The notes under the pieces were generated by a model that searched no databases, had not been told where the DNA came from, and was given only the letters and a program-made list of their open reading frames with translations. 49,465 nt of DNA from Candidatus Adlerbacteria bacterium (GTDB taxonomy: Bacteria; Patescibacteriota; Minisyncoccia; Phycocordibacterales; SBAW01). Position 1 is the stretch's first letter, and every line of letters starts with the position of its first letter. Below are positions 1 to 49,465 of this stretch, one piece after another. The stretch is from contig CAIUOD010000004.1 of assembly GCA_903900775.1 (NCBI GenBank), positions 1 to 49,465 on the forward strand, read 5' to 3'. A program made the position numbers and the translations under genes.

Positions 1-3000
1 GCAGATGGCGAAGGCGAGGCCGAACATCACCGAGAATGCGAGTGGGCCCCAGGTGGCGTTTGAGGCGGCGAGCGGGATCATGCCGATGACGGTGGTGACG
101 GTGGTGAGCACAATGGGGCGGAGCCGCGTTGCCGACGACTCAACCACCACATCGATGAGCGGCTTATTAGGTTCAGCGTGCAAGTGATGGATCATCGAAT
201 CCATGAGGATGATGGCGTGATTGATAATCACGCCGCCGAGCGCGATGATGCCGAGCAGTGATGTGAAGGAAACCGGCTGGCCGGTGAGCGCGAGGCCATC
301 AAGGACGCCAATGAGCGAGAGCGGGACAATCGAAAGCAGATAAAGCGTGTAGCGGATTGAGTTGAAAGAAATAATCAAAATCATAAACATCAACACCAAC
401 CCCGCGATGAGGGCGATAAACATTTCTTGGAACGACTGATTGATGCTCTGCGTCTCACCGCCGTAGGAGACGGCAATGCCAGACGGCAGGTTGAGCATGC
501 CGATATTTTTTTGAAATTGGGCGACGACCGCGCTGGTCGTCGTCTGGCTGTCCGGGTAGGCCGAGACCGTCTCGATGCGATTCTTGTCTTTGTGCGCGAT
601 GCTCGCATTGCTCACGCCGAGCGAGTTGGTGAGGATGGATCCCAAAAGAACCGGCCCCGAGCGCCCTTGCACCGTGAGATTGTTAATAGAGTCGATCGTC
701 GTCTCTGCGGTGTTTGAGGTGTCGGTATACGCGGCGTTGAGATTAAGCTTGACGACAACATCAATATTTTGATTCGGCTGTGTGATGCTGGTTGCTTTGG
801 CGCCGTTGATAGCCGCGCGCAGGGTCTGCCCCACTATCTGTGGGTTGAGCCCGAGCGCGGCGGCCTTCGCGCGATTTATCGTGAGATCAAACTCGGTGCC
901 ATTGTTCTGCGTGCTGGAGGTGATGTTGATGACGTGCGGGATAGTCGAGAGCATTTGTTTGCCCGCGTCGGCCGCCGCAATGAGGTCGTTTAAATTCTCG
1001 CCCTCAAATTGGATTTGGATGGGCGCTCCCGAGGGTGGCCCATTACTTTCCTGGAGAATCTGCACGTTTACATTTGTCACCACCGAGAGCTGTTTTTGCA
1101 ATTCGTTGGAGATTTCGGTGCTTGTCTTTTTATGGCCAGCCGGCAGGTTGACCGTGATGTTTGCATTGTTGCTCCCGGTGGAACCGCTCCCCGTGAGCGA
1201 GGAGCTCTGCCCAACCGTCGTTTGGAAGGACGAAATATCTGCGTTGTGATAGAGCAATTCTTCGACTTCGCGCGTCGCCAAGTCGGTCTGCTCAAGCGTC
1301 GTCCCCTGCGGCTTCTCAAGATTGATGTAGACAAAATCCTGGTCGCTCTGCGGGAAAAATACCGATTGCACCAGGCCCAAAAACGGCAGCGTGAAGGAGA
1401 TGAGCAACAGAACCAAAAGTGTTCGCAGGAAAATATTTTGTGCGCGGCGGCTTTCGAGGATGTTGCGGAGATTTCGCGTGTACCACTCGGTTGCTCGGGT
1501 CGTATATGCTTCTTGCTGTGCCTCAAGCCGGTTCGAACCCGTTTTGGTAAAGAGCACGGCAATGAGCGGGACAATACCGAGCGCAACAAAAATAGACGCC
1601 ATCAATACAAAAATGAGCGTATACGGAATACCGGCAATAAATTTCCCGATGATGCCCGAGATAAAAAAGAGCGGCGCGAACACGGCCACCGTGGCCATCG
1701 TGCCGGCGATGAGCGGCCACGCATAGTCTACCAGCGCCGCGCGCGCCGCGACTATCGGATCGCCATATATCCGCATACGCGCATGGATTGCTTCGGTGAC
1801 AACGATACCCGAGTCGACTAAAATACCGACCGCCAAAATGAGCGAAAAGAGACTGATGAAGTTGAGCGTGTTACCGGTAAGATACAGGCCGATAAATGCG
1901 ATGAGGAACGAGAGCGGTATGGCGAGCGCGGCCACGAGCGACTCCCGCCAGCCGAGCGTGATGAGTAGAACGATAATGACGAGGCACACCGTCTCAAAGC
2001 CCGTTTTGGTCAAATCGCCGAGCTGTTTGCTAATCTGCACACCCTGGTCGGTCGAGGGCGAGATATATACATCGAGACCTTTAAGCGTTGTTTGTTGCAA
2101 ATCGGTAATTTCTTTTTTGGCGGCGTTTGCGACAGCCTGGAGGCCGCTCCCCGACTGTTTATACACCAAGAGTGTGATTGCCTGATTGCTCGGAGCTCCA
2201 CCGAGCGAAAGGCGCGAGTAGGTGGAGGGCGGCGCCAAGCCGTCGGAGATGGTCGCGATGTCGCGCAGATAAATCGGCACCGAGCCTTTCTGCCCCACGG
2301 CAATATCTTGGATTTGGCTGGGGTCGGTGATGCCACCCTTGAAGTTGACATTGTAGTTGACGCCGTCCATGGAGATATGGCCGGCCGGCGAGGCGGCATT
2401 ACTAGAGCTTATGGCCCCAATAACATCGGTTATCTTCAGGCCATACTGCTGGAGCGCCTCTTTATTGACGATGACGTCCACTTCCCTATCCGGCACGCCC
2501 GCCACATTAACTTGCGAGACTCCCTGCACGGTTTTGAGATCGTCAGAGATGGTCTGCCCGAGCTGTGAGAACTCGGTCGCTGGCAAATCACCCGCGATGG
2601 AGACCACCAAAACGGGCTGATCACTCAAATTTATTTTCGTGACCTGGGGCGCAGTGACGTCGGCAGGTAGATCGGGCACCGCGCGCGAGACCGCGTCACG
2701 CAAATCTTGAATCGCTTGATTGGTGTCGGCGCTTGCGGTGAACTGCACAATAATCTGCGAGATACCGTCGCTCGAATTTGAGGTGATAGTGTCGATATTA
2801 CTGATACCCGATATCTGATTCTCAAGCTTGTCGGTGATGAGCGTCTCCATATCCTCGGCAGAAGCTCCCGGCAAAACTGCGGTCACGATGCCATCGGGGA
2901 TCTCTATCGAGGGCGTGTTCTCCTTGGGGATCGCGATGAGCGCGTAGCTACCGGCGATAACGAGCGCCGCTATCAACACATAGCTGAACTGCCGCCTATC

Positions 3001-3027
3001 GAGAAAAAAGTTCCATAACCAGAGCAT
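1..3027 (-). CDS. RND-family efflux permease (AcrB/HAE-like), partial; the C-terminal end runs off the left window edge
   Basis: Absent from the ORF track because no stop lies in the window. The reverse frame from ATG (3025-3027) is open for 1009 codons down to nt 1. It starts MLWLWNFFLDRRQFSYVLIAALVIAGSYALIAIPKENTPSIEIP and ends ...VIGMIPLAASNATWGPLAFSVMFGLAFAIC, which are typical RND N- and C-terminal TM segments. The start is 3 nt after the adaptor gene stop. Confidence 0.9.
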   Translation of the reverse strand, partial: MLWLWNFFLDRRQFSYVLIAALVIAGSYALIAIPKENTPSIEIPDGIVTAVLPGASAEDMETLITDKLENQISGISNIDTITSNSSDGISQIIVQFTASADTNQAIQDLRDAVSRAVPDLPADVTAPQVTKINLSDQPVLVVSIAGDLPATEFSQLGQTISDDLKTVQGVSQVNVAGVPDREVDVIVNKEALQQYGLKITDVIGAISSSNAASPAGHISMDGVNYNVNFKGGITDPSQIQDIAVGQKGSVPIYLRDIATISDGLAPPSTYSRLSLGGAPSNQAITLLVYKQSGSGLQAVANAAKKEITDLQQTTLKGLDVYISPSTDQGVQISKQLGDLTKTGFETVCLVIIVLLITLGWRESLVAALAIPLSFLIAFIGLYLTGNTLNFISLFSLILAVGILVDSGIVVTEAIHARMRIYGDPIVAARAALVDYAWPLIAGTMATVAVFAPLFFISGIIGKFIAGIPYTLIFVLMASIFVALGIVPLIAVLFTKTGSNRLEAQQEAYTTRATEWYTRNLRNILESRRAQNIFLRTLLVLLLISFTLPFLGLVQSVFFPQSDQDFVYINLEKPQGTTLEQTDLATREVEELLYHNADISSFQTTVGQSSSLTGSGSTGSNNANITVNLPAGHKKTSTEISNELQKQLSVVTNVNVQILQESNGPPSGAPIQIQFEGENLNDLIAAADAGKQMLSTIPHVINITSSTQNNGTEFDLTINRAKAAALGLNPQIVGQTLRAAINGAKATSITQPNQNIDVVVKLNLNAAYTDTSNTAETTIDSINNLTVQGRSGPVLLGSILTNSLGVSNASIAHKDKNRIETVSAYPDSQTTTSAVVAQFQKNIGMLNLPSGIAVSYGGETQSINQSFQEMFIALIAGLVLMFMILIISFNSIRYTLYLLSIVPLSLIGVLDGLALTGQPVSFTSLLGIIALGGVIINHAIILMDSMIHHLHAEPNKPLIDVVVESSATRLRPIVLTTVTTVIGMIPLAASNATWGPLAFSVMFGLAFAIC

Positions 3028-3030
3028 AAT

Positions 3031-4638
3031 TTATTGTGAATCGACCACGACCACCTGCCCCGCCGAGAGACCGCGCGCGTCGGTAACGATAGCCATCTCG
3101 GGTGTGAGCCCTTTGGAGACCACCACCTGCGAACCCAGAATAGTGCCGAGCGCTATCGGATTGGCGACGAGCGTGCTCGAAGCAACCGTGAAAACAACCG
3201 GCCCCTGGGGGGTAATCTTCGCCGCGATAATTGGTATAACAATCTGGCTCGCCACGACAGCTTTAGTCGGGGCCTTCGCCTCCGAACGATCGAGAGAGAC
3301 TGTTACCGTATCGCCGTCGGTAAGCGCGCTCTGATCGCCCACGATGCCTATTTTGACCTCGATCTTCCCAGTGGTTGGGTCGAGTGCAGGAGCTATCGAG
3401 ACGATAACGCCGTGCGCCACGCCACCTCCTATCGAGGCCCCGCCTCCAACCGACAGTGTCTTGGCATCGTCGGGCGTGACATAGGTCTCAATCTCAAGCG
3501 CGCTCGGGTTAGATATTTGCGCCACGGGAGAGAATGCCGAAACAAAATCACCTTGTGTTATGGGGAGGCTGATGATAGTGCCCGAGATGGGAGAGCGGAT
3601 AATCGTTTTTTCTAAATTCGCCTTCGCGCCCCCGAGTGCGCCTTGCGCCTGCTTCACATTCGCTTGCGCAACCGCGATGTCACTCCCCGTGCCCGTGGCC
3701 GAGTTCGAAGCGGTCTGCGCGCCAGACTGCGCCGCATCGTAGGCATTTTTGGCGGCCGTTAAACTGGAGATTGCGGCGAGTACTTCACTGCGCGCCGCGC
3801 CGACGGCTGCTTGGTAGCTCGCGATGGTGGCGGCGGTGGTCTGCCCGCTCGGAACCGCATCATTAACTCCCGCGACCAAGCTGTTGAGAAACGTCGCGAC
3901 TTTCTGCGCGTCGGTGAGCATCGCTCCCGCACTCGCATCGATATCGCTGTTGGTCGCGAGTGAATCTGCATCAGCAAGGACGCTGTTGAGGCCCGCACGT
4001 TCGTTCTCTATATCAATGACTAGCTGGCTGTCAGGAATAATGATGGTCGAGAGGAGCGCCGGCTGCGCACTGCGCGAATTGGTGAAAAGTGTGTCCGATT
4101 TAGTATTGACCGCATCATCGAGCGCCGCGGCGGTGTTTTGGAGCGTGGCGAGGGCCGACGTCTGTGCATTGGCCGCGCCCTGCGATGCCTGCGCGGCGCC
4201 GATGCTCGAGTTGGCCGCCGTACTACCGCTCGCTTTAGTGAGGTTGGCCTCTGCGGCGTCATACGCGCCCTGCGCCTGGAGCACTGCCGCCTCCTGGCTA
4301 CTATTATCAAATTGTGCGATTACCGCCCCTGCCGCGACATGGTCACCAAGCGCGCGTGAGAGGCTGACGATTTCGCCGGAACTCTGCGCGAGAACATTCG
4401 CTTCACTCAACGACGTAACATTGCCGACAACCGGCAGAGGGCCGGTCTGCGACGACAGGCTCGCCACCGAGGCAATCTTCACATGCGAGACCCCCGACGC
4501 CGCAACGTCGGTCGAAGGCGTCTTGGCGGCAAAATGCACGATAAGAATAATCGCAACCAAAATCACCGCCCCGCCGCCGATGCTATAGCGGCGGGGCATC
4601 TGCGCTATAAATCGCCCTATTTTTCTAAAAATATTCAT
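3031..4638 (-). CDS. Efflux periplasmic adaptor (membrane-fusion protein, HlyD/RND-MFP family) with a very long Ala/Gln/Ser-rich coiled-coil insert
   Basis: 535 aa. N-terminal TM (GGGAVILVAIILIVHF), lipoyl-like motif (GEIVSLSRALGDHVAAGAVIAQFD), a central low-complexity helical region, and a C-terminal beta-barrel (ISGTIISLPITQGDFV). Immediately upstream of the RND permease. Confidence 0.8.
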   Translation of the reverse strand: MNIFRKIGRFIAQMPRRYSIGGGAVILVAIILIVHFAAKTPSTDVAASGVSHVKIASVASLSSQTGPLPVVGNVTSLSEANVLAQSSGEIVSLSRALGDHVAAGAVIAQFDNSSQEAAVLQAQGAYDAAEANLTKASGSTAANSSIGAAQASQGAANAQTSALATLQNTAAALDDAVNTKSDTLFTNSRSAQPALLSTIIIPDSQLVIDIENERAGLNSVLADADSLATNSDIDASAGAMLTDAQKVATFLNSLVAGVNDAVPSGQTTAATIASYQAAVGAARSEVLAAISSLTAAKNAYDAAQSGAQTASNSATGTGSDIAVAQANVKQAQGALGGAKANLEKTIIRSPISGTIISLPITQGDFVSAFSPVAQISNPSALEIETYVTPDDAKTLSVGGGASIGGGVAHGVIVSIAPALDPTTGKIEVKIGIVGDQSALTDGDTVTVSLDRSEAKAPTKAVVASQIVIPIIAAKITPQGPVVFTVASSTLVANPIALGTILGSQVVVSKGLTPEMAIVTDARGLSAGQVVVVDSQ

Positions 4639-4750
4639 AAAGGTAACAATTAATGTGGCCGGGATTTTTAAGGCCCGACCACTCTATAAACTACCATATT
4701 CCTGGCTGTAATTGCCATGATATGGCTTAAACGATGGTTATCAATTACTA

Positions 4751-5305
4751 CTAACTCGCCTTAAAGATGACTCCTGTCGGCGTGACAAATTCAGCGGCGT
4801 CGGGCACCCAGGGGTGGCAATTCGAGGAAAATTGGGTGGTGTCGGTTACCGCGATGACCCCACCTTGCGGTTGCTTTACTATCGCACCGCTCGCGGTAAT
4901 AGCCGCCTTTACACCGCTCGTCTGGCCATTTACCCAGGTATATGAATAGCCGTTTGCGCGGATGATGTGGATAGTGGTGTCATTACCATGACTATCGGTC
5001 GAAACAAAGTTGAGTCGTGTCTTGCCGCCTGCGGCATAGACCGTGCCGCTCGTCTTGCTGTCGCCCGTACTAGTATCGACGGTGCAGGTATAGTTGCCGC
5101 CCTGGGTTGTGAGCGCGTGCAGAGTGGTCGCTTTTGCAGTAGTAGCTGTAGGCGCCCCGTTGGCGGTATTGGTTGAGCTCGCTACCGAGCCTGCCGTATT
5201 AGCCGTGGGCGAAGCACTCGGAGTAAACAGATACCATGCACCTGCTACCAATACCAAAACTACGAGCACGCCGATGATGATCTTTTCTCTTTGCGACATA
5301 GTCAT
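4751..5305 (-). CDS. Hypothetical membrane-anchored/secreted protein
   Basis: ORF 4751..5350. The likely start is MTMSQREKIIIGVLVVLVLVAGAWYLF (ATG at 5303-5305), giving one N-terminal TM and then a Thr/Ser/Gly-rich domain. No family recognised. Confidence 0.55.
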   Translation of the reverse strand: MTMSQREKIIIGVLVVLVLVAGAWYLFTPSASPTANTAGSVASSTNTANGAPTATTAKATTLHALTTQGGNYTCTVDTSTGDSKTSGTVYAAGGKTRLNFVSTDSHGNDTTIHIIRANGYSYTWVNGQTSGVKAAITASGAIVKQPQGGVIAVTDTTQFSSNCHPWVPDAAEFVTPTGVIFKAS

Positions 5306-5412
5306 TAAAAAGTTATGCACGAAAATAATAATAGGTGCGGTCTCACGCAAGCATCATAAAACACCCCACCTGATTTTTTCATGAAGGACAATTCAATATA
5401 AAAACACCTCGG

Positions 5413-5497
5413 CGGAGAGAGAGGGATTCGAACCCTCGGTGCCTTGCGACACACAGACTTTCCAGGTCTGCCGATTAAACCACTCTCGCATCTCTCC
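5413..5497 (-). tRNA. tRNA-Ser (anticodon GGA), long variable arm
   Basis: The reverse complement is GGAGAGATGCGAGAGTGGTTTAATCGGCAGACCTGGAAAGTCTGTGTGTCGCAAGGCACCGAGGGTTCGAATCCCTCTCTCTCCG. Acceptor GGAGAGA/TCTCTCC; anticodon stem CAGAC/GTCTG with loop CTGGAAA; T arm GAGGG-TTCGAAT-CCCTC; long extra arm. CCA is not encoded. Confidence 0.9.
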
Positions 5498-5542
5498 GTG
5501 CGCTCCCTATAGTGCGTTAAAAATCGACTTTGCTCAAGGTAT

Positions 5543-5580
5543 ATAAAAAATTAGGCCCCACCGCGCGCCGCGCGGTGGGG
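5543..5580 (-). terminator. Rho-independent terminator (minus strand)
   Basis: 10-bp GC stem ccccaccgcg/cgcggtgggg (5556-5565 / 5571-5580) with a 5-nt loop. On the minus strand it is followed by a T-run (plus-strand aaaaaa at 5545-5550). Confidence 0.7.
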
Positions 5581-5583
5581 ACC

Positions 5584-5837
5584 GATGGGACCGCTCTTGG
5601 ACGGTCAGGCGGACTAGCGGCGAGCGCCAACTGTCCTTATTGGGGATACCACGCGACCATGCGCTTGCCGGTCGGCGTGATATAGGGCATGCAGTCGAGA
5701 CCCGATGCCGACTGCCCCTGAACCTCCGGCTTACGCAAGATGCGCCTTGGCATCCGCGGTGCCGGCCTGTTTCCACGACCGCGACAATGAGACTTCGCCA
5801 TTTGGGCCTTCTCCCTTGAGCCGGTCCCACCACGAGA
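5584..5837 (-). ncRNA. Candidate structured non-coding RNA of unknown class (or a structured htpX 3' UTR)
   Basis: About 340 nt with no credible ORF; only Arg-rich junk frames. A long-range closing helix pairs minus-strand UGGUGGGACCGGCUC (5823-5837) with GAGCGGUCCCAUCGG (5584-5598). Internal hairpins include CGCGGU..ACCGCG, GAUGC-caaggc-GCAUC and GCAGUCG-gcaucgggucu-CGACUGC. A terminator follows directly. Confidence 0.35.
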
Positions 5838-5879
5838 CCGACAAAATTGTTTATAGCACGCCAAGAAAAAGCGTCAATC

Positions 5880-6770
5880 TTATCTATCCCCAACCAGAGC
5901 TTTTATTCTGTCCGCGATTGGCGGATGCGTAGAAAAAAGTTTTGTGAGAAAGCTCGTGCTTGCGCGCGCGCCAAAGGGGTTTGAGATATAGAGGTGTGCG
6001 GTGGCATTGCTCGCGCCCCTCATCGGCAGCTGATATTGGCCGATTTTTTGGAGCGCCGAGGCGAGGCCCTCGGGATAGCGCGTGAGGAGTGCGCCCGAAG
6101 CATCAGCCAAAAATTCGCGCTTGCGCGAAATAGCAAGCTGGATGAGCGTCGCCAAAATAGGCGCGAGGATAATAAAGACGATGGCGATGGCGGCCATAAT
6201 CGGATTGCCGCGTTCATCGTTGTTGCCTCTGCCGAAAAATGAAGTGCGCAAGAAAATGTCAGCCACGAGCGTGACGATGCCCACCAAAACCACCGCCACG
6301 GTCGAGACGACCATGTCGCGATTGCCGATGTGCGAGAGCTCGTGCGCGATAACGCCCTGGAGCTCGTTGCTATCCATCATACCGAGGAGGCCAGTCGTCA
6401 CCGCCAGCGCCGCGTGGCTTGCATTCCTCCCGGTGGCGAACGCGTTGGGCTGTGGATCGTTTATGATATACACTCTCGGCTTCGGGAGCCCTGCCGTTAT
6501 TGAGAGATTCTCAACAATGCGATTGAGCGCAATATATTGCGGCCCATCGGCCGGCGTCGCGCGTGCCATCGCGATGACCAGTTTGTCGGAGAACCAGTAG
6601 CTCCCGATGTTCATGCCGATGGCAAGAATCACCGCAATAACTAAAATGCCCGGGTTGTTCAGATACCACGAGATAGCCCAGCCGACCGCTACGACGACCG
6701 CCAAAAAGACACTCATCAAGACCCAGGTCTTGGCGGTATTTTCAGTTTGATGGGTATAAAGAGTGGCCAT
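5880..6770 (-). CDS. htpX: Zinc metalloprotease HtpX (peptidase M48)
   Basis: 296 aa. HELSHIGNRD zinc motif, four TM segments, and the C-terminal STHPPIADRI motif typical of HtpX. Confidence 0.9.
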   Translation of the reverse strand: MATLYTHQTENTAKTWVLMSVFLAVVVAVGWAISWYLNNPGILVIAVILAIGMNIGSYWFSDKLVIAMARATPADGPQYIALNRIVENLSITAGLPKPRVYIINDPQPNAFATGRNASHAALAVTTGLLGMMDSNELQGVIAHELSHIGNRDMVVSTVAVVLVGIVTLVADIFLRTSFFGRGNNDERGNPIMAAIAIVFIILAPILATLIQLAISRKREFLADASGALLTRYPEGLASALQKIGQYQLPMRGASNATAHLYISNPFGARASTSFLTKLFSTHPPIADRIKALVGDR

Positions 6771-6780
6771 AATGTATTGA

Positions 6781-7260
6781 TTATTTTGCGCGCGATTTCA
6801 GTATAGTATCGGCTGTGCGGATTTCTTCAAGCGCATTGCCGACGAGATCATACTTCTCGGCCTCTTCAAGCGTGACCCAAGCGTATTCTGAAACTTCGAT
6901 GCCGTCCGGCACTACCTCGCCGCCAACATACGGGGCAAAGAAGCTTAAAACCAAAACCGGCGTGCCATTGGGTTGGATAAAAGCGATGTCGCAGAGATAT
7001 TCGGGCTTCCCTATCTCAAGCCCGACTTCTTCCCGAACCTCGCGCCTGAGTGCTCGCTCGAGCGCGCCCGCCCACTGGCCATCTACGCCCGATTTTTCAT
7101 TCAGATAATCGTCCACCGAAAGCCCGCCGCCCGGTGGGAGCCACCGGCCGGGGTGAATCCGCTTTTTGTCGCCGCGCTTGATGATGAGGAAGGTCCCATC
7201 AGGCCGATACACGAGCGCGGTTGCCGCGACGCGATGGAGCTCTTTATCTTTAATTTCCAT
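6781..7260 (-). CDS. NUDIX hydrolase
   Basis: 159 aa. Nudix box GGGLSVDDYLNEKSG...ALRREVREEVGLEI (GX5EX7REUXEEXGU pattern). Confidence 0.8.
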   Translation of the reverse strand: MEIKDKELHRVAATALVYRPDGTFLIIKRGDKKRIHPGRWLPPGGGLSVDDYLNEKSGVDGQWAGALERALRREVREEVGLEIGKPEYLCDIAFIQPNGTPVLVLSFFAPYVGGEVVPDGIEVSEYAWVTLEEAEKYDLVGNALEEIRTADTILKSRAK

Positions 7261-7270
7261 TTGCTACCAA

Positions 7271-7831
7271 CTAGAACTTCACAGCGATCGGCTGGCGCGC
7301 GGCTTGGTCGGCATCGCCGAGCTCGAAGAATGTCTTTGGGCCGAAGTTGAACATCCCTGCGATGAGATTGCCCGGGAAGCTCTGCACCGCGGTGTTGAGA
7401 TCCATCACCGTGCTGTTATAGAAGCGGCGTGCGGCCTGGATTTTATTTTCGGTATCGGAGAGCTCGCCTTGGAGCGCGAGGAAGTTTTGATTGGCTTTGA
7501 GATCCGGATACGCTTCAGAAACCGCAAAGAGCGACTTGAGCGCGCCGGTGAGCTGATTCTCGGCGGCACCTTTTGCCTCGGGGCCCTGCGCACCCATCGC
7601 CGCCGATCGAGCCGCCGTGACATTCTCAAAGACGCCTTTCTCGTGGCTCGCGTAGCCTTTGACCGTCTCGATAAGATTCGGGATCAAATCGTAGCGGCGT
7701 TTCAGCTGGACATCGATGTCCGACCACGCATTTTGCGCATGGTTCGTGAGCGCCACAAAATGCCGCTGGCCAAACACCACCCACAGCACCACCACTAAAA
7801 CAACCGCGATCACAATATAGGTGATAATCAT
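7271..7831 (-). CDS. lemA: LemA family membrane protein
   Basis: 186 aa. N-terminal TM followed by NAWSDIDVQLKRRYDLIPNLIETVKGYASHEKGVFENVTAARS, which is characteristic of LemA. Confidence 0.85.
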   Translation of the reverse strand: MIITYIVIAVVLVVVLWVVFGQRHFVALTNHAQNAWSDIDVQLKRRYDLIPNLIETVKGYASHEKGVFENVTAARSAAMGAQGPEAKGAAENQLTGALKSLFAVSEAYPDLKANQNFLALQGELSDTENKIQAARRFYNSTVMDLNTAVQSFPGNLIAGMFNFGPKTFFELGDADQAARQPIAVKF

Positions 7832-7868
7832 GGCCGAATTATAGCACAGACCCTACTAATTTTTGGAT

Positions 7869-9921
<2,053 letters not shown>

Positions 9922-9960
9922 TTGAAATAATCCTTATATAACCTGCTAAATCGTTGGCAG

Positions 9961-9988
9961 ATTATACGTTAATTTGCTCGTGTGTGAA
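9961..9988 (-). promoter_or_regulatory. Putative groES-groEL promoter
   Basis: On the minus strand, TTCACA (plus 9983-9988), a 16-nt spacer and TATAAT (plus 9961-9966). It lies ~40 nt upstream of the groES ATG. A small palindrome, CTGCCAA-CGAT-TTAGCAG, sits in the leader. Confidence 0.45.
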
Positions 9989-10022
9989 CTTGACTAACTT
10001 AAAACAATAGTTTATTGTAGTT
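9984..10022 (+). promoter_or_regulatory. Promoter/operator module, copy 1 (TTGACT-17-TATTGT with embedded ACAATA-N3-TATTGT palindrome)
   Basis: The 39-nt string gtgaacttgactaacttaaaacaatagtttattgtagtt is identical to 10858-10896. The -35 is at 9990-9995 and the -10 at 10013-10018. Confidence 0.6.
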
Positions 10023-10081
10023 CCAGCGTAAAAATTGGCTCTTTGACCATGTGCAAAGAGCCCTCATCAGGAGGTGATGCT

Positions 10082-10360
10082 ATGCGTAAGTTTTGGCGTT
10101 TGTGGTTTTCAGCGTGTACTGCAGGCCTTTCTGTTTCCGTGGTTTTCGTGCTGTTCGTCTTGGTGGGAAAATGGGATATCAACGCTATCGCAGTTGTTTC
10201 CATCACAATGGCACTGGTTGGTGGGAGCATAGTAAGCTTCCGCCAAAAGAGAGAAGGACCCCAAGTCCCCATCGAGGAGACGATAGAGAGGAACTGGCGG
10301 GTGGCTTCCTTCGGAATTCCTTGGCTGGTCATGCGTTTACTCAAACGCAAGCCATCCTGA
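10082..10360 (+). CDS. Small membrane protein (2 predicted TM), hypothetical
   Basis: ORF 10043..10360. AGGAGG lies 7 nt before the ATG at 10082 (MRKFWRLWFSACTAGLSVSVVFVLFVLVGKW...). A terminator follows. Local GC is lower. Confidence 0.55.
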   Translation: MRKFWRLWFSACTAGLSVSVVFVLFVLVGKWDINAIAVVSITMALVGGSIVSFRQKREGPQVPIEETIERNWRVASFGIPWLVMRLLKRKPS

Positions 10361-10395
10361 CCGTCCTTAGTTCTGCACTTGATTCTTGTGCGAAT

Positions 10396-10428
10396 CCCCG
10401 GACACTGCGTCCGGGGGTATCGTTTTTT
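10396..10428 (+). terminator. Rho-independent terminator
   Basis: Stem ccccgga/tccgggg (10396-10416) followed by tatcgtttttt. Confidence 0.7.
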
Positions 10429-10487
10429 ATATTTGACAACCTCTTTGCTTGGTAGTTTCATGGTTTGGGCAACTGGAGGATGTGCCA

Positions 10488-10811
10488 ATGAAGGAAGTTG
10501 AACTTCGGGTCTTCGCGTCCATTCTTTCCTCCTACTGGAATGGGAAGGATCTCGAAATCCGAACCAATACTGAACGAACGGCTCGCGTGGCAGTGGGAGA
10601 TGTTCTTATCATCAATCACACATTAAAGCGACGGGTCAAAGCTATCCGGTGGTACCGGGATTTTGAGAAAGCTCTCGCCGTTGAAAAACCGAGGAGAATT
10701 TTCCCCGGTTACGGCTGGAACAGCGATTCAATCCTGAAAGCTCTTCGCACTATTTACACTCCCGGAGCTGAAAACCGAGGCGTCCTCGTATTCGAGCTCG
10801 AGGATGTTTGA
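10488..10811 (+). CDS. ASCH-domain-like protein
   Basis: ORF 10449..10811. GGAGGA lies 7 nt before the ATG at 10488. MKEVELRVFASILSSYWNGKDLEIRTN...VGDVLII...VKAIRWYRDFEKALAVEKPRRIFPGYGWNSDSILKALRTIYTPGAENRGVLVFELEDV matches the ASCH layout as I remember it: G-K-x-x-E-x-R, GD, Y-x-x-F-E, PG, Y, GV-x-x-F-E-L. Confidence 0.5.
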   Translation: MKEVELRVFASILSSYWNGKDLEIRTNTERTARVAVGDVLIINHTLKRRVKAIRWYRDFEKALAVEKPRRIFPGYGWNSDSILKALRTIYTPGAENRGVLVFELEDV

Positions 10812-10850
10812 ACCGCCGCGCAACTTAGTTGCGCGGCGGTCGTTGGTTTT
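10812..10850 (+). terminator. Rho-independent terminator
   Basis: Stem accgccgcgcaac/gttgcgcggcggt with loop TTA, followed by cgttggtttt. Confidence 0.65.
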
Positions 10851-10857
10851 GGCCCTC

Positions 10858-10896
10858 GTGAACTTGACTAACTTAAAACAATAGTTTATTGTAGTT
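10858..10896 (+). promoter_or_regulatory. Promoter/operator module, copy 2
   Basis: Identical 39-nt copy of 9984-10022. The -35 TTGACT is at 10864-10869 and the -10 TATTGT at 10887-10892. Confidence 0.6.
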
Positions 10897-10936
10897 TTCT
10901 CTGATCTTTCCACACATCGCCTGAAAGGAGGCGCAC

Positions 10937-11098
10937 GTGAAAACTGGAAGAACTCTCCCGGGACTCGTTTGCGAGTTGGCCTCGATCTTTATACCAGCTG
11001 GGGGCATGCTCGCACTCCTGTTGTTCGCCTTTGGCGGCGCGTGGCTCCTTTCCCCCGTCTTGGAGCCTATGGTGAGATTGCTAAAACACCTTGGATGA
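10937..11098 (+). CDS. Putative 53-aa hydrophobic peptide (GTG start)
   Basis: Not in the ORF track. AAGGAGG lies 6 nt before the GTG at 10937. Translation: VKTGRTLPGLVCELASIFIPAGGMLALLLFAFGGAWLLSPVLEPMVRLLKHLG*. It is driven by promoter copy 2 and followed by a long imperfect hairpin plus a T-rich tail. Confidence 0.35.
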   Translation: MKTGRTLPGLVCELASIFIPAGGMLALLLFAFGGAWLLSPVLEPMVRLLKHLG

Positions 11099-11210
11099 AC
11101 GCAACCCCGACCGCCCGCCACAGAAGCCCCGCTCGGCTCAAGTGGTCGGGCGGTTTCTGTTTGTATAACCCCAATTGCACCCCTCCCCGGCTTGTGCTAG
11201 TATCTTCCCA

Positions 11211-11441
11211 ATGACCGTGCACGGCATATTGCCGTATATCCAAATAGTCCTCTCGCTTTTGCTCGTTATCTGCGTGCTCTTACAGCAGACGGGGGCATCA
11301 CTCGGTGGGGCCTTTGGCGGAGATAACTTCTCTGCGGCCTATCACACGCGCCGCGGGCTCGAGAAGAACCTCTTCTGGGCGACCATCGTCATCGGGGTAC
11401 TTTTCGCGATCTCGGCGTTTGCAGCGCTCATCATAGGCTAG
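11211..11441 (+). CDS. secG: Preprotein translocase subunit SecG
   Basis: ORF 11175..11441. From the ATG at 11211: MTVHGILPYIQIVLSLLLVICVLLQQTGASLGGAFGG...RRGLEKNLFWATIVIGVLFAISAF. This shows the SecG pattern LLQxxKG/GLGGAFGG with 2 TM. Confidence 0.8.
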   Translation: MTVHGILPYIQIVLSLLLVICVLLQQTGASLGGAFGGDNFSAAYHTRRGLEKNLFWATIVIGVLFAISAFAALIIG

Positions 11442-11465
11442 CAAAACCCAACTTACGCAATCAAC

Positions 11466-13271
11466 ATGAACGACATTCTGTCTGCCGCGCGGCGGTTTTC
11501 TCTCTCTGCGCCGCTCTCATACGTCTCTTCGGCGCTGAATAAAATCCAGCGTATCGTTGACGCGTTCTCGGCCAGCGGCCGCCTTATTTTTTCTCTGCTC
11601 GCCGGGCTCTTGGTGGTGAGCAGTGCCGGGCTCCTTTTTTTGCTTAACGAAAATCTTTTAGTAACGGTGCCGGCTCATGGCGGCTCACTTTCCGAAGGGA
11701 TCGTCGGCGCACCGCGCTTTATCAACCCGGTCTTGGCCGTCTCGGACGCCGATGATGATCTCACCGCGCTCGTTTATTCTGGCCTGCTTAAAGCGACTCC
11801 CGAGGGCGGCTATACGCCCGATTTGGCAGAGAGCTACACCATCTCACCGGACGGCAAAATATATACGGTCGTGCTTAAGAACAATGCGAAATTTCAGGAC
11901 GGTACTGCCGTGACCGCCGACGACATCCTCTTTACCATTAGCAAAACCCAAGACCCGGTGCTCAAGAGCCCCCAGCAAGCCAACTGGACCGGTGTCACGG
12001 TCGAGGAGGTCGACCAGCACACCGTGCGCTTCACACTCGCGCAGGCCTACGCGCCGTTTATCGAAGATTTAACCTTGGGGATTTTGCCCAAACACCTCTG
12101 GCAGGGTGTGAGCGACACCGACTTCCCACTGAACGACCTCAACACCAGCCCCGTGGGCTCAGGGCCGTTCAAAGTCGGCTCAATAACGCGCACCTCCTCG
12201 GGTGTCCCAACCTCGTATACATTGGGCTCGTTTGGCGACTATGCGCTTGGGGCGCCGTATTTGGACAGCCTGACGCTACACTTCTATCAAAATGAGAATG
12301 ATCTCCTCTCTGCGCTCAAGAGCGGCCAGGTGGCAGCGGCGAGCGGTATTTCTCCCGAGGCAATTTCGCAGTTGAAAGGATTCCCGATCCAAACCGCGCC
12401 GCTCGATCGCGTCTTTGGCGTATTCTTCAATCAAAATCAGTCGGCCGTCTTGCGCGATGCCATGGTCAGGCAGGCTCTAAGCGACGCCGTCGATCGCGCC
12501 GGGCTCATCTCTTCGGTTCTGGGTGGCTATGGTGTGTCGATTGATGGCCCCGTACCGCCTGGCGTGTTGGCCGGGGCGGGCTCTACCCTCTCAAGTGCTA
12601 GCACGGATTCGACGAGCTCACCGCAGGCGGCCACCGATCTGGCCGCGGAAGCCCAGCAAAAACTTATCGCCGCCGGGTGGAAGTTTGGCCCGAGCGGTTT
12701 CCTAGAAAAAACAACCGGCACCGGCAAAAAAGCCACGACACAACAGCTCGCCTTCACGCTCACCACCGGCAATGTGCAGGAGTTGCGCGCTGTGGCTGAT
12801 TATCTCAAAACAACCTGGGGCCGTATGGGTGCCAACGTCACGGTGCAGGTCTACGACCAGGGTGATTTGACCGAGCAGGTTATCCGACCGCGCAGTTATG
12901 ACGCTCTCCTTTTTGGCGAGGTGGTGGGCCGCGAATTGGACCTCTTCGCGTTTTGGGACTCAAGCCAGCGGGTCGACCCCGGGCTCAATATCGCGCTGTA
13001 TGCCAACGCGCTGGCCGACAAAGCCCTCGAACAACTCCGGCAGACATCGGACCCGAGCACTCGCGCAAAACTTTATGCGCAGTTCAATGCACAGATTCAA
13101 AAAGATATGCCCGCGATATTTCTCTATGCGCCGGATTTCGTGTATACTATTCCGAAAGGCATCCAGGGTGTGAATCTCGGTCTTATCGAGAGTCCGAGCG
13201 ATCGCTATCTAAGCGTCGCGGGGTGGCATCAAGAAACTGATCACGTGTGGCCGCTTTTTATTAAAAAATAA
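11466..13271 (+). CDS. ABC-transporter substrate-binding protein, family 5 (peptide/nickel type), N-terminally membrane anchored
   Basis: 601 aa. ...RFINPVLAVSDADDDLTALVYSGLLKATPEGGYTPDLAESYTISPDGKIYTVVLKNNAKFQDGTAVTADDILFT is typical of SBP_bac_5. No permease or ATPase genes are adjacent, so it is an orphan SBP. Confidence 0.8.
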   Translation: MNDILSAARRFSLSAPLSYVSSALNKIQRIVDAFSASGRLIFSLLAGLLVVSSAGLLFLLNENLLVTVPAHGGSLSEGIVGAPRFINPVLAVSDADDDLTALVYSGLLKATPEGGYTPDLAESYTISPDGKIYTVVLKNNAKFQDGTAVTADDILFTISKTQDPVLKSPQQANWTGVTVEEVDQHTVRFTLAQAYAPFIEDLTLGILPKHLWQGVSDTDFPLNDLNTSPVGSGPFKVGSITRTSSGVPTSYTLGSFGDYALGAPYLDSLTLHFYQNENDLLSALKSGQVAAASGISPEAISQLKGFPIQTAPLDRVFGVFFNQNQSAVLRDAMVRQALSDAVDRAGLISSVLGGYGVSIDGPVPPGVLAGAGSTLSSASTDSTSSPQAATDLAAEAQQKLIAAGWKFGPSGFLEKTTGTGKKATTQQLAFTLTTGNVQELRAVADYLKTTWGRMGANVTVQVYDQGDLTEQVIRPRSYDALLFGEVVGRELDLFAFWDSSQRVDPGLNIALYANALADKALEQLRQTSDPSTRAKLYAQFNAQIQKDMPAIFLYAPDFVYTIPKGIQGVNLGLIESPSDRYLSVAGWHQETDHVWPLFIKK

Positions 13272-13281
13272 CCAGTAACGA

Positions 13282-15168
13282 ATGGACCAAGATAAAAAAC
13301 CAAGTAAGAGGCCAGCTGCCGCAGGCCGAGGTCGCCCCCTTGGGCGCACGGGTGCTCCTAGAGCGCGCCGCGGGGTCGGCCGCGCCGGCAGCCCCAAGCC
13401 GTATCAGCCACACCCGCCGCGCCCTGATATTATGGCGAGCGCTCTGCGCGAGCAAGGCCCTAACGGCAACGACGAGAAACCCATCCCGCCGCTCGAGCTG
13501 GGCAATATCCGCATTATCCCTTTGGGTGGTGTCGAAGAAATCGGCCGCAACATGACCATGGTCGAGTTTGGCGACGACATCGTCGTCATCGACTGCGGCT
13601 TCCAATTTAAAGAGGACGACACGCCGGGCATCGACTACATCCTTCCCAACACTAAATATCTCGAGGATCGCGTTTCAAAAATCCGCGGCCTCTTCATCAC
13701 CCACGGCCACCTCGACCATATCGGCGCCGTCCCCTACCTCATCGACCGCATCGGCTATCCGCCGGTCTACACGCGTGGGCTCACCGCCGTGATGATCCGC
13801 AAGCGTCAGGAAGAATTCCCTCACCTGAAGCCACTGGATATTTTCGAAGTCGAAAAAGAAGACACTATAAAGGCCGGCAATTTGCGCGTGCGCTTTTTCT
13901 CGGTCTCCCACACTATCCCCGATTCGATGGGTGTCATCATCGAGACCCCGTATGGCATGGTGGTCTTTACGGGCGACTTGCGCCTCGACCACACCGACGG
14001 CGTTCCGTCCGAAAAAGAAGAAAAGGAGTTTGCTTTTTTCAAAGATAAAAAAGTGCTCTTTCTCGGATCGGACTCGACCAACGCGGATAAGCCGGGCTTC
14101 TCGCTCCCCGAGCGCCTCGTGCAAAAAAATCTCGATGACATCATCACCAACACCAAAAATCGCCTTATCATCGGGACTTTTTCCTCACAGCTTGAGCGCA
14201 TCATGCGCATGCTCGAGTGTGCCGAGCGCGTGGGGCGCAAGGTGCTCGTCGAGGGCCGCAGCATGAAGGTCAACATCGAGATAGTGAAGCAGTTGGGCAT
14301 GCTCAAAGTGGATGAAAAGACGTTTATCGACGCGGCCCAGCTCGACCATCTGCCCGACAGTAAAGTGATGATTCTCGCGACCGGGGCCCAAGGCGACGAG
14401 TTCGCGGCGCTGATGCGTATCGCGATGAAGACGCACAAATACGTGAAGATTAAAAAAGGCGACACGGTGGTGCTCTCTTCATCGGTGGTGCCGGGCAACG
14501 AGCGCGCCGTCCAAAAACTTAAAGATAACCTCTCGCGCCAGGGCGCGCAGATTATCGACCGGCAAATTATGGACATCCATGCCTCGGGGCACGCTAACCG
14601 CGACGAGACCTTCTGGATCCATTCTAAAATAAATCCCAGATTCTTCATGCCCATGCATGGCTATCACTACATGTTGCGGGTGCACGCCGACATCGCCAAG
14701 GCCTGCGGCCGCGCCGAGGAGGATATCGTCATCCCCGATAACAGTGCCATCATCGAGATACGCGACGAGGGCACGAAGATTGTCCGGCTCAAAGAGATGG
14801 CACCCAACGGCCTGCGGCTCGTCGACGGCTTCTCCATCGGCGACATCCAAGAGGTGGTCATTCGCGACAGGACGGTGCTCGCCGCCGAAGGTATGTTCGT
14901 GATTATCGCCACGGTTAACCACAAGACCGGCCGCCTGCGCAAGAGCCCCGACATCATCTCGCGCGGCTTCGTCTACCTACGAGAAAATCAGGAATTGCTC
15001 CAGCAGACGCGCCTCATTGTGAAGAAAGCGATTGAGGATACGGCCAAAGGCCAGCAACCGGTCAACTTCGACTTTGTCAAAAATAATGTGACCGACGCCG
15101 TGGCGCGCTTCCTCTTCGAGAAAACCAACAAGCGTCCCATCGTCATCCCGGTGATCTTGGTGGTATAA
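13282..15168 (+). CDS. rnj: Ribonuclease J (metallo-beta-lactamase/beta-CASP)
   Basis: 628 aa. IRIIPLGGVEEIGRNMT, the HxHxDH motif ITHGHLDHIGAVPYL, and a beta-CASP region. About 75 aa of Arg/Pro-rich sequence precede the conserved core. An alternative start is MASAL at 13432. Confidence 0.9.
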   Translation: MDQDKKPSKRPAAAGRGRPLGRTGAPRARRGVGRAGSPKPYQPHPPRPDIMASALREQGPNGNDEKPIPPLELGNIRIIPLGGVEEIGRNMTMVEFGDDIVVIDCGFQFKEDDTPGIDYILPNTKYLEDRVSKIRGLFITHGHLDHIGAVPYLIDRIGYPPVYTRGLTAVMIRKRQEEFPHLKPLDIFEVEKEDTIKAGNLRVRFFSVSHTIPDSMGVIIETPYGMVVFTGDLRLDHTDGVPSEKEEKEFAFFKDKKVLFLGSDSTNADKPGFSLPERLVQKNLDDIITNTKNRLIIGTFSSQLERIMRMLECAERVGRKVLVEGRSMKVNIEIVKQLGMLKVDEKTFIDAAQLDHLPDSKVMILATGAQGDEFAALMRIAMKTHKYVKIKKGDTVVLSSSVVPGNERAVQKLKDNLSRQGAQIIDRQIMDIHASGHANRDETFWIHSKINPRFFMPMHGYHYMLRVHADIAKACGRAEEDIVIPDNSAIIEIRDEGTKIVRLKEMAPNGLRLVDGFSIGDIQEVVIRDRTVLAAEGMFVIIATVNHKTGRLRKSPDIISRGFVYLRENQELLQQTRLIVKKAIEDTAKGQQPVNFDFVKNNVTDAVARFLFEKTNKRPIVIPVILVV

Positions 15169-15214
15169 AATACTCTTATTTTAAGCCGTATTTACTTAAA
15201 AGCTCGACAAGGGC

Positions 15215-15346
15215 TTGACAATAAAACTGGTTGGTGTATACTACTATGTAGCATTCAAGGAGGGTGCTAGATATGGAGGTGTAGTTCTTCCAGCCGACAA
15301 GAATCAAAAGCACACAATAGGCCGCCTCACCCGCGGCCTTTTTTTT
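15215..15346 (+). ncRNA. Orphan promoter-to-terminator unit: candidate small RNA (~100 nt) or mini-ORF leader
   Basis: TTGACA (15215-15220), a 16-nt spacer and TATACT (15237-15242). The transcript carries AAGGAGGG followed by ATG GAG GTG TAG (15273-15284). The terminator hairpin aggccgc-ctcacc-gcggcct (15319-15338) is followed by T8. Confidence 0.4.
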
Positions 15347-15356
15347 GCCCAAATTT

Positions 15357-16199
15357 TCAATCTAAAACAGAAAATTTTTTATTGCGGAATGTGATTAATT
15401 TTTCTTTTTGTAATTTTACAAGCTCGTGTTTTATTTCTTTCTGTTCCTGCGAAATTGTTTTTGAAAGATGTTCCAATGTTTTAGGAGATTTGAGAAGCTC
15501 GCGCAGGATTGCGCCGCGCAGTTGGCGTGATGAGCCCTCAAATTTGGATTGCTTGATGTAGTGTTTACTTTTTGTATTGAGTTTAATCCCCTGCTTTTTT
15601 AGATGCGCGCCATAATCCATGAGCGCTGCATAAAAATCACGCGGCGGCATGTTGGATTTTTTAAGCGCCTCTGCAACCCGCGGCAAAATCTCTTTATCTG
15701 AAACCTGCTTTTTATGTGCGAAACAAAAGTGAATAAAAACCGTGCGTATATTGGTCTCTATAAAAATCTCGGGCACGTTGTAAGCAAAAGCGGCCACTGC
15801 TCGCGCGGTATAGGGCCCAACACCGGGGAGTTTTTCTAATTCTTCGGCTTTTTTCGGGAATATGCCGCCGAAATCGCGCGCTATTATTTTAGCTGCTTCG
15901 TGCAAATACTTGGCGCGGCGATTATAGCCGAGCCCGCTCCACGCCTTAAGAACTTTTGAGAGCGGTACTCGCGCCAGCGTTTGAGCATCGGGAAACTCCT
16001 GCAAAAACTTTTTATAAAACGGTATCACGCGCTCAACCTGTGTCTGTTGGAGCATGATCTCCGAAACAAGTACTTTATATGGATCGAACGATTTACCCTG
16101 CGTAGCCTTGTGCGAAGTAGGGCGCCACGGCAAATGACTCCTGCCTTCTTTTTTGTAGAAAGCTGAAACTGCTTGCAATAGTTTTTGTACATTTGTCAT
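15357..16199 (-). CDS. HhH-GPD DNA glycosylase, MutY-like catalytic domain, without the Fe-S cluster loop
   Basis: 280 aa. LPWRPT...DPYKVLVSEIMLQQTQVERVIPFYKKFLQEFPDAQTLA...WSGLGYNRRAKYLHEAA...LPGVGPYTARAVAAFAYN. It has only one Cys (no CX6CX2CX5C) and no MutT-like C-terminal domain. The gene is markedly AT-rich. Confidence 0.75.
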   Translation of the reverse strand: MTNVQKLLQAVSAFYKKEGRSHLPWRPTSHKATQGKSFDPYKVLVSEIMLQQTQVERVIPFYKKFLQEFPDAQTLARVPLSKVLKAWSGLGYNRRAKYLHEAAKIIARDFGGIFPKKAEELEKLPGVGPYTARAVAAFAYNVPEIFIETNIRTVFIHFCFAHKKQVSDKEILPRVAEALKKSNMPPRDFYAALMDYGAHLKKQGIKLNTKSKHYIKQSKFEGSSRQLRGAILRELLKSPKTLEHLSKTISQEQKEIKHELVKLQKEKLITFRNKKFSVLD

Positions 16200-16232
16200 A
16201 AATCTTCGTTTTGCTGAAGTCCATACTAACGC

Positions 16233-16258
16233 AAAAACGCCCCCGAAGGGGCGTTTTT
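16233..16258. terminator. Bidirectional terminator hairpin
   Basis: aaaaacgcccc-gaa-ggggcgttttt, lying between the RRM gene and the glycosylase gene. Confidence 0.7.
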
Positions 16259-16280
16259 GCTAGCAAGAGAACGAGGAGGC

Positions 16281-16565
16281 TTACGCCGCGCGGCGATAGC
16301 CACCCTCGCTACCCTCCGCCTTGGGACGAGCATCGGAGACGGTGAGCATGCGGCCGGCGAACTCCTTGCCATTCCACATGGCAATAGCACCATCAGCGCC
16401 TGCATCATCGGCCATCTCGACGAAGCCGAAGCCCCGGGAGCGACCTGTCTCGCGATCGGTCACAATGGCTGCCGAGGCGACTTCACCAGCTTTGGCGAAG
16501 GCGTCGCGGAGCTCGTCACCTGTGGTGCGGTACGGAAGACCGCCCACAAATAGTTTGCGTACCAT
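16281..16565 (-). CDS. RNA-binding protein with RRM domain
   Basis: 94 aa. RNP-2 KLFVGGL and RNP-1 RGFGFVEM. The putative promoter is TTGCCA-16-TACACT, with a leader of ~85 nt. Confidence 0.9.
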   Translation of the reverse strand: MVRKLFVGGLPYRTTGDELRDAFAKAGEVASAAIVTDRETGRSRGFGFVEMADDAGADGAIAMWNGKEFAGRMLTVSDARPKAEGSEGGYRRAA

Positions 16566-16686
16566 AGTGTGCGAAAGAAACGACTAAACGTTCGTTCGTA
16601 AGCCGACCCTCCTGCACCATATGGCACGCCGGAGAACTTACTCGAACGCCAGCAGTGTAGCACGAGGGTGAGGCTTGGCAAGAGCG

Positions 16687-17349
16687 TTAATGCACAAGCC
16701 TTGCGGTGACCACCAGTCGTTTATCAAATTGATGGTTCGCGGTATCCCACTGCCCGTCGCAAGTGATAAGTACCAGTTGTGAAGGGCCCGAGGTGGCAAA
16801 AATAGCGCCGTCGGGTGCCGCATTGGCCGCATAGGCCTGCGTCCCCACCACAACATACGAGAGTTTATTACCTGAAGAGTCTGTAACAATCAAGGCGTCG
16901 CCCAAGGTGAGGCTCGAGAGATGTTCAAAGACGCCTGCCTTGGTGAGTGCATTGTTGACGTGGCCATCAATGACCGCGTTGCCCGGAGCGCCCGGCTTGG
17001 CCCCCAATGAGTACCACGCGACGTTTTCAAAATTCGACGGCGTCGCCATCGAGCCATCCGCTTTGAGCCCGACTTGCTCGACCGTAGCCTCAACCCCGAT
17101 CGCAGGGATAGCGAGGCGCACAGGTGTCAGCGGCGCGGTCGAGGTGGCACTCAATTGATTGAGAACAGTAGGGTCAAGCGCGAGCGCCGGCCCGAGCGCC
17201 AATTCATTCGCGCTCAGAGTGATTATCTGGCCGTGAGCAAAGGCTGCCGTGGTAAGCGAGAGGATATTCCACGCGCCCACGACAACAACCAGCGCCCCGA
17301 TAATGGCGAGGGTATTAACCCAGAATGGCGAAAGAGATTTTGCGTACAT
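16687..17349 (-). CDS. Sortase (class E/F-like transpeptidase)
   Basis: 220 aa. N-terminal TM, a catalytic His context (NAVIDGHVN), and the Cys motif LVLITCDG. Confidence 0.8.
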   Translation of the reverse strand: MYAKSLSPFWVNTLAIIGALVVVVGAWNILSLTTAAFAHGQIITLSANELALGPALALDPTVLNQLSATSTAPLTPVRLAIPAIGVEATVEQVGLKADGSMATPSNFENVAWYSLGAKPGAPGNAVIDGHVNNALTKAGVFEHLSSLTLGDALIVTDSSGNKLSYVVVGTQAYAANAAPDGAIFATSGPSQLVLITCDGQWDTANHQFDKRLVVTARLVH

Positions 17350-18277
17350 ATGGATAGGAAGCTATCGCCGCGGCACCCAAGAGGGCGAGAGCGAGCGCAT
17401 ACTCAAGCGCGGTATGCGGCTCAAAGCCGGTGTTCGGCAAGGTTGGTACTACCGAAGAGCTCGGATAGTAGGTAGCAGTAACCGATGAAGCACCCGGATA
17501 CACAACTGCCTGCGCGGTGCTCACAATATTGACGGTGCAGATCGCGGTCTGTGCACCGTTTGAGACGGTTACCGTTTGCACGCCGCTGGTTTGGAAGAGT
17601 GTCGTTAGCGTGGGGCCAATATTAAGGAAACTGCGGCTCGGCGTCTGCCAGTTGTATCCTGACTGCGCGGGCAAGCCGTTAACAAATGTGCCTTGGATGC
17701 CGTTCTCTACCGTGAAGGTAACCGACTGGCCGATATTAACGGTCTGATACGACGGTGTGCAGGTGAGCGGTTGAAGAGTGGTGTAGGGATACGGGTACGG
17801 TGTCGGATACGAGTACTGATTTGCTGAAGAGGTTTCGGTCACGACGCACGTCGGCCCCTGGCCGAGATAATCAATAGAACCCGAGCAACCCGCCGAGTAT
17901 GAAGCCGTGAAGCCTGCAGGAGCATTAGCGATAGAGACCAAGTAGTTACCAACTCCCATCTGGACCGGTGTGCCATAAATCGAGCCAGCAAACGTTGAGG
18001 GAGTTGGGTTGGTGCCCGAGACCGTCACCGTAAAATTGCTGGGCGCGTAGGTGGCGTTCGTATCCGACGGATTCATCACCTGCACATAGACGAGGAGTGT
18101 TCGCGGGCCGCAAACCGAGCCGTTGTAACTATAGCCATACGGGTCGCTATTGGTTGGATACGAATATCCACAATGGGCGCTCGTATTATAATTATAGGAT
18201 TGAGCCGAAACAAAAAGCGGCAGGGCCGCAAGTGTGAGCGCGGTGAGAGTGATACCGAGTGAGCGGGCGAGTGACAT
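17315..18277 (-). CDS. LPXTG-anchored surface protein (Tyr/Pro/Ser/Thr-rich)
   Basis: ORF 17315..18373. The signal peptide starts at MSLARSLGITLTALTLAALPLFVSAQS (ATG at 18275-18277). The C-terminus has LPNTG, a hydrophobic stretch and basic residues. The 3' end overlaps the sortase start by 35 nt. Confidence 0.75.
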   Translation of the reverse strand: MSLARSLGITLTALTLAALPLFVSAQSYNYNTSAHCGYSYPTNSDPYGYSYNGSVCGPRTLLVYVQVMNPSDTNATYAPSNFTVTVSGTNPTPSTFAGSIYGTPVQMGVGNYLVSIANAPAGFTASYSAGCSGSIDYLGQGPTCVVTETSSANQYSYPTPYPYPYTTLQPLTCTPSYQTVNIGQSVTFTVENGIQGTFVNGLPAQSGYNWQTPSRSFLNIGPTLTTLFQTSGVQTVTVSNGAQTAICTVNIVSTAQAVVYPGASSVTATYYPSSSVVPTLPNTGFEPHTALEYALALALLGAAAIASYPYVRKISFAILG

Positions 18278-18376
18278 AGTATGTAATGATATTAATGAAT
18301 AAGTATGATGAAATAACGATGAGCGGGAGCTGAAATCTGCCGCCACCCTACCACGCCTTCGCCAGTATTGCAAGTG

Positions 18377-18598
18377 TTACAACCCACCTAAACTATTGAG
18401 ATTCCCTACTCCTTCGGCCGTGAGAAACGACGGGGCAACGAACAGTATCGCAATCAGCGGGATGATAATAAGAGCGGCGGTGATAATACCGGTCCAGAGC
18501 ATATATTTGCGCACTTTTTCGCTCGACGCATAGGAAGCGTCTATCTTGCCCTGCAGTTCGGCGAGTTTTAATTCTATTCTATCGAGCTGTTCGTTCAT
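18377..18598 (-). CDS. Small membrane protein, hypothetical
   Basis: ORF 18377..18634. The likely start is MNEQLDRIELKLAELQGKIDAS (ATG at 18596-18598), giving a coiled-coil head and one TM. Confidence 0.5.
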   Translation of the reverse strand: MNEQLDRIELKLAELQGKIDASYASSEKVRKYMLWTGIITAALIIIPLIAILFVAPSFLTAEGVGNLNSLGGL

Positions 18599-18690
18599 GA
18601 AAATAAGTATATACCCGAGCGGGCGGCTATCCACACCCTCTTGACGTTGAGCGCCGCCTTGGTATATACTTAGGCAACCTAACTATTCAT

Positions 18691-19098
18691 ATGGTGAACA
18701 AAAAAGAATCTACATTTTCGCTCCTTTTCGCCTTCGGGCGGCTCGTCCGTAGCCGCACCGAGGCTCGCGGCGCGCTCCCGATGAGCCAACTTGAAGCTCT
18801 GCATTATGTCGCCGAGGCAAAACGCCCCACCATGCAGGAGGTCGCCCACCACCAATGCGTCTCCGCCCCTTCAGCAACCGCGATTATCGAAGAGCTCGCC
18901 GAAGCGGGCTACCTGACCCGTGTGCGTGACACCAACGACCGCCGCCAAGTGCGCCTGGCGCTCACCGTGCGTGGGCGCGCGGCACTGCGCCGGAGCTTCG
19001 CGGCGCGCAAGCGCGCCGTAGAGCAAATCCTGACGGGTCTCAATGCTCACGAGCGCGTGGTATTTCATCGCGTGCTCCAGCATATCGTCAATGCGTAA
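18691..19098 (+). CDS. MarR-family transcriptional regulator
   Basis: 135 aa. Winged-HTH pattern ...LEALHYVAEAKRPTMQEVAHHQCVSAPSATAIIEELAEAGYLTRVRDTNDRRQVRLALT. It is the first gene of the efflux operon. Upstream promoter is TTGACG-17/18-TATA(C)T. Confidence 0.85.
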   Translation: MVNKKESTFSLLFAFGRLVRSRTEARGALPMSQLEALHYVAEAKRPTMQEVAHHQCVSAPSATAIIEELAEAGYLTRVRDTNDRRQVRLALTVRGRAALRRSFAARKRAVEQILTGLNAHERVVFHRVLQHIVNA

Positions 19099-19133
19099 TA
19101 GCAATTATTTATAACTACCCTATAACATAACGT

Positions 19134-20726
19134 ATGGACTCTATTAAAAAATTTTTTGATAAAGAAGTGCTCGGGCATCCGCTGGTGCTCGCGGCGATAG
19201 GCGCGGTGGTGGTAATCGCTCTCGCGAGCGGCGTCTACTATATCTCTGCCACCCGCACACCCGCTACCTCGTGGGGCACGGCGAGTGTGGGCTCCATCGA
19301 GCAGGTGGTGGTAGGCACGGGCACGGTTGCGCCCGCACAAAATCCCGACCTCGCCTTTCAAAGTGGCGGCCGTGTCGCCGCGGTCAACGTCGCGGTCGGG
19401 CAGAATGTCGGCGTCGGCGAAGTGCTTGCCTCGCTCGACACTGCTTCGCTGAATGCGGCACTCTCGCAGGCGAAGGCCGCTCTCGCATCCCAAAAAGCCA
19501 AACTCGACGCGATGCAGGCCGGCGCACTCCAAACCGATGTCGATGCTAAAAAGACTGCCGTAGCACAAGCGCAACAAGTGCTTACTAATCTCTACTCTAG
19601 CGTGCCTGCCGCCATAGAGAACGCTTACCAAGCGACCTATTCTGGTTTACACACCAACACAGACACTCTCTTTTCAAACCCTGATTCGCAAAATCCGACC
19701 CTTCTCTTCCAAACTACTGACAGTCAAGCTTCGACCAACGTGACGAGCGGGCGGACGGTACTGAAAAATGCGCTGGTGGCATGGCAACCCGAGGCCGCCA
19801 CGCTCGCGGCTCCGGGTGCCGCACCCTCCCCTGCCGACTTGGACACGGCACTTGGCTACTCGCTCGAGCAATTGAAAATTGCCCAGACCTTCGATGGCTA
19901 TCTGCTTGAAGCACTTGGCGCATCCATCCCGTCGAACAATTTTACGCAAAGCCAGCTCGGCGCGGCGCGGGTCGCCGCAGGGACACTGAGCGGCTCGATA
20001 AACAATCTCATCACTTCACTACAGCAAACACAACAGCAGATTGCATCGGCAAAAATCGGCGTGCAAAGCGCGACCGATTCTCTCAATCAAACGCTGGCCG
20101 GCTCGACGTCGCAGGATATCGAAGCCGCACAAGCCGCGGTGGCAGGCGCTGAAGCTGGGGTAGAGAGTGCCCAGGCATTGCTTGGCAACGCCATCGTCGT
20201 GGCGCCGTTCTCGGGCACCGTCTCAAGTGTCGCAGTCAAAAGCGGCCAAGTGGTGGCACCCAACACCACGGCCGTCTCGCTCACGCCACACAGCGCTCTG
20301 CAAGTTGAGGTCTATGTGAGCGAAGTTGATGCAGCCGTCCTTAAGAGCGGGCAAGCGGCTGAAGTCACGCTTGATGCCTACGGCACGGGACGCCTCTTCC
20401 CTGCGACGGTTGTCTCGGTTGACCGCTCACCGAGCGGCAGTGGCAACACTGTGGGTTATAAAGTAACGTTGCAATTTGCTGAAAACGATTCGGCCATCGC
20501 GCTCGGTATGGGAGCAAATGTTTCCATCGTCGCGGCTCAAAAAAATAATGTTGTTATTGTGCCAATCTCTGCGGTCATCCAAAACGGCAACCAGGATTTC
20601 GTGCTCGTGCCTGCCACCTCGGGCACTTCACCGCGCGCGGTCACGCTGGGTATTGAGAGCGCAGGCTCTGTCGAGATTACCTCGGGACTCGCCCCGGGGG
20701 AGACGTATCTTTTAACCGCACACTAA
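19134..20726 (+). CDS. Efflux periplasmic adaptor (HlyD/MFP family) with long coiled coil
   Basis: 530 aa. N-terminal TM, GGRVAAVNVAVGQNVGVGEVLASLD, a coiled coil of ~250 aa, and FSGTVSSVAVKSGQVV. Same architecture as the gene at 3031..4638. Confidence 0.8.
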   Translation: MDSIKKFFDKEVLGHPLVLAAIGAVVVIALASGVYYISATRTPATSWGTASVGSIEQVVVGTGTVAPAQNPDLAFQSGGRVAAVNVAVGQNVGVGEVLASLDTASLNAALSQAKAALASQKAKLDAMQAGALQTDVDAKKTAVAQAQQVLTNLYSSVPAAIENAYQATYSGLHTNTDTLFSNPDSQNPTLLFQTTDSQASTNVTSGRTVLKNALVAWQPEAATLAAPGAAPSPADLDTALGYSLEQLKIAQTFDGYLLEALGASIPSNNFTQSQLGAARVAAGTLSGSINNLITSLQQTQQQIASAKIGVQSATDSLNQTLAGSTSQDIEAAQAAVAGAEAGVESAQALLGNAIVVAPFSGTVSSVAVKSGQVVAPNTTAVSLTPHSALQVEVYVSEVDAAVLKSGQAAEVTLDAYGTGRLFPATVVSVDRSPSGSGNTVGYKVTLQFAENDSAIALGMGANVSIVAAQKNNVVIVPISAVIQNGNQDFVLVPATSGTSPRAVTLGIESAGSVEITSGLAPGETYLLTAH

Positions 20727-20736
20727 AATCACCATC

Positions 20737-21387
20737 ATGCCAAAACAAGAAGCTCTAGCAAAACCCCAGAAACGCATGAGTCGGCGCGTCATCGTGCTCG
20801 CCGCCTTTATCGTGGTGGTAGTGGGCGGCAGTATCGCGGCGTTCACCTACTTAAGCGCATCGAGCAAAACAATCTATATCGACAAAGCGCAGATAGCCGC
20901 GCCAGCGGTCGATTTGGGGCCGAGTGCTCCTGGTATCCTCCAGGCGGTCTACGTGGCCGAGGGCGACATCGTGGCGCCCAACACCGTCGTGGCAGAGGTC
21001 GGCACCGAGCTTATCAAGACAACGCAGGGAGGCCTCGTCACCGTGGTTAATAACAACATCGGCAAAACCGTAAGCCCGGGGAACACAGTTGTGGAGACCA
21101 TCGACCCCTTGGCTTTGCGCGTCACGGGGCAAATCGCGGAAGATAAGGGTTTAGTCGACATTAAACCCGGCCAACGCGCGGTGTTCGAGATCGACGCCTT
21201 CGGCAGTAAACAGTATGAAGGCATTGTCGACGAAGTGGCACCCGAGGCGGTGAGCAGTGACGTGGTCTTCACTATTTCGGACAAGCGCCAAGAGCAAAAT
21301 TTCGAAGTCAAAGTGCGCTTTGACACGGTGAAGTATCCCGAACTCAAGAACGGTATGTCGGCCAAAATCTGGGTGTACAAAAATTAG
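20737..21387 (+). CDS. Short HlyD-family adaptor-like protein (no coiled-coil hairpin)
   Basis: 216 aa. N-terminal TM, ILQAVYVAEGDIVAPNTVVAEV (lipoyl-like), and KPGQRAVFEIDAFGSKQYEGIVDEVAP (barrel). Confidence 0.65.
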   Translation: MPKQEALAKPQKRMSRRVIVLAAFIVVVVGGSIAAFTYLSASSKTIYIDKAQIAAPAVDLGPSAPGILQAVYVAEGDIVAPNTVVAEVGTELIKTTQGGLVTVVNNNIGKTVSPGNTVVETIDPLALRVTGQIAEDKGLVDIKPGQRAVFEIDAFGSKQYEGIVDEVAPEAVSSDVVFTISDKRQEQNFEVKVRFDTVKYPELKNGMSAKIWVYKN

Positions 21388-21404
21388 TTCGGGCAGAAAA
21401 TCTA

Positions 21405-22910
21405 ATGGAAGAAAAGAACCCCATGCGATGGATGATCCTGCTGACGGTTATCGTCGGCACGTTTCTCGGCCGGCTCGACCAGACCATCGTCAACCTCGCG
21501 CTCCCCAAAATCATCAACGACTTCGCCATCACCGTCTCGGCCGCGGGCTGGATAGCCACGGCCTACATTTTGGCGAACGCGGTGTTTGTGCCGGTCTGGG
21601 GCAAGCTCGGCGACACGGTGGGGCGCAAAAAAGTCTATATCATCGGCTTCGCGATGTTTATTGTGGGCTCGGCGCTCGCCGGCCTCTCATGGAATTTTAG
21701 CTCGATGATCGTCTTTCGCGTCATTCAGGCTATTGCTGGTTCCGCCGACTACCCCACCGCGATGGCTATCATCGCTTTTACCTTCAGCGAAGGCCGCGAG
21801 CGAGCGCAAGCGCTCGGCATTTGGTCGTCGTCGTTCGCGGCGGCGTCGGTCTTCGGCCCGCTCATCGGCGGCCCCATCATCGACAACCTCGGCTGGCGCT
21901 GGGTCTTTTTAGTAAATATTCCTGTCGGGATTGTGGGACTCCTCATGGCGCTCATCTTTGTGCCGGAGTCGAAGGCGGCCTATCAAGGCTCTCGTTCGTT
22001 CGACTGGTGGGGCGCTATCACGCTCGGGAGCGCGCTCTCCAGCCTGGTGTTAGTGCTCGACCAAGGCACCGACTGGGGCTGGATCTCGACCAATAGTTTC
22101 CTGTGTTACCTTGCCATCGTCGTCTTCATCTCTATTTTCTATATCATCGAACGCGATCACCCCGAGCCTATTGTGGATCTCAAATTCTTCAAAAATGCGA
22201 CCTTCCTCAACGTGATGGGCAACAACTTCCTCGTCTTTATGGGGCTCATGGGGGGTGTTTTTCTTATTCCCATTTTTGCGCAAACGTTCTTGGGCTACAC
22301 CGCCACCGAGTCTGGTTATCTTTTTATGCCCATGGCGCTGGCACTTATGTTGGCGGCCCCTTTGGGGGGCGCTTTGGTGGGCCGCGTTGAGGCGCGATGG
22401 GTCATTATGGCTTCAACCTTCGTCGCCTCATTCGGTTTCATCCTTTTCTCGATATTTATTGATGTGCGCGCCACGGCCCTGGATATTATGTTCCCGCTCT
22501 TTGTGATGGCCTTCGGCCTGGGCTTTGGTATGTCACAACGCACCGCGGCAGTGGCCGCCATTGTGCCAAAAGAGGAAATCGGCGTGGCCTCCTCCATCCT
22601 CGCCTTGGCGCGCAACATTGCCGGAGCCTTTGGCATTGCACTTTTCGGCACGCTACTAAACTCGGTTACCGAAAGCAACGTGCTCTCGATAGCGCAAAAC
22701 AGCGCGGTCAATATGCAGCTTGCGCTCCAGGCGGGCAATACGCATGCGATGCAGACCTTCATCTCTCTCATCGAGCTCAAGGCGCAGGTGAATGCCTATA
22801 ACACGGTCTTCCTCTCCGCCGCGGCGCTCTTGGCCGTTGGCGCTATCGCAACTTACTGGCTGAAGATCCCCGAGAAAGTCCTCGAAGAGCCGATTTATAT
22901 TGAAGGATAG
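21405..22910 (+). CDS. MFS transporter, DHA2 (EmrB/QacA, 14-TM) type
   Basis: 501 aa. LDQTIVNLALPKI, GKLGDTVGRKKVY, and about 14 hydrophobic segments. Confidence 0.85.
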   Translation: MEEKNPMRWMILLTVIVGTFLGRLDQTIVNLALPKIINDFAITVSAAGWIATAYILANAVFVPVWGKLGDTVGRKKVYIIGFAMFIVGSALAGLSWNFSSMIVFRVIQAIAGSADYPTAMAIIAFTFSEGRERAQALGIWSSSFAAASVFGPLIGGPIIDNLGWRWVFLVNIPVGIVGLLMALIFVPESKAAYQGSRSFDWWGAITLGSALSSLVLVLDQGTDWGWISTNSFLCYLAIVVFISIFYIIERDHPEPIVDLKFFKNATFLNVMGNNFLVFMGLMGGVFLIPIFAQTFLGYTATESGYLFMPMALALMLAAPLGGALVGRVEARWVIMASTFVASFGFILFSIFIDVRATALDIMFPLFVMAFGLGFGMSQRTAAVAAIVPKEEIGVASSILALARNIAGAFGIALFGTLLNSVTESNVLSIAQNSAVNMQLALQAGNTHAMQTFISLIELKAQVNAYNTVFLSAAALLAVGAIATYWLKIPEKVLEEPIYIEG

Positions 22911-22971
22911 CTCATAAGGCTCTTTTCTGATACGGTATCTCTGGTTGCAACTCTAACCGGGAGTAAACAAT

Positions 22972-24363
22972 ATGAACCCGTTAATGGCTATAGGGCCAAT
23001 CGACGGACGCTACCACGACGTGACCAAGGTACTCGCCCCATACTTCAGCGAGTCCGCCCTCACCAAGTGCCGTGTCTTCGTGATGACCGAGCACCTTCTC
23101 GCGCTCTCCAGGCACCCACAGGTACCCTTGCGAGCGCTTACCAAGGGGGAGATATTGCTCGTCCACCGGCTCCAGAAGATCTCTCCCGAGGACGCCGAGA
23201 TCATCAAGGCCATCGAAAAGACCGGCTACGGCACTATCAAGCGGACGAATCACGACGTGAAGGCCTGCGAGCTCTATCTGCGGATGAAGTTCGCCGAAAC
23301 CTCGCTGGCTGATGTCGTCGAGTGGATACACTTCGGTCGTACCTCCGAAGACGTCGACAACTGTGCCTACGCGATCATGATCCGCGGCGCGATGCGTGAC
23401 ATACTCGCGCCCATCCTCGGGAGTAACTATGGCACTCTCAAGGACTTTGCCAAACGCTATGCCGATTTGCCGATGCTTGCCCGTACGCACGGTCAACCGG
23501 CGACGCCGACCACGCTTGGCAAAGAATTCAACGTCCACGCGCGTCGTCTGGTCGACCAGCTCAAGAAGTTGCCCAATCACAAGATCCAGGTTAAGTCCAA
23601 CGGCGCCAGCGGCAACGACAACGCAGCGTGTGTGGCCATCCCTGAGGTGGACTGGCCCGACTTCGCGCATGACTTTTTGAACAAGTGTCTCAATCGAAGG
23701 ACCCGTCCGAGGATCTTGGTGAATCCAGTGACGACTCAGGTCGAGTCGTTTGACTCCCATGCCGAGCTCTTCGAAATCCTGGAGCGCACGAACACCATTC
23801 TCACCGGTCTCTGCCAGGATCTCTGGCGGTATATCAGCGATGAGTGGTTCGTCCAAGTCGCCGTTCCGGGGGAAGTTGGTTCTTCTACGATGCCGCAGAA
23901 GGTCAACCCCATCGAACTTGAGAACGCCTGGGGAAATCTCGGCATGGCGAACGCACTCTTGGGGTTCTTCTGCGAGAAACTGCCAGTCTCATGGCTGCAG
24001 CGAGACCTCAGCGGCTCGACGGTTAGGCGGAACATCGGCGTAGCTTTCGCGCACTGCCTCATCGCCTACCAATCGATCGCGAAGGGGCTCGGCAAGATAT
24101 CGGCCAACGAGCCCAAGATTCTCCAAGCGCTCGCCGACCATCCCGAAGTCATCGCGGAGGCTTACCAGACGATTCTCCGTGTGGCCGGATTCCCGAAAGC
24201 ATATGATGCGCTGAAAGATCTCGTGCGCGGCAAAAAGGTCTCCATGGACGATCTGCACGAGTTTGTCCGCGGCCTCGACGTGCCCGAGGAGGTGAAGGCG
24301 CGAATGCTCGCCGTCACGCCGCGCAACTACATCGGCTTCGCTCCGCGCCTCGCGCGGATGTGA
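22972..24363 (+). CDS. purB: Adenylosuccinate lyase
   Basis: 463 aa. GPIDGRYHD..., fumarate-lyase signature GSSTMPQKVNPIELEN. Confidence 0.9.
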   Translation: MNPLMAIGPIDGRYHDVTKVLAPYFSESALTKCRVFVMTEHLLALSRHPQVPLRALTKGEILLVHRLQKISPEDAEIIKAIEKTGYGTIKRTNHDVKACELYLRMKFAETSLADVVEWIHFGRTSEDVDNCAYAIMIRGAMRDILAPILGSNYGTLKDFAKRYADLPMLARTHGQPATPTTLGKEFNVHARRLVDQLKKLPNHKIQVKSNGASGNDNAACVAIPEVDWPDFAHDFLNKCLNRRTRPRILVNPVTTQVESFDSHAELFEILERTNTILTGLCQDLWRYISDEWFVQVAVPGEVGSSTMPQKVNPIELENAWGNLGMANALLGFFCEKLPVSWLQRDLSGSTVRRNIGVAFAHCLIAYQSIAKGLGKISANEPKILQALADHPEVIAEAYQTILRVAGFPKAYDALKDLVRGKKVSMDDLHEFVRGLDVPEEVKARMLAVTPRNYIGFAPRLARM

Positions 24364-24390
24364 GCAACCACAACCTTTCCGCATATGCGG

Positions 24391-24429
24391 AACGCCGCCC
24401 AGAGCGATCTGGGCGGCGTTTTCTCTTCC
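24391..24429. terminator. Terminator hairpin after purB
   Basis: aacgccgccc-agagcgatct-gggcggcgtt followed by ttctcttcc. It is preceded by a perfect 16-bp palindrome, ttccgcatatgcggaa (24377-24392). Confidence 0.6.
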
Positions 24430-24446
24430 AATATTTTTAGTAAAAA

Positions 24447-25229
24447 CTACGGCGTCGTAGTGGTGGTCGTGGCAGGGGTCGAGGTTGCCGAAGGATTTAC
24501 TTTGAGCCCTTTGAGAATGGTCGCGATGTCTTTGCGCCCAGCAACTATATCTTTCTGTGCCGTTGCAAGATCGGCGCGCGCTGTTTTAAGCGCCGCGGTA
24601 TTGGCCGCCATTTTTGTTTTGTCTCCCTGATCTGGCACGAGCGTGGCCGAGATAGTTACCGACTGTTGCGCCTGCGCCGAAGCGTCCGAGAGTTTCGTGC
24701 CCAAGTCGGCGAGCGCCATGGAGAGCTTCGAAACGTCCGTGCCACTGCTTTGTGCTGCGGCCAAGCGGGTCTGGAGCTTCGTTCCGAGTGTGGTCATCAT
24801 ACCCGTAATGGTAACAATCCTGTCGGCGGCGGCGGCAATACGCCCCTGCGGCACCACGAGCGCGAAGATGCGGTACGACTGCGTTACCGACTGCACGTCT
24901 GTCTTGAGGGTCGCGGCATCGGTGTCAGCATCGATCTTAGCCTGGAGCGCGGTTAGACCCGCGACCTGTCCTTCGACGGCGGTCTTCAAACTCTGTTTAA
25001 ACGCATCGGTGACTTTTTGCATCTGCCCAGCGCGCGTATCAAGATCGTTGAGCGCGGTGATACGGCGAGTGATTTCTTTATCGGCATGACTGATGGCCGT
25101 TTTCATTTTGGCAGTGACAGCAACCGGGGTTGAGCTGGCAGTGGCAGTTGTTTGAGCGAACGCAAGCGCCGGGGCGAGCAGAGTGCCCACCAAGACGAGC
25201 GCGGCAATTTTAGAAGGAGTTTTTTGCAT
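24447..25229 (-). CDS. Secreted alpha-helical/coiled-coil hypothetical protein
   Basis: 260 aa. Signal peptide MQKTPSKIAALVLVGTLLAPALAFAQ, an Ala/Thr/Lys-rich helical repeat body, and a Thr-rich tail. Confidence 0.6.
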   Translation of the reverse strand: MQKTPSKIAALVLVGTLLAPALAFAQTTATASSTPVAVTAKMKTAISHADKEITRRITALNDLDTRAGQMQKVTDAFKQSLKTAVEGQVAGLTALQAKIDADTDAATLKTDVQSVTQSYRIFALVVPQGRIAAAADRIVTITGMMTTLGTKLQTRLAAAQSSGTDVSKLSMALADLGTKLSDASAQAQQSVTISATLVPDQGDKTKMAANTAALKTARADLATAQKDIVAGRKDIATILKGLKVNPSATSTPATTTTTTP

Positions 25230-25244
25230 GGTTAAAGATATGGA

Positions 25245-25556
25245 TTAATAAGATTGTGCGACCGGCGTGTCGCTCATGCTCGAAGAAATATTGGTCGCAT
25301 CCACGCTGTAGGCGCTTATCTGGGCATCGACAGCCGCCGCATCTTGCGTCAAAGCCGCGTCAGAAGTGTCGGCGTCCGCGCTCATGCCATTGGTCGGGGC
25401 AGGCGGCGTCGCGGCAACCGTCGAGCTGGCTGCGCTCGGCACCGCGGCGCTTTGCGAAGTCGCCCCCGTACCGCGAAGCCAGCCGCTCCACCACACCATC
25501 CAGGCGAGTGCCGCGATAACAATAAGCGCAATAATCCATTTAATTGCTGTTCCCAT
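25245..25556 (-). CDS. Small membrane-anchored Ala/Ser-rich hypothetical protein
   Basis: 103 aa. N-terminal TM (IKWIIALIVIAALAWMVWWSGW). Confidence 0.5.
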   Translation of the reverse strand: MGTAIKWIIALIVIAALAWMVWWSGWLRGTGATSQSAAVPSAASSTVAATPPAPTNGMSADADTSDAALTQDAAAVDAQISAYSVDATNISSSMSDTPVAQSY

Positions 25557-25626
25557 ATTTTTTAATTATCTAATAGCAAAGCCAGTATACTACTCTCTCA
25601 AAACGATTGTCCACAAACGATATCTC

Positions 25627-26346
25627 TTAATGGGTAAAATAGACCATCTGTGGGCCGCCGACCCAGGTCGCCGAGCCATCACCCTCAATCGGGTACGTCT
25701 CCCCCAAATACTTAGGCACGCGAGAAAGCGAGAGGTCGAGGAACGCTTTGAGCGAGGCCGGAATTTCGCGGAGCGAATTTAAGAAGTAGCGCTCGTTCGA
25801 CCTCCCCGCGTCAAACCCCACCGCAGAGAGTCCGAGCACCCGTGCAATAAAGAGCGCTCGGGGCAGATGGAAGCGTTGCGAAACGATAATAACCTGTGAG
25901 ACGCCGAAGACCGCTTTGGCGCGATACATACTGCTATAGGTGTCGAAACCGGCATAATCCAAAAATATATCCTGCTGTGGCACGCCCGCGCCGAGCAGAT
26001 ATTCTCCCACCGGATAGACCTCGTTGTAGGTGAGCGTTGCATTGTCGCCGCTCACTAAAATTTTTTTAACTTTACCTGCCGCATAGAGCGCGAGTGCGGC
26101 GTCGGCGCGCTCTTTCATCACCGGCGAGAGCGCGCCACTCGAGGCCACCGAGGCCCCGAGCACGAGCGCCACCGGCTCGGGGGGCACCGCACTCGTCGAG
26201 GTATACACATTTGAGTTTGTAGCCGCGATGACCGCGAGATTAAACACCAACACCAAGGCAGTGGCGCTAAGCACAGCAAGCACCACCCATTGTACGGCTC
26301 GCTTCATAGTAGCAGTATAGCTTTTTCTTAAATTACCAGCGCTCAA
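25627..26346 (-). CDS. SanA/YdcF (DUF218) family protein
   Basis: 239 aa. GASVASSGALSPVMKERADAALALYAAGKVKKILVSGDNATLTYNEVYPVGEYLLGAGVPQQDIFLDYAGFDTYSSMYRAKAVF...IVSQRFHLPRA matches the SanA pattern. An alternative start is MKRAVQW at 26307. Confidence 0.75.
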   Translation of the reverse strand: MSAGNLRKSYTATMKRAVQWVVLAVLSATALVLVFNLAVIAATNSNVYTSTSAVPPEPVALVLGASVASSGALSPVMKERADAALALYAAGKVKKILVSGDNATLTYNEVYPVGEYLLGAGVPQQDIFLDYAGFDTYSSMYRAKAVFGVSQVIIVSQRFHLPRALFIARVLGLSAVGFDAGRSNERYFLNSLREIPASLKAFLDLSLSRVPKYLGETYPIEGDGSATWVGGPQMVYFTH

Positions 26347-27013
26347 GCGGGACGATCTCGCTTATATCACTGTGCATGGCGGGGATGACGCACAAGACTT
26401 TGCCCGCGATTTTAAAATCTTCGCGCAAGACAATGGGTTTGTATTTGGGATTTTTTGACTCGGGCCATAGGACGACCATCCCGGGCTGGCCGTTACCTCC
26501 GGGCACGCGCTCAAAGCGCTTCACGGTAACCATGTCGCCCACGATAGCCGCAACGCGGTCGCCATTTTCGGCGTGGTCGGTAAAGCGAATGAGCACGTAG
26601 TCGCCGGGGTTGATGCCCGCATCGGTCATACTGTCGCCCACCGCACGCACTGCGACGATGCCGCCTGAATCTTCCTCGACGATTTTTTTATCAACCTCCA
26701 AAAATTCGGTACGCTCTTCTGCCGCGAAGACGCTCAAGTCGTCACAGCCAACCGATGCAATAATCGGCACGGAGATCGTGCTCCCCCAGGCGCCGTCGGC
26801 ATTGAGCAATTCGATATTGCGCTTAAAGCCGTGCCGTCGCACGAGGTAGCCCTTCTCTTCTAATATGTCGAGATATTGTGTGACGGTGCGCGAGGAGCTG
26901 AAGCCCAGCCGCGCGCGCAAGTCGGCAAGCGTGGGCGACTCGCCCTGCCGCTCGACGTAGTCTCTAATGGCGCCCAGAACCTTCTGCTGTTTATAGGTGA
27001 GAATTTTGTTCAT
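26333..27013 (-). CDS. lexA: LexA-like repressor (wHTH + S24 peptidase)
   Basis: 226 aa. N-terminal LTYKQQKVLGAIRDYVERQGESPTLADLRARLGFSSSRTVTQYLDILEEKGYL. C-terminal VGDSMTDAGINPGDYVLI ... K (Ser-Lys dyad). Confidence 0.85.
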   Translation of the reverse strand: MNKILTYKQQKVLGAIRDYVERQGESPTLADLRARLGFSSSRTVTQYLDILEEKGYLVRRHGFKRNIELLNADGAWGSTISVPIIASVGCDDLSVFAAEERTEFLEVDKKIVEEDSGGIVAVRAVGDSMTDAGINPGDYVLIRFTDHAENGDRVAAIVGDMVTVKRFERVPGGNGQPGMVVLWPESKNPKYKPIVLREDFKIAGKVLCVIPAMHSDISEIVPLERW

Positions 27014-27053
27014 GTGTGTATGATAGCACTGTATTTAGCGCAACTATACACAC
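27014..27053. promoter_or_regulatory. Candidate operator (imperfect inverted repeat) directly upstream of lexA
   Basis: GTGTGTATGATAG (27014-27026) and CTATACACAC (27044-27053), abutting the lexA start codon. Confidence 0.3.
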
Positions 27054-27078
27054 CATACACTAATCTGTGGATAACCCT

Positions 27079-27369
27079 TTAGCCGCGGTGCTCTCCGTCC
27101 ATGCTGAAAAGCGTGTGGAAACGCAATTTGGCAACGCCAAAGAGATAGACGATTTCGAGAATGCCAGCCGTGTTGACGACCAAAAGGACTAAAAACCACC
27201 ACGGTTTGCCGCGGCGCGCCGAGTGCCACAAGGCCAAACCCTTCCAAAAAAGCGTCCAGAGCGCCAAAAGCCCGAGCAAACCCAGGAGCGGACCCGAAAA
27301 CGGCACATTTATAAAGTATCCATGCCAGCGAACAATGTCCAAACCATGACTATAATCATAATTGTTCAT
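27079..27369 (-). CDS. Small membrane protein, DUF5652-like
   Basis: 96 aa. WTLFWKGLALWHSARRGKPWWFLVLLVVNTAGILEIVYLF resembles DUF5652 as I remember it. The ATGA overlap with the upstream gene suggests an operon. Confidence 0.5.
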   Translation of the reverse strand: MNNYDYSHGLDIVRWHGYFINVPFSGPLLGLLGLLALWTLFWKGLALWHSARRGKPWWFLVLLVVNTAGILEIVYLFGVAKLRFHTLFSMDGEHRG

Positions 27370-27737
27370 GAAGTAATTCTACCACGCAGTTGCCGGCGCA
27401 AGGCTTTGTGATTTGGGATAGTTTGAGCGACCAGCGCCCAGAAGGCCGGCGAGTGATTGAATTCGATAAGGTGGCACAGCTCGTGGGCGATGATGTAGTC
27501 GGCAAGCGAAGGTGGCAGGAGGACGATTTTATAATTAAAGTTGAGATTGCCGCGCTCACTACAGCTGCCCCAGCGAGATTTGTGATTTTTAATAAATATT
27601 TTACGCAAGGGCACGTGATAAAAATTGTTGAAATGCGCCAGGCGCGCGTGCACCAGCACGCGCGCCTGCTCGCGTTTCGCCAAATACTGCCGCCGGTTGC
27701 GCCCGCCAAGGCGGGCAGGCCGCAAGAAAAACGACAT
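27366..27737 (-). CDS. YgjP-like (DUF45) zinc metallopeptidase, short form
   Basis: 123 aa. SRWGSCSERGNLNFNYKIVLLPPSLADYIIAHELCHLIEFNHSPAFWALV (HExxH). Confidence 0.75.
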   Translation of the reverse strand: MSFFLRPARLGGRNRRQYLAKREQARVLVHARLAHFNNFYHVPLRKIFIKNHKSRWGSCSERGNLNFNYKIVLLPPSLADYIIAHELCHLIEFNHSPAFWALVAQTIPNHKALRRQLRGRITS

Positions 27738-27742
27738 TTATT

Positions 27743-28624
27743 CTAGAGCGTTAAGGTCCGGCGGACGGCGTCAAACTGCGCGATGAGCGCATCACGATCG
27801 AAGGCTGTCTTGGTGCCAGCCGGATAATTGGCCAGTTGGGTTGAGTGGATGAGATAGCGCACCGCAGTGCACGGGCTCGTGCCCGGGAGCGCGTAGACGT
27901 CCTCCTCGTAGAGATTACCCGCCGCTCCACCACCGCCTTTTGCGTAGGAATAGGTAGTGCCACCGTCCGTCACCGTGCTGGTTGCCATAGTTTTCTCGCC
28001 GAAGAAGAGCGCAGCGTTGCACTCTTGCACATTGGGGAGCTGTTCGATTGAGACGCCGGTGTCGCTACTCGAGAGATTGGTGCCCGCGGCCATACTCGCC
28101 GGAATCGTTACTTTGACGCCTTTGATATCTCTACCCGGGCCGAGCTCTTGATAGGTGTACGGAGTATTGAGCGTGTAACCCGCCGGATAGCGGAAGGAGT
28201 AGCCCGCCGTGCCATCGCTGTATATTTGCGGGAGTGTGCCCGGGTCAGGTGCTACCGCTACACAGCCCGTGTAGGTTTGCTTTTGGTCTGTCCCCTCCTC
28301 AACAAATGCGCCGTTGCCTTTCTCCCAAAAAACAAGACTTTCGCTACCGGCCACCTGTGGATTACCGTCCGAGTAGCGCCCACCATCGGCCGAAAGGGTT
28401 TGTGGAAGCGATAGATTTCGGCCATCACTTAAAGTTAACTCGACTCTATTTTTATAAAAAACAGCAGTGATATTCTTACCAGCATCGCAGGCAAAGGCGA
28501 CCGTCGCCACGGGATTGTTCTCCGAGGTGGGCGCCAGGGCCACGCGATGCCCCCACCACAGCCATACGCCGCCTATTACCACCACGACCAGCACGAGTAA
28601 TGAGAGTGTTTTTGAGGTCTGCAT
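27743..28624 (-). CDS. Secreted protein with N-terminal MliC-like domain
   Basis: 293 aa. TM/signal peptide, then VAFACDAGKNITAVFYKNRVELTLSDGRNLSLPQTLSADGGRYSDG...LVFWEKGNGAFV (MliC pattern). The C-terminal half is unknown. Confidence 0.55.
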   Translation of the reverse strand: MQTSKTLSLLVLVVVVIGGVWLWWGHRVALAPTSENNPVATVAFACDAGKNITAVFYKNRVELTLSDGRNLSLPQTLSADGGRYSDGNPQVAGSESLVFWEKGNGAFVEEGTDQKQTYTGCVAVAPDPGTLPQIYSDGTAGYSFRYPAGYTLNTPYTYQELGPGRDIKGVKVTIPASMAAGTNLSSSDTGVSIEQLPNVQECNAALFFGEKTMATSTVTDGGTTYSYAKGGGGAAGNLYEEDVYALPGTSPCTAVRYLIHSTQLANYPAGTKTAFDRDALIAQFDAVRRTLTL

Positions 28625-28639
28625 ACCTTTATTCTAGCA

Positions 28640-29272
28640 TTATCCGAGATGCGCGTGATCATTCCACACCCACAACCACCACGGCTTCTCCTTGCTCGCG
28701 TCATAACAAAAGACACTCAATCCGGTATTCTGCATATGGAGGCTTCGAACAAAATCCTGGCATGCGGGGGCATTGAGATCGTCACCCAAAATAGCGCGCG
28801 CCGCAAGCATGCGCATAAAAAATCCATGCGTTACCACCAACACTTCATCCTCTTCTCGCTCGGCAAGATAAACAAGCGCCTTGCGCGCCCGCTCGTTTAG
28901 ATCTTCAAAATTTTCTTCATCGGCGAAGTGATAACCCGGGATAGTAAAATTTTTATTAATTTCTTCTTGAGACGCGATGACCGCGGGGTCGCTCCGCGAT
29001 TTACCTCGAAGAGCGCTCGGCGCGCGCGCCTCGACGAATAAATCAGCATATTCGGGAGCCATTCCGATTTCTTGAGAAATCGCCAGAGCCGTCTCGCGAG
29101 CGCGCCGGTCGGTGCTTGAGACTAAAAATGTGATCGGGAGCGTGGCACAGCGCTTGGCTATAAAAGTTGCTTGCTGTGCCCCTCGCTCGGTGAGCGGATG
29201 GTCGGGGTGGCCGCGCAGACCGCCCACATTCCCCTCGCTCTCGCCATGCCGGACAAAATAAACTTTTTTCAT
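28640..29272 (-). CDS. Histidine phosphatase family protein (phosphoglycerate-mutase-like)
   Basis: ORF 28640..29296. MKKVYFVRHGESEGN carries the RHG motif, and VVTHG occurs later. Confidence 0.8.
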   Translation of the reverse strand: MKKVYFVRHGESEGNVGGLRGHPDHPLTERGAQQATFIAKRCATLPITFLVSSTDRRARETALAISQEIGMAPEYADLFVEARAPSALRGKSRSDPAVIASQEEINKNFTIPGYHFADEENFEDLNERARKALVYLAEREEDEVLVVTHGFFMRMLAARAILGDDLNAPACQDFVRSLHMQNTGLSVFCYDASKEKPWWLWVWNDHAHLG

Positions 29273-29352
29273 AGATATATAAATCGAGTATAGCACTTGG
29301 CCAAACGAAAAACCGCCCTCGGTTTCCCGAAGGCGGCTCTTCGCCTGCGCGA

Positions 29353-29550
29353 CTACGCGCGGGAGACGTTGACGGCGCTCAGGCCTTTCTCGCCGCTCTG
29401 AACTTCAAAGGTGACAGTGTCGCCTTGGCGAAGCTCATCGAACGTGACGCCATTGAGATCCTTGGAGTGGAAGAAGAGATCCTTCGCCTCGCCTTCGCGA
29501 GAGATGAATCCAAACCCCCGGTCCGTCAAAGTTTTTATGGTTCCGGTCAT
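29353..29550 (-). CDS. cspA: Cold-shock protein (CSD)
   Basis: 65 aa. GTIKTLTDRGFGFISREG...DLFFHSKDL. Long AT-rich leader upstream. Confidence 0.9.
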   Translation of the reverse strand: MTGTIKTLTDRGFGFISREGEAKDLFFHSKDLNGVTFDELRQGDTVTFEVQSGEKGLSAVNVSRA

Positions 29551-29762
29551 GCTTTTTTTGATTATATTTTTTTGCTCTTGAGAAATCCGACCGCTTTCTT
29601 TAGTCCTATAGACCCCCCTATCATAGCAGGTAATGCCCTGGCTGTCCAGGCGTTGTACACACCCCTATTTTAAGGGTTATTTAGGCGATTGAACTAGTAT
29701 AAAAAGTCGAAACCGCCAGCCCCTCGTGTGGGAACTGGCGGCTGAAGGTGGCCGAGCGTGGG

Positions 29763-30302
29763 CTAGACGAGCATCCCGCCCCAGCAAATGTGCTGCCCCA
29801 TCTTCTCTCCCGTCTTGGTGTTGCAGATCTCATCCCGCGCAGTGAACTGCCGGAACGTGCCCACCACGCTGTTCCGATAGACCAGACCGAGGTGGTTCGG
29901 ATGGGTGAAGATATACGGACCTCGGCCGCCGTAGAATCCTCCGCGGTATTGGGTGGCGAGCGCCAGCTTGAGCAGGGGGATGGTTTCCTTCTCGTACCAT
30001 CCCTCGTAGTGCATGATCCAGAGCATCTCCGTTGGCGGGATACCCTCGTTGAGAAGCATGATCCAGGTTCTTCCGGTGAAACTGCACCACTCGTCGAAAA
30101 GCCAGAAAGGATGGGCCGAATAGTCGTATTCTTTCCAGCCGCTTTTGTAGCGATGGGGATGAATCGCATTGGAAGGATCGCCCGTCGGATAGCCGAGGAG
30201 CATCCCCCTGCAAAAGACCTCCTCCATTTGCTTGAGCGTTTCGGTGTAAGGCGTGCCGCCGACCAGCGTACGTCCCAGATCAATTTCGTCCCAAGGTTTC
30301 AT
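29763..30302 (-). CDS. Hypothetical protein (Trp/Tyr/His-rich globular; possibly DUF5680-like)
   Basis: 179 aa. Chosen from four overlapping ORFs because its composition is protein-like, a GAGAGG RBS lies 6 nt upstream, and a terminator follows at 29699-29741. The family assignment is from memory only. Confidence 0.45.
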   Translation of the reverse strand: MKPWDEIDLGRTLVGGTPYTETLKQMEEVFCRGMLLGYPTGDPSNAIHPHRYKSGWKEYDYSAHPFWLFDEWCSFTGRTWIMLLNEGIPPTEMLWIMHYEGWYEKETIPLLKLALATQYRGGFYGGRGPYIFTHPNHLGLVYRNSVVGTFRQFTARDEICNTKTGEKMGQHICWGGMLV

Positions 30303-30363
30303 TTGAGCCTCTCGTTGTGAACGCCAGGCGACAGGTTACAACAGATTATTTAAAAAGTCGAGA

Positions 30364-30897
30364 TTAGAAATGCTCGGGGTTTTCGAGATGGATAAGCGCC
30401 ATCATGACTGCATTTTTATTCAACCCAGTGCGATTGGTACGACCTTTGGTAAATAATTCAATGAACCCTCCGTGCTCGCCTATTTTGTCCTGTTGAGTAA
30501 GACCAGCGGATTTCGCAGCCTGACTCCCATCAAGACCCTCGTTCAAAATAAGATCGATAACTTTTTGCGGCCACTCGAACGCCTGCGATAATCCTAGATG
30601 AATTTGTTTGCCGTCAAAAATCGCACAGACGGCAACTTCCATATAGCCCGTTTTGGTCTGGGGCACCTCCATCAATCCGCCTTCGATGCCAAAGCCATAG
30701 TCGCGGCCCACTTGCGCCTGCTTGGCACGCGCCGCCGCGCCCGCGACCGTCTCACCCAAACTTTTGGGGTGGCCGAACTCTTCAATCTCTACCACTACAC
30801 CCTCAACTTCCGCCCCCGCAAACAGCGGGTAGTCTTTTAAAATCTCCGCCACCGCTTCAACCTTTGTTTTATTTTTAGACCCCACGCCGACTTTCAT
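30364..30897 (-). CDS. Inosine/xanthosine triphosphatase (YjjX/DUF84 NTPase)
   Basis: ORF 30364..30930. MKVGVGSKNKTKVEAVAEILKDYP... matches the YjjX N-terminal G-S-x-N-x-x-K motif. Confidence 0.65.
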   Translation of the reverse strand: MKVGVGSKNKTKVEAVAEILKDYPLFAGAEVEGVVVEIEEFGHPKSLGETVAGAAARAKQAQVGRDYGFGIEGGLMEVPQTKTGYMEVAVCAIFDGKQIHLGLSQAFEWPQKVIDLILNEGLDGSQAAKSAGLTQQDKIGEHGGFIELFTKGRTNRTGLNKNAVMMALIHLENPEHF

Positions 30898-30956
30898 ATA
30901 AAGGAGTGTATCAGAACTTCTCCACGGCAAAAACCGCGATTTGCTATAGTGCCTAT

Positions 30957-31454
30957 ATGGAGACCCCGCAGGAAGAGCAAAAGATCAAGCGCTATTTTGA
31001 GATAAGCATATTGGTGAAAGGCGCTATTTCGCTCGCCGAGGTATTAGGTGGCCTGCTCGTGCTCGTAGTGCCACCGGCGCTTTTGACTGGTTGGATTATC
31101 TCTGCCTCAAACACCGAGCTCATCGAAGACCCAGGCGATTTTGTCGCCACCCATTCGCTCGCCATAGCCCAGCAATTCGCGGTCACGAGCGGGACCGTCA
31201 TCGCCGTCTATCTACTCACGCGCGGGCTCATTAAGCTCGCGCTCGTGCTGGCGCTTTTAAAAAACAAATTATGGGCCTATCCCGCCTCGCTCGTGGTGCT
31301 CGGCCTCTTTATCGTCTACCAGCTCTACGAACTCTTGGTCAAATTCTCTTCAATCATCCTCACCATCACCATCTTCGATCTCATCGTTGTCTACTTTATC
31401 TGGCGCGAATATGTCATCATCCGCGAACACCTGCGAGGGCAGGCAGTAGATTAA
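30957..31454 (+). CDS. DUF2127-like membrane protein
   Basis: ORF 30906..31454. From the ATG at 30957: ...KRYFEISILVKGAISLAEVLGGLLVLVVPP, 4 TM. Confidence 0.55.
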   Translation: METPQEEQKIKRYFEISILVKGAISLAEVLGGLLVLVVPPALLTGWIISASNTELIEDPGDFVATHSLAIAQQFAVTSGTVIAVYLLTRGLIKLALVLALLKNKLWAYPASLVVLGLFIVYQLYELLVKFSSIILTITIFDLIVVYFIWREYVIIREHLRGQAVD

Positions 31455-31460
31455 TTCGGT

Positions 31461-32264
31461 TTACTGTGCCACCAAGGTCGTGCCTTGGACGCGCAGATAT
31501 TTACTCACGCCGACAGAAGGTTGCGCGGTCATCGGCTCATTGGGCTTGCGGTCGGCATAGTTAACGATGAGTTGACCATCTTTAATTTCGGTCGTCTGCG
31601 GAGCGATACGGTCGCCGAGCAAAACCGCGTTGGTCCCTTGATATCCTTGCACCTCTTTAAGCGCGGCAACTACATAATAGAACGTCCCGCTCCCGCCACC
31701 GCTCTGCGTGAAGATAAAAGCAACATCCGGCACGCCGTCGCCATTGAGGTCGCCCACGGCTTCGTTGCCAAAATAGACGGCGTCTTTATACTCTGCCGAC
31801 ACAGGGCCACCGCTAAAAATCGAGAAGGTGATATCGCAAGGACATTTGACCGGCTCGTTCGCGCCGCCGCCGTGGAAGACGGTGTGATACGCGATGATGA
31901 TGCGTGTGTCTCCTTTTTTATACGCCATGACTTCGGCCCCCGGGCCGCCCGCCTCAAGCGTGATGTCCGGGCTCCAGCCGAGCGCGAGCAATTTATTTTT
32001 GTAGTACTCGTCAAAAGGCGTCGAGATGGCCGACAAATTAGAGATATTCGAGATAGTCTGCGACTCGACGATGTAGCCCACAAACGACGAGCTTGTGGTT
32101 GCCTCTTCGGCGCCCCATACAAGGCCGTTGTAGAGCGGATACACATCTGCCGAGAGATTATTCACCGCCGCAGGAGCCGGGTTCAGGTGTTTGGGCCCAT
32201 AGAGATACATCCCTCCGGCGACAACAAGCAGGACGAGCACGGCAACCGGCAGGTAAGTTTTCAT
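31461..32264 (-). CDS. Secreted hypothetical protein (contains an FG-GAP-like GDLNGDGVPDVAFIF motif)
   Basis: 267 aa. N-terminal TM/signal peptide MKTYLPVAVLVLLVVAGGMYLY. It is the last gene of the minus-strand secreted-protein cluster. Confidence 0.55.
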   Translation of the reverse strand: MKTYLPVAVLVLLVVAGGMYLYGPKHLNPAPAAVNNLSADVYPLYNGLVWGAEEATTSSSFVGYIVESQTISNISNLSAISTPFDEYYKNKLLALGWSPDITLEAGGPGAEVMAYKKGDTRIIIAYHTVFHGGGANEPVKCPCDITFSIFSGGPVSAEYKDAVYFGNEAVGDLNGDGVPDVAFIFTQSGGGSGTFYYVVAALKEVQGYQGTNAVLLGDRIAPQTTEIKDGQLIVNYADRKPNEPMTAQPSVGVSKYLRVQGTTLVAQ

Positions 32265-32290
32265 ATGTCCAGCTTACACCATACCAAACA

Positions 32291-32710
32291 CTACCAATGA
32301 AAGAGCTTCGCGAACCAATTCATAAAATTATTCATGAAGCCGCGACTTTTTTGTGGTGTCGTGCTCCCCTGCTGCCAGGTGTGCACTTGGTAGCCGCTCG
32401 AGGTTGCCGTGACCGAGACACCAACACCACCGTGCGTGGTGTAGTTCTCTTCGTGTGTCGTACCGTTCGTTACTGTTTTAATATGCACCGTCGAGCTGCT
32501 CTGGTTCTGATCTCCGGTTATTGTCTCTGTATCGACCTCGGCGCTCGTGTTGCCAGTTGTGATGGTGGTGCCGGGAGCGGCGTCATTGCCGCCCGTGTCA
32601 GACGACGCCTCGGTATACGACGTGATATTTGCATGCGCACTCATCGGTAGGAGTGCCACGAGCGCGAGGGTCAAAACAATTTTAGAGTGTGCGTTCAATC
32701 TCTTGTTCAT
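32291..32710 (-). CDS. Small secreted Thr/Ser/Gly-rich protein (degenerate TG-N...TTGN repeat)
   Basis: ORF 32291..32947. The signal peptide starts at MNKRLNAHSKIVLTLALVALLPMSAHA (ATG at 32708-32710). The start lies 9 nt after the stop of the large protein. Confidence 0.6.
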   Translation of the reverse strand: MNKRLNAHSKIVLTLALVALLPMSAHANITSYTEASSDTGGNDAAPGTTITTGNTSAEVDTETITGDQNQSSSTVHIKTVTNGTTHEENYTTHGGVGVSVTATSSGYQVHTWQQGSTTPQKSRGFMNNFMNWFAKLFHW

Positions 32711-32718
32711 AGTAATAG

Positions 32719-35631
32719 TTAGTGCAGCCACGCCGAGAAGACGTTGCCCAACATTTGCCAAGCACCCTTGGTCTGCGGCTTCACCGTAGGCGCGTTCTGC
32801 TCTACCAAAGTGGGTTTCGGTGTAGGTGTTTGAGCGACATTTTGTTTCGTAGATTTTGGTGTAACCGTTTTGCGCGGCTTGGTGGCCACTATCACCTGCC
32901 CTACTGGCCGAGCTGACGTGATGGTTGAGAGTGGCGCCGCACCGCATCCCAGCGCGTTAATTTTTTGCAAGGTCAGAGAGTAGACCAGCCCCGTGGGCGC
33001 AGTGAGCCCCATGGGTGCTAGGATGTCGCTCGCATAAGCGCGCTGGAAATTTTTCACGGCCGTCGTGGTGAGCGGCCCGAAGTATCCGGTTGTGGGTAGA
33101 TTGGTCGCCTGCGTCGCATTGAGGAATTGCTGGAGCCGCAACACATCCGCTGCGTTGTTCGACTTCCCCGGCCGGAGATAATTCCAAATCAACGGCTGAC
33201 AAGATAGTGCATCCGCGAGCGGCACAATATTTGCTGTCGTAGTTGCGGTCGTCGTTGCAACTGATAGCCCCGAAGATAAGAGATACACATCGCTCGTCGC
33301 TCCGACGGGAGAGATCTGCGAACCGAAGGTTACCGACGGTGCGCCCATGAGCCCGCTCACGCTCGCGACGTTGTGATAGAGCCCGGGCAGAGTCGAAGAT
33401 GCATAGGCGACCGTATAGGTGAGTGTTATCTCATCGCCTGGCGCCACCGTGTCGAGATTCCATGAGTTGTTGTACATAACCGCGCCCGAGGGGTCGGTGA
33501 GCGTATCGGTGAGCACACCACCGTAGAGAGGGCCTCCGTCTTTTGCATCACGCACGACGACCGTGTAATTAACCGAGCTCGAAGCAGTGGTGGTGCCGAT
33601 GTTCGCAACCTTCTCAACGGTAATTTTTGGATTCGGGGTCGTCGCAGAACTGTTAAAAAGAATACCGCCGCCCCCACCACCGCCTCCGCCACCACCTCCC
33701 GTGCCACCAGTGCCATTGTTCGTTTGTGGCGCGGGCGACGAAACAACGATAGTAACGTTTTCAGTATTGTCAGCGAGATTGCTGTCACCCTGGTCGCCCG
33801 AGATCGTTGCGGTGAGCGGGATGGTCAGCGTGGTACCGACTGGTAGCTGGGGCACATGTGCAGTGAAGCTAAAGTCGTGCGACTCTCCATGCGCAATAGT
33901 GCCGAGATTCCACGCCACGCCCGTGTCGGTCGAAGAGGCAGCCGGGTCGCCAAAGGTAAGTGTGCCCTGGTCGAAGTCGGCCTTCAGCATGACATTCGTC
34001 GCATCAACGCTCCCGTGGTTGGCGACCGTGAAGACATAGGTCACATCCGAGTCGGGTGGGGTCGGATTGGGTGTTTGTGCAACCGCACCAATCCACAAGT
34101 CGGGTTCGCCGAAGACGATATTGCCGGCCCAATTGCCGAAGATGTTGAATATAGCAAGTATCCAGTTGCGGCCGACGACGTTGGTGTTGACCATGTTGAC
34201 GACATTGGCAACCGCATAAGCATTGCCGGTGTCGACGGTCGAGGTGCCGGTGTCTGACGTCGCTTGGTTATTACCGGTGAGCGCGTACACATGTACATCA
34301 TTGTTCAGTGTCGCGGTGTTGGTGGAGGAGGCGACAAACGACGAGGAGTTGTAACACGGACCGCCGACCAGCGTGTGATTCGCATATTGGCAATCAGTGC
34401 CCTGCGTTGAATCGGAACTCGTCGCATTGGCGCTCACGAGCTCGACGCCATCGGGCGTTTGTTGCCAGAGGATGCCGGGCGGGAGCCCTTGGACCGTGCC
34501 CGTCCAATTGCCCCACACGCGAAAGAGCATGAAGACTGAAGCACCGCCAAGCAAGTTGGTATTTTCTTGATTGAAGGTGTTTGCCATCGTATAGGCATTG
34601 CCGGTTGTCACGTCTCCCGTGCTCGTCGCACTGGAGGTGGAGGCGGTGTTGTCGCCGGTTAGAGCATCCGCCGTGGTTGAAGCGGTTGTGGTGCCAAGGT
34701 TGGTATTATTGGCGGTATAGGAGCTCGAATTCATCTGCGGCAGGGCGCCGCCTTGAGCGAAAAGTTTTTGGAAGAAATCCGCACCCGGCAGGACAATGTT
34801 TTTCATGAGGTCACCAAAGTTGTTGAACGAGACCAAAAGATAGCTCGAGTTGACGATGTTGGTGTTGACGAGATTGAGCACGTTGGCCGCGGCATAGGCA
34901 TCGCCCGTCGCGATTGAAGCATTGCTGGTGGAGGAAGCGGCGTTGTCGCCGCTCGAGGCTCGCACTAATACCGAGTTAGTTACCGTCGCATTGTTGGTAT
35001 TGTCGACATTCACCTGGCTACTGTTGAGGCACGTCAGTATGGTGCAGGGCTGGCTTACTGTGCCGAGGTTGGGTGCCGCGCTAGCACCGGGACTACCGTC
35101 TAGGAAATAAGAGAGGTCGTACTGGTTCAGGTCGAGGCCGCCGCCGAAGAGTTGGTTGAGAAAGAGAATGAGACCACTGGAGTTAAAGAGATTGGTGTTA
35201 ACGACATTAATCACATTTGCCGTGGCGAGAGCATTGCCAGTCGCTATGGTGTTGGTAGCATTCCCACCCAGGACCGAGTTGTTGCCCGTGGTTGCCGTCG
35301 AGGAAGCCGTGCTGGATAAGTCACCCACACTGGTCGACGAAGCGAGGAGCGATGAAGAATTCGATTCACCCGGTTGATCGGGGTTTGTCGTATTGGTATT
35401 GAGTTCGTTATCAACGGTGCTGGTCGCAATCGCCTCCCCCGTTGAGATGGTGCCGCCGGTGGTCGTCGCCGTGCCGCCAGTGCCATCGGTCGAGGTTGCC
35501 ACTGCCGACTGCTGTGGCGTCGAGGTTGCCGCGTCGTCGGCGCGCACGGTATGCGTCGAACCAATACTCACGAGCACAAGCAACATGCCGGCTAGCAAAC
35601 CCACCAAGCGCACTGTTTGTTTGTGATTCAT
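32719..35631 (-). CDS. Large secreted surface protein: five TG-x-A/NTN repeats, two DUF11-like Ig-fold domains, a poly-Gly linker and a C-terminal peptidoglycan-binding domain
   Basis: ORF 32719..35655. The likely start is MNHKQTVRLVGLLAGMLLVLVSIG (ATG at 35629-35631). Repeats include ATGNALATANVINVVNTN, ATGDAYAAANVLNLVNTN, TTGNAYTMANTFNQENTN and DTGNAYAVANVVNMVNTN. TYVFTVANHGSVDATNV is DUF11-like. There is a G14 run. LRLQQFLNATQATNLPTTGYFGPLTTTAVKNFQ is PG_binding_1-like. Confidence 0.75.
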   Translation of the reverse strand: MNHKQTVRLVGLLAGMLLVLVSIGSTHTVRADDAATSTPQQSAVATSTDGTGGTATTTGGTISTGEAIATSTVDNELNTNTTNPDQPGESNSSSLLASSTSVGDLSSTASSTATTGNNSVLGGNATNTIATGNALATANVINVVNTNLFNSSGLILFLNQLFGGGLDLNQYDLSYFLDGSPGASAAPNLGTVSQPCTILTCLNSSQVNVDNTNNATVTNSVLVRASSGDNAASSTSNASIATGDAYAAANVLNLVNTNIVNSSYLLVSFNNFGDLMKNIVLPGADFFQKLFAQGGALPQMNSSSYTANNTNLGTTTASTTADALTGDNTASTSSATSTGDVTTGNAYTMANTFNQENTNLLGGASVFMLFRVWGNWTGTVQGLPPGILWQQTPDGVELVSANATSSDSTQGTDCQYANHTLVGGPCYNSSSFVASSTNTATLNNDVHVYALTGNNQATSDTGTSTVDTGNAYAVANVVNMVNTNVVGRNWILAIFNIFGNWAGNIVFGEPDLWIGAVAQTPNPTPPDSDVTYVFTVANHGSVDATNVMLKADFDQGTLTFGDPAASSTDTGVAWNLGTIAHGESHDFSFTAHVPQLPVGTTLTIPLTATISGDQGDSNLADNTENVTIVVSSPAPQTNNGTGGTGGGGGGGGGGGGILFNSSATTPNPKITVEKVANIGTTTASSSVNYTVVVRDAKDGGPLYGGVLTDTLTDPSGAVMYNNSWNLDTVAPGDEITLTYTVAYASSTLPGLYHNVASVSGLMGAPSVTFGSQISPVGATSDVYLLSSGLSVATTTATTTANIVPLADALSCQPLIWNYLRPGKSNNAADVLRLQQFLNATQATNLPTTGYFGPLTTTAVKNFQRAYASDILAPMGLTAPTGLVYSLTLQKINALGCGAAPLSTITSARPVGQVIVATKPRKTVTPKSTKQNVAQTPTPKPTLVEQNAPTVKPQTKGAWQMLGNVFSAWLH

Positions 35632-35747
35632 AGTGATAGAAGTGATAATGATCATAAAGCCGCCACCCTCAAGACAACCCTCATCGCCGCAAGGTTCTCC
35701 CGAGGGCGGGAATCCTGGATAAAGGACTCCCGATCCTCGAAGGAGGA

Positions 35748-36416
35748 CTAAAGGTGCACGCGAGTGAAGTTCGTGTTGACTACATTCACCGTGCCAGAAT
35801 TGGTGGTCGCTGTGCCAGTCCTGATGGCACCGCCGTTGCCGCTGTTTCCACCGGTTCCACCGTTGCCGCCCATGGCAGCACCGTTGTTGCCGGACCCAGA
35901 ACCGCTCGTGACATCGCCGGCCGAGCCGCCGCTACCCGCGGTGCTACCCGACGCTTTGTTCTTGCCCGTGGTCGCTTTTGCGGTCGTCATGTTATCGATG
36001 GCACCCGTGCTGGTGCCGCCGACCGCAAGGCTCGAGCTGTTCATGTTGCCGCTGGGGCCAATCACTGTCGCGTTGGTGTTAGCAACGTTCAGCGTGACCG
36101 CATTTGCCGAGGCATTGCCCGAAGCAACGTACCCGCCCGAGGAAGACGAGCCGCCATTGCCGCCATTGCCCGCTGCCGCCCCACCGTTGTTACCCGAGCC
36201 CGAACCAGCTTTGACATCGCCACCACTACCACCCTTACCTGCCGTGCTGCCACCAGCCATGTTGCCGCCCGTGCTTGAGGAGGAGGAGGTAGTGTTGCTA
36301 ATCGTGCCGCTGTTGGTGTTGGAGATGACTATAGAGCTGCTGTTCATGTCAGCAAACGCGAAGCTCGCCGGGGCAAGCATCGCAAGCATGGTTGCCGCTG
36401 CAATAATTTTTTTCAT
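35748..36416 (-). CDS. Secreted Gly/Asn/Ser-rich protein with two copies of the same repeat
   Basis: ORF 35748..36509. Signal peptide MKKIIAAATMLAMLAPASFAFA (ATG at 36414-36416). Repeats are ...ASGNASANAVTLNVANTN... and ...RTGTATTNSGTVNVVNTN.... Confidence 0.65.
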   Translation of the reverse strand: MKKIIAAATMLAMLAPASFAFADMNSSSIVISNTNSGTISNTTSSSSSTGGNMAGGSTAGKGGSGGDVKAGSGSGNNGGAAAGNGGNGGSSSSGGYVASGNASANAVTLNVANTNATVIGPSGNMNSSSLAVGGTSTGAIDNMTTAKATTGKNKASGSTAGSGGSAGDVTSGSGSGNNGAAMGGNGGTGGNSGNGGAIRTGTATTNSGTVNVVNTNFTRVHL

Positions 36417-36753
36417 ACGTGTGTTTAATTGATGTTGTGTTGGTAAGTGCCTCCCCGCCAAGGCGAGGCGTGCACATTGCCAGGTATCGACCGACCCCGG
36501 GTGGACCATTTGGTGTAGTCCACGGCAAAACTTATTTATCCCTAAGTTTTACCGTGCACTCCACTCGTTTTATTAATGAATATGGAAACATTCTGTTGCT
36601 GTTCTGCTGATGAAAGATAAGCGGGAGTCGCTGAAGAAAAGGTGAAACGAATGTATGCTTCACACATATGGAAAAAGGATGAACGGTGCGACACCGGGTC
36701 AACGAATCCTTACCTTCATCCAAAAAACAAGGGGCGAGGCTATCATATCGCGC

Positions 36754-37230
36754 ATGAACACCTCTACCACGTGGATATGGGCGGCTATTGTAGTGATTGT
36801 GCTCGGCGCCGGTTGGTATTGGTATGCAAGCTCTTCTGCCCCGAACCGTGAGGCACAAGTCGGCACCAGCGACACGGGTAATACTGCTGTTGACGCCAAC
36901 GCCTCAAGCACCGCGACGACTTCAGCCACCGTTACTTTCGCAAACGGCAGTTTCTCCCCCTCGAGCGTGACCATCGCCGCGGGCGGCACGGTGCGCTTTG
37001 TGAATGAGAGTAACGGCCAGATGTGGATCGCCTCAAACCCGCATCCCGTCCATACCGGGTACGACGGCACCGCCGAGGCACAGCACTGCGCGCAGGACTA
37101 CGCAGGGCCTTCGCCATTTGACCAATGCTCGGCGGGTAACAATTTTAGCTTTACCTTCACCAAAGTGGGCTCGTGGGGTTACCACAACCATGCCAACCCC
37201 GGCATAGGGGGTACCGTCGTGGTGCAATAA
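36754..37230 (+). CDS. Membrane-anchored cupredoxin-like domain protein
   Basis: ORF 36655..37230. From the ATG at 36754: MNTSTTWIWAAIVVIVLGAGWYWY, then VTFANGSFSPSSVTIAAGGTVRFVNESNGQMWIASNPHPVH...FSFTFTKVGSWGYHNHANPGIGGTVVV. Confidence 0.6.
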   Translation: MNTSTTWIWAAIVVIVLGAGWYWYASSSAPNREAQVGTSDTGNTAVDANASSTATTSATVTFANGSFSPSSVTIAAGGTVRFVNESNGQMWIASNPHPVHTGYDGTAEAQHCAQDYAGPSPFDQCSAGNNFSFTFTKVGSWGYHNHANPGIGGTVVVQ

Positions 37231-37848
37231 TTATTTTGCCGTATCTTCTTTAATCATCTTAATGATCTCGGGGAAGGTCGGCACGGTAAAATGCCCGCCC
37301 TTGCTTTTGTAGATCACGATGTGCGCCTTGGGGAGCTTGACTCGATACTTCTCGGCATGCGTGGCAGGCACGACGTCGTCATCCCCCGAGAAAAGCAGGT
37401 GGAGATTTCTGCAGTTTTGCGGGAGCAAAGATAAATCTTTCTTCAGCTCAAAGCCGCCGACTAAATCCTCACCTGGGCACGTGTCGTCAAACGGCGCACA
37501 TACGAGATATACCGAGAGCGCCTTCTTGGGTAATTTATTTTCAGACAGATATTTTGCCAAAAAAATGCCCCCAAGCGAGTTGCCTACCAAGATAAACTTT
37601 CCCGAAAGCAACGGCACATACCGCTCAAACAAAATCTTCCAATCGCGATATTTTGCATTCTCGGAGAGCGGCATGCGCGGGCTGATGACCTCAAAACTCC
37701 CGCCCAAACTTTTGACAAGATATTCGCGACTCCAAGAACTTTTGCCGGCAAGTGAAACCTCTTTGGTCTTTAAATAGTGTAGGTAATCCTTCTCGTTTTT
37801 AAACGTCATCCCGCCGTGGATCATCAGTATTTGTGGCTTCTTTTTCAT
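37231..37848 (-). CDS. Alpha/beta hydrolase (YdeN/RBBP9-like serine hydrolase)
   Basis: ORF 37231..38040. The real start is MKKKPQILMIHGG (ATG at 37846-37848). Nucleophile elbow VGNSLGG. The gene is visibly lower in GC than its neighbours. Confidence 0.7.
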   Translation of the reverse strand: MKKKPQILMIHGGMTFKNEKDYLHYLKTKEVSLAGKSSWSREYLVKSLGGSFEVISPRMPLSENAKYRDWKILFERYVPLLSGKFILVGNSLGGIFLAKYLSENKLPKKALSVYLVCAPFDDTCPGEDLVGGFELKKDLSLLPQNCRNLHLLFSGDDDVVPATHAEKYRVKLPKAHIVIYKSKGGHFTVPTFPEIIKMIKEDTAK

Positions 37849-37880
37849 ATATATTAGTTTACCCCTAAAGACATCTCGGC

Positions 37881-37920
37881 AAAAAAGCTTCGAGGCCGCC
37901 ACTGAAGAAGTGGCGGCCTC
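37881..37920 (-). terminator. Rho-independent terminator (minus strand)
   Basis: Stem gaggccgccac/gtggcggcctc with loop tgaagaa. The T-run on the minus strand corresponds to plus-strand aaaaaa at 37881-37886. Confidence 0.7.
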
Positions 37921-37934
37921 GTCGGGGACTGCGG

Positions 37935-38579
37935 TCAGGCCCGCTCGCACCTCATCTTCTCGAGGAACTGCCGGCCCTTCCCCACCGCTGTGTTGATGGG
38001 AATGCCGGCCTTGCACAGCGGACACTCTTCTTCCGGCCACGAATTGAGCTCGACATTCGTGAGCGTGAATAGTTTCGGGACGTTGCCCACATTGCGTACC
38101 GTGACGCCTCCGCGATTGCAGAGGCCGCCGACGCCGATGATGTTGCCGCCGATTGCGCGCGCCACTTCGACGACCTCCTCGGCAGAGCCGCCGGTCGTGA
38201 ACACGTCTTCGACCGCCAGTACTCTCTTGCCGCGGATGAACTTATCGTAGCCGCGCCCGATCACGAACGATCCGTCGGGCATCTTCTCGGCGAACGTGCT
38301 GTGCACCTGCCGACGATTCAGCGTAGTGAGGTGGTGTGCCACCCACACCGAAAGGATGATCCCGCCGAGCGCGGGAGCAATGACCGTCTCGACCTCGTCC
38401 TTCTCGAACTGCTCGGCGAGCATAAAGCAGAGGCGGGACGTCAGTTCCGTGTGGGGATAGACCGCGTCCTTGTTGAGGTACGCGTCGCCATGCCGGCCGG
38501 ACGTGAAGACGACGTGGGTGTTGGTAATGAACGCTCCCACATTTCCGAACTCTCGGAGAATCACTTCTTCTCTCGTCAT
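37935..38579 (-). CDS. Phosphoribosyltransferase (orotate PRTase-like)
   Basis: ORF 37935..38666. The start is MTREEVILREFG (ATG at 38577-38579). PRPP loop VLAVEDVFTTGGSAEE. The C-terminus has CPLC. Confidence 0.75.
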   Translation of the reverse strand: MTREEVILREFGNVGAFITNTHVVFTSGRHGDAYLNKDAVYPHTELTSRLCFMLAEQFEKDEVETVIAPALGGIILSVWVAHHLTTLNRRQVHSTFAEKMPDGSFVIGRGYDKFIRGKRVLAVEDVFTTGGSAEEVVEVARAIGGNIIGVGGLCNRGGVTVRNVGNVPKLFTLTNVELNSWPEEECPLCKAGIPINTAVGKGRQFLEKMRCERA

Positions 38580-38691
38580 GAACTTTGCCCCTCCCTTCGT
38601 GGGCTTAGTGCTTGTGAGGACAATCCCTCCCGCAGCTATAGTGCATAAAAAATGGCGCTGGCGCAACTAGAACAAGCCGGCCCTGTGCTTT

Positions 38692-39504
38692 TTATTTTTT
38701 GGCCACTATCGCTTCGATCTCGGCCTGCTCTACAAAACTGCCGCTCGGCTCGATTTTTGACAACTCGGTTTTGATTTCAGATTCAAATTCGCCCACCCTC
38801 TCGCCCAACAGACGCCGCGAGGCGAACGAGGTTGAATAGAGAAAGCCCATAATCGACTCGACGCTCCACTCTTTTGTGTATTCATGTGCCCATACTTCGC
38901 ACGCGCCAAAGGGCGACTGCTCAACCAAATCATCAAACTCTTCTTCGGGTTTTTGATAAAAAGTATTTCCGGCGCGCCTTTGCTCACCCAGATATTTTTT
39001 GAGTATTTCTCGAACTTTTTTCTGCCAGGGGTCGGTGCTCTCATCTTTGGTCGCCCACGAGCCGGCCGAGTCGTAGACCACCGCGAGCCCTCCCCCAACT
39101 TCGGCATGGTCATAAATTTTTTGCAGGACTACCTTTTGATCCATCCAATGGAGGGCCGCTCCGACGGTGGTGAGCCGAAAAACTCCGCTATTTTCGGAAA
39201 GATCTTCGGCCCGAGCGCACAGCCACGAAATATTCCCCACCCCGGCTTTTTCTGCCTGCACTTTGGCCTCGTCGAGCATTTCTTGCTCGGGGTCGAGCCC
39301 CACAACTTCGTCAAAGTTCTTTGCCAATGGGATAGCGAGCTGGCCCGTGCCACAGCCCACATCAAGCAACCGCCCCTCCCCATTCAAATTAAAGTAGCGG
39401 ATTATATAGTCAAAAAACTCGGACGTGTACCCGGGGCGATATTTGGCGTAATACTCCGCCGTCCCTTTAAATAGTTCCTGATCGATCATAGTTAAACAGG
39501 CCAA
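38692..39504 (-). CDS. Class I SAM-dependent methyltransferase
   Basis: 270 aa. Motif I LLDVGCGTGQLAIPLA. Confidence 0.85.
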   Translation of the reverse strand: MACLTMIDQELFKGTAEYYAKYRPGYTSEFFDYIIRYFNLNGEGRLLDVGCGTGQLAIPLAKNFDEVVGLDPEQEMLDEAKVQAEKAGVGNISWLCARAEDLSENSGVFRLTTVGAALHWMDQKVVLQKIYDHAEVGGGLAVVYDSAGSWATKDESTDPWQKKVREILKKYLGEQRRAGNTFYQKPEEEFDDLVEQSPFGACEVWAHEYTKEWSVESIMGFLYSTSFASRRLLGERVGEFESEIKTELSKIEPSGSFVEQAEIEAIVAKK

Positions 39505-39633
39505 TCTATGCTAGCACGAACTGGCTAATCATCCGGTACGAAGTTGGTACAGCGCTCCAAGGTGGCCGAACTTGAGTACAAAATACAAATAAAGAGAGCG
39601 CCCAAGCGGGGCGCCCCCAGACAGCGTGCCGAA

Positions 39634-39954
39634 CTATTTCTCCACCTCCATGTGCGGTTCGCAGATTTGCCAGATCCGAGCGAACTGCATCCGCAACTGA
39701 TCGACAGTATTTGCGGCCTCATCGAGCTTCTCCGCCAGCTGGGTTCGGCCCTTGGCGCGGTCGTTCTCCGCCTGCTGGCGCAATTCTTCTATCGCCAGTC
39801 GGTAGAATTCTACAACCTCATTGTAACACATCCGGTGAATGTTCCGAACGAGCTCCGGCAGCCGCCCTTCATATCCTTCGACCGCCGTCCCATGTTTGAC
39901 GGCAATCGCCTCGGCGAAGTTGCGCACGAAGCGCACATTCTGCTGGGCACTCAT
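39634..39954 (-). CDS. Hypothetical helical protein (106 aa)
   Basis: ORF 39634..40215 trimmed to the ATG at 39952-39954, which is preceded by AGGAGG (MSAQQNVRFVRNFAEAIAVKHG...). The longer version would overlap the SRPBCC gene on the other strand. Confidence 0.5.
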   Translation of the reverse strand: MSAQQNVRFVRNFAEAIAVKHGTAVEGYEGRLPELVRNIHRMCYNEVVEFYRLAIEELRQQAENDRAKGRTQLAEKLDEAANTVDQLRMQFARIWQICEPHMEVEK

Positions 39955-40075
39955 GTGGACACCTCCTGGTTGAGATGAGCCCTCTAAACCAACCCTAGCG
40001 CTGACACAGAACGATGTAAAGCGATGAAATCTGATTTCATCGAAATCCCATACTGCTTCTATATAAGTAAATGAT

Positions 40076-40552
40076 ATGGAAAAAGAAATTACGATGGTGC
40101 GCGTGGTCGAGGCCCCGCGCGAGCGTGTGTGGCAGGCTTGGACCGACCCGCAAGAATTGATGCGGTGGTGGGGGCCGAACAGTGTCACCATCCCCGAATG
40201 CGAAGTCGAACTCAAAGTGGGCGGCAGATTTTATATCGTCATGGAGGCGGGCGAAGCCATGGGCTCCTACAAAGGGACAAAGTGGCCGATGGAGGCCACG
40301 TTTACCACGATTGAGCCGAATGAAAAACTCGCCTATACGGCGCAGGCGTGGACCGAGGGCCAAAAAGAAGAAACGTTAATCGACCAGACTACCGAGGTGA
40401 TGCTAACCGATAAAGATGGTAAAACCGAAGTAAAAATCATAGCGGCTGTACTCAAAACCGGGCCGAAAGCTGGGATGGCGGTCGAGGGTATGCAGGCTGG
40501 TTTTACGCAACAACTAGAAAAGCTGAACGACTTTCTGTCTGCTAAAAAATAG
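40076..40552 (+). CDS. SRPBCC/AHSA1-like domain protein
   Basis: 158 aa. VEAPRERVWQAWTDPQELMRWWGP...GGRFYIVMEAGEAMGSYKGTKWPMEATFTTIEPNEKLAYT. Confidence 0.8.
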   Translation: MEKEITMVRVVEAPRERVWQAWTDPQELMRWWGPNSVTIPECEVELKVGGRFYIVMEAGEAMGSYKGTKWPMEATFTTIEPNEKLAYTAQAWTEGQKEETLIDQTTEVMLTDKDGKTEVKIIAAVLKTGPKAGMAVEGMQAGFTQQLEKLNDFLSAKK

Positions 40553-40648
40553 GTCCGTATAATTTTGGCGATCCCCTACCACAACACCATTTGAGAAAGA
40601 CGCCTGTTGGTGTAAAGTGTCTTGGTAATTGCAGTTGTGCAATACCAT

Positions 40649-40719
40649 TGCGGGATCGTCTAATGGTAGGACAACGGACTCTGAATCCGTTTATCTAGGT
40701 TCGAATCCTAGTCCCGCAG
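40649..40719 (+). tRNA. tRNA-Gln (anticodon CTG)
   Basis: TGCGGGATCGTCTAATGGTAGGACAACGGACTCTGAATCCGTTTATCTAGGTTCGAATCCTAGTCCCGCAG. Acceptor TGCGGGA/TCCCGCA; anticodon stem ACGGA/TCCGT with loop CTCTGAA; T arm CTAGG-TTCGAAT-CCTAG. Confidence 0.9.
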
Positions 40720-40784
40720 CCCAGTCATACTTAGTCATACTGTCGTTTTGCCCTGCGGTTGGTGTTATAGTATCGGCATAGATT

Positions 40785-41249
40785 ATGGATTTTTATATTG
40801 TTTTTGCCGGAATTGTAGAAGTAGGATTCAGCACCAGGCTTTTTAATGCAATAAATACCGCTGGTTCCAGAGGAGCGACGAAGATTATTATCCTTCTCTC
40901 ATCCCTTGGAGGAAACATACAGGAGGGGTTCACGTTGGCCTCGACCATACAAAACTCGACCTTACCTATAGCTATTCACGCCAACAACAACATCGATTCA
41001 ATTGCAAACGTCATTTATATGTCCGCGAAAGTGAGGACTGCGGAATCGTATGCAAAATTCTATCTACACGGCGCTGCGACACCGGCCGCATCCTTCGATG
41101 AAAAAGGTTTGCGCGAACAAATGTTGTCCTTGAGAACCGAAAACGCCAGGATCGCCCAGTTTATTTCCGAAAATTCTGAGCTAAATTTCAAAAAGGTACA
41201 AGCAATGATGAAAGCAGGGACCACGATGACAGCTCAGCAGGCATTATAA
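40785..41249 (+). CDS. ClpP-like serine peptidase (S14-like fold), interrupted by an in-frame TAA
   Basis: 154 aa. KIIILLSSLGGNIQEGFTLASTIQ matches ClpP I-x-L-x-I-N-S-P-G-G-x-V-x-x-G. Other ClpP-like positions are IDSIANVIYMSAKVR and YLHGA. The frame continues past the TAA (41247-41249) as CGMVQEIIHKEIPATALKEEIVVIN* to 41327. Confidence 0.6.
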   Translation: MDFYIVFAGIVEVGFSTRLFNAINTAGSRGATKIIILLSSLGGNIQEGFTLASTIQNSTLPIAIHANNNIDSIANVIYMSAKVRTAESYAKFYLHGAATPAASFDEKGLREQMLSLRTENARIAQFISENSELNFKKVQAMMKAGTTMTAQQAL

Positions 41250-41331
41250 TGTGGCATGGTGCAAGAAATTATCCATAAAGAGATCCCCGCGACGGCACTC
41301 AAAGAAGAAATCGTTGTCATCAACTAAAAAT

Positions 41332-41556
41332 ATGAACACCGAACAAGCAAAAACGAAAATTGAAGAGACATTGCTAAATATGGGATGTACGGACATCTCG
41401 TTTCCGGTATTAGAAAATACCTCAATTGTGGTGGTATTCAACTGCCGCGAAATTACAAGCTTTGTTGCTGACATCTCTGGCTGGACCTACTCTGGAATAC
41501 ACCTGGATACTACCTATGGTCATCAATACGGAATTGACTTCAGATTGAAGGGTTAA
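41332..41556 (+). CDS. Hypothetical small protein (74 aa)
   Basis: ORF 41251..41556 trimmed to the ATG at 41332 (MNTEQAKTKIEETLLNMGCTDISF...). AT-rich like the ClpP-like gene. Confidence 0.4.
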   Translation: MNTEQAKTKIEETLLNMGCTDISFPVLENTSIVVVFNCREITSFVADISGWTYSGIHLDTTYGHQYGIDFRLKG

Positions 41557-41623
41557 AAAAACGCGCCACTGAGTCACACTGCCCTTCCTATACAATAGGC
41601 TTCAATTGGTGAAAATGGTGGTT

Positions 41624-41809
41624 ATGTCTCGCACCACCGCAAGGTTCACTGTATCCCTACCGCCTGAAATGGCTGCGGAGGTAGAACGGATTATGGAAAT
41701 AGAGCATCGGACGCGCTCGGAGCTCGTCCGTGAGGCGCTGCGGCAATACTTTCGTGCTCAAGTGATTGAGACATCAGTACCACCCAGTAATTCCACCGCC
41801 CAGGAATAG
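41624..41809 (+). CDS. Ribbon-helix-helix (CopG/Arc/MetJ-type) protein, copy 1
   Basis: ORF 41606..41809. The start at 41624 is chosen by alignment to copy 2. MSRTTARFTVSLPPEMAAEVERIMEIEHRTRSELVREALRQYF is a classic RHH beta-strand plus two helices. Confidence 0.75.
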   Translation: MSRTTARFTVSLPPEMAAEVERIMEIEHRTRSELVREALRQYFRAQVIETSVPPSNSTAQE

Positions 41810-41834
41810 TTAATCTTATCGATACAAAAGAAGC

Positions 41835-41865
41835 GACCCGTTCCGCAGAGTTTGCGGAACGGGTC
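41835..41865. terminator. Bidirectional terminator hairpin between convergent genes
   Basis: 13-bp stem gacccgttccgca/tgcggaacgggtc with loop gagtt. Confidence 0.6.
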
Positions 41866-41885
41866 TGGCCTAATAGGCCGAAGTT

Positions 41886-42554
41886 TCAGCTGGCAGAAAG
41901 ACACTCGACCGTCTTAATGACTGGGCGAACTGCCAAAAAGCGCGGATCATTGAGCATGTCACCCCACTGCCTGATGAAAACCCATCGCTCGCGTTTCCCC
42001 CCGTTACCTGCGGAGAGACATGGGACGTTTCGGTAGACCTTGAGATCTCCCAAGACTAAAAGGGAGCCGAGACCGTGGATTTCATACTCGCGTTGCTCCT
42101 CGGGATACTTCGCCCCGTAGGCTAACAAGTGTTCAATCTTGCCCGGCACCCATGGATTCGCTGTATCGGCGCCGGCAATGCCGTCGGCGGCATCGTCTGG
42201 GGAGATGTCGTTATCGAAGTGGAAGAGTCGCGTTGCGAAATCGCGTCGACCACTGCCTTCGAGAGGGAAATATTTTGGGCTAATCCCTTCTTCCACCCAA
42301 TCGTAGCCGCCGCGGTGGACCATCGTTCCGAGCGAACAGTTGTAATCGACGGTGATGTATTGGCGTTCTTTCGGAGCCATATCCATGAGTGTCTTGCGGA
42401 CGTCATCGCGCCTATCGAGACGGGCTGCCAGGTCGCACAGGTCGGCGAAGATGCCGCTTGCGAGAATCCTGTTCCATCTTTTCGGCGTCATTCTTTTCTC
42501 TCTGAAAAGCTTGAGTTGCAGTTCAAGCTGGCCAGAAGTGAGTGTCGTCTCCAT
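41886..42554 (-). CDS. Hypothetical protein (222 aa), no family recognised
   Basis: Clean ORF with globular composition (...YDWVEEGISPKYFPLEG...EHLLAYGAKYPEEQREYEIHGLGS...RFLAVRPV). It converges on RHH copy 1 and diverges from small ORF copy 1. Confidence 0.6.
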   Translation of the reverse strand: METTLTSGQLELQLKLFREKRMTPKRWNRILASGIFADLCDLAARLDRRDDVRKTLMDMAPKERQYITVDYNCSLGTMVHRGGYDWVEEGISPKYFPLEGSGRRDFATRLFHFDNDISPDDAADGIAGADTANPWVPGKIEHLLAYGAKYPEEQREYEIHGLGSLLVLGDLKVYRNVPCLSAGNGGKRERWVFIRQWGDMLNDPRFLAVRPVIKTVECLSAS

Positions 42555-42768
42555 CGAGAAACTTCCTTTTGGATGGCTTCCCCTTTCGGGTCGGCCTATG
42601 CCAGCGGGCTCCCTCGGGTTGAGGGTTTACCATGACAAAGAACTGATGCAGTTTTACTACATGTAAAGCCATTTTGTCAAACCGCTACTACAGAAACACG
42701 CATGGTGTGCTTTAAGTATTTCATATTGAGCTTTCTCGGCACATGAGTGTTTCTTATGACTCAGGGAA

Positions 42769-43061
42769 GCGTACGTTACTCTTACCTCTATGCAGGTCTC
42801 CGACGAGCGGCTCCAGGAGTTCCAGTGCATCTATAAGGAAGAGTATGGGGAGGAGATCAGTTTGCCCCAGGCACGGGAGATGGTTCAGCGTCTCCTGACC
42901 CTGTACACTATTCTCAAGCGCCCCCGGCCCGGCGACGGCGCACCGGCTTCTTCACGACGCTCTCTGGCTCAAAGTGAGCCCGAAGCGTCCTGATGTTGGC
43001 CACTATCCGATCCCACTCTTTCTGTGGTGTTTGGGTGCGAACTTCCTCCACGACTCCCAGC
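42769..43061. repeat. 293-bp duplicated module, copy 1
   Basis: Aligns without indels to 44078-44370 at a constant offset of 1309 nt. By eye, identity is ~80% in the first 130 nt and ~95% in the last 150 nt. Confidence 0.85.
42790..42993 (+). CDS. Small conserved hypothetical protein (67 aa), copy 1
   Basis: MQVSDERLQEFQCIYKEEYGEEISLPQAREMVQRLLTLYTIL.... Between the two copies, seven of the differing codons are synonymous changes (six at the third position, one ctg/ttg), which supports plus-strand coding. Confidence 0.5.
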   Translation: MQVSDERLQEFQCIYKEEYGEEISLPQAREMVQRLLTLYTILKRPRPGDGAPASSRRSLAQSEPEAS

Positions 43062-43145
43062 AGAGTATTACTTTGTGTTACTTGGTGCCCCATGGGCACA
43101 TTAGCGAGCCTTTTGTTCTCAAGTGTGGCTGGCAGAATAAGGCAC

Positions 43146-43322
43146 ATGGCACGGATTACCGTAACCTTTTGTGTGTCGCTGCCGCCCGATATGGCCGCGG
43201 AGATCGAGCGGGCTATGGAAATCGAGCATCGAACGCGCTCGGAGCTTATCCGTGAGGCTTTGCGACAATATTTCCGACTCACCCTGACGAATTTTAGTAC
43301 TCCAACATCTGTAGAAAAATGA
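43146..43322 (+). CDS. Ribbon-helix-helix (CopG-type) protein, copy 2
   Basis: Lies inside ORF 42993..43322, from the ATG at 43146. MARITVTFCVSLPPDMAAEIERAMEIEHRTRSELIREALRQYF is about 70% identical to copy 1 across the RHH core. Confidence 0.75.
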   Translation: MARITVTFCVSLPPDMAAEIERAMEIEHRTRSELIREALRQYFRLTLTNFSTPTSVEK

Positions 43323-43351
43323 AAAGGCTCCGCGACTTGCGCGGAGCCTTT
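43323..43351. terminator. Bidirectional terminator hairpin
   Basis: aaaggctccgcg-acttg-cgcggagccttt, between RHH copy 2 and the convergent 194-aa gene. Confidence 0.65.
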
Positions 43352-43371
43352 CGGACCGATAAGTGTGTCGG

Positions 43372-43956
43372 TCAGTCGTCGGTGCCGAATCCCGGTTCGT
43401 CCCACACACCAAAGACGATGAGCTGAACGTCCATCGCGGTCACCATGATGAAAGGGTCCGGATTCGGGTCGGCGTAGTCGCTGACGAAGAACAACGCCCG
43501 GTCGCCGAATTGGTCCTGGATTCTCTTGACCTGGCGCAGGATATGGATTGGAACCGCTCGTGCATACGGCCGGTACGGAAACTCGTCGCGGTAGCTGCCA
43601 TGTCCACGAGACTGGTTCGCGGTCTTGCTTTCGTTAGACGCCCGGCCCGACCAGACCCAGCCCTGCGGCTTGTCTCGCTCACGCAGCGGCCGCCAGATCC
43701 AGACCTTGCCGGCCTTTTCGGCTTGAGAGGCCATGTACTGGTCGACCTCTCTATAGTTGTAGACGGGGATACGGTTCTCGTTGAGGAACCGCAACAGCTT
43801 CTCCTCGAGAAGTTGCGCGGGCTGGAAGCCCAACTCCTTCGCGAGCTGCTCGTACACCCCAAGCGGTTCGTTCCCGACGACCGCCAGACGCGGGGTTGGT
43901 CGCAGGATTGCTGGCGCCACCGAAGCGGTTGCCACTACCACTTTTCTTCCGAACAT
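43372..43956 (-). CDS. Hypothetical protein (194 aa), no family recognised
   Basis: Clean ORF (...LLEEKLLRFLNENRIPVYNYREVDQYM...ALFFVSDYADPNPDPFIMVTAMDVQLIVFGVWDEPGF). It converges on RHH copy 2 and diverges from small ORF copy 2. Confidence 0.6.
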   Translation of the reverse strand: MFGRKVVVATASVAPAILRPTPRLAVVGNEPLGVYEQLAKELGFQPAQLLEEKLLRFLNENRIPVYNYREVDQYMASQAEKAGKVWIWRPLRERDKPQGWVWSGRASNESKTANQSRGHGSYRDEFPYRPYARAVPIHILRQVKRIQDQFGDRALFFVSDYADPNPDPFIMVTAMDVQLIVFGVWDEPGFGTDD

Positions 43957-44077
43957 GTTCGACCCCTCCTTGCGTGGCAGAAAATTCCACCAAGCTTCTG
44001 GTGGTTAGAGTAACACACTTGTATTGAAGTGCAATAACTTGGAATAGTTCGCCTAGTCATATCGTTCTGTTTAGTTT

Positions 44078-44370
44078 GCGGTACGTTATCCCACCCATAT
44101 GCAGGTCTCCGACAAGCGGCTCCGGGAACTCCAGCGCATCTACAAGGAGGAGTATGGAGAGGAGACCAGTTTGGCAAAAGCACGGGAGATGGCACAGCGT
44201 CTCCTGACCTTGTACACTATTCTCATGTACCCCCGGCCCGGCGGCGGCGCACCGGCTTCTTCACGACGCTCTCCGGCTCAAAGCGAGCCCGAAGCATCCT
44301 GACGTTGGCCACTATCCGATCCCACTCTTTCTGTGGTGTTTGGGTGCGAACTTCCTCCAGGACTCCCAGC
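44078..44370. repeat. 293-bp duplicated module, copy 2
   Basis: See copy 1. Confidence 0.85.
44099..44302 (+). CDS. Small conserved hypothetical protein (67 aa), copy 2
   Basis: MQVSDKRLRELQRIYKEEYGEETSLAKAREMAQRLLTLYTIL.... Confidence 0.5.
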   Translation: MQVSDKRLRELQRIYKEEYGEETSLAKAREMAQRLLTLYTILMYPRPGGGAPASSRRSPAQSEPEAS

Positions 44371-44423
44371 CAGGTATGAAAAAGCCCCGCGAGAAGCGAA
44401 GCTTCTTCACGAGGCGTAGTAAG

Positions 44424-44711
44424 TTATCGAACTCGTGCACCCTCAGGCAGGAGGGGACGTACTTCCATCGGTGCTTCGTACATGAGTTCTGCATCCATTT
44501 TGAGAACTTCCGAAAGGTGATGCAGACCCTTCAGATAACAACGCAACTCCTCGACGCCGATCGGCGAATAGGTAAGCTTGGGATAGAACGGCGTGTCTTC
44601 GTTCACAACGCCCCCATAGAAGTCGACCTGCGTGCAGAGATCTACGGTGACGTACCGACCAGGCTTGAGGCTAGGGCGGTGGTAGGGCTCCGAAATTTTT
44701 ACAACGATCAT
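44424..44711 (-). CDS. Hypothetical protein (95 aa); the frame continues past the TAA stop
   Basis: ORF 44424..44816 trimmed to the ATG at 44709-44711, which is preceded by AAGGAG (MIVVKISEPYHRPSLKPGRYVTVDL...). After the TAA at 44424-44426, the same frame stays open for 66 more codons to a TGA at 44223-44225. Confidence 0.45.
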   Translation of the reverse strand: MIVVKISEPYHRPSLKPGRYVTVDLCTQVDFYGGVVNEDTPFYPKLTYSPIGVEELRCYLKGLHHLSEVLKMDAELMYEAPMEVRPLLPEGARVR

Positions 44712-44969
44712 TTTTTCTGCTCCTTGGCATCGGGGAATTCCGACAACAAGGACTCCACACCGCTTGCTCCTTTCGGAGGGGATAAGGGTGGAAATCGTAC
44801 TTCCTTCCTTTTGCACTCTGATTACCCAAACGAGTGAGGAGGTGGCCGAATTGCCGTTTCGGATTCAGTATTTCTCAGCACTCGACTACCCTTAATTGTA
44901 TGCCATGTTTAAATAAAAGTCAATAGTGCATATCCCGTCTATAAATATGGATTTTACGATGAAGCTCCC

Positions 44970-45938
44970 TTACTCCCCCACACAGGTACGGCGGTCGGGT
45001 TGGAGAACAATGGGGATTTCGGTGAGAGAAGCGACACCTTGGGGCGTGAAGCCGACCGAGAGCAGGAGGCCGTGGTCGACCGCGCTTGAAAAATATTGAT
45101 CAAAGATAAGGTTGCCGAGCGAATAATAAATCGGCACGCCCTGATAATTTTCGCTCTGCTCGACGACATGCGGATGCGAGCCAACCACCAATATCGCGCC
45201 CGCCTCGACAAATTTATGCGCGAGCAAAACTATCCGCGCGGGTGCGCTCTCGGCATATTCGTCGCCCCAGTGCGCGAAGACGACCGGCACAAACCCTCTC
45301 GATTTTTCTTGCGCGATTTGGGCGAGCGTTGTTGAGCCCGTGGCCTCGCTCGGGCTGGGGTCGAACTCGTTGTAGCCGATAAGCGCGAGCTGAACGCCGT
45401 TAATAGCTTCTTCGGCCACGGTGTGCCCCATGGGCTCGCCCGCCACGGCGGGCTCGCCAAAGTATCGCTCCCCCGCCGCCTTGAGATACGCTTCGGTCGA
45501 AATAATACCCTCCTCGCCAAAATTATAGATATGATTATTGCCGAGGCTGACCAGCCCCATGTGATGCGCCGCCAAGAGCGCGGCGGTTTGCGGCGCGAAG
45601 GTAAAAATATAATTAGCGGGGCTGTCGGGAATCGAAGCGAGGCTTATTGAAGGGCTCTCGGTTATCGGCCCTTCGAGATTGGCCACCACCAAGTCGGCAC
45701 TTTTGAGCGTCTCATCGAGGCACGAAAAAATATAGTCGCCGCCGTGCGCGCTCATGGCGGCGCGCACCGATCGATCAAACATCATGTCGCCGCCAAAAAG
45801 CACGCGAGCTTGGGGTTGGACGTGCACGGTGCTCGGTTTATCGACAAACACCGCGAGTCTCTCCTTTTCTGGAGTGGTTAAAATCGGATAGAGCAACCCG
45901 AGCGCGACCAGCGCCCCGGCAAAAAGCCACTTTTGCAT
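44970..45938 (-). CDS. capA: CapA-family (PGA_cap) metallophosphatase-like protein
   Basis: 322 aa. VANLEGPITES, LGNNHIYNFGEEG, VVFAHWGDEY, VGSHPHVVE, YSLGNLIFDQ. Confidence 0.8.
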   Translation of the reverse strand: MQKWLFAGALVALGLLYPILTTPEKERLAVFVDKPSTVHVQPQARVLFGGDMMFDRSVRAAMSAHGGDYIFSCLDETLKSADLVVANLEGPITESPSISLASIPDSPANYIFTFAPQTAALLAAHHMGLVSLGNNHIYNFGEEGIISTEAYLKAAGERYFGEPAVAGEPMGHTVAEEAINGVQLALIGYNEFDPSPSEATGSTTLAQIAQEKSRGFVPVVFAHWGDEYAESAPARIVLLAHKFVEAGAILVVGSHPHVVEQSENYQGVPIYYSLGNLIFDQYFSSAVDHGLLLSVGFTPQGVASLTEIPIVLQPDRRTCVGE

Positions 45939-45956
45939 GTCGCTACTATAACGCGT

Positions 45957-47597
45957 TTATACTTTCTTTTGCTCCTTAGCCGCCTTAACAAATGCGACAA
46001 AAAGCGGGTGCGGCGAAAGCGGCCGCGAGAGAAATTCGGGATGGAATTGCGTGCCCAAGAAGAACGGGTGCTCACTTTTGGGGAGCTCGGCTATTTCCAT
46101 GAGGCGGCCATCCGGGGATTTGCCCGAAAAGACGAGACCGGCCGCTTCGAGTTTTTCAATATATTCGGGATTAACCTCATAGCGGTGGCGATGACGCTCA
46201 TCGGTTTTTTCCCTATTGTATGCTTCGTACGCCACACTCCCCACTTTGAGTTCGCAGGGATAGGTGCCGAGCCGCATCGTACCGCCATAGTCTTGCTTGG
46301 TTAATTTCTCCACCTGGTCGGGCATGACGTCGATGACCGGATGGGGCGCATTTTTGTCGACTTCGGCCGTGTTGGCATCCGCGAGCCCCGCCATGTGGCG
46401 CGCGTACTCGATCGTGAGCCACTGCATGCCGTAGCACAGCCCGAGGTACGGCATCTTGTGCTCGCGGGCAAATTGGATTGCCAAGACGATACCCTCAACC
46501 CCGCGCGAGCCGAAGCCGCCCGGCACCAGGATGCCGTCATAGTGCGCGAGATCTTCGAGCTTGTTCGGGTCGCGCTCGTATTCTTCTGAGTCAAGATAGG
46601 AAAGTTTTGGTTTGACGCCATTATAGTAGCCGGCGGTCTTGAGCGCCTCGATGACCGAGATATAGACATCCGAGAGCACGTAGTCGCCGGATTTAAAGTA
46701 TTTCCCCACCACAGCTATCTCGAGCTCGCGCTCGGGACTCTTGGTTTTTTGGACAAACGCCTGCCACGCCGAGAGGTCGGTGTCGCGCGAAGGGAGCCCC
46801 AGGAGATTGGTCAAAATGTCGCCGAGGCCGTCCTTCTCATAATTAATCGGCACATCGTAAATACTCTCGACGTCAGGCGCCGAAATGACCTGTTCGGTCG
46901 GGATGTTGCAGAAGATGGCGATTTTCTCTTTGCGCTTTTGGTCCAGAGGCACCGGTGCGCGCGCCAAGATTACATCGGCCTGGAGGCCGACCGAGTTTAA
47001 AGAGCGCGCCGCGTATTGCGTGGGTTTGGTCTTCATCTCGCCGATGGTCGAAGGGATCGGCACATAGGAGACCATCACCACCGCCACATCGCGCGGATAT
47101 TTTTGCTTTAACATGCGCACCGCCTCAAGGAAGATGATGTTTTGATATTCGCCGATGGTGCCGCCAATCTCAACAATGGTGATGTCGGCCCCCGCTTTTT
47201 GCTGGGCCAGCGTAATGCGGCGTAGAACCTCGAGCGGGATGTCGGGCACCACCTCGACATTTTTGCCACCATATTCAAGATTGCGCTCGCGCCTGATGAC
47301 CTCTTGGTAGACGCGGCCGGTCGTGAGGTAGTTGGCCTCGGGCAAATCAACGCCCATAAAGCGCTCGTAGTTGCCCATGTCTTGGTCGCACTCGTAGCCG
47401 TCGTCGAGCACGAAAACCTCGCCATGCTCGGTCGGGTTCATCGTACCGGCGTCGACATTGATATAGGGGTCGATTTTTATCGCCGTCGTTTTAAAACCTT
47501 TGGATTGTAAAATCCGGCCGATCGAAGAGACCGAAACACCTTTCCCGATTCCGGACATCACCCCTCCCACGACGAAAATGTATTTCGGTTGTTGCAT
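45957..47597 (-). CDS. pyrG: CTP synthase
   Basis: 546 aa. KYIFVVGGVMSGIGKG..., glutaminase domain GLCYGMQ, and HRHRYEVN. Confidence 0.97.
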   Translation of the reverse strand: MQQPKYIFVVGGVMSGIGKGVSVSSIGRILQSKGFKTTAIKIDPYINVDAGTMNPTEHGEVFVLDDGYECDQDMGNYERFMGVDLPEANYLTTGRVYQEVIRRERNLEYGGKNVEVVPDIPLEVLRRITLAQQKAGADITIVEIGGTIGEYQNIIFLEAVRMLKQKYPRDVAVVMVSYVPIPSTIGEMKTKPTQYAARSLNSVGLQADVILARAPVPLDQKRKEKIAIFCNIPTEQVISAPDVESIYDVPINYEKDGLGDILTNLLGLPSRDTDLSAWQAFVQKTKSPERELEIAVVGKYFKSGDYVLSDVYISVIEALKTAGYYNGVKPKLSYLDSEEYERDPNKLEDLAHYDGILVPGGFGSRGVEGIVLAIQFAREHKMPYLGLCYGMQWLTIEYARHMAGLADANTAEVDKNAPHPVIDVMPDQVEKLTKQDYGGTMRLGTYPCELKVGSVAYEAYNREKTDERHRHRYEVNPEYIEKLEAAGLVFSGKSPDGRLMEIAELPKSEHPFFLGTQFHPEFLSRPLSPHPLFVAFVKAAKEQKKV

Positions 47598-47612
47598 ACG
47601 AGTTCGAATCTA

Positions 47613-48548
47613 TTAAATTTTTAAATATCGCCGCACCGCCAAAAACGACGCCACCCCGCCGAGGACGACCCCCGTGCCGACGATAGCCAAGAAGAAGAGC
47701 CCGAAGTGCGAGAGGTAGTAGGAGAAGACGTTTATCCCGCCGAGGAAATCTTGCGTGGCGTTGCCCATCCACCAGGTGAGCGGATAAAAGAGGAGGAGCG
47801 TTGTGAGCCCGGCCACGAGCCCGTAGAAGACCCCTTCGACCATGAACGGTGCGCGGATATAGAACGCGCCCGCGCCAACTAAACGCATGATTTGTATTTC
47901 GTCGCGGCTGGTATAAATCGCCAGCCGAAGCGTGTTAAAAGAGATAGCGATAGTGGTGAAGATCAGTATCGCGATGATGATGAGGCCGAGCCGTTGCGCC
48001 GAATTGGTTATGTCTTCAAGCTTCGTGAGCGCCTGCTGGTGCTCGGCGTCGAAGTAGTTGACCTTATCGATAACGCTCGGAGCGCCATTCGCCGAGAGCG
48101 CCTGCTGTTGTTCAAGGAACTGCGCGATAGCGCCATATTGTGAAATATCTTTGGCCTTAATGTTCAGTACCGCGCCCAAGGGGTTGGTGCCGAGCTCGTC
48201 GAGCGCTTGTAGCGTCAGCTGATCATTTTGATGCTTCGCTCGAAAGGTCGCCAGCTCGTCGCTGGATGAGATAAATTGCACTGCGGCGACCTGCGGTAGC
48301 GCCTGTACTTGGGTCTGGAGCTGTGAGATCTGACCTTGCGATGCTGTGGTGGTGAAGTAGACATTCACGTCGGCCTTGTCGCGGAGGTCGCTTAAGGTCG
48401 AGTCGAGGATGACTCCCGCGAAGATAGTGACGCCAACCACGAAGAGCGTCACGGTCATCACGAGGATAGAGGCTAGTGAAACAAAACCGTTGCGCCAAAA
48501 ATCGAGGAACCCTGCGCGGAATATTCTTTTTATGACAATCCAGTCCAT
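47613..48548 (-). CDS. ftsX: Cell-division ABC transporter permease-like FtsX
   Basis: 311 aa. N-terminal TM, a large extracytoplasmic loop, three C-terminal TM, and EIQIMRLVGA. Confidence 0.85.
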   Translation of the reverse strand: MDWIVIKRIFRAGFLDFWRNGFVSLASILVMTVTLFVVGVTIFAGVILDSTLSDLRDKADVNVYFTTTASQGQISQLQTQVQALPQVAAVQFISSSDELATFRAKHQNDQLTLQALDELGTNPLGAVLNIKAKDISQYGAIAQFLEQQQALSANGAPSVIDKVNYFDAEHQQALTKLEDITNSAQRLGLIIIAILIFTTIAISFNTLRLAIYTSRDEIQIMRLVGAGAFYIRAPFMVEGVFYGLVAGLTTLLLFYPLTWWMGNATQDFLGGINVFSYYLSHFGLFFLAIVGTGVVLGGVASFLAVRRYLKI

Positions 48549-48550
48549 AG

Positions 48551-49231
48551 CTACAATATATACCTTCCTTCCCTATCGTCGCGGATAACATGCCCGCGGT
48601 CCATGGTGATAACGCGTTTCTTGAGCGCATCGATGACACCCTTGTTGTGGGTCGTGAGCAAGATGGTCGTGCCAAGGTCGTTAATCTTCTTTAAAATCTG
48701 CACGATTTCGAATGTGTTGACCGGGTCGAGGTTGCCGGTCGGTTCATCCGCAATAATGACATCTGGCTGATTAACGATGGCGCGCGCGATGGCCACGCGC
48801 TGTTGTTCGCCGCCGGAGAGTTGGCCGGGGAAATGGTTCATCTTCTCGCCGAGATCGACAAGCTCGAGCACATGCGGCACGTCAGAGCGGATCTCCTCTT
48901 CGGGGCGGCCCGAAGCCTCCATCGCAAAGGCGATATTTTCGTAGGCGGTCTTCTGCGGCAAGAGCCGGAAGTCCTGGAAGACGGTGCCGATTTTGCGCCG
49001 GAGATGGTTGATGCGATGGAGCGGCAAATCGTGCACGTTGACCGATTCAAAAAAAACAGCGCCGGAGGTCGGGCGCTCTTCGGCTAAGAGCATCTTTACG
49101 AGCGTCGTCTTCCCCGCGCCAGAGTGGCCGACGAAGGAGATAAACTCACCCGGCTCGACGGAGAAGGAAACATCCTCGAGTGCCACAGAGCTGTCGGCAT
49201 AGACTTTAGATACACGGTCAAAGTAGATCAT
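48551..49231 (-). CDS. ftsE: Cell-division ATP-binding protein FtsE
   Basis: 226 aa. Walker [10 protein letters not shown], signature LSGGEQQRV, Walker [12 protein letters not shown]. Confidence 0.92.
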
Positions 49232-49278
49232 ATGGGAACAACTCCCTCATTGTAGTACGAACGACCCCGAGCTCCAAA

Positions 49279-49465
49279 TCATTGCTCTATGGTCTTCGGA
49301 ATGAGTTTGACGGTGACACTCTGTGAGAGCGGTTTGCCTCCCTTATCGTTGCAGGAGAGCGTAAAGGTAGTTTGGCCACCAATTGAGGCCACATAGGTGG
49401 CGGTGGTGGGAGTAGCCCCCGCGGCCCCAAAGGAACCCACAGTGGTCCCCAGCCCATCTTTGAGC
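49279..49465 (-). CDS. C-terminal end of a hypothetical (probably secreted, Ig-like) protein; partial at the right edge
   Basis: Not in the ORF track. The reverse frame reads ...LKDGLGTTVGSFGAAGATPTTATYVASIGGQTTFTLSCNDKGGKPLSQSVTVKLIPKTIEQ*, with its stop at 49279-49281. Confidence 0.4.
   Translation of the reverse strand, partial: LKDGLGTTVGSFGAAGATPTTATYVASIGGQTTFTLSCNDKGGKPLSQSVTVKLIPKTIEQ

What the first reader, a model, noticed from the sequence alone, without database searches (positions are those of the whole stretch)
40720..44950. tRNA-Gln-adjacent accessory block made of repeating [RHH >][< unknown gene][small ORF >] units, with no recognisable recombinase
Housekeeping content stops directly after tRNA-Gln. 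The block first has an AT-rich ClpP-like gene and a 74-aa ORF. It then has two rounds of the same architecture. In each round, an RHH gene converges through a perfect bidirectional hairpin on an unrecognisable 194-222-aa gene, and that gene is divergently paired with a 67-aa conserved ORF. The rounds are RHH1 41624-41809 / 41886-42554 / 42790-42993, and RHH2 43146-43322 / 43372-43956 / 44099-44302. A further 95-aa gene converges on the last small ORF. The RHH proteins have no same-strand toxin partner, so this is not a standard type II TA layout. The two large proteins do not look homologous to each other. The tRNA location, composition shift, paralogy and in-frame stops fit an integrated element or a hotspot that collects variable modules, for example defence or addiction-type modules whose effector differs while the small regulators are conserved.
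Basis: partly seen in the sequence, partly recalled or inferred. Interest (0 to 1): 0.7.

Follow-up and report, generated by a model that had tools for sequence, protein, structure and literature searches.

The report
Strain-variable gene islet beside tRNA-Gln
Next to a tRNA-Gln gene in an uncultured Patescibacteria (CPR) chromosome lies a 4.2-kb patch of mobile-element and phage-type genes; repeated small regulator genes let whole gene units be gained, lost or swapped between strains, making it an ordinary variable islet rather than a new toxin or defence system.

Summary
The repeating layout is real. It has two RHH (ribbon-helix-helix) paralogs, two 67-aa paralogs inside a 285-nt repeat called D1 here (89% identical), two perfect 13-bp hairpins, and no recombinase anywhere in the window.

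The "unknown" genes can now be placed:
- The 222-aa protein belongs to a Patescibacteria family that is the target of diversity-generating retroelements (DGRs). In all three homolog loci examined, a variable/template repeat pair differs almost only at template adenines. The window itself has no template repeat and no reverse transcriptase.
- The 194-aa protein belongs to a family found across CPR genomes and also in phage replication modules.
- The 95-aa ORF is a complete gene.
- The first 45 residues of the 67-aa ORF match small ORFs that sit directly upstream of large serine recombinases in other mobile elements.

Metagenome contigs from the same population show one unit precisely deleted by a crossover inside D1. 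They also show a third RHH unit placed after either D1 copy, a breakpoint inside the small ORF, and two alternative tRNA-Gln 3' halves followed by unrelated DNA.

My reading is a variable accessory islet at a tRNA integration hotspot, reshuffled by homologous recombination between paralogous backbone genes. The toxin-antitoxin or defence reading is not supported for the genes in this window. Interest is moderate to low.

The parts
40648..40723 (+). tRNA-Gln(CTG). It is the left boundary and an integration/recombination hotspot.
   Evidence: ARAGORN and Rfam tRNA at 67 bits. Contigs L033 and L036 are identical to the window up to the T-arm, then carry a different 3' half and unrelated DNA.
40724..40741 (+). 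Tandem 10-bp motif GTCATACTTA/GTCATACT (GTnnYACTnn twice), starting 1 nt after the tRNA and about 45 nt upstream of the ClpP-like ATG. Candidate RHH operator.
   Evidence: Two exact matches in 49 kb against 0.02 expected. The pattern was defined after seeing the sites.
40785..41249 (+). AT-rich 154-aa ClpP-fold serine protease-like gene. Its best matches are phage head-maturation proteases, but below curated cut-offs.
   Evidence: Pfam CLP_protease 5.6e-9. PHROG head maturation protease 2.4e-9. NCBIfam Clp_rel_HeadMat 8e-13, 48.6 bits against a cut-off of 120. GC 0.441.
41332..41556 (+). 74-aa ORF with no family match. Whether it is coding is unproven.
   Evidence: No hit in Pfam, PHROGs, PADLOC or NCBIfam. 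GC 0.409.
41563..41580 (+). Second copy of the tandem 10-bp motif (1 mismatch), 44 nt upstream of RHH1.
41624..41809 (+). RHH1, a CopG-type ribbon-helix-helix DNA-binding protein.
   Evidence: Pfam RHH_1 1.2e-9. Compared with RHH2, 17 codons differ synonymously and 10 non-synonymously.
41835..41865 (-). Perfect 13-bp hairpin followed by a T-run on the minus strand. Terminator of the 222-aa gene.
41886..42554 (-). 222-aa homolog of a Patescibacteria DGR variable (target) protein family. Here it is an orphan, with no template repeat or reverse transcriptase in the window.
   Evidence: 94 homologs. Variable/template repeat pairs with adenine-only mismatches in L013, L026 and L025. bAvd and a reverse transcriptase lie next to L013 and L026. 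No template repeat in the window. AlphaFold2 model pLDDT 89. The top fold hits are C-type lectin domains but are not significant.
42784..43068 (+). D1a repeat, containing small ORF 67aa-1 (42790-42993).
   Evidence: The N-terminal 45-aa domain is homologous to small ORFs upstream of serine recombinases (hhalign probability 98.6%).
43065..43082 (+). Third copy of the tandem 10-bp motif, overlapping the end of D1a and 64 nt upstream of RHH2.
43146..43322 (+). RHH2, a paralog of RHH1.
   Evidence: Pfam RHH_1 9.2e-9. 69% identical to RHH1.
43322..43352 (-). Perfect 13-bp hairpin followed by a T-run on the minus strand. Terminator of the 194-aa gene.
43372..43956 (-). 194-aa member of an unannotated family found across CPR genomes and in phages. 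Conserved motifs: WIWRPLRExD, FFVSDYAVPxPDPFIMVTA, FGVWDEPGF.
   Evidence: 160 homologs and alignment A4. AlphaFold2 model pLDDT 90.8 with no structural match in the PDB or BFVD. Found in viral contigs next to a DNA ligase, and next to a DNA polymerase and its clamp.
44093..44377 (+). D1b repeat, containing small ORF 67aa-2 (44099-44302).
   Evidence: It shares a 56-nt identical run with D1a, which lies at 42995-43050 in D1a coordinates.
44424..44711 (-). 95-aa gene, complete, from a small unannotated family.
   Evidence: Homologs P0220 (105 aa), P0222 (106 aa) and P0221 (223 aa) align to residues 2-88.
44970..45938 (-). capA-like PGA_cap gene, the right flank where core gene content resumes.
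   Evidence: Pfam PGA_cap 2.8e-47.

Best explanation
The block is a strain-variable accessory islet at a tRNA-Gln integration hotspot in a Patescibacteria (CPR, Parcubacteria-like) chromosome. It is a mosaic of genes of mobile-element and phage type.

The repeated layout comes from two paralogous "backbone" genes. The first is a CopG-type RHH repressor, preceded by a tandem 10-bp operator-like motif. The second is a small ORF whose 45-aa domain belongs to a family that elsewhere sits directly upstream of large serine recombinases. The small ORF lies inside the 285-nt D1 repeat.

Between the backbone genes sit unrelated cargo genes, each with its own terminator:
- an orphan member of a DGR variable-protein family (222 aa);
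- a CPR/phage family of unknown function (194 aa);
- a 95-aa family.

Because the backbone segments are similar, ordinary homologous recombination between them deletes, duplicates and swaps whole units. No recombinase is encoded locally.

What is shown: the paralogy, the family assignments and the population variants. What is inferred: that the RHH proteins repress their own promoters through the motif, and that recombination is homologous rather than site-specific.
For: Architecture and paralogy.

The backbone genes are under purifying selection. RHH pairs show 17-18 synonymous against 10-13 non-synonymous codon differences. 67aa-1 against the L028 allele shows 11 against 7.

Small-ORF family:
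- Only 5 close homologs exist among 5.8 billion proteins.
- Distant relatives are supported by hhalign at probability 98.6%, E 7e-16.
- These relatives lie directly upstream of large serine recombinases in L012, L022 and L021. They also precede an AAA_13 ATPase gene in L019 and a primase-like gene in L020.

222-aa family: template/variable repeat mismatches fall on template adenines in 22 of 22, 18 of 18 and 25 of 26 positions. bAvd and a reverse transcriptase are adjacent in two of the loci. The family's C-terminus is hypervariable.

194-aa family: it stands alone in other CPR genomes. It also occurs in phage replication modules.

Recombination in nature:
- L005 is an exact D1a/D1b recombinant. 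Its crossover lies in the 56-nt identical run, it has no mismatches on either side, and it comes from a k=141 assembly.
- L006 and L029 place the same RHH3 unit after D1a and after D1b respectively.
- L028 has a breakpoint inside the small ORF.
- L033 and L036 replace the tRNA 3' half.

The motif lies upstream of all three RHH paralogs. No recombinase or reverse transcriptase is present in the window.
Against: - Only 877 nt of the block is compositionally foreign.
- No tRNA-derived direct repeat bounds the block.
- The variants come from short metagenome contigs. The scaffold-type contigs (L028, L029) could be chimeric across a 56-nt repeat.
- No function is demonstrated for the small ORF, the 194-aa protein or the 95-aa protein.
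- The motif was defined after seeing the sites, so its statistics are partly circular.
- The uneven divergence within D1 (5' half about 15%, 3' half about 4%) is not explained by simple duplication. It needs gene conversion or some constraint at the DNA level.
Confidence: 0.6

Rival explanations
1. The units are addiction or defence modules. Each opposite-strand cargo gene would be a toxin or effector, held in check by the convergent RHH and/or the divergent small ORF. This is an unusual type II toxin-antitoxin-like or defence layout.
For: - The RHH fold is the commonest antitoxin DNA-binding fold, and there are weak VapB/RelB-like matches.
- In a sister contig, small-ORF homologs flank a PemK toxin gene and a NYN nuclease gene.
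- One distant small-ORF relative precedes an AAA_13 ATPase gene.
- The locus varies between strains, as defence islands do.
Against: - No same-strand partner follows either RHH.
- PADLOC, Pfam and NCBIfam find no toxin or defence family in any cargo gene.
- The 222-aa gene belongs to a DGR ligand-binding-type family.
- The 194-aa and 222-aa families occur elsewhere without an RHH or small ORF.
- The unit carrying the 194-aa gene is cleanly absent in L005. That contig still has RHH1, so loss of a toxin gene is not informative either way.
Confidence: 0.12
2. The array was built by successive site-specific integrations of related small elements at one attachment site, or by cassette exchange. A serine recombinase encoded elsewhere would act at the D1 3' end or the tandem motif. 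The small ORFs would be the remnant first genes of recombinase operons.
For: - Small-ORF relatives directly precede large serine recombinases.
- Unit boundaries coincide with the D1 end and the motif. The same motif also starts 1 nt after the tRNA.
- The 3' 140 nt of D1 is far more conserved than the coding 5' half.
- tRNA-Gln clearly receives different insertions.
Against: - The junctions are not at one fixed nucleotide. D1a-to-RHH2 and D1-to-RHH3 stay similar through the motif and then drift apart gradually. D1b-to-95aa breaks inside the first motif unit.
- The L005 crossover lies anywhere within a 56-nt identical run, as expected for homologous recombination.
- The L028 breakpoint is inside the ORF.
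- No recombinase lies in the 49 kb.
- No att-like repeat of the tRNA is present.
Confidence: 0.13
3. The interval is ordinary conserved chromosome of this lineage, and its repeats have no consequence.
For: GC of 41601-44969 equals the genome average. The 222- and 194-aa families are widespread in CPR genomes.
Against: At least five structural variants occur in the same population. Homologs of the cargo genes lie in unrelated contexts elsewhere.
Confidence: 0.05

Closest known systems
tRNA-linked genomic islets and integration hotspots (degenerate integrative elements)
   Same: It lies directly 3' of a tRNA gene. Strains differ in their tRNA 3' halves and downstream DNA. Its gene content is of mobile-element and phage type, and it varies between strains.
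   Different: No integrase or recombinase is present. No flanking tRNA-derived direct repeat is present. Only the first 877 nt is compositionally deviant. Internal rearrangement runs through paralogous small genes rather than att sites.
DGR variable (target) proteins of Patescibacteria/CPR
   Same: The 222-aa protein is 44-51% identical to family members whose C-terminal variable region is paired with an adenine-mutated template repeat next to bAvd and a reverse transcriptase. It shares the conserved ...RFLAVR C-terminus.
   Different: The window has no template repeat, Avd or reverse transcriptase. The variable-region-equivalent stretch has indels relative to the family. The gene is identical in contigs from several samples, so there is no sign of ongoing diversification.
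CopG/Arc-type RHH repressors and RHH antitoxins of type II toxin-antitoxin systems
   Same: It has an RHH_1 domain, is small (58-61 aa), and has tandem or inverted 10-bp repeats upstream, as expected for self-repressed operators.
   Different: There is no co-transcribed toxin. The downstream neighbour is convergent and separated by a terminator.
Small ORFs preceding large serine recombinases in Bacteroidota-type integrative elements (unannotated family, no Pfam entry)
   Same: The 45-aa N-terminal domain is homologous (hhalign probability 98.6%), with the shared motif ExQxIYKEE.G..IS...A.
   Different: In the window no recombinase follows the small ORF. The CPR copies carry a low-complexity tail and are multi-copy within one locus.
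Integron cassette arrays
   Same: Both are tandem units in which variable cargo is separated by a recurring sequence, with gain and loss of units between strains.
   Different: There is no IntI and no attC-type imperfect palindromes are evident. The units contain their own regulator genes and terminators. The breakpoints fit homologous recombination.

Membership tests
Type II toxin-antitoxin system (RHH antitoxin type) | Antitoxin and toxin genes adjacent on the same strand and co-transcribed | tested here: not met
   RHH1 and RHH2 are each followed by a hairpin and a convergent gene.
Type II toxin-antitoxin system (RHH antitoxin type) | Partner belongs to a recognised toxin family | tested here: not met
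   No toxin family was found for the 222-, 194- or 95-aa proteins in Pfam, NCBIfam or PADLOC.
Type II toxin-antitoxin system (RHH antitoxin type) | Small DNA-binding antitoxin-type protein | tested here: met
   Pfam RHH_1 at 1e-9 and 9e-9. VapB-antitoxin matches are only sub-threshold.
Type II toxin-antitoxin system (RHH antitoxin type) | Toxicity of one partner neutralised by the other | not testable with these tools
   Needs expression experiments.
Diversity-generating retroelement (DGR) | Target protein of a family that is diversified by DGRs | tested here: met
   The 222-aa protein is 44-49% identical to P0007, P0014 and P0010. Their genes carry variable regions matched by adenine-mutated template repeats.
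Diversity-generating retroelement (DGR) | Template repeat matching the variable region with adenine-specific mismatches | tested here: not met
   An adenine-tolerant scan of the whole window found nothing. The best non-self match has 21 non-adenine mismatches in 90 nt.
Diversity-generating retroelement (DGR) | Reverse transcriptase, with or without Avd, nearby | tested here: not met
   No RVT_1 or bAvd in any large ORF of the 49-kb window. The rest of the genome could not be examined.
tRNA-integrated genomic island / integrative element | Insertion at the 3' end of a tRNA gene, with presence/absence polymorphism | tested here: met
   L033 and L036 share the tRNA 5' part, but have different 3' halves and different downstream DNA.
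tRNA-integrated genomic island / integrative element | Integrase or recombinase gene | tested here: not met
tRNA-integrated genomic island / integrative element | Flanking direct repeat derived from the tRNA 3' end (attL/attR) | tested here: not met
   No second copy was found, allowing up to 3 mismatches in 21 nt.
tRNA-integrated genomic island / integrative element | Deviant base composition | tested here: inconclusive
   Only 40724-41600 deviates (GC 0.432). The remainder is 0.543 against 0.549 for the window.
Known anti-phage defence systems (PADLOC) | At least one protein matching a defence-system model | tested here: not met
   Zero hits for nine proteins at E up to 1.
Integron | IntI tyrosine recombinase and attC sites bounding the cassettes | tested here: not met
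   No integrase was found. The recurring sequence is a 285-nt coding repeat, and RNA folding of its 3' part gives z-scores of -0.2 to -2.3. attC models were not run.
Prophage remnant | Recognisable phage structural or replication genes | tested here: inconclusive
   The ClpP-like gene best matches head-maturation proteases but falls below curated cut-offs. The 194-aa family occurs in viral contigs. There is no capsid, terminase or integrase.

The most novel reading that the evidence does not exclude
The locus could be a true cassette-exchange system of CPR bacteria. Units would be bounded by the tandem 10-bp motif and the D1 3' segment, and would be captured and shuffled by a serine recombinase acting from elsewhere in the genome. 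The small ORF would be its accessory factor, and the RHH proteins would silence each newly acquired cargo gene. That would be an integron-like mechanism for gene acquisition in organisms with very small genomes.
Probability: 0.1. Interest if true: 0.7.

Novelty: new member of a known kind. Interest (0 to 1): 0.35.

Why it matters
Patescibacteria have tiny genomes, and little is known about how they gain and lose accessory genes. This locus gives a concrete picture at population level. It shows a tRNA hotspot where small paralogous regulator genes act as portable stretches of homology for swapping units, including an orphan DGR-type variable protein and a phage-linked gene.

It also gives a first genomic context for three unannotated families:
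- the 45-aa domain associated with serine recombinases;
- the 194-aa CPR/phage family;
- the 95-105-aa family.

It does not reveal a new toxin-antitoxin or defence mechanism.

Tried and rejected
1. **A minus-strand gene read through an in-frame TAA.** The idea was that the D1 3' half is the C-terminus of a gene formed by the 95-aa ORF plus a 66-aa tail. Rejected: homologs of the 95-aa ORF are 105-106 aa and end where it ends. The long minus-strand ORFs (163 aa in the window, 164 aa in L029) are antisense to RHH genes.
2. **A structured RNA in the D1 3' part.** Fold z-scores are -2.3, -0.2, -0.8 and -1.5, and Rfam finds only the tRNA.
3. **An attR copy of the tRNA 3' end.** None was found.
4. 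**A template repeat for the 222-aa gene.** None was found in the window.
5. **Fold identification.**
   - For the 222-aa model, the top hits are C-type lectin domains, but with E of 1 or more.
   - The 194-aa model has no match in the PDB or BFVD.
   - Profile searches of the PDB were empty.
6. **Scans for relatives.**
   - The genome-contig scan for the small ORF returned one distant Odoribacter locus.
   - The window's own species is not in that collection.
   - Viral scans for the 222-aa family, the small ORF and the RHH proteins were empty.
7. **The sister contigs with PemK and NYN, and the 48.4-kb contig.** No DNA was available.
8. **Repeats around the serine recombinases in L012, L022 and L021.** Nothing informative.
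9. **Literature on the samples and on CPR islands.** Nothing relevant.

Full report
**Observation**

All features are at the stated coordinates.
- tRNA-Gln(CTG) is at 40648-40723, or 40649-40719 by Rfam.
- It is followed by a ClpP-like ORF (40785-41249, Pfam CLP_protease 5.6e-9) and a 74-aa ORF.
- Two rounds of the same layout follow:
  - RHH1 41624-41809, the 222-aa gene 41886-42554 (minus strand), and the 67-aa ORF 42790-42993;
  - RHH2 43146-43322, the 194-aa gene 43372-43956 (minus strand), and the 67-aa ORF 44099-44302.
- A 95-aa gene on the minus strand (44424-44711) comes next, then capA (PGA_cap 2.8e-47).
- The RHH proteins are paralogs (69% identity, E 2e-22) and so are the small ORFs (82%, E 1e-31).
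- The small ORFs lie in a 285-nt direct repeat, D1, that is 89% identical between copies.
- The two hairpins have perfect 13-bp stems. Only the minus strand has a T-run, so they are terminators of the 222- and 194-aa genes.
- The 222- and 194-aa families are unrelated (hhalign probability 0.1%).
- Pfam finds no recombinase or reverse transcriptase in the block or in 30 further large ORFs of the window. Those ORFs look like an ordinary small-genome chromosome: GroEL, RNase J, LexA, sortase, CTP synthase, FtsE/FtsX.
- The composition shift is limited to 40724-41600 (GC 0.432, lower than any other 877-nt window). The RHH/cargo part has GC 0.543 against 0.549 overall.

**The 222-aa gene**

It has 94 homologs, and the named ones come from Candidatus Adlerbacteria, Kaiserbacteria and other Patescibacteria.
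- I examined the loci of three homologs. Each has a roughly 130-nt repeat of the gene's 3' end about 460 nt downstream.
- The mismatches between the two copies fall on adenines of the downstream copy in 22 of 22, 18 of 18 and 25 of 26 positions. This is the signature of DGR mutagenesis.
- Two of the loci carry bAvd and a reverse transcriptase next to the repeat.
- The family alignment has the expected hypervariable C-terminus ending in RFLAVR.
- The window copy has no template repeat anywhere in the 49 kb.
- Its variable-region-equivalent stretch has indels relative to the family.
- The gene is identical or nearly so in contigs from several samples.
- It is therefore an orphan, apparently non-diversifying member of a DGR target family.
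- The AlphaFold2 model is confident (pLDDT 89). Its best PDB matches are C-type lectin domains, but they are not significant (E of 1 or more).

**The 194-aa gene**

It has 160 homologs, again mostly from Patescibacteria, and strongly conserved motifs.
- A 63%-identical homolog (P0111) and a 71%-identical homolog (P0101) both stand alone among unrelated genes, with no RHH or small ORF nearby.
- Relatives occur in IMG/VR viral contigs. One lies next to an ATP-dependent DNA ligase. Another lies directly upstream of a DNA polymerase processivity factor and the DNA polymerase.
- The model is confident (pLDDT 90.8) but matches nothing in the PDB or BFVD.
- Its function remains unknown. The family is linked to phages.

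**The 95-aa gene**

The reading frame stays open after its TAA into the D1 repeat. However, homologs are 105-106 aa and end at the same point. It is therefore a complete gene and not a pseudogene.

**The small ORF**

Only five close homologs exist among 5.8 billion proteins.
- Two of them share only the first 45 residues, so the conserved domain is N-terminal.
- Codon comparisons show coding constraint: 11 synonymous against 7 non-synonymous differences between 67aa-1 and the L028 allele.
- Pattern scans found 55-58-aa ORFs with 33-40% identity over 42-45 residues.
- A profile-profile comparison supports homology (probability 98.6%, E 7e-16). The caveat is that these sequences were retrieved through a shared motif.
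- In three loci these ORFs sit directly upstream of large serine recombinases with Resolvase, Recombinase and Zn-ribbon domains.
- In two other loci they sit upstream of an AAA_13 ATPase gene or a primase-like gene.
- The family has no Pfam entry.
- In a sister contig for which no DNA is available, small-ORF homologs flank a PemK toxin gene, a 172-aa gene and a NYN nuclease gene.

**Population variation**

Contigs from the same metagenome series match the window at 99.6-100% identity but differ in arrangement.
- L005 (k=141 assembly) is identical to the window up to 43050. It then switches to the D1b type and continues without a mismatch into the 95-aa gene. The RHH2/194-aa/67aa-2 unit is therefore precisely absent.
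- The L005 crossover lies in the 56-nt run that is identical between the two D1 copies. A 56-nt repeat should not collapse at k=141, so this is probably a real variant.
- L006 (k=141) has D1a followed by a third RHH gene, RHH3. L029 has the 194-aa gene, D1b and the same RHH3.
- L028 has the 222-aa gene and a small ORF that switches to another allele inside the ORF.
- At the left edge, L033 and L036 (both k=141) are identical to the window up to the T-arm of tRNA-Gln.
- Beyond that point they carry different T-arm and acceptor 3' sequences, with a mismatch at acceptor pair 4-69. The window's acceptor stem pairs perfectly.
- Each then continues into unrelated DNA, and both are still predicted as tRNA-Gln. 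This is the classical footprint of elements that integrate into a tRNA gene and supply their own 3' half.
- The window has no second copy of the tRNA 3' end.

**A motif noticed on the way**

A tandem 10-bp unit, GTnnYACTnn repeated twice, occurs at four positions:
- 40724, which is 1 nt after the tRNA and about 45 nt upstream of the ClpP-like gene;
- 41563, which is 44 nt upstream of RHH1 (one mismatch);
- 43065, at the end of D1a and 64 nt upstream of RHH2;
- after D1 and upstream of RHH3 in L006 and L029, where it forms a perfect 8-bp inverted repeat.

Exact matches number 2 against 0.02 expected. With up to one mismatch there are 5 against 0.29 expected, and all five lie inside the block. 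The pattern was defined after seeing the sites, so these numbers are indicative only. The simplest reading is an operator for the RHH repressors.

**Interpretation**

The evidence fits a variable accessory islet at a tRNA integration hotspot. The ancestral unit is best written as small ORF, then operator, then RHH, then terminator, then a convergent cargo gene.

The backbone genes are conserved paralogs and the cargo genes are unrelated. The observed variants are what homologous recombination between the backbone segments would produce.

The junctions are not at one fixed nucleotide, which argues against site-specific cassette capture but does not exclude it. The toxin-antitoxin/defence reading fails its testable criteria for the genes present here. 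The PemK and NYN neighbours in the sister contig show that such cargo can occupy equivalent positions.

**What remains unexplained**
- The 3' 140 nt of D1 is much better conserved than the coding 5' half.
- The biochemical roles of the small ORF, the 194-aa protein and the 95-aa protein are unknown.

**Verdict**

The feature is a new example of a known kind of locus, and its interest is moderate to low.

Noticed in passing
L013 5490-5619 / 5966-6095; L026 4490-4618 / 4947-5075; L025 4550-4684 / 5010-5144: Three Patescibacteria loci carry complete or partial DGRs whose target is the family of the 222-aa protein. Mismatches between the variable and template repeats fall on template adenines in 22 of 22, 18 of 18 and 25 of 26 positions. 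L013 and L026 have bAvd and a reverse transcriptase adjacent. L025 has no reverse transcriptase within 4 kb.
   Followed up: yes
L033 976-1196 and L036 741-944 (window equivalent 40696-40723 onward): Two strains have a hybrid tRNA-Gln. The 5' part is identical to the window. The T-arm and acceptor 3' strand differ (TCTGGCAGC, giving a mismatch at acceptor pair 4-69), and the downstream DNA is unrelated and different in each. Other elements therefore appear to be integrated at this tRNA in those strains. L033 also contains an inverted T-arm-like sequence about 70 nt downstream.
   Followed up: partly
window 40724-40741, 41563-41580, 43065-43082, 41776-41793(-); L006 346-363; L029 1379-1396: Tandem 10-bp motif GTnnYACTnn, twice, upstream of all three RHH paralogs and immediately after the tRNA. 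In front of RHH3 it is a perfect 8-bp inverted repeat, TACTTAGT-cgt-ACTAAGTA. Probably an RHH operator.
   Followed up: partly
L040 4854-5498; L038 2756-3394; L039 3274-3981: Homologs of the 194-aa protein lie in IMG/VR viral contigs. In L040 the homolog is directly upstream of a DNA polymerase processivity factor and the DNA polymerase, near a DpdA-like queuine tRNA-ribosyltransferase gene. In L038 it is beside an ATP-dependent DNA ligase gene.
   Followed up: partly
L012 7121-7291(+) and 9289-9465(-); L022 5980-6150; L021 4035-4202; L019 378-545; L020 6001-6168: An unannotated family of 55-58-aa ORFs (motif ExQxIYKEE.G..IS) precedes large serine recombinases, an AAA_13 ATPase gene or a primase-like gene in mobile-element contexts. 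In L012 two copies in opposite orientation flank the recombinase gene.
   Followed up: partly
Sister contigs hzGEdCIS and vY9hDnhm (ENA ERZ1426730 and ERZ1426669; no DNA available): The gene order is a PemK toxin gene (127 aa, minus strand), a 59-aa small-ORF homolog, a 172-aa gene (minus strand), a NYN-domain gene (229 aa) and a 68-aa small-ORF homolog. A 268-nt stretch with no called gene downstream of PemK could hold an RHH gene.
   Followed up: no
L029 1686-1850: Downstream of RHH3 the contig ends inside an ORF whose strand is ambiguous. It could be a same-strand GTG-start ORF (DLTELKKEYVIGQELGIDAAYGRILAVIDFGNVDY) or the C-terminus of a convergent gene. Neither fragment matches Pfam. If it is on the same strand, RHH3 would have a classical toxin-antitoxin-like partner.
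   Followed up: partly
window 42920-43068 / 44229-44377: The 3' half of the D1 repeat (the low-complexity tail of the small ORF plus 75 nt beyond its stop) is about 4% diverged between the copies, against about 15% for the N-terminal coding half. RNA folding is not convincing (z-scores -0.2 to -2.3). The cause is unexplained: gene conversion or a constraint at the DNA level.
   Followed up: partly
window 15001-16000 and 9501-10500: Two other local GC dips (0.451 and 0.489) occur in the window, outside the finding. The first overlaps an HhH-GPD DNA glycosylase gene (15357-16199).
   Followed up: no
L025 3698-3826 / 7103-7231: A second 129-nt direct repeat (85% identical) flanks the DGR-target region in L025, near an rve transposase gene and a type I restriction-modification methylase gene.
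   Followed up: no
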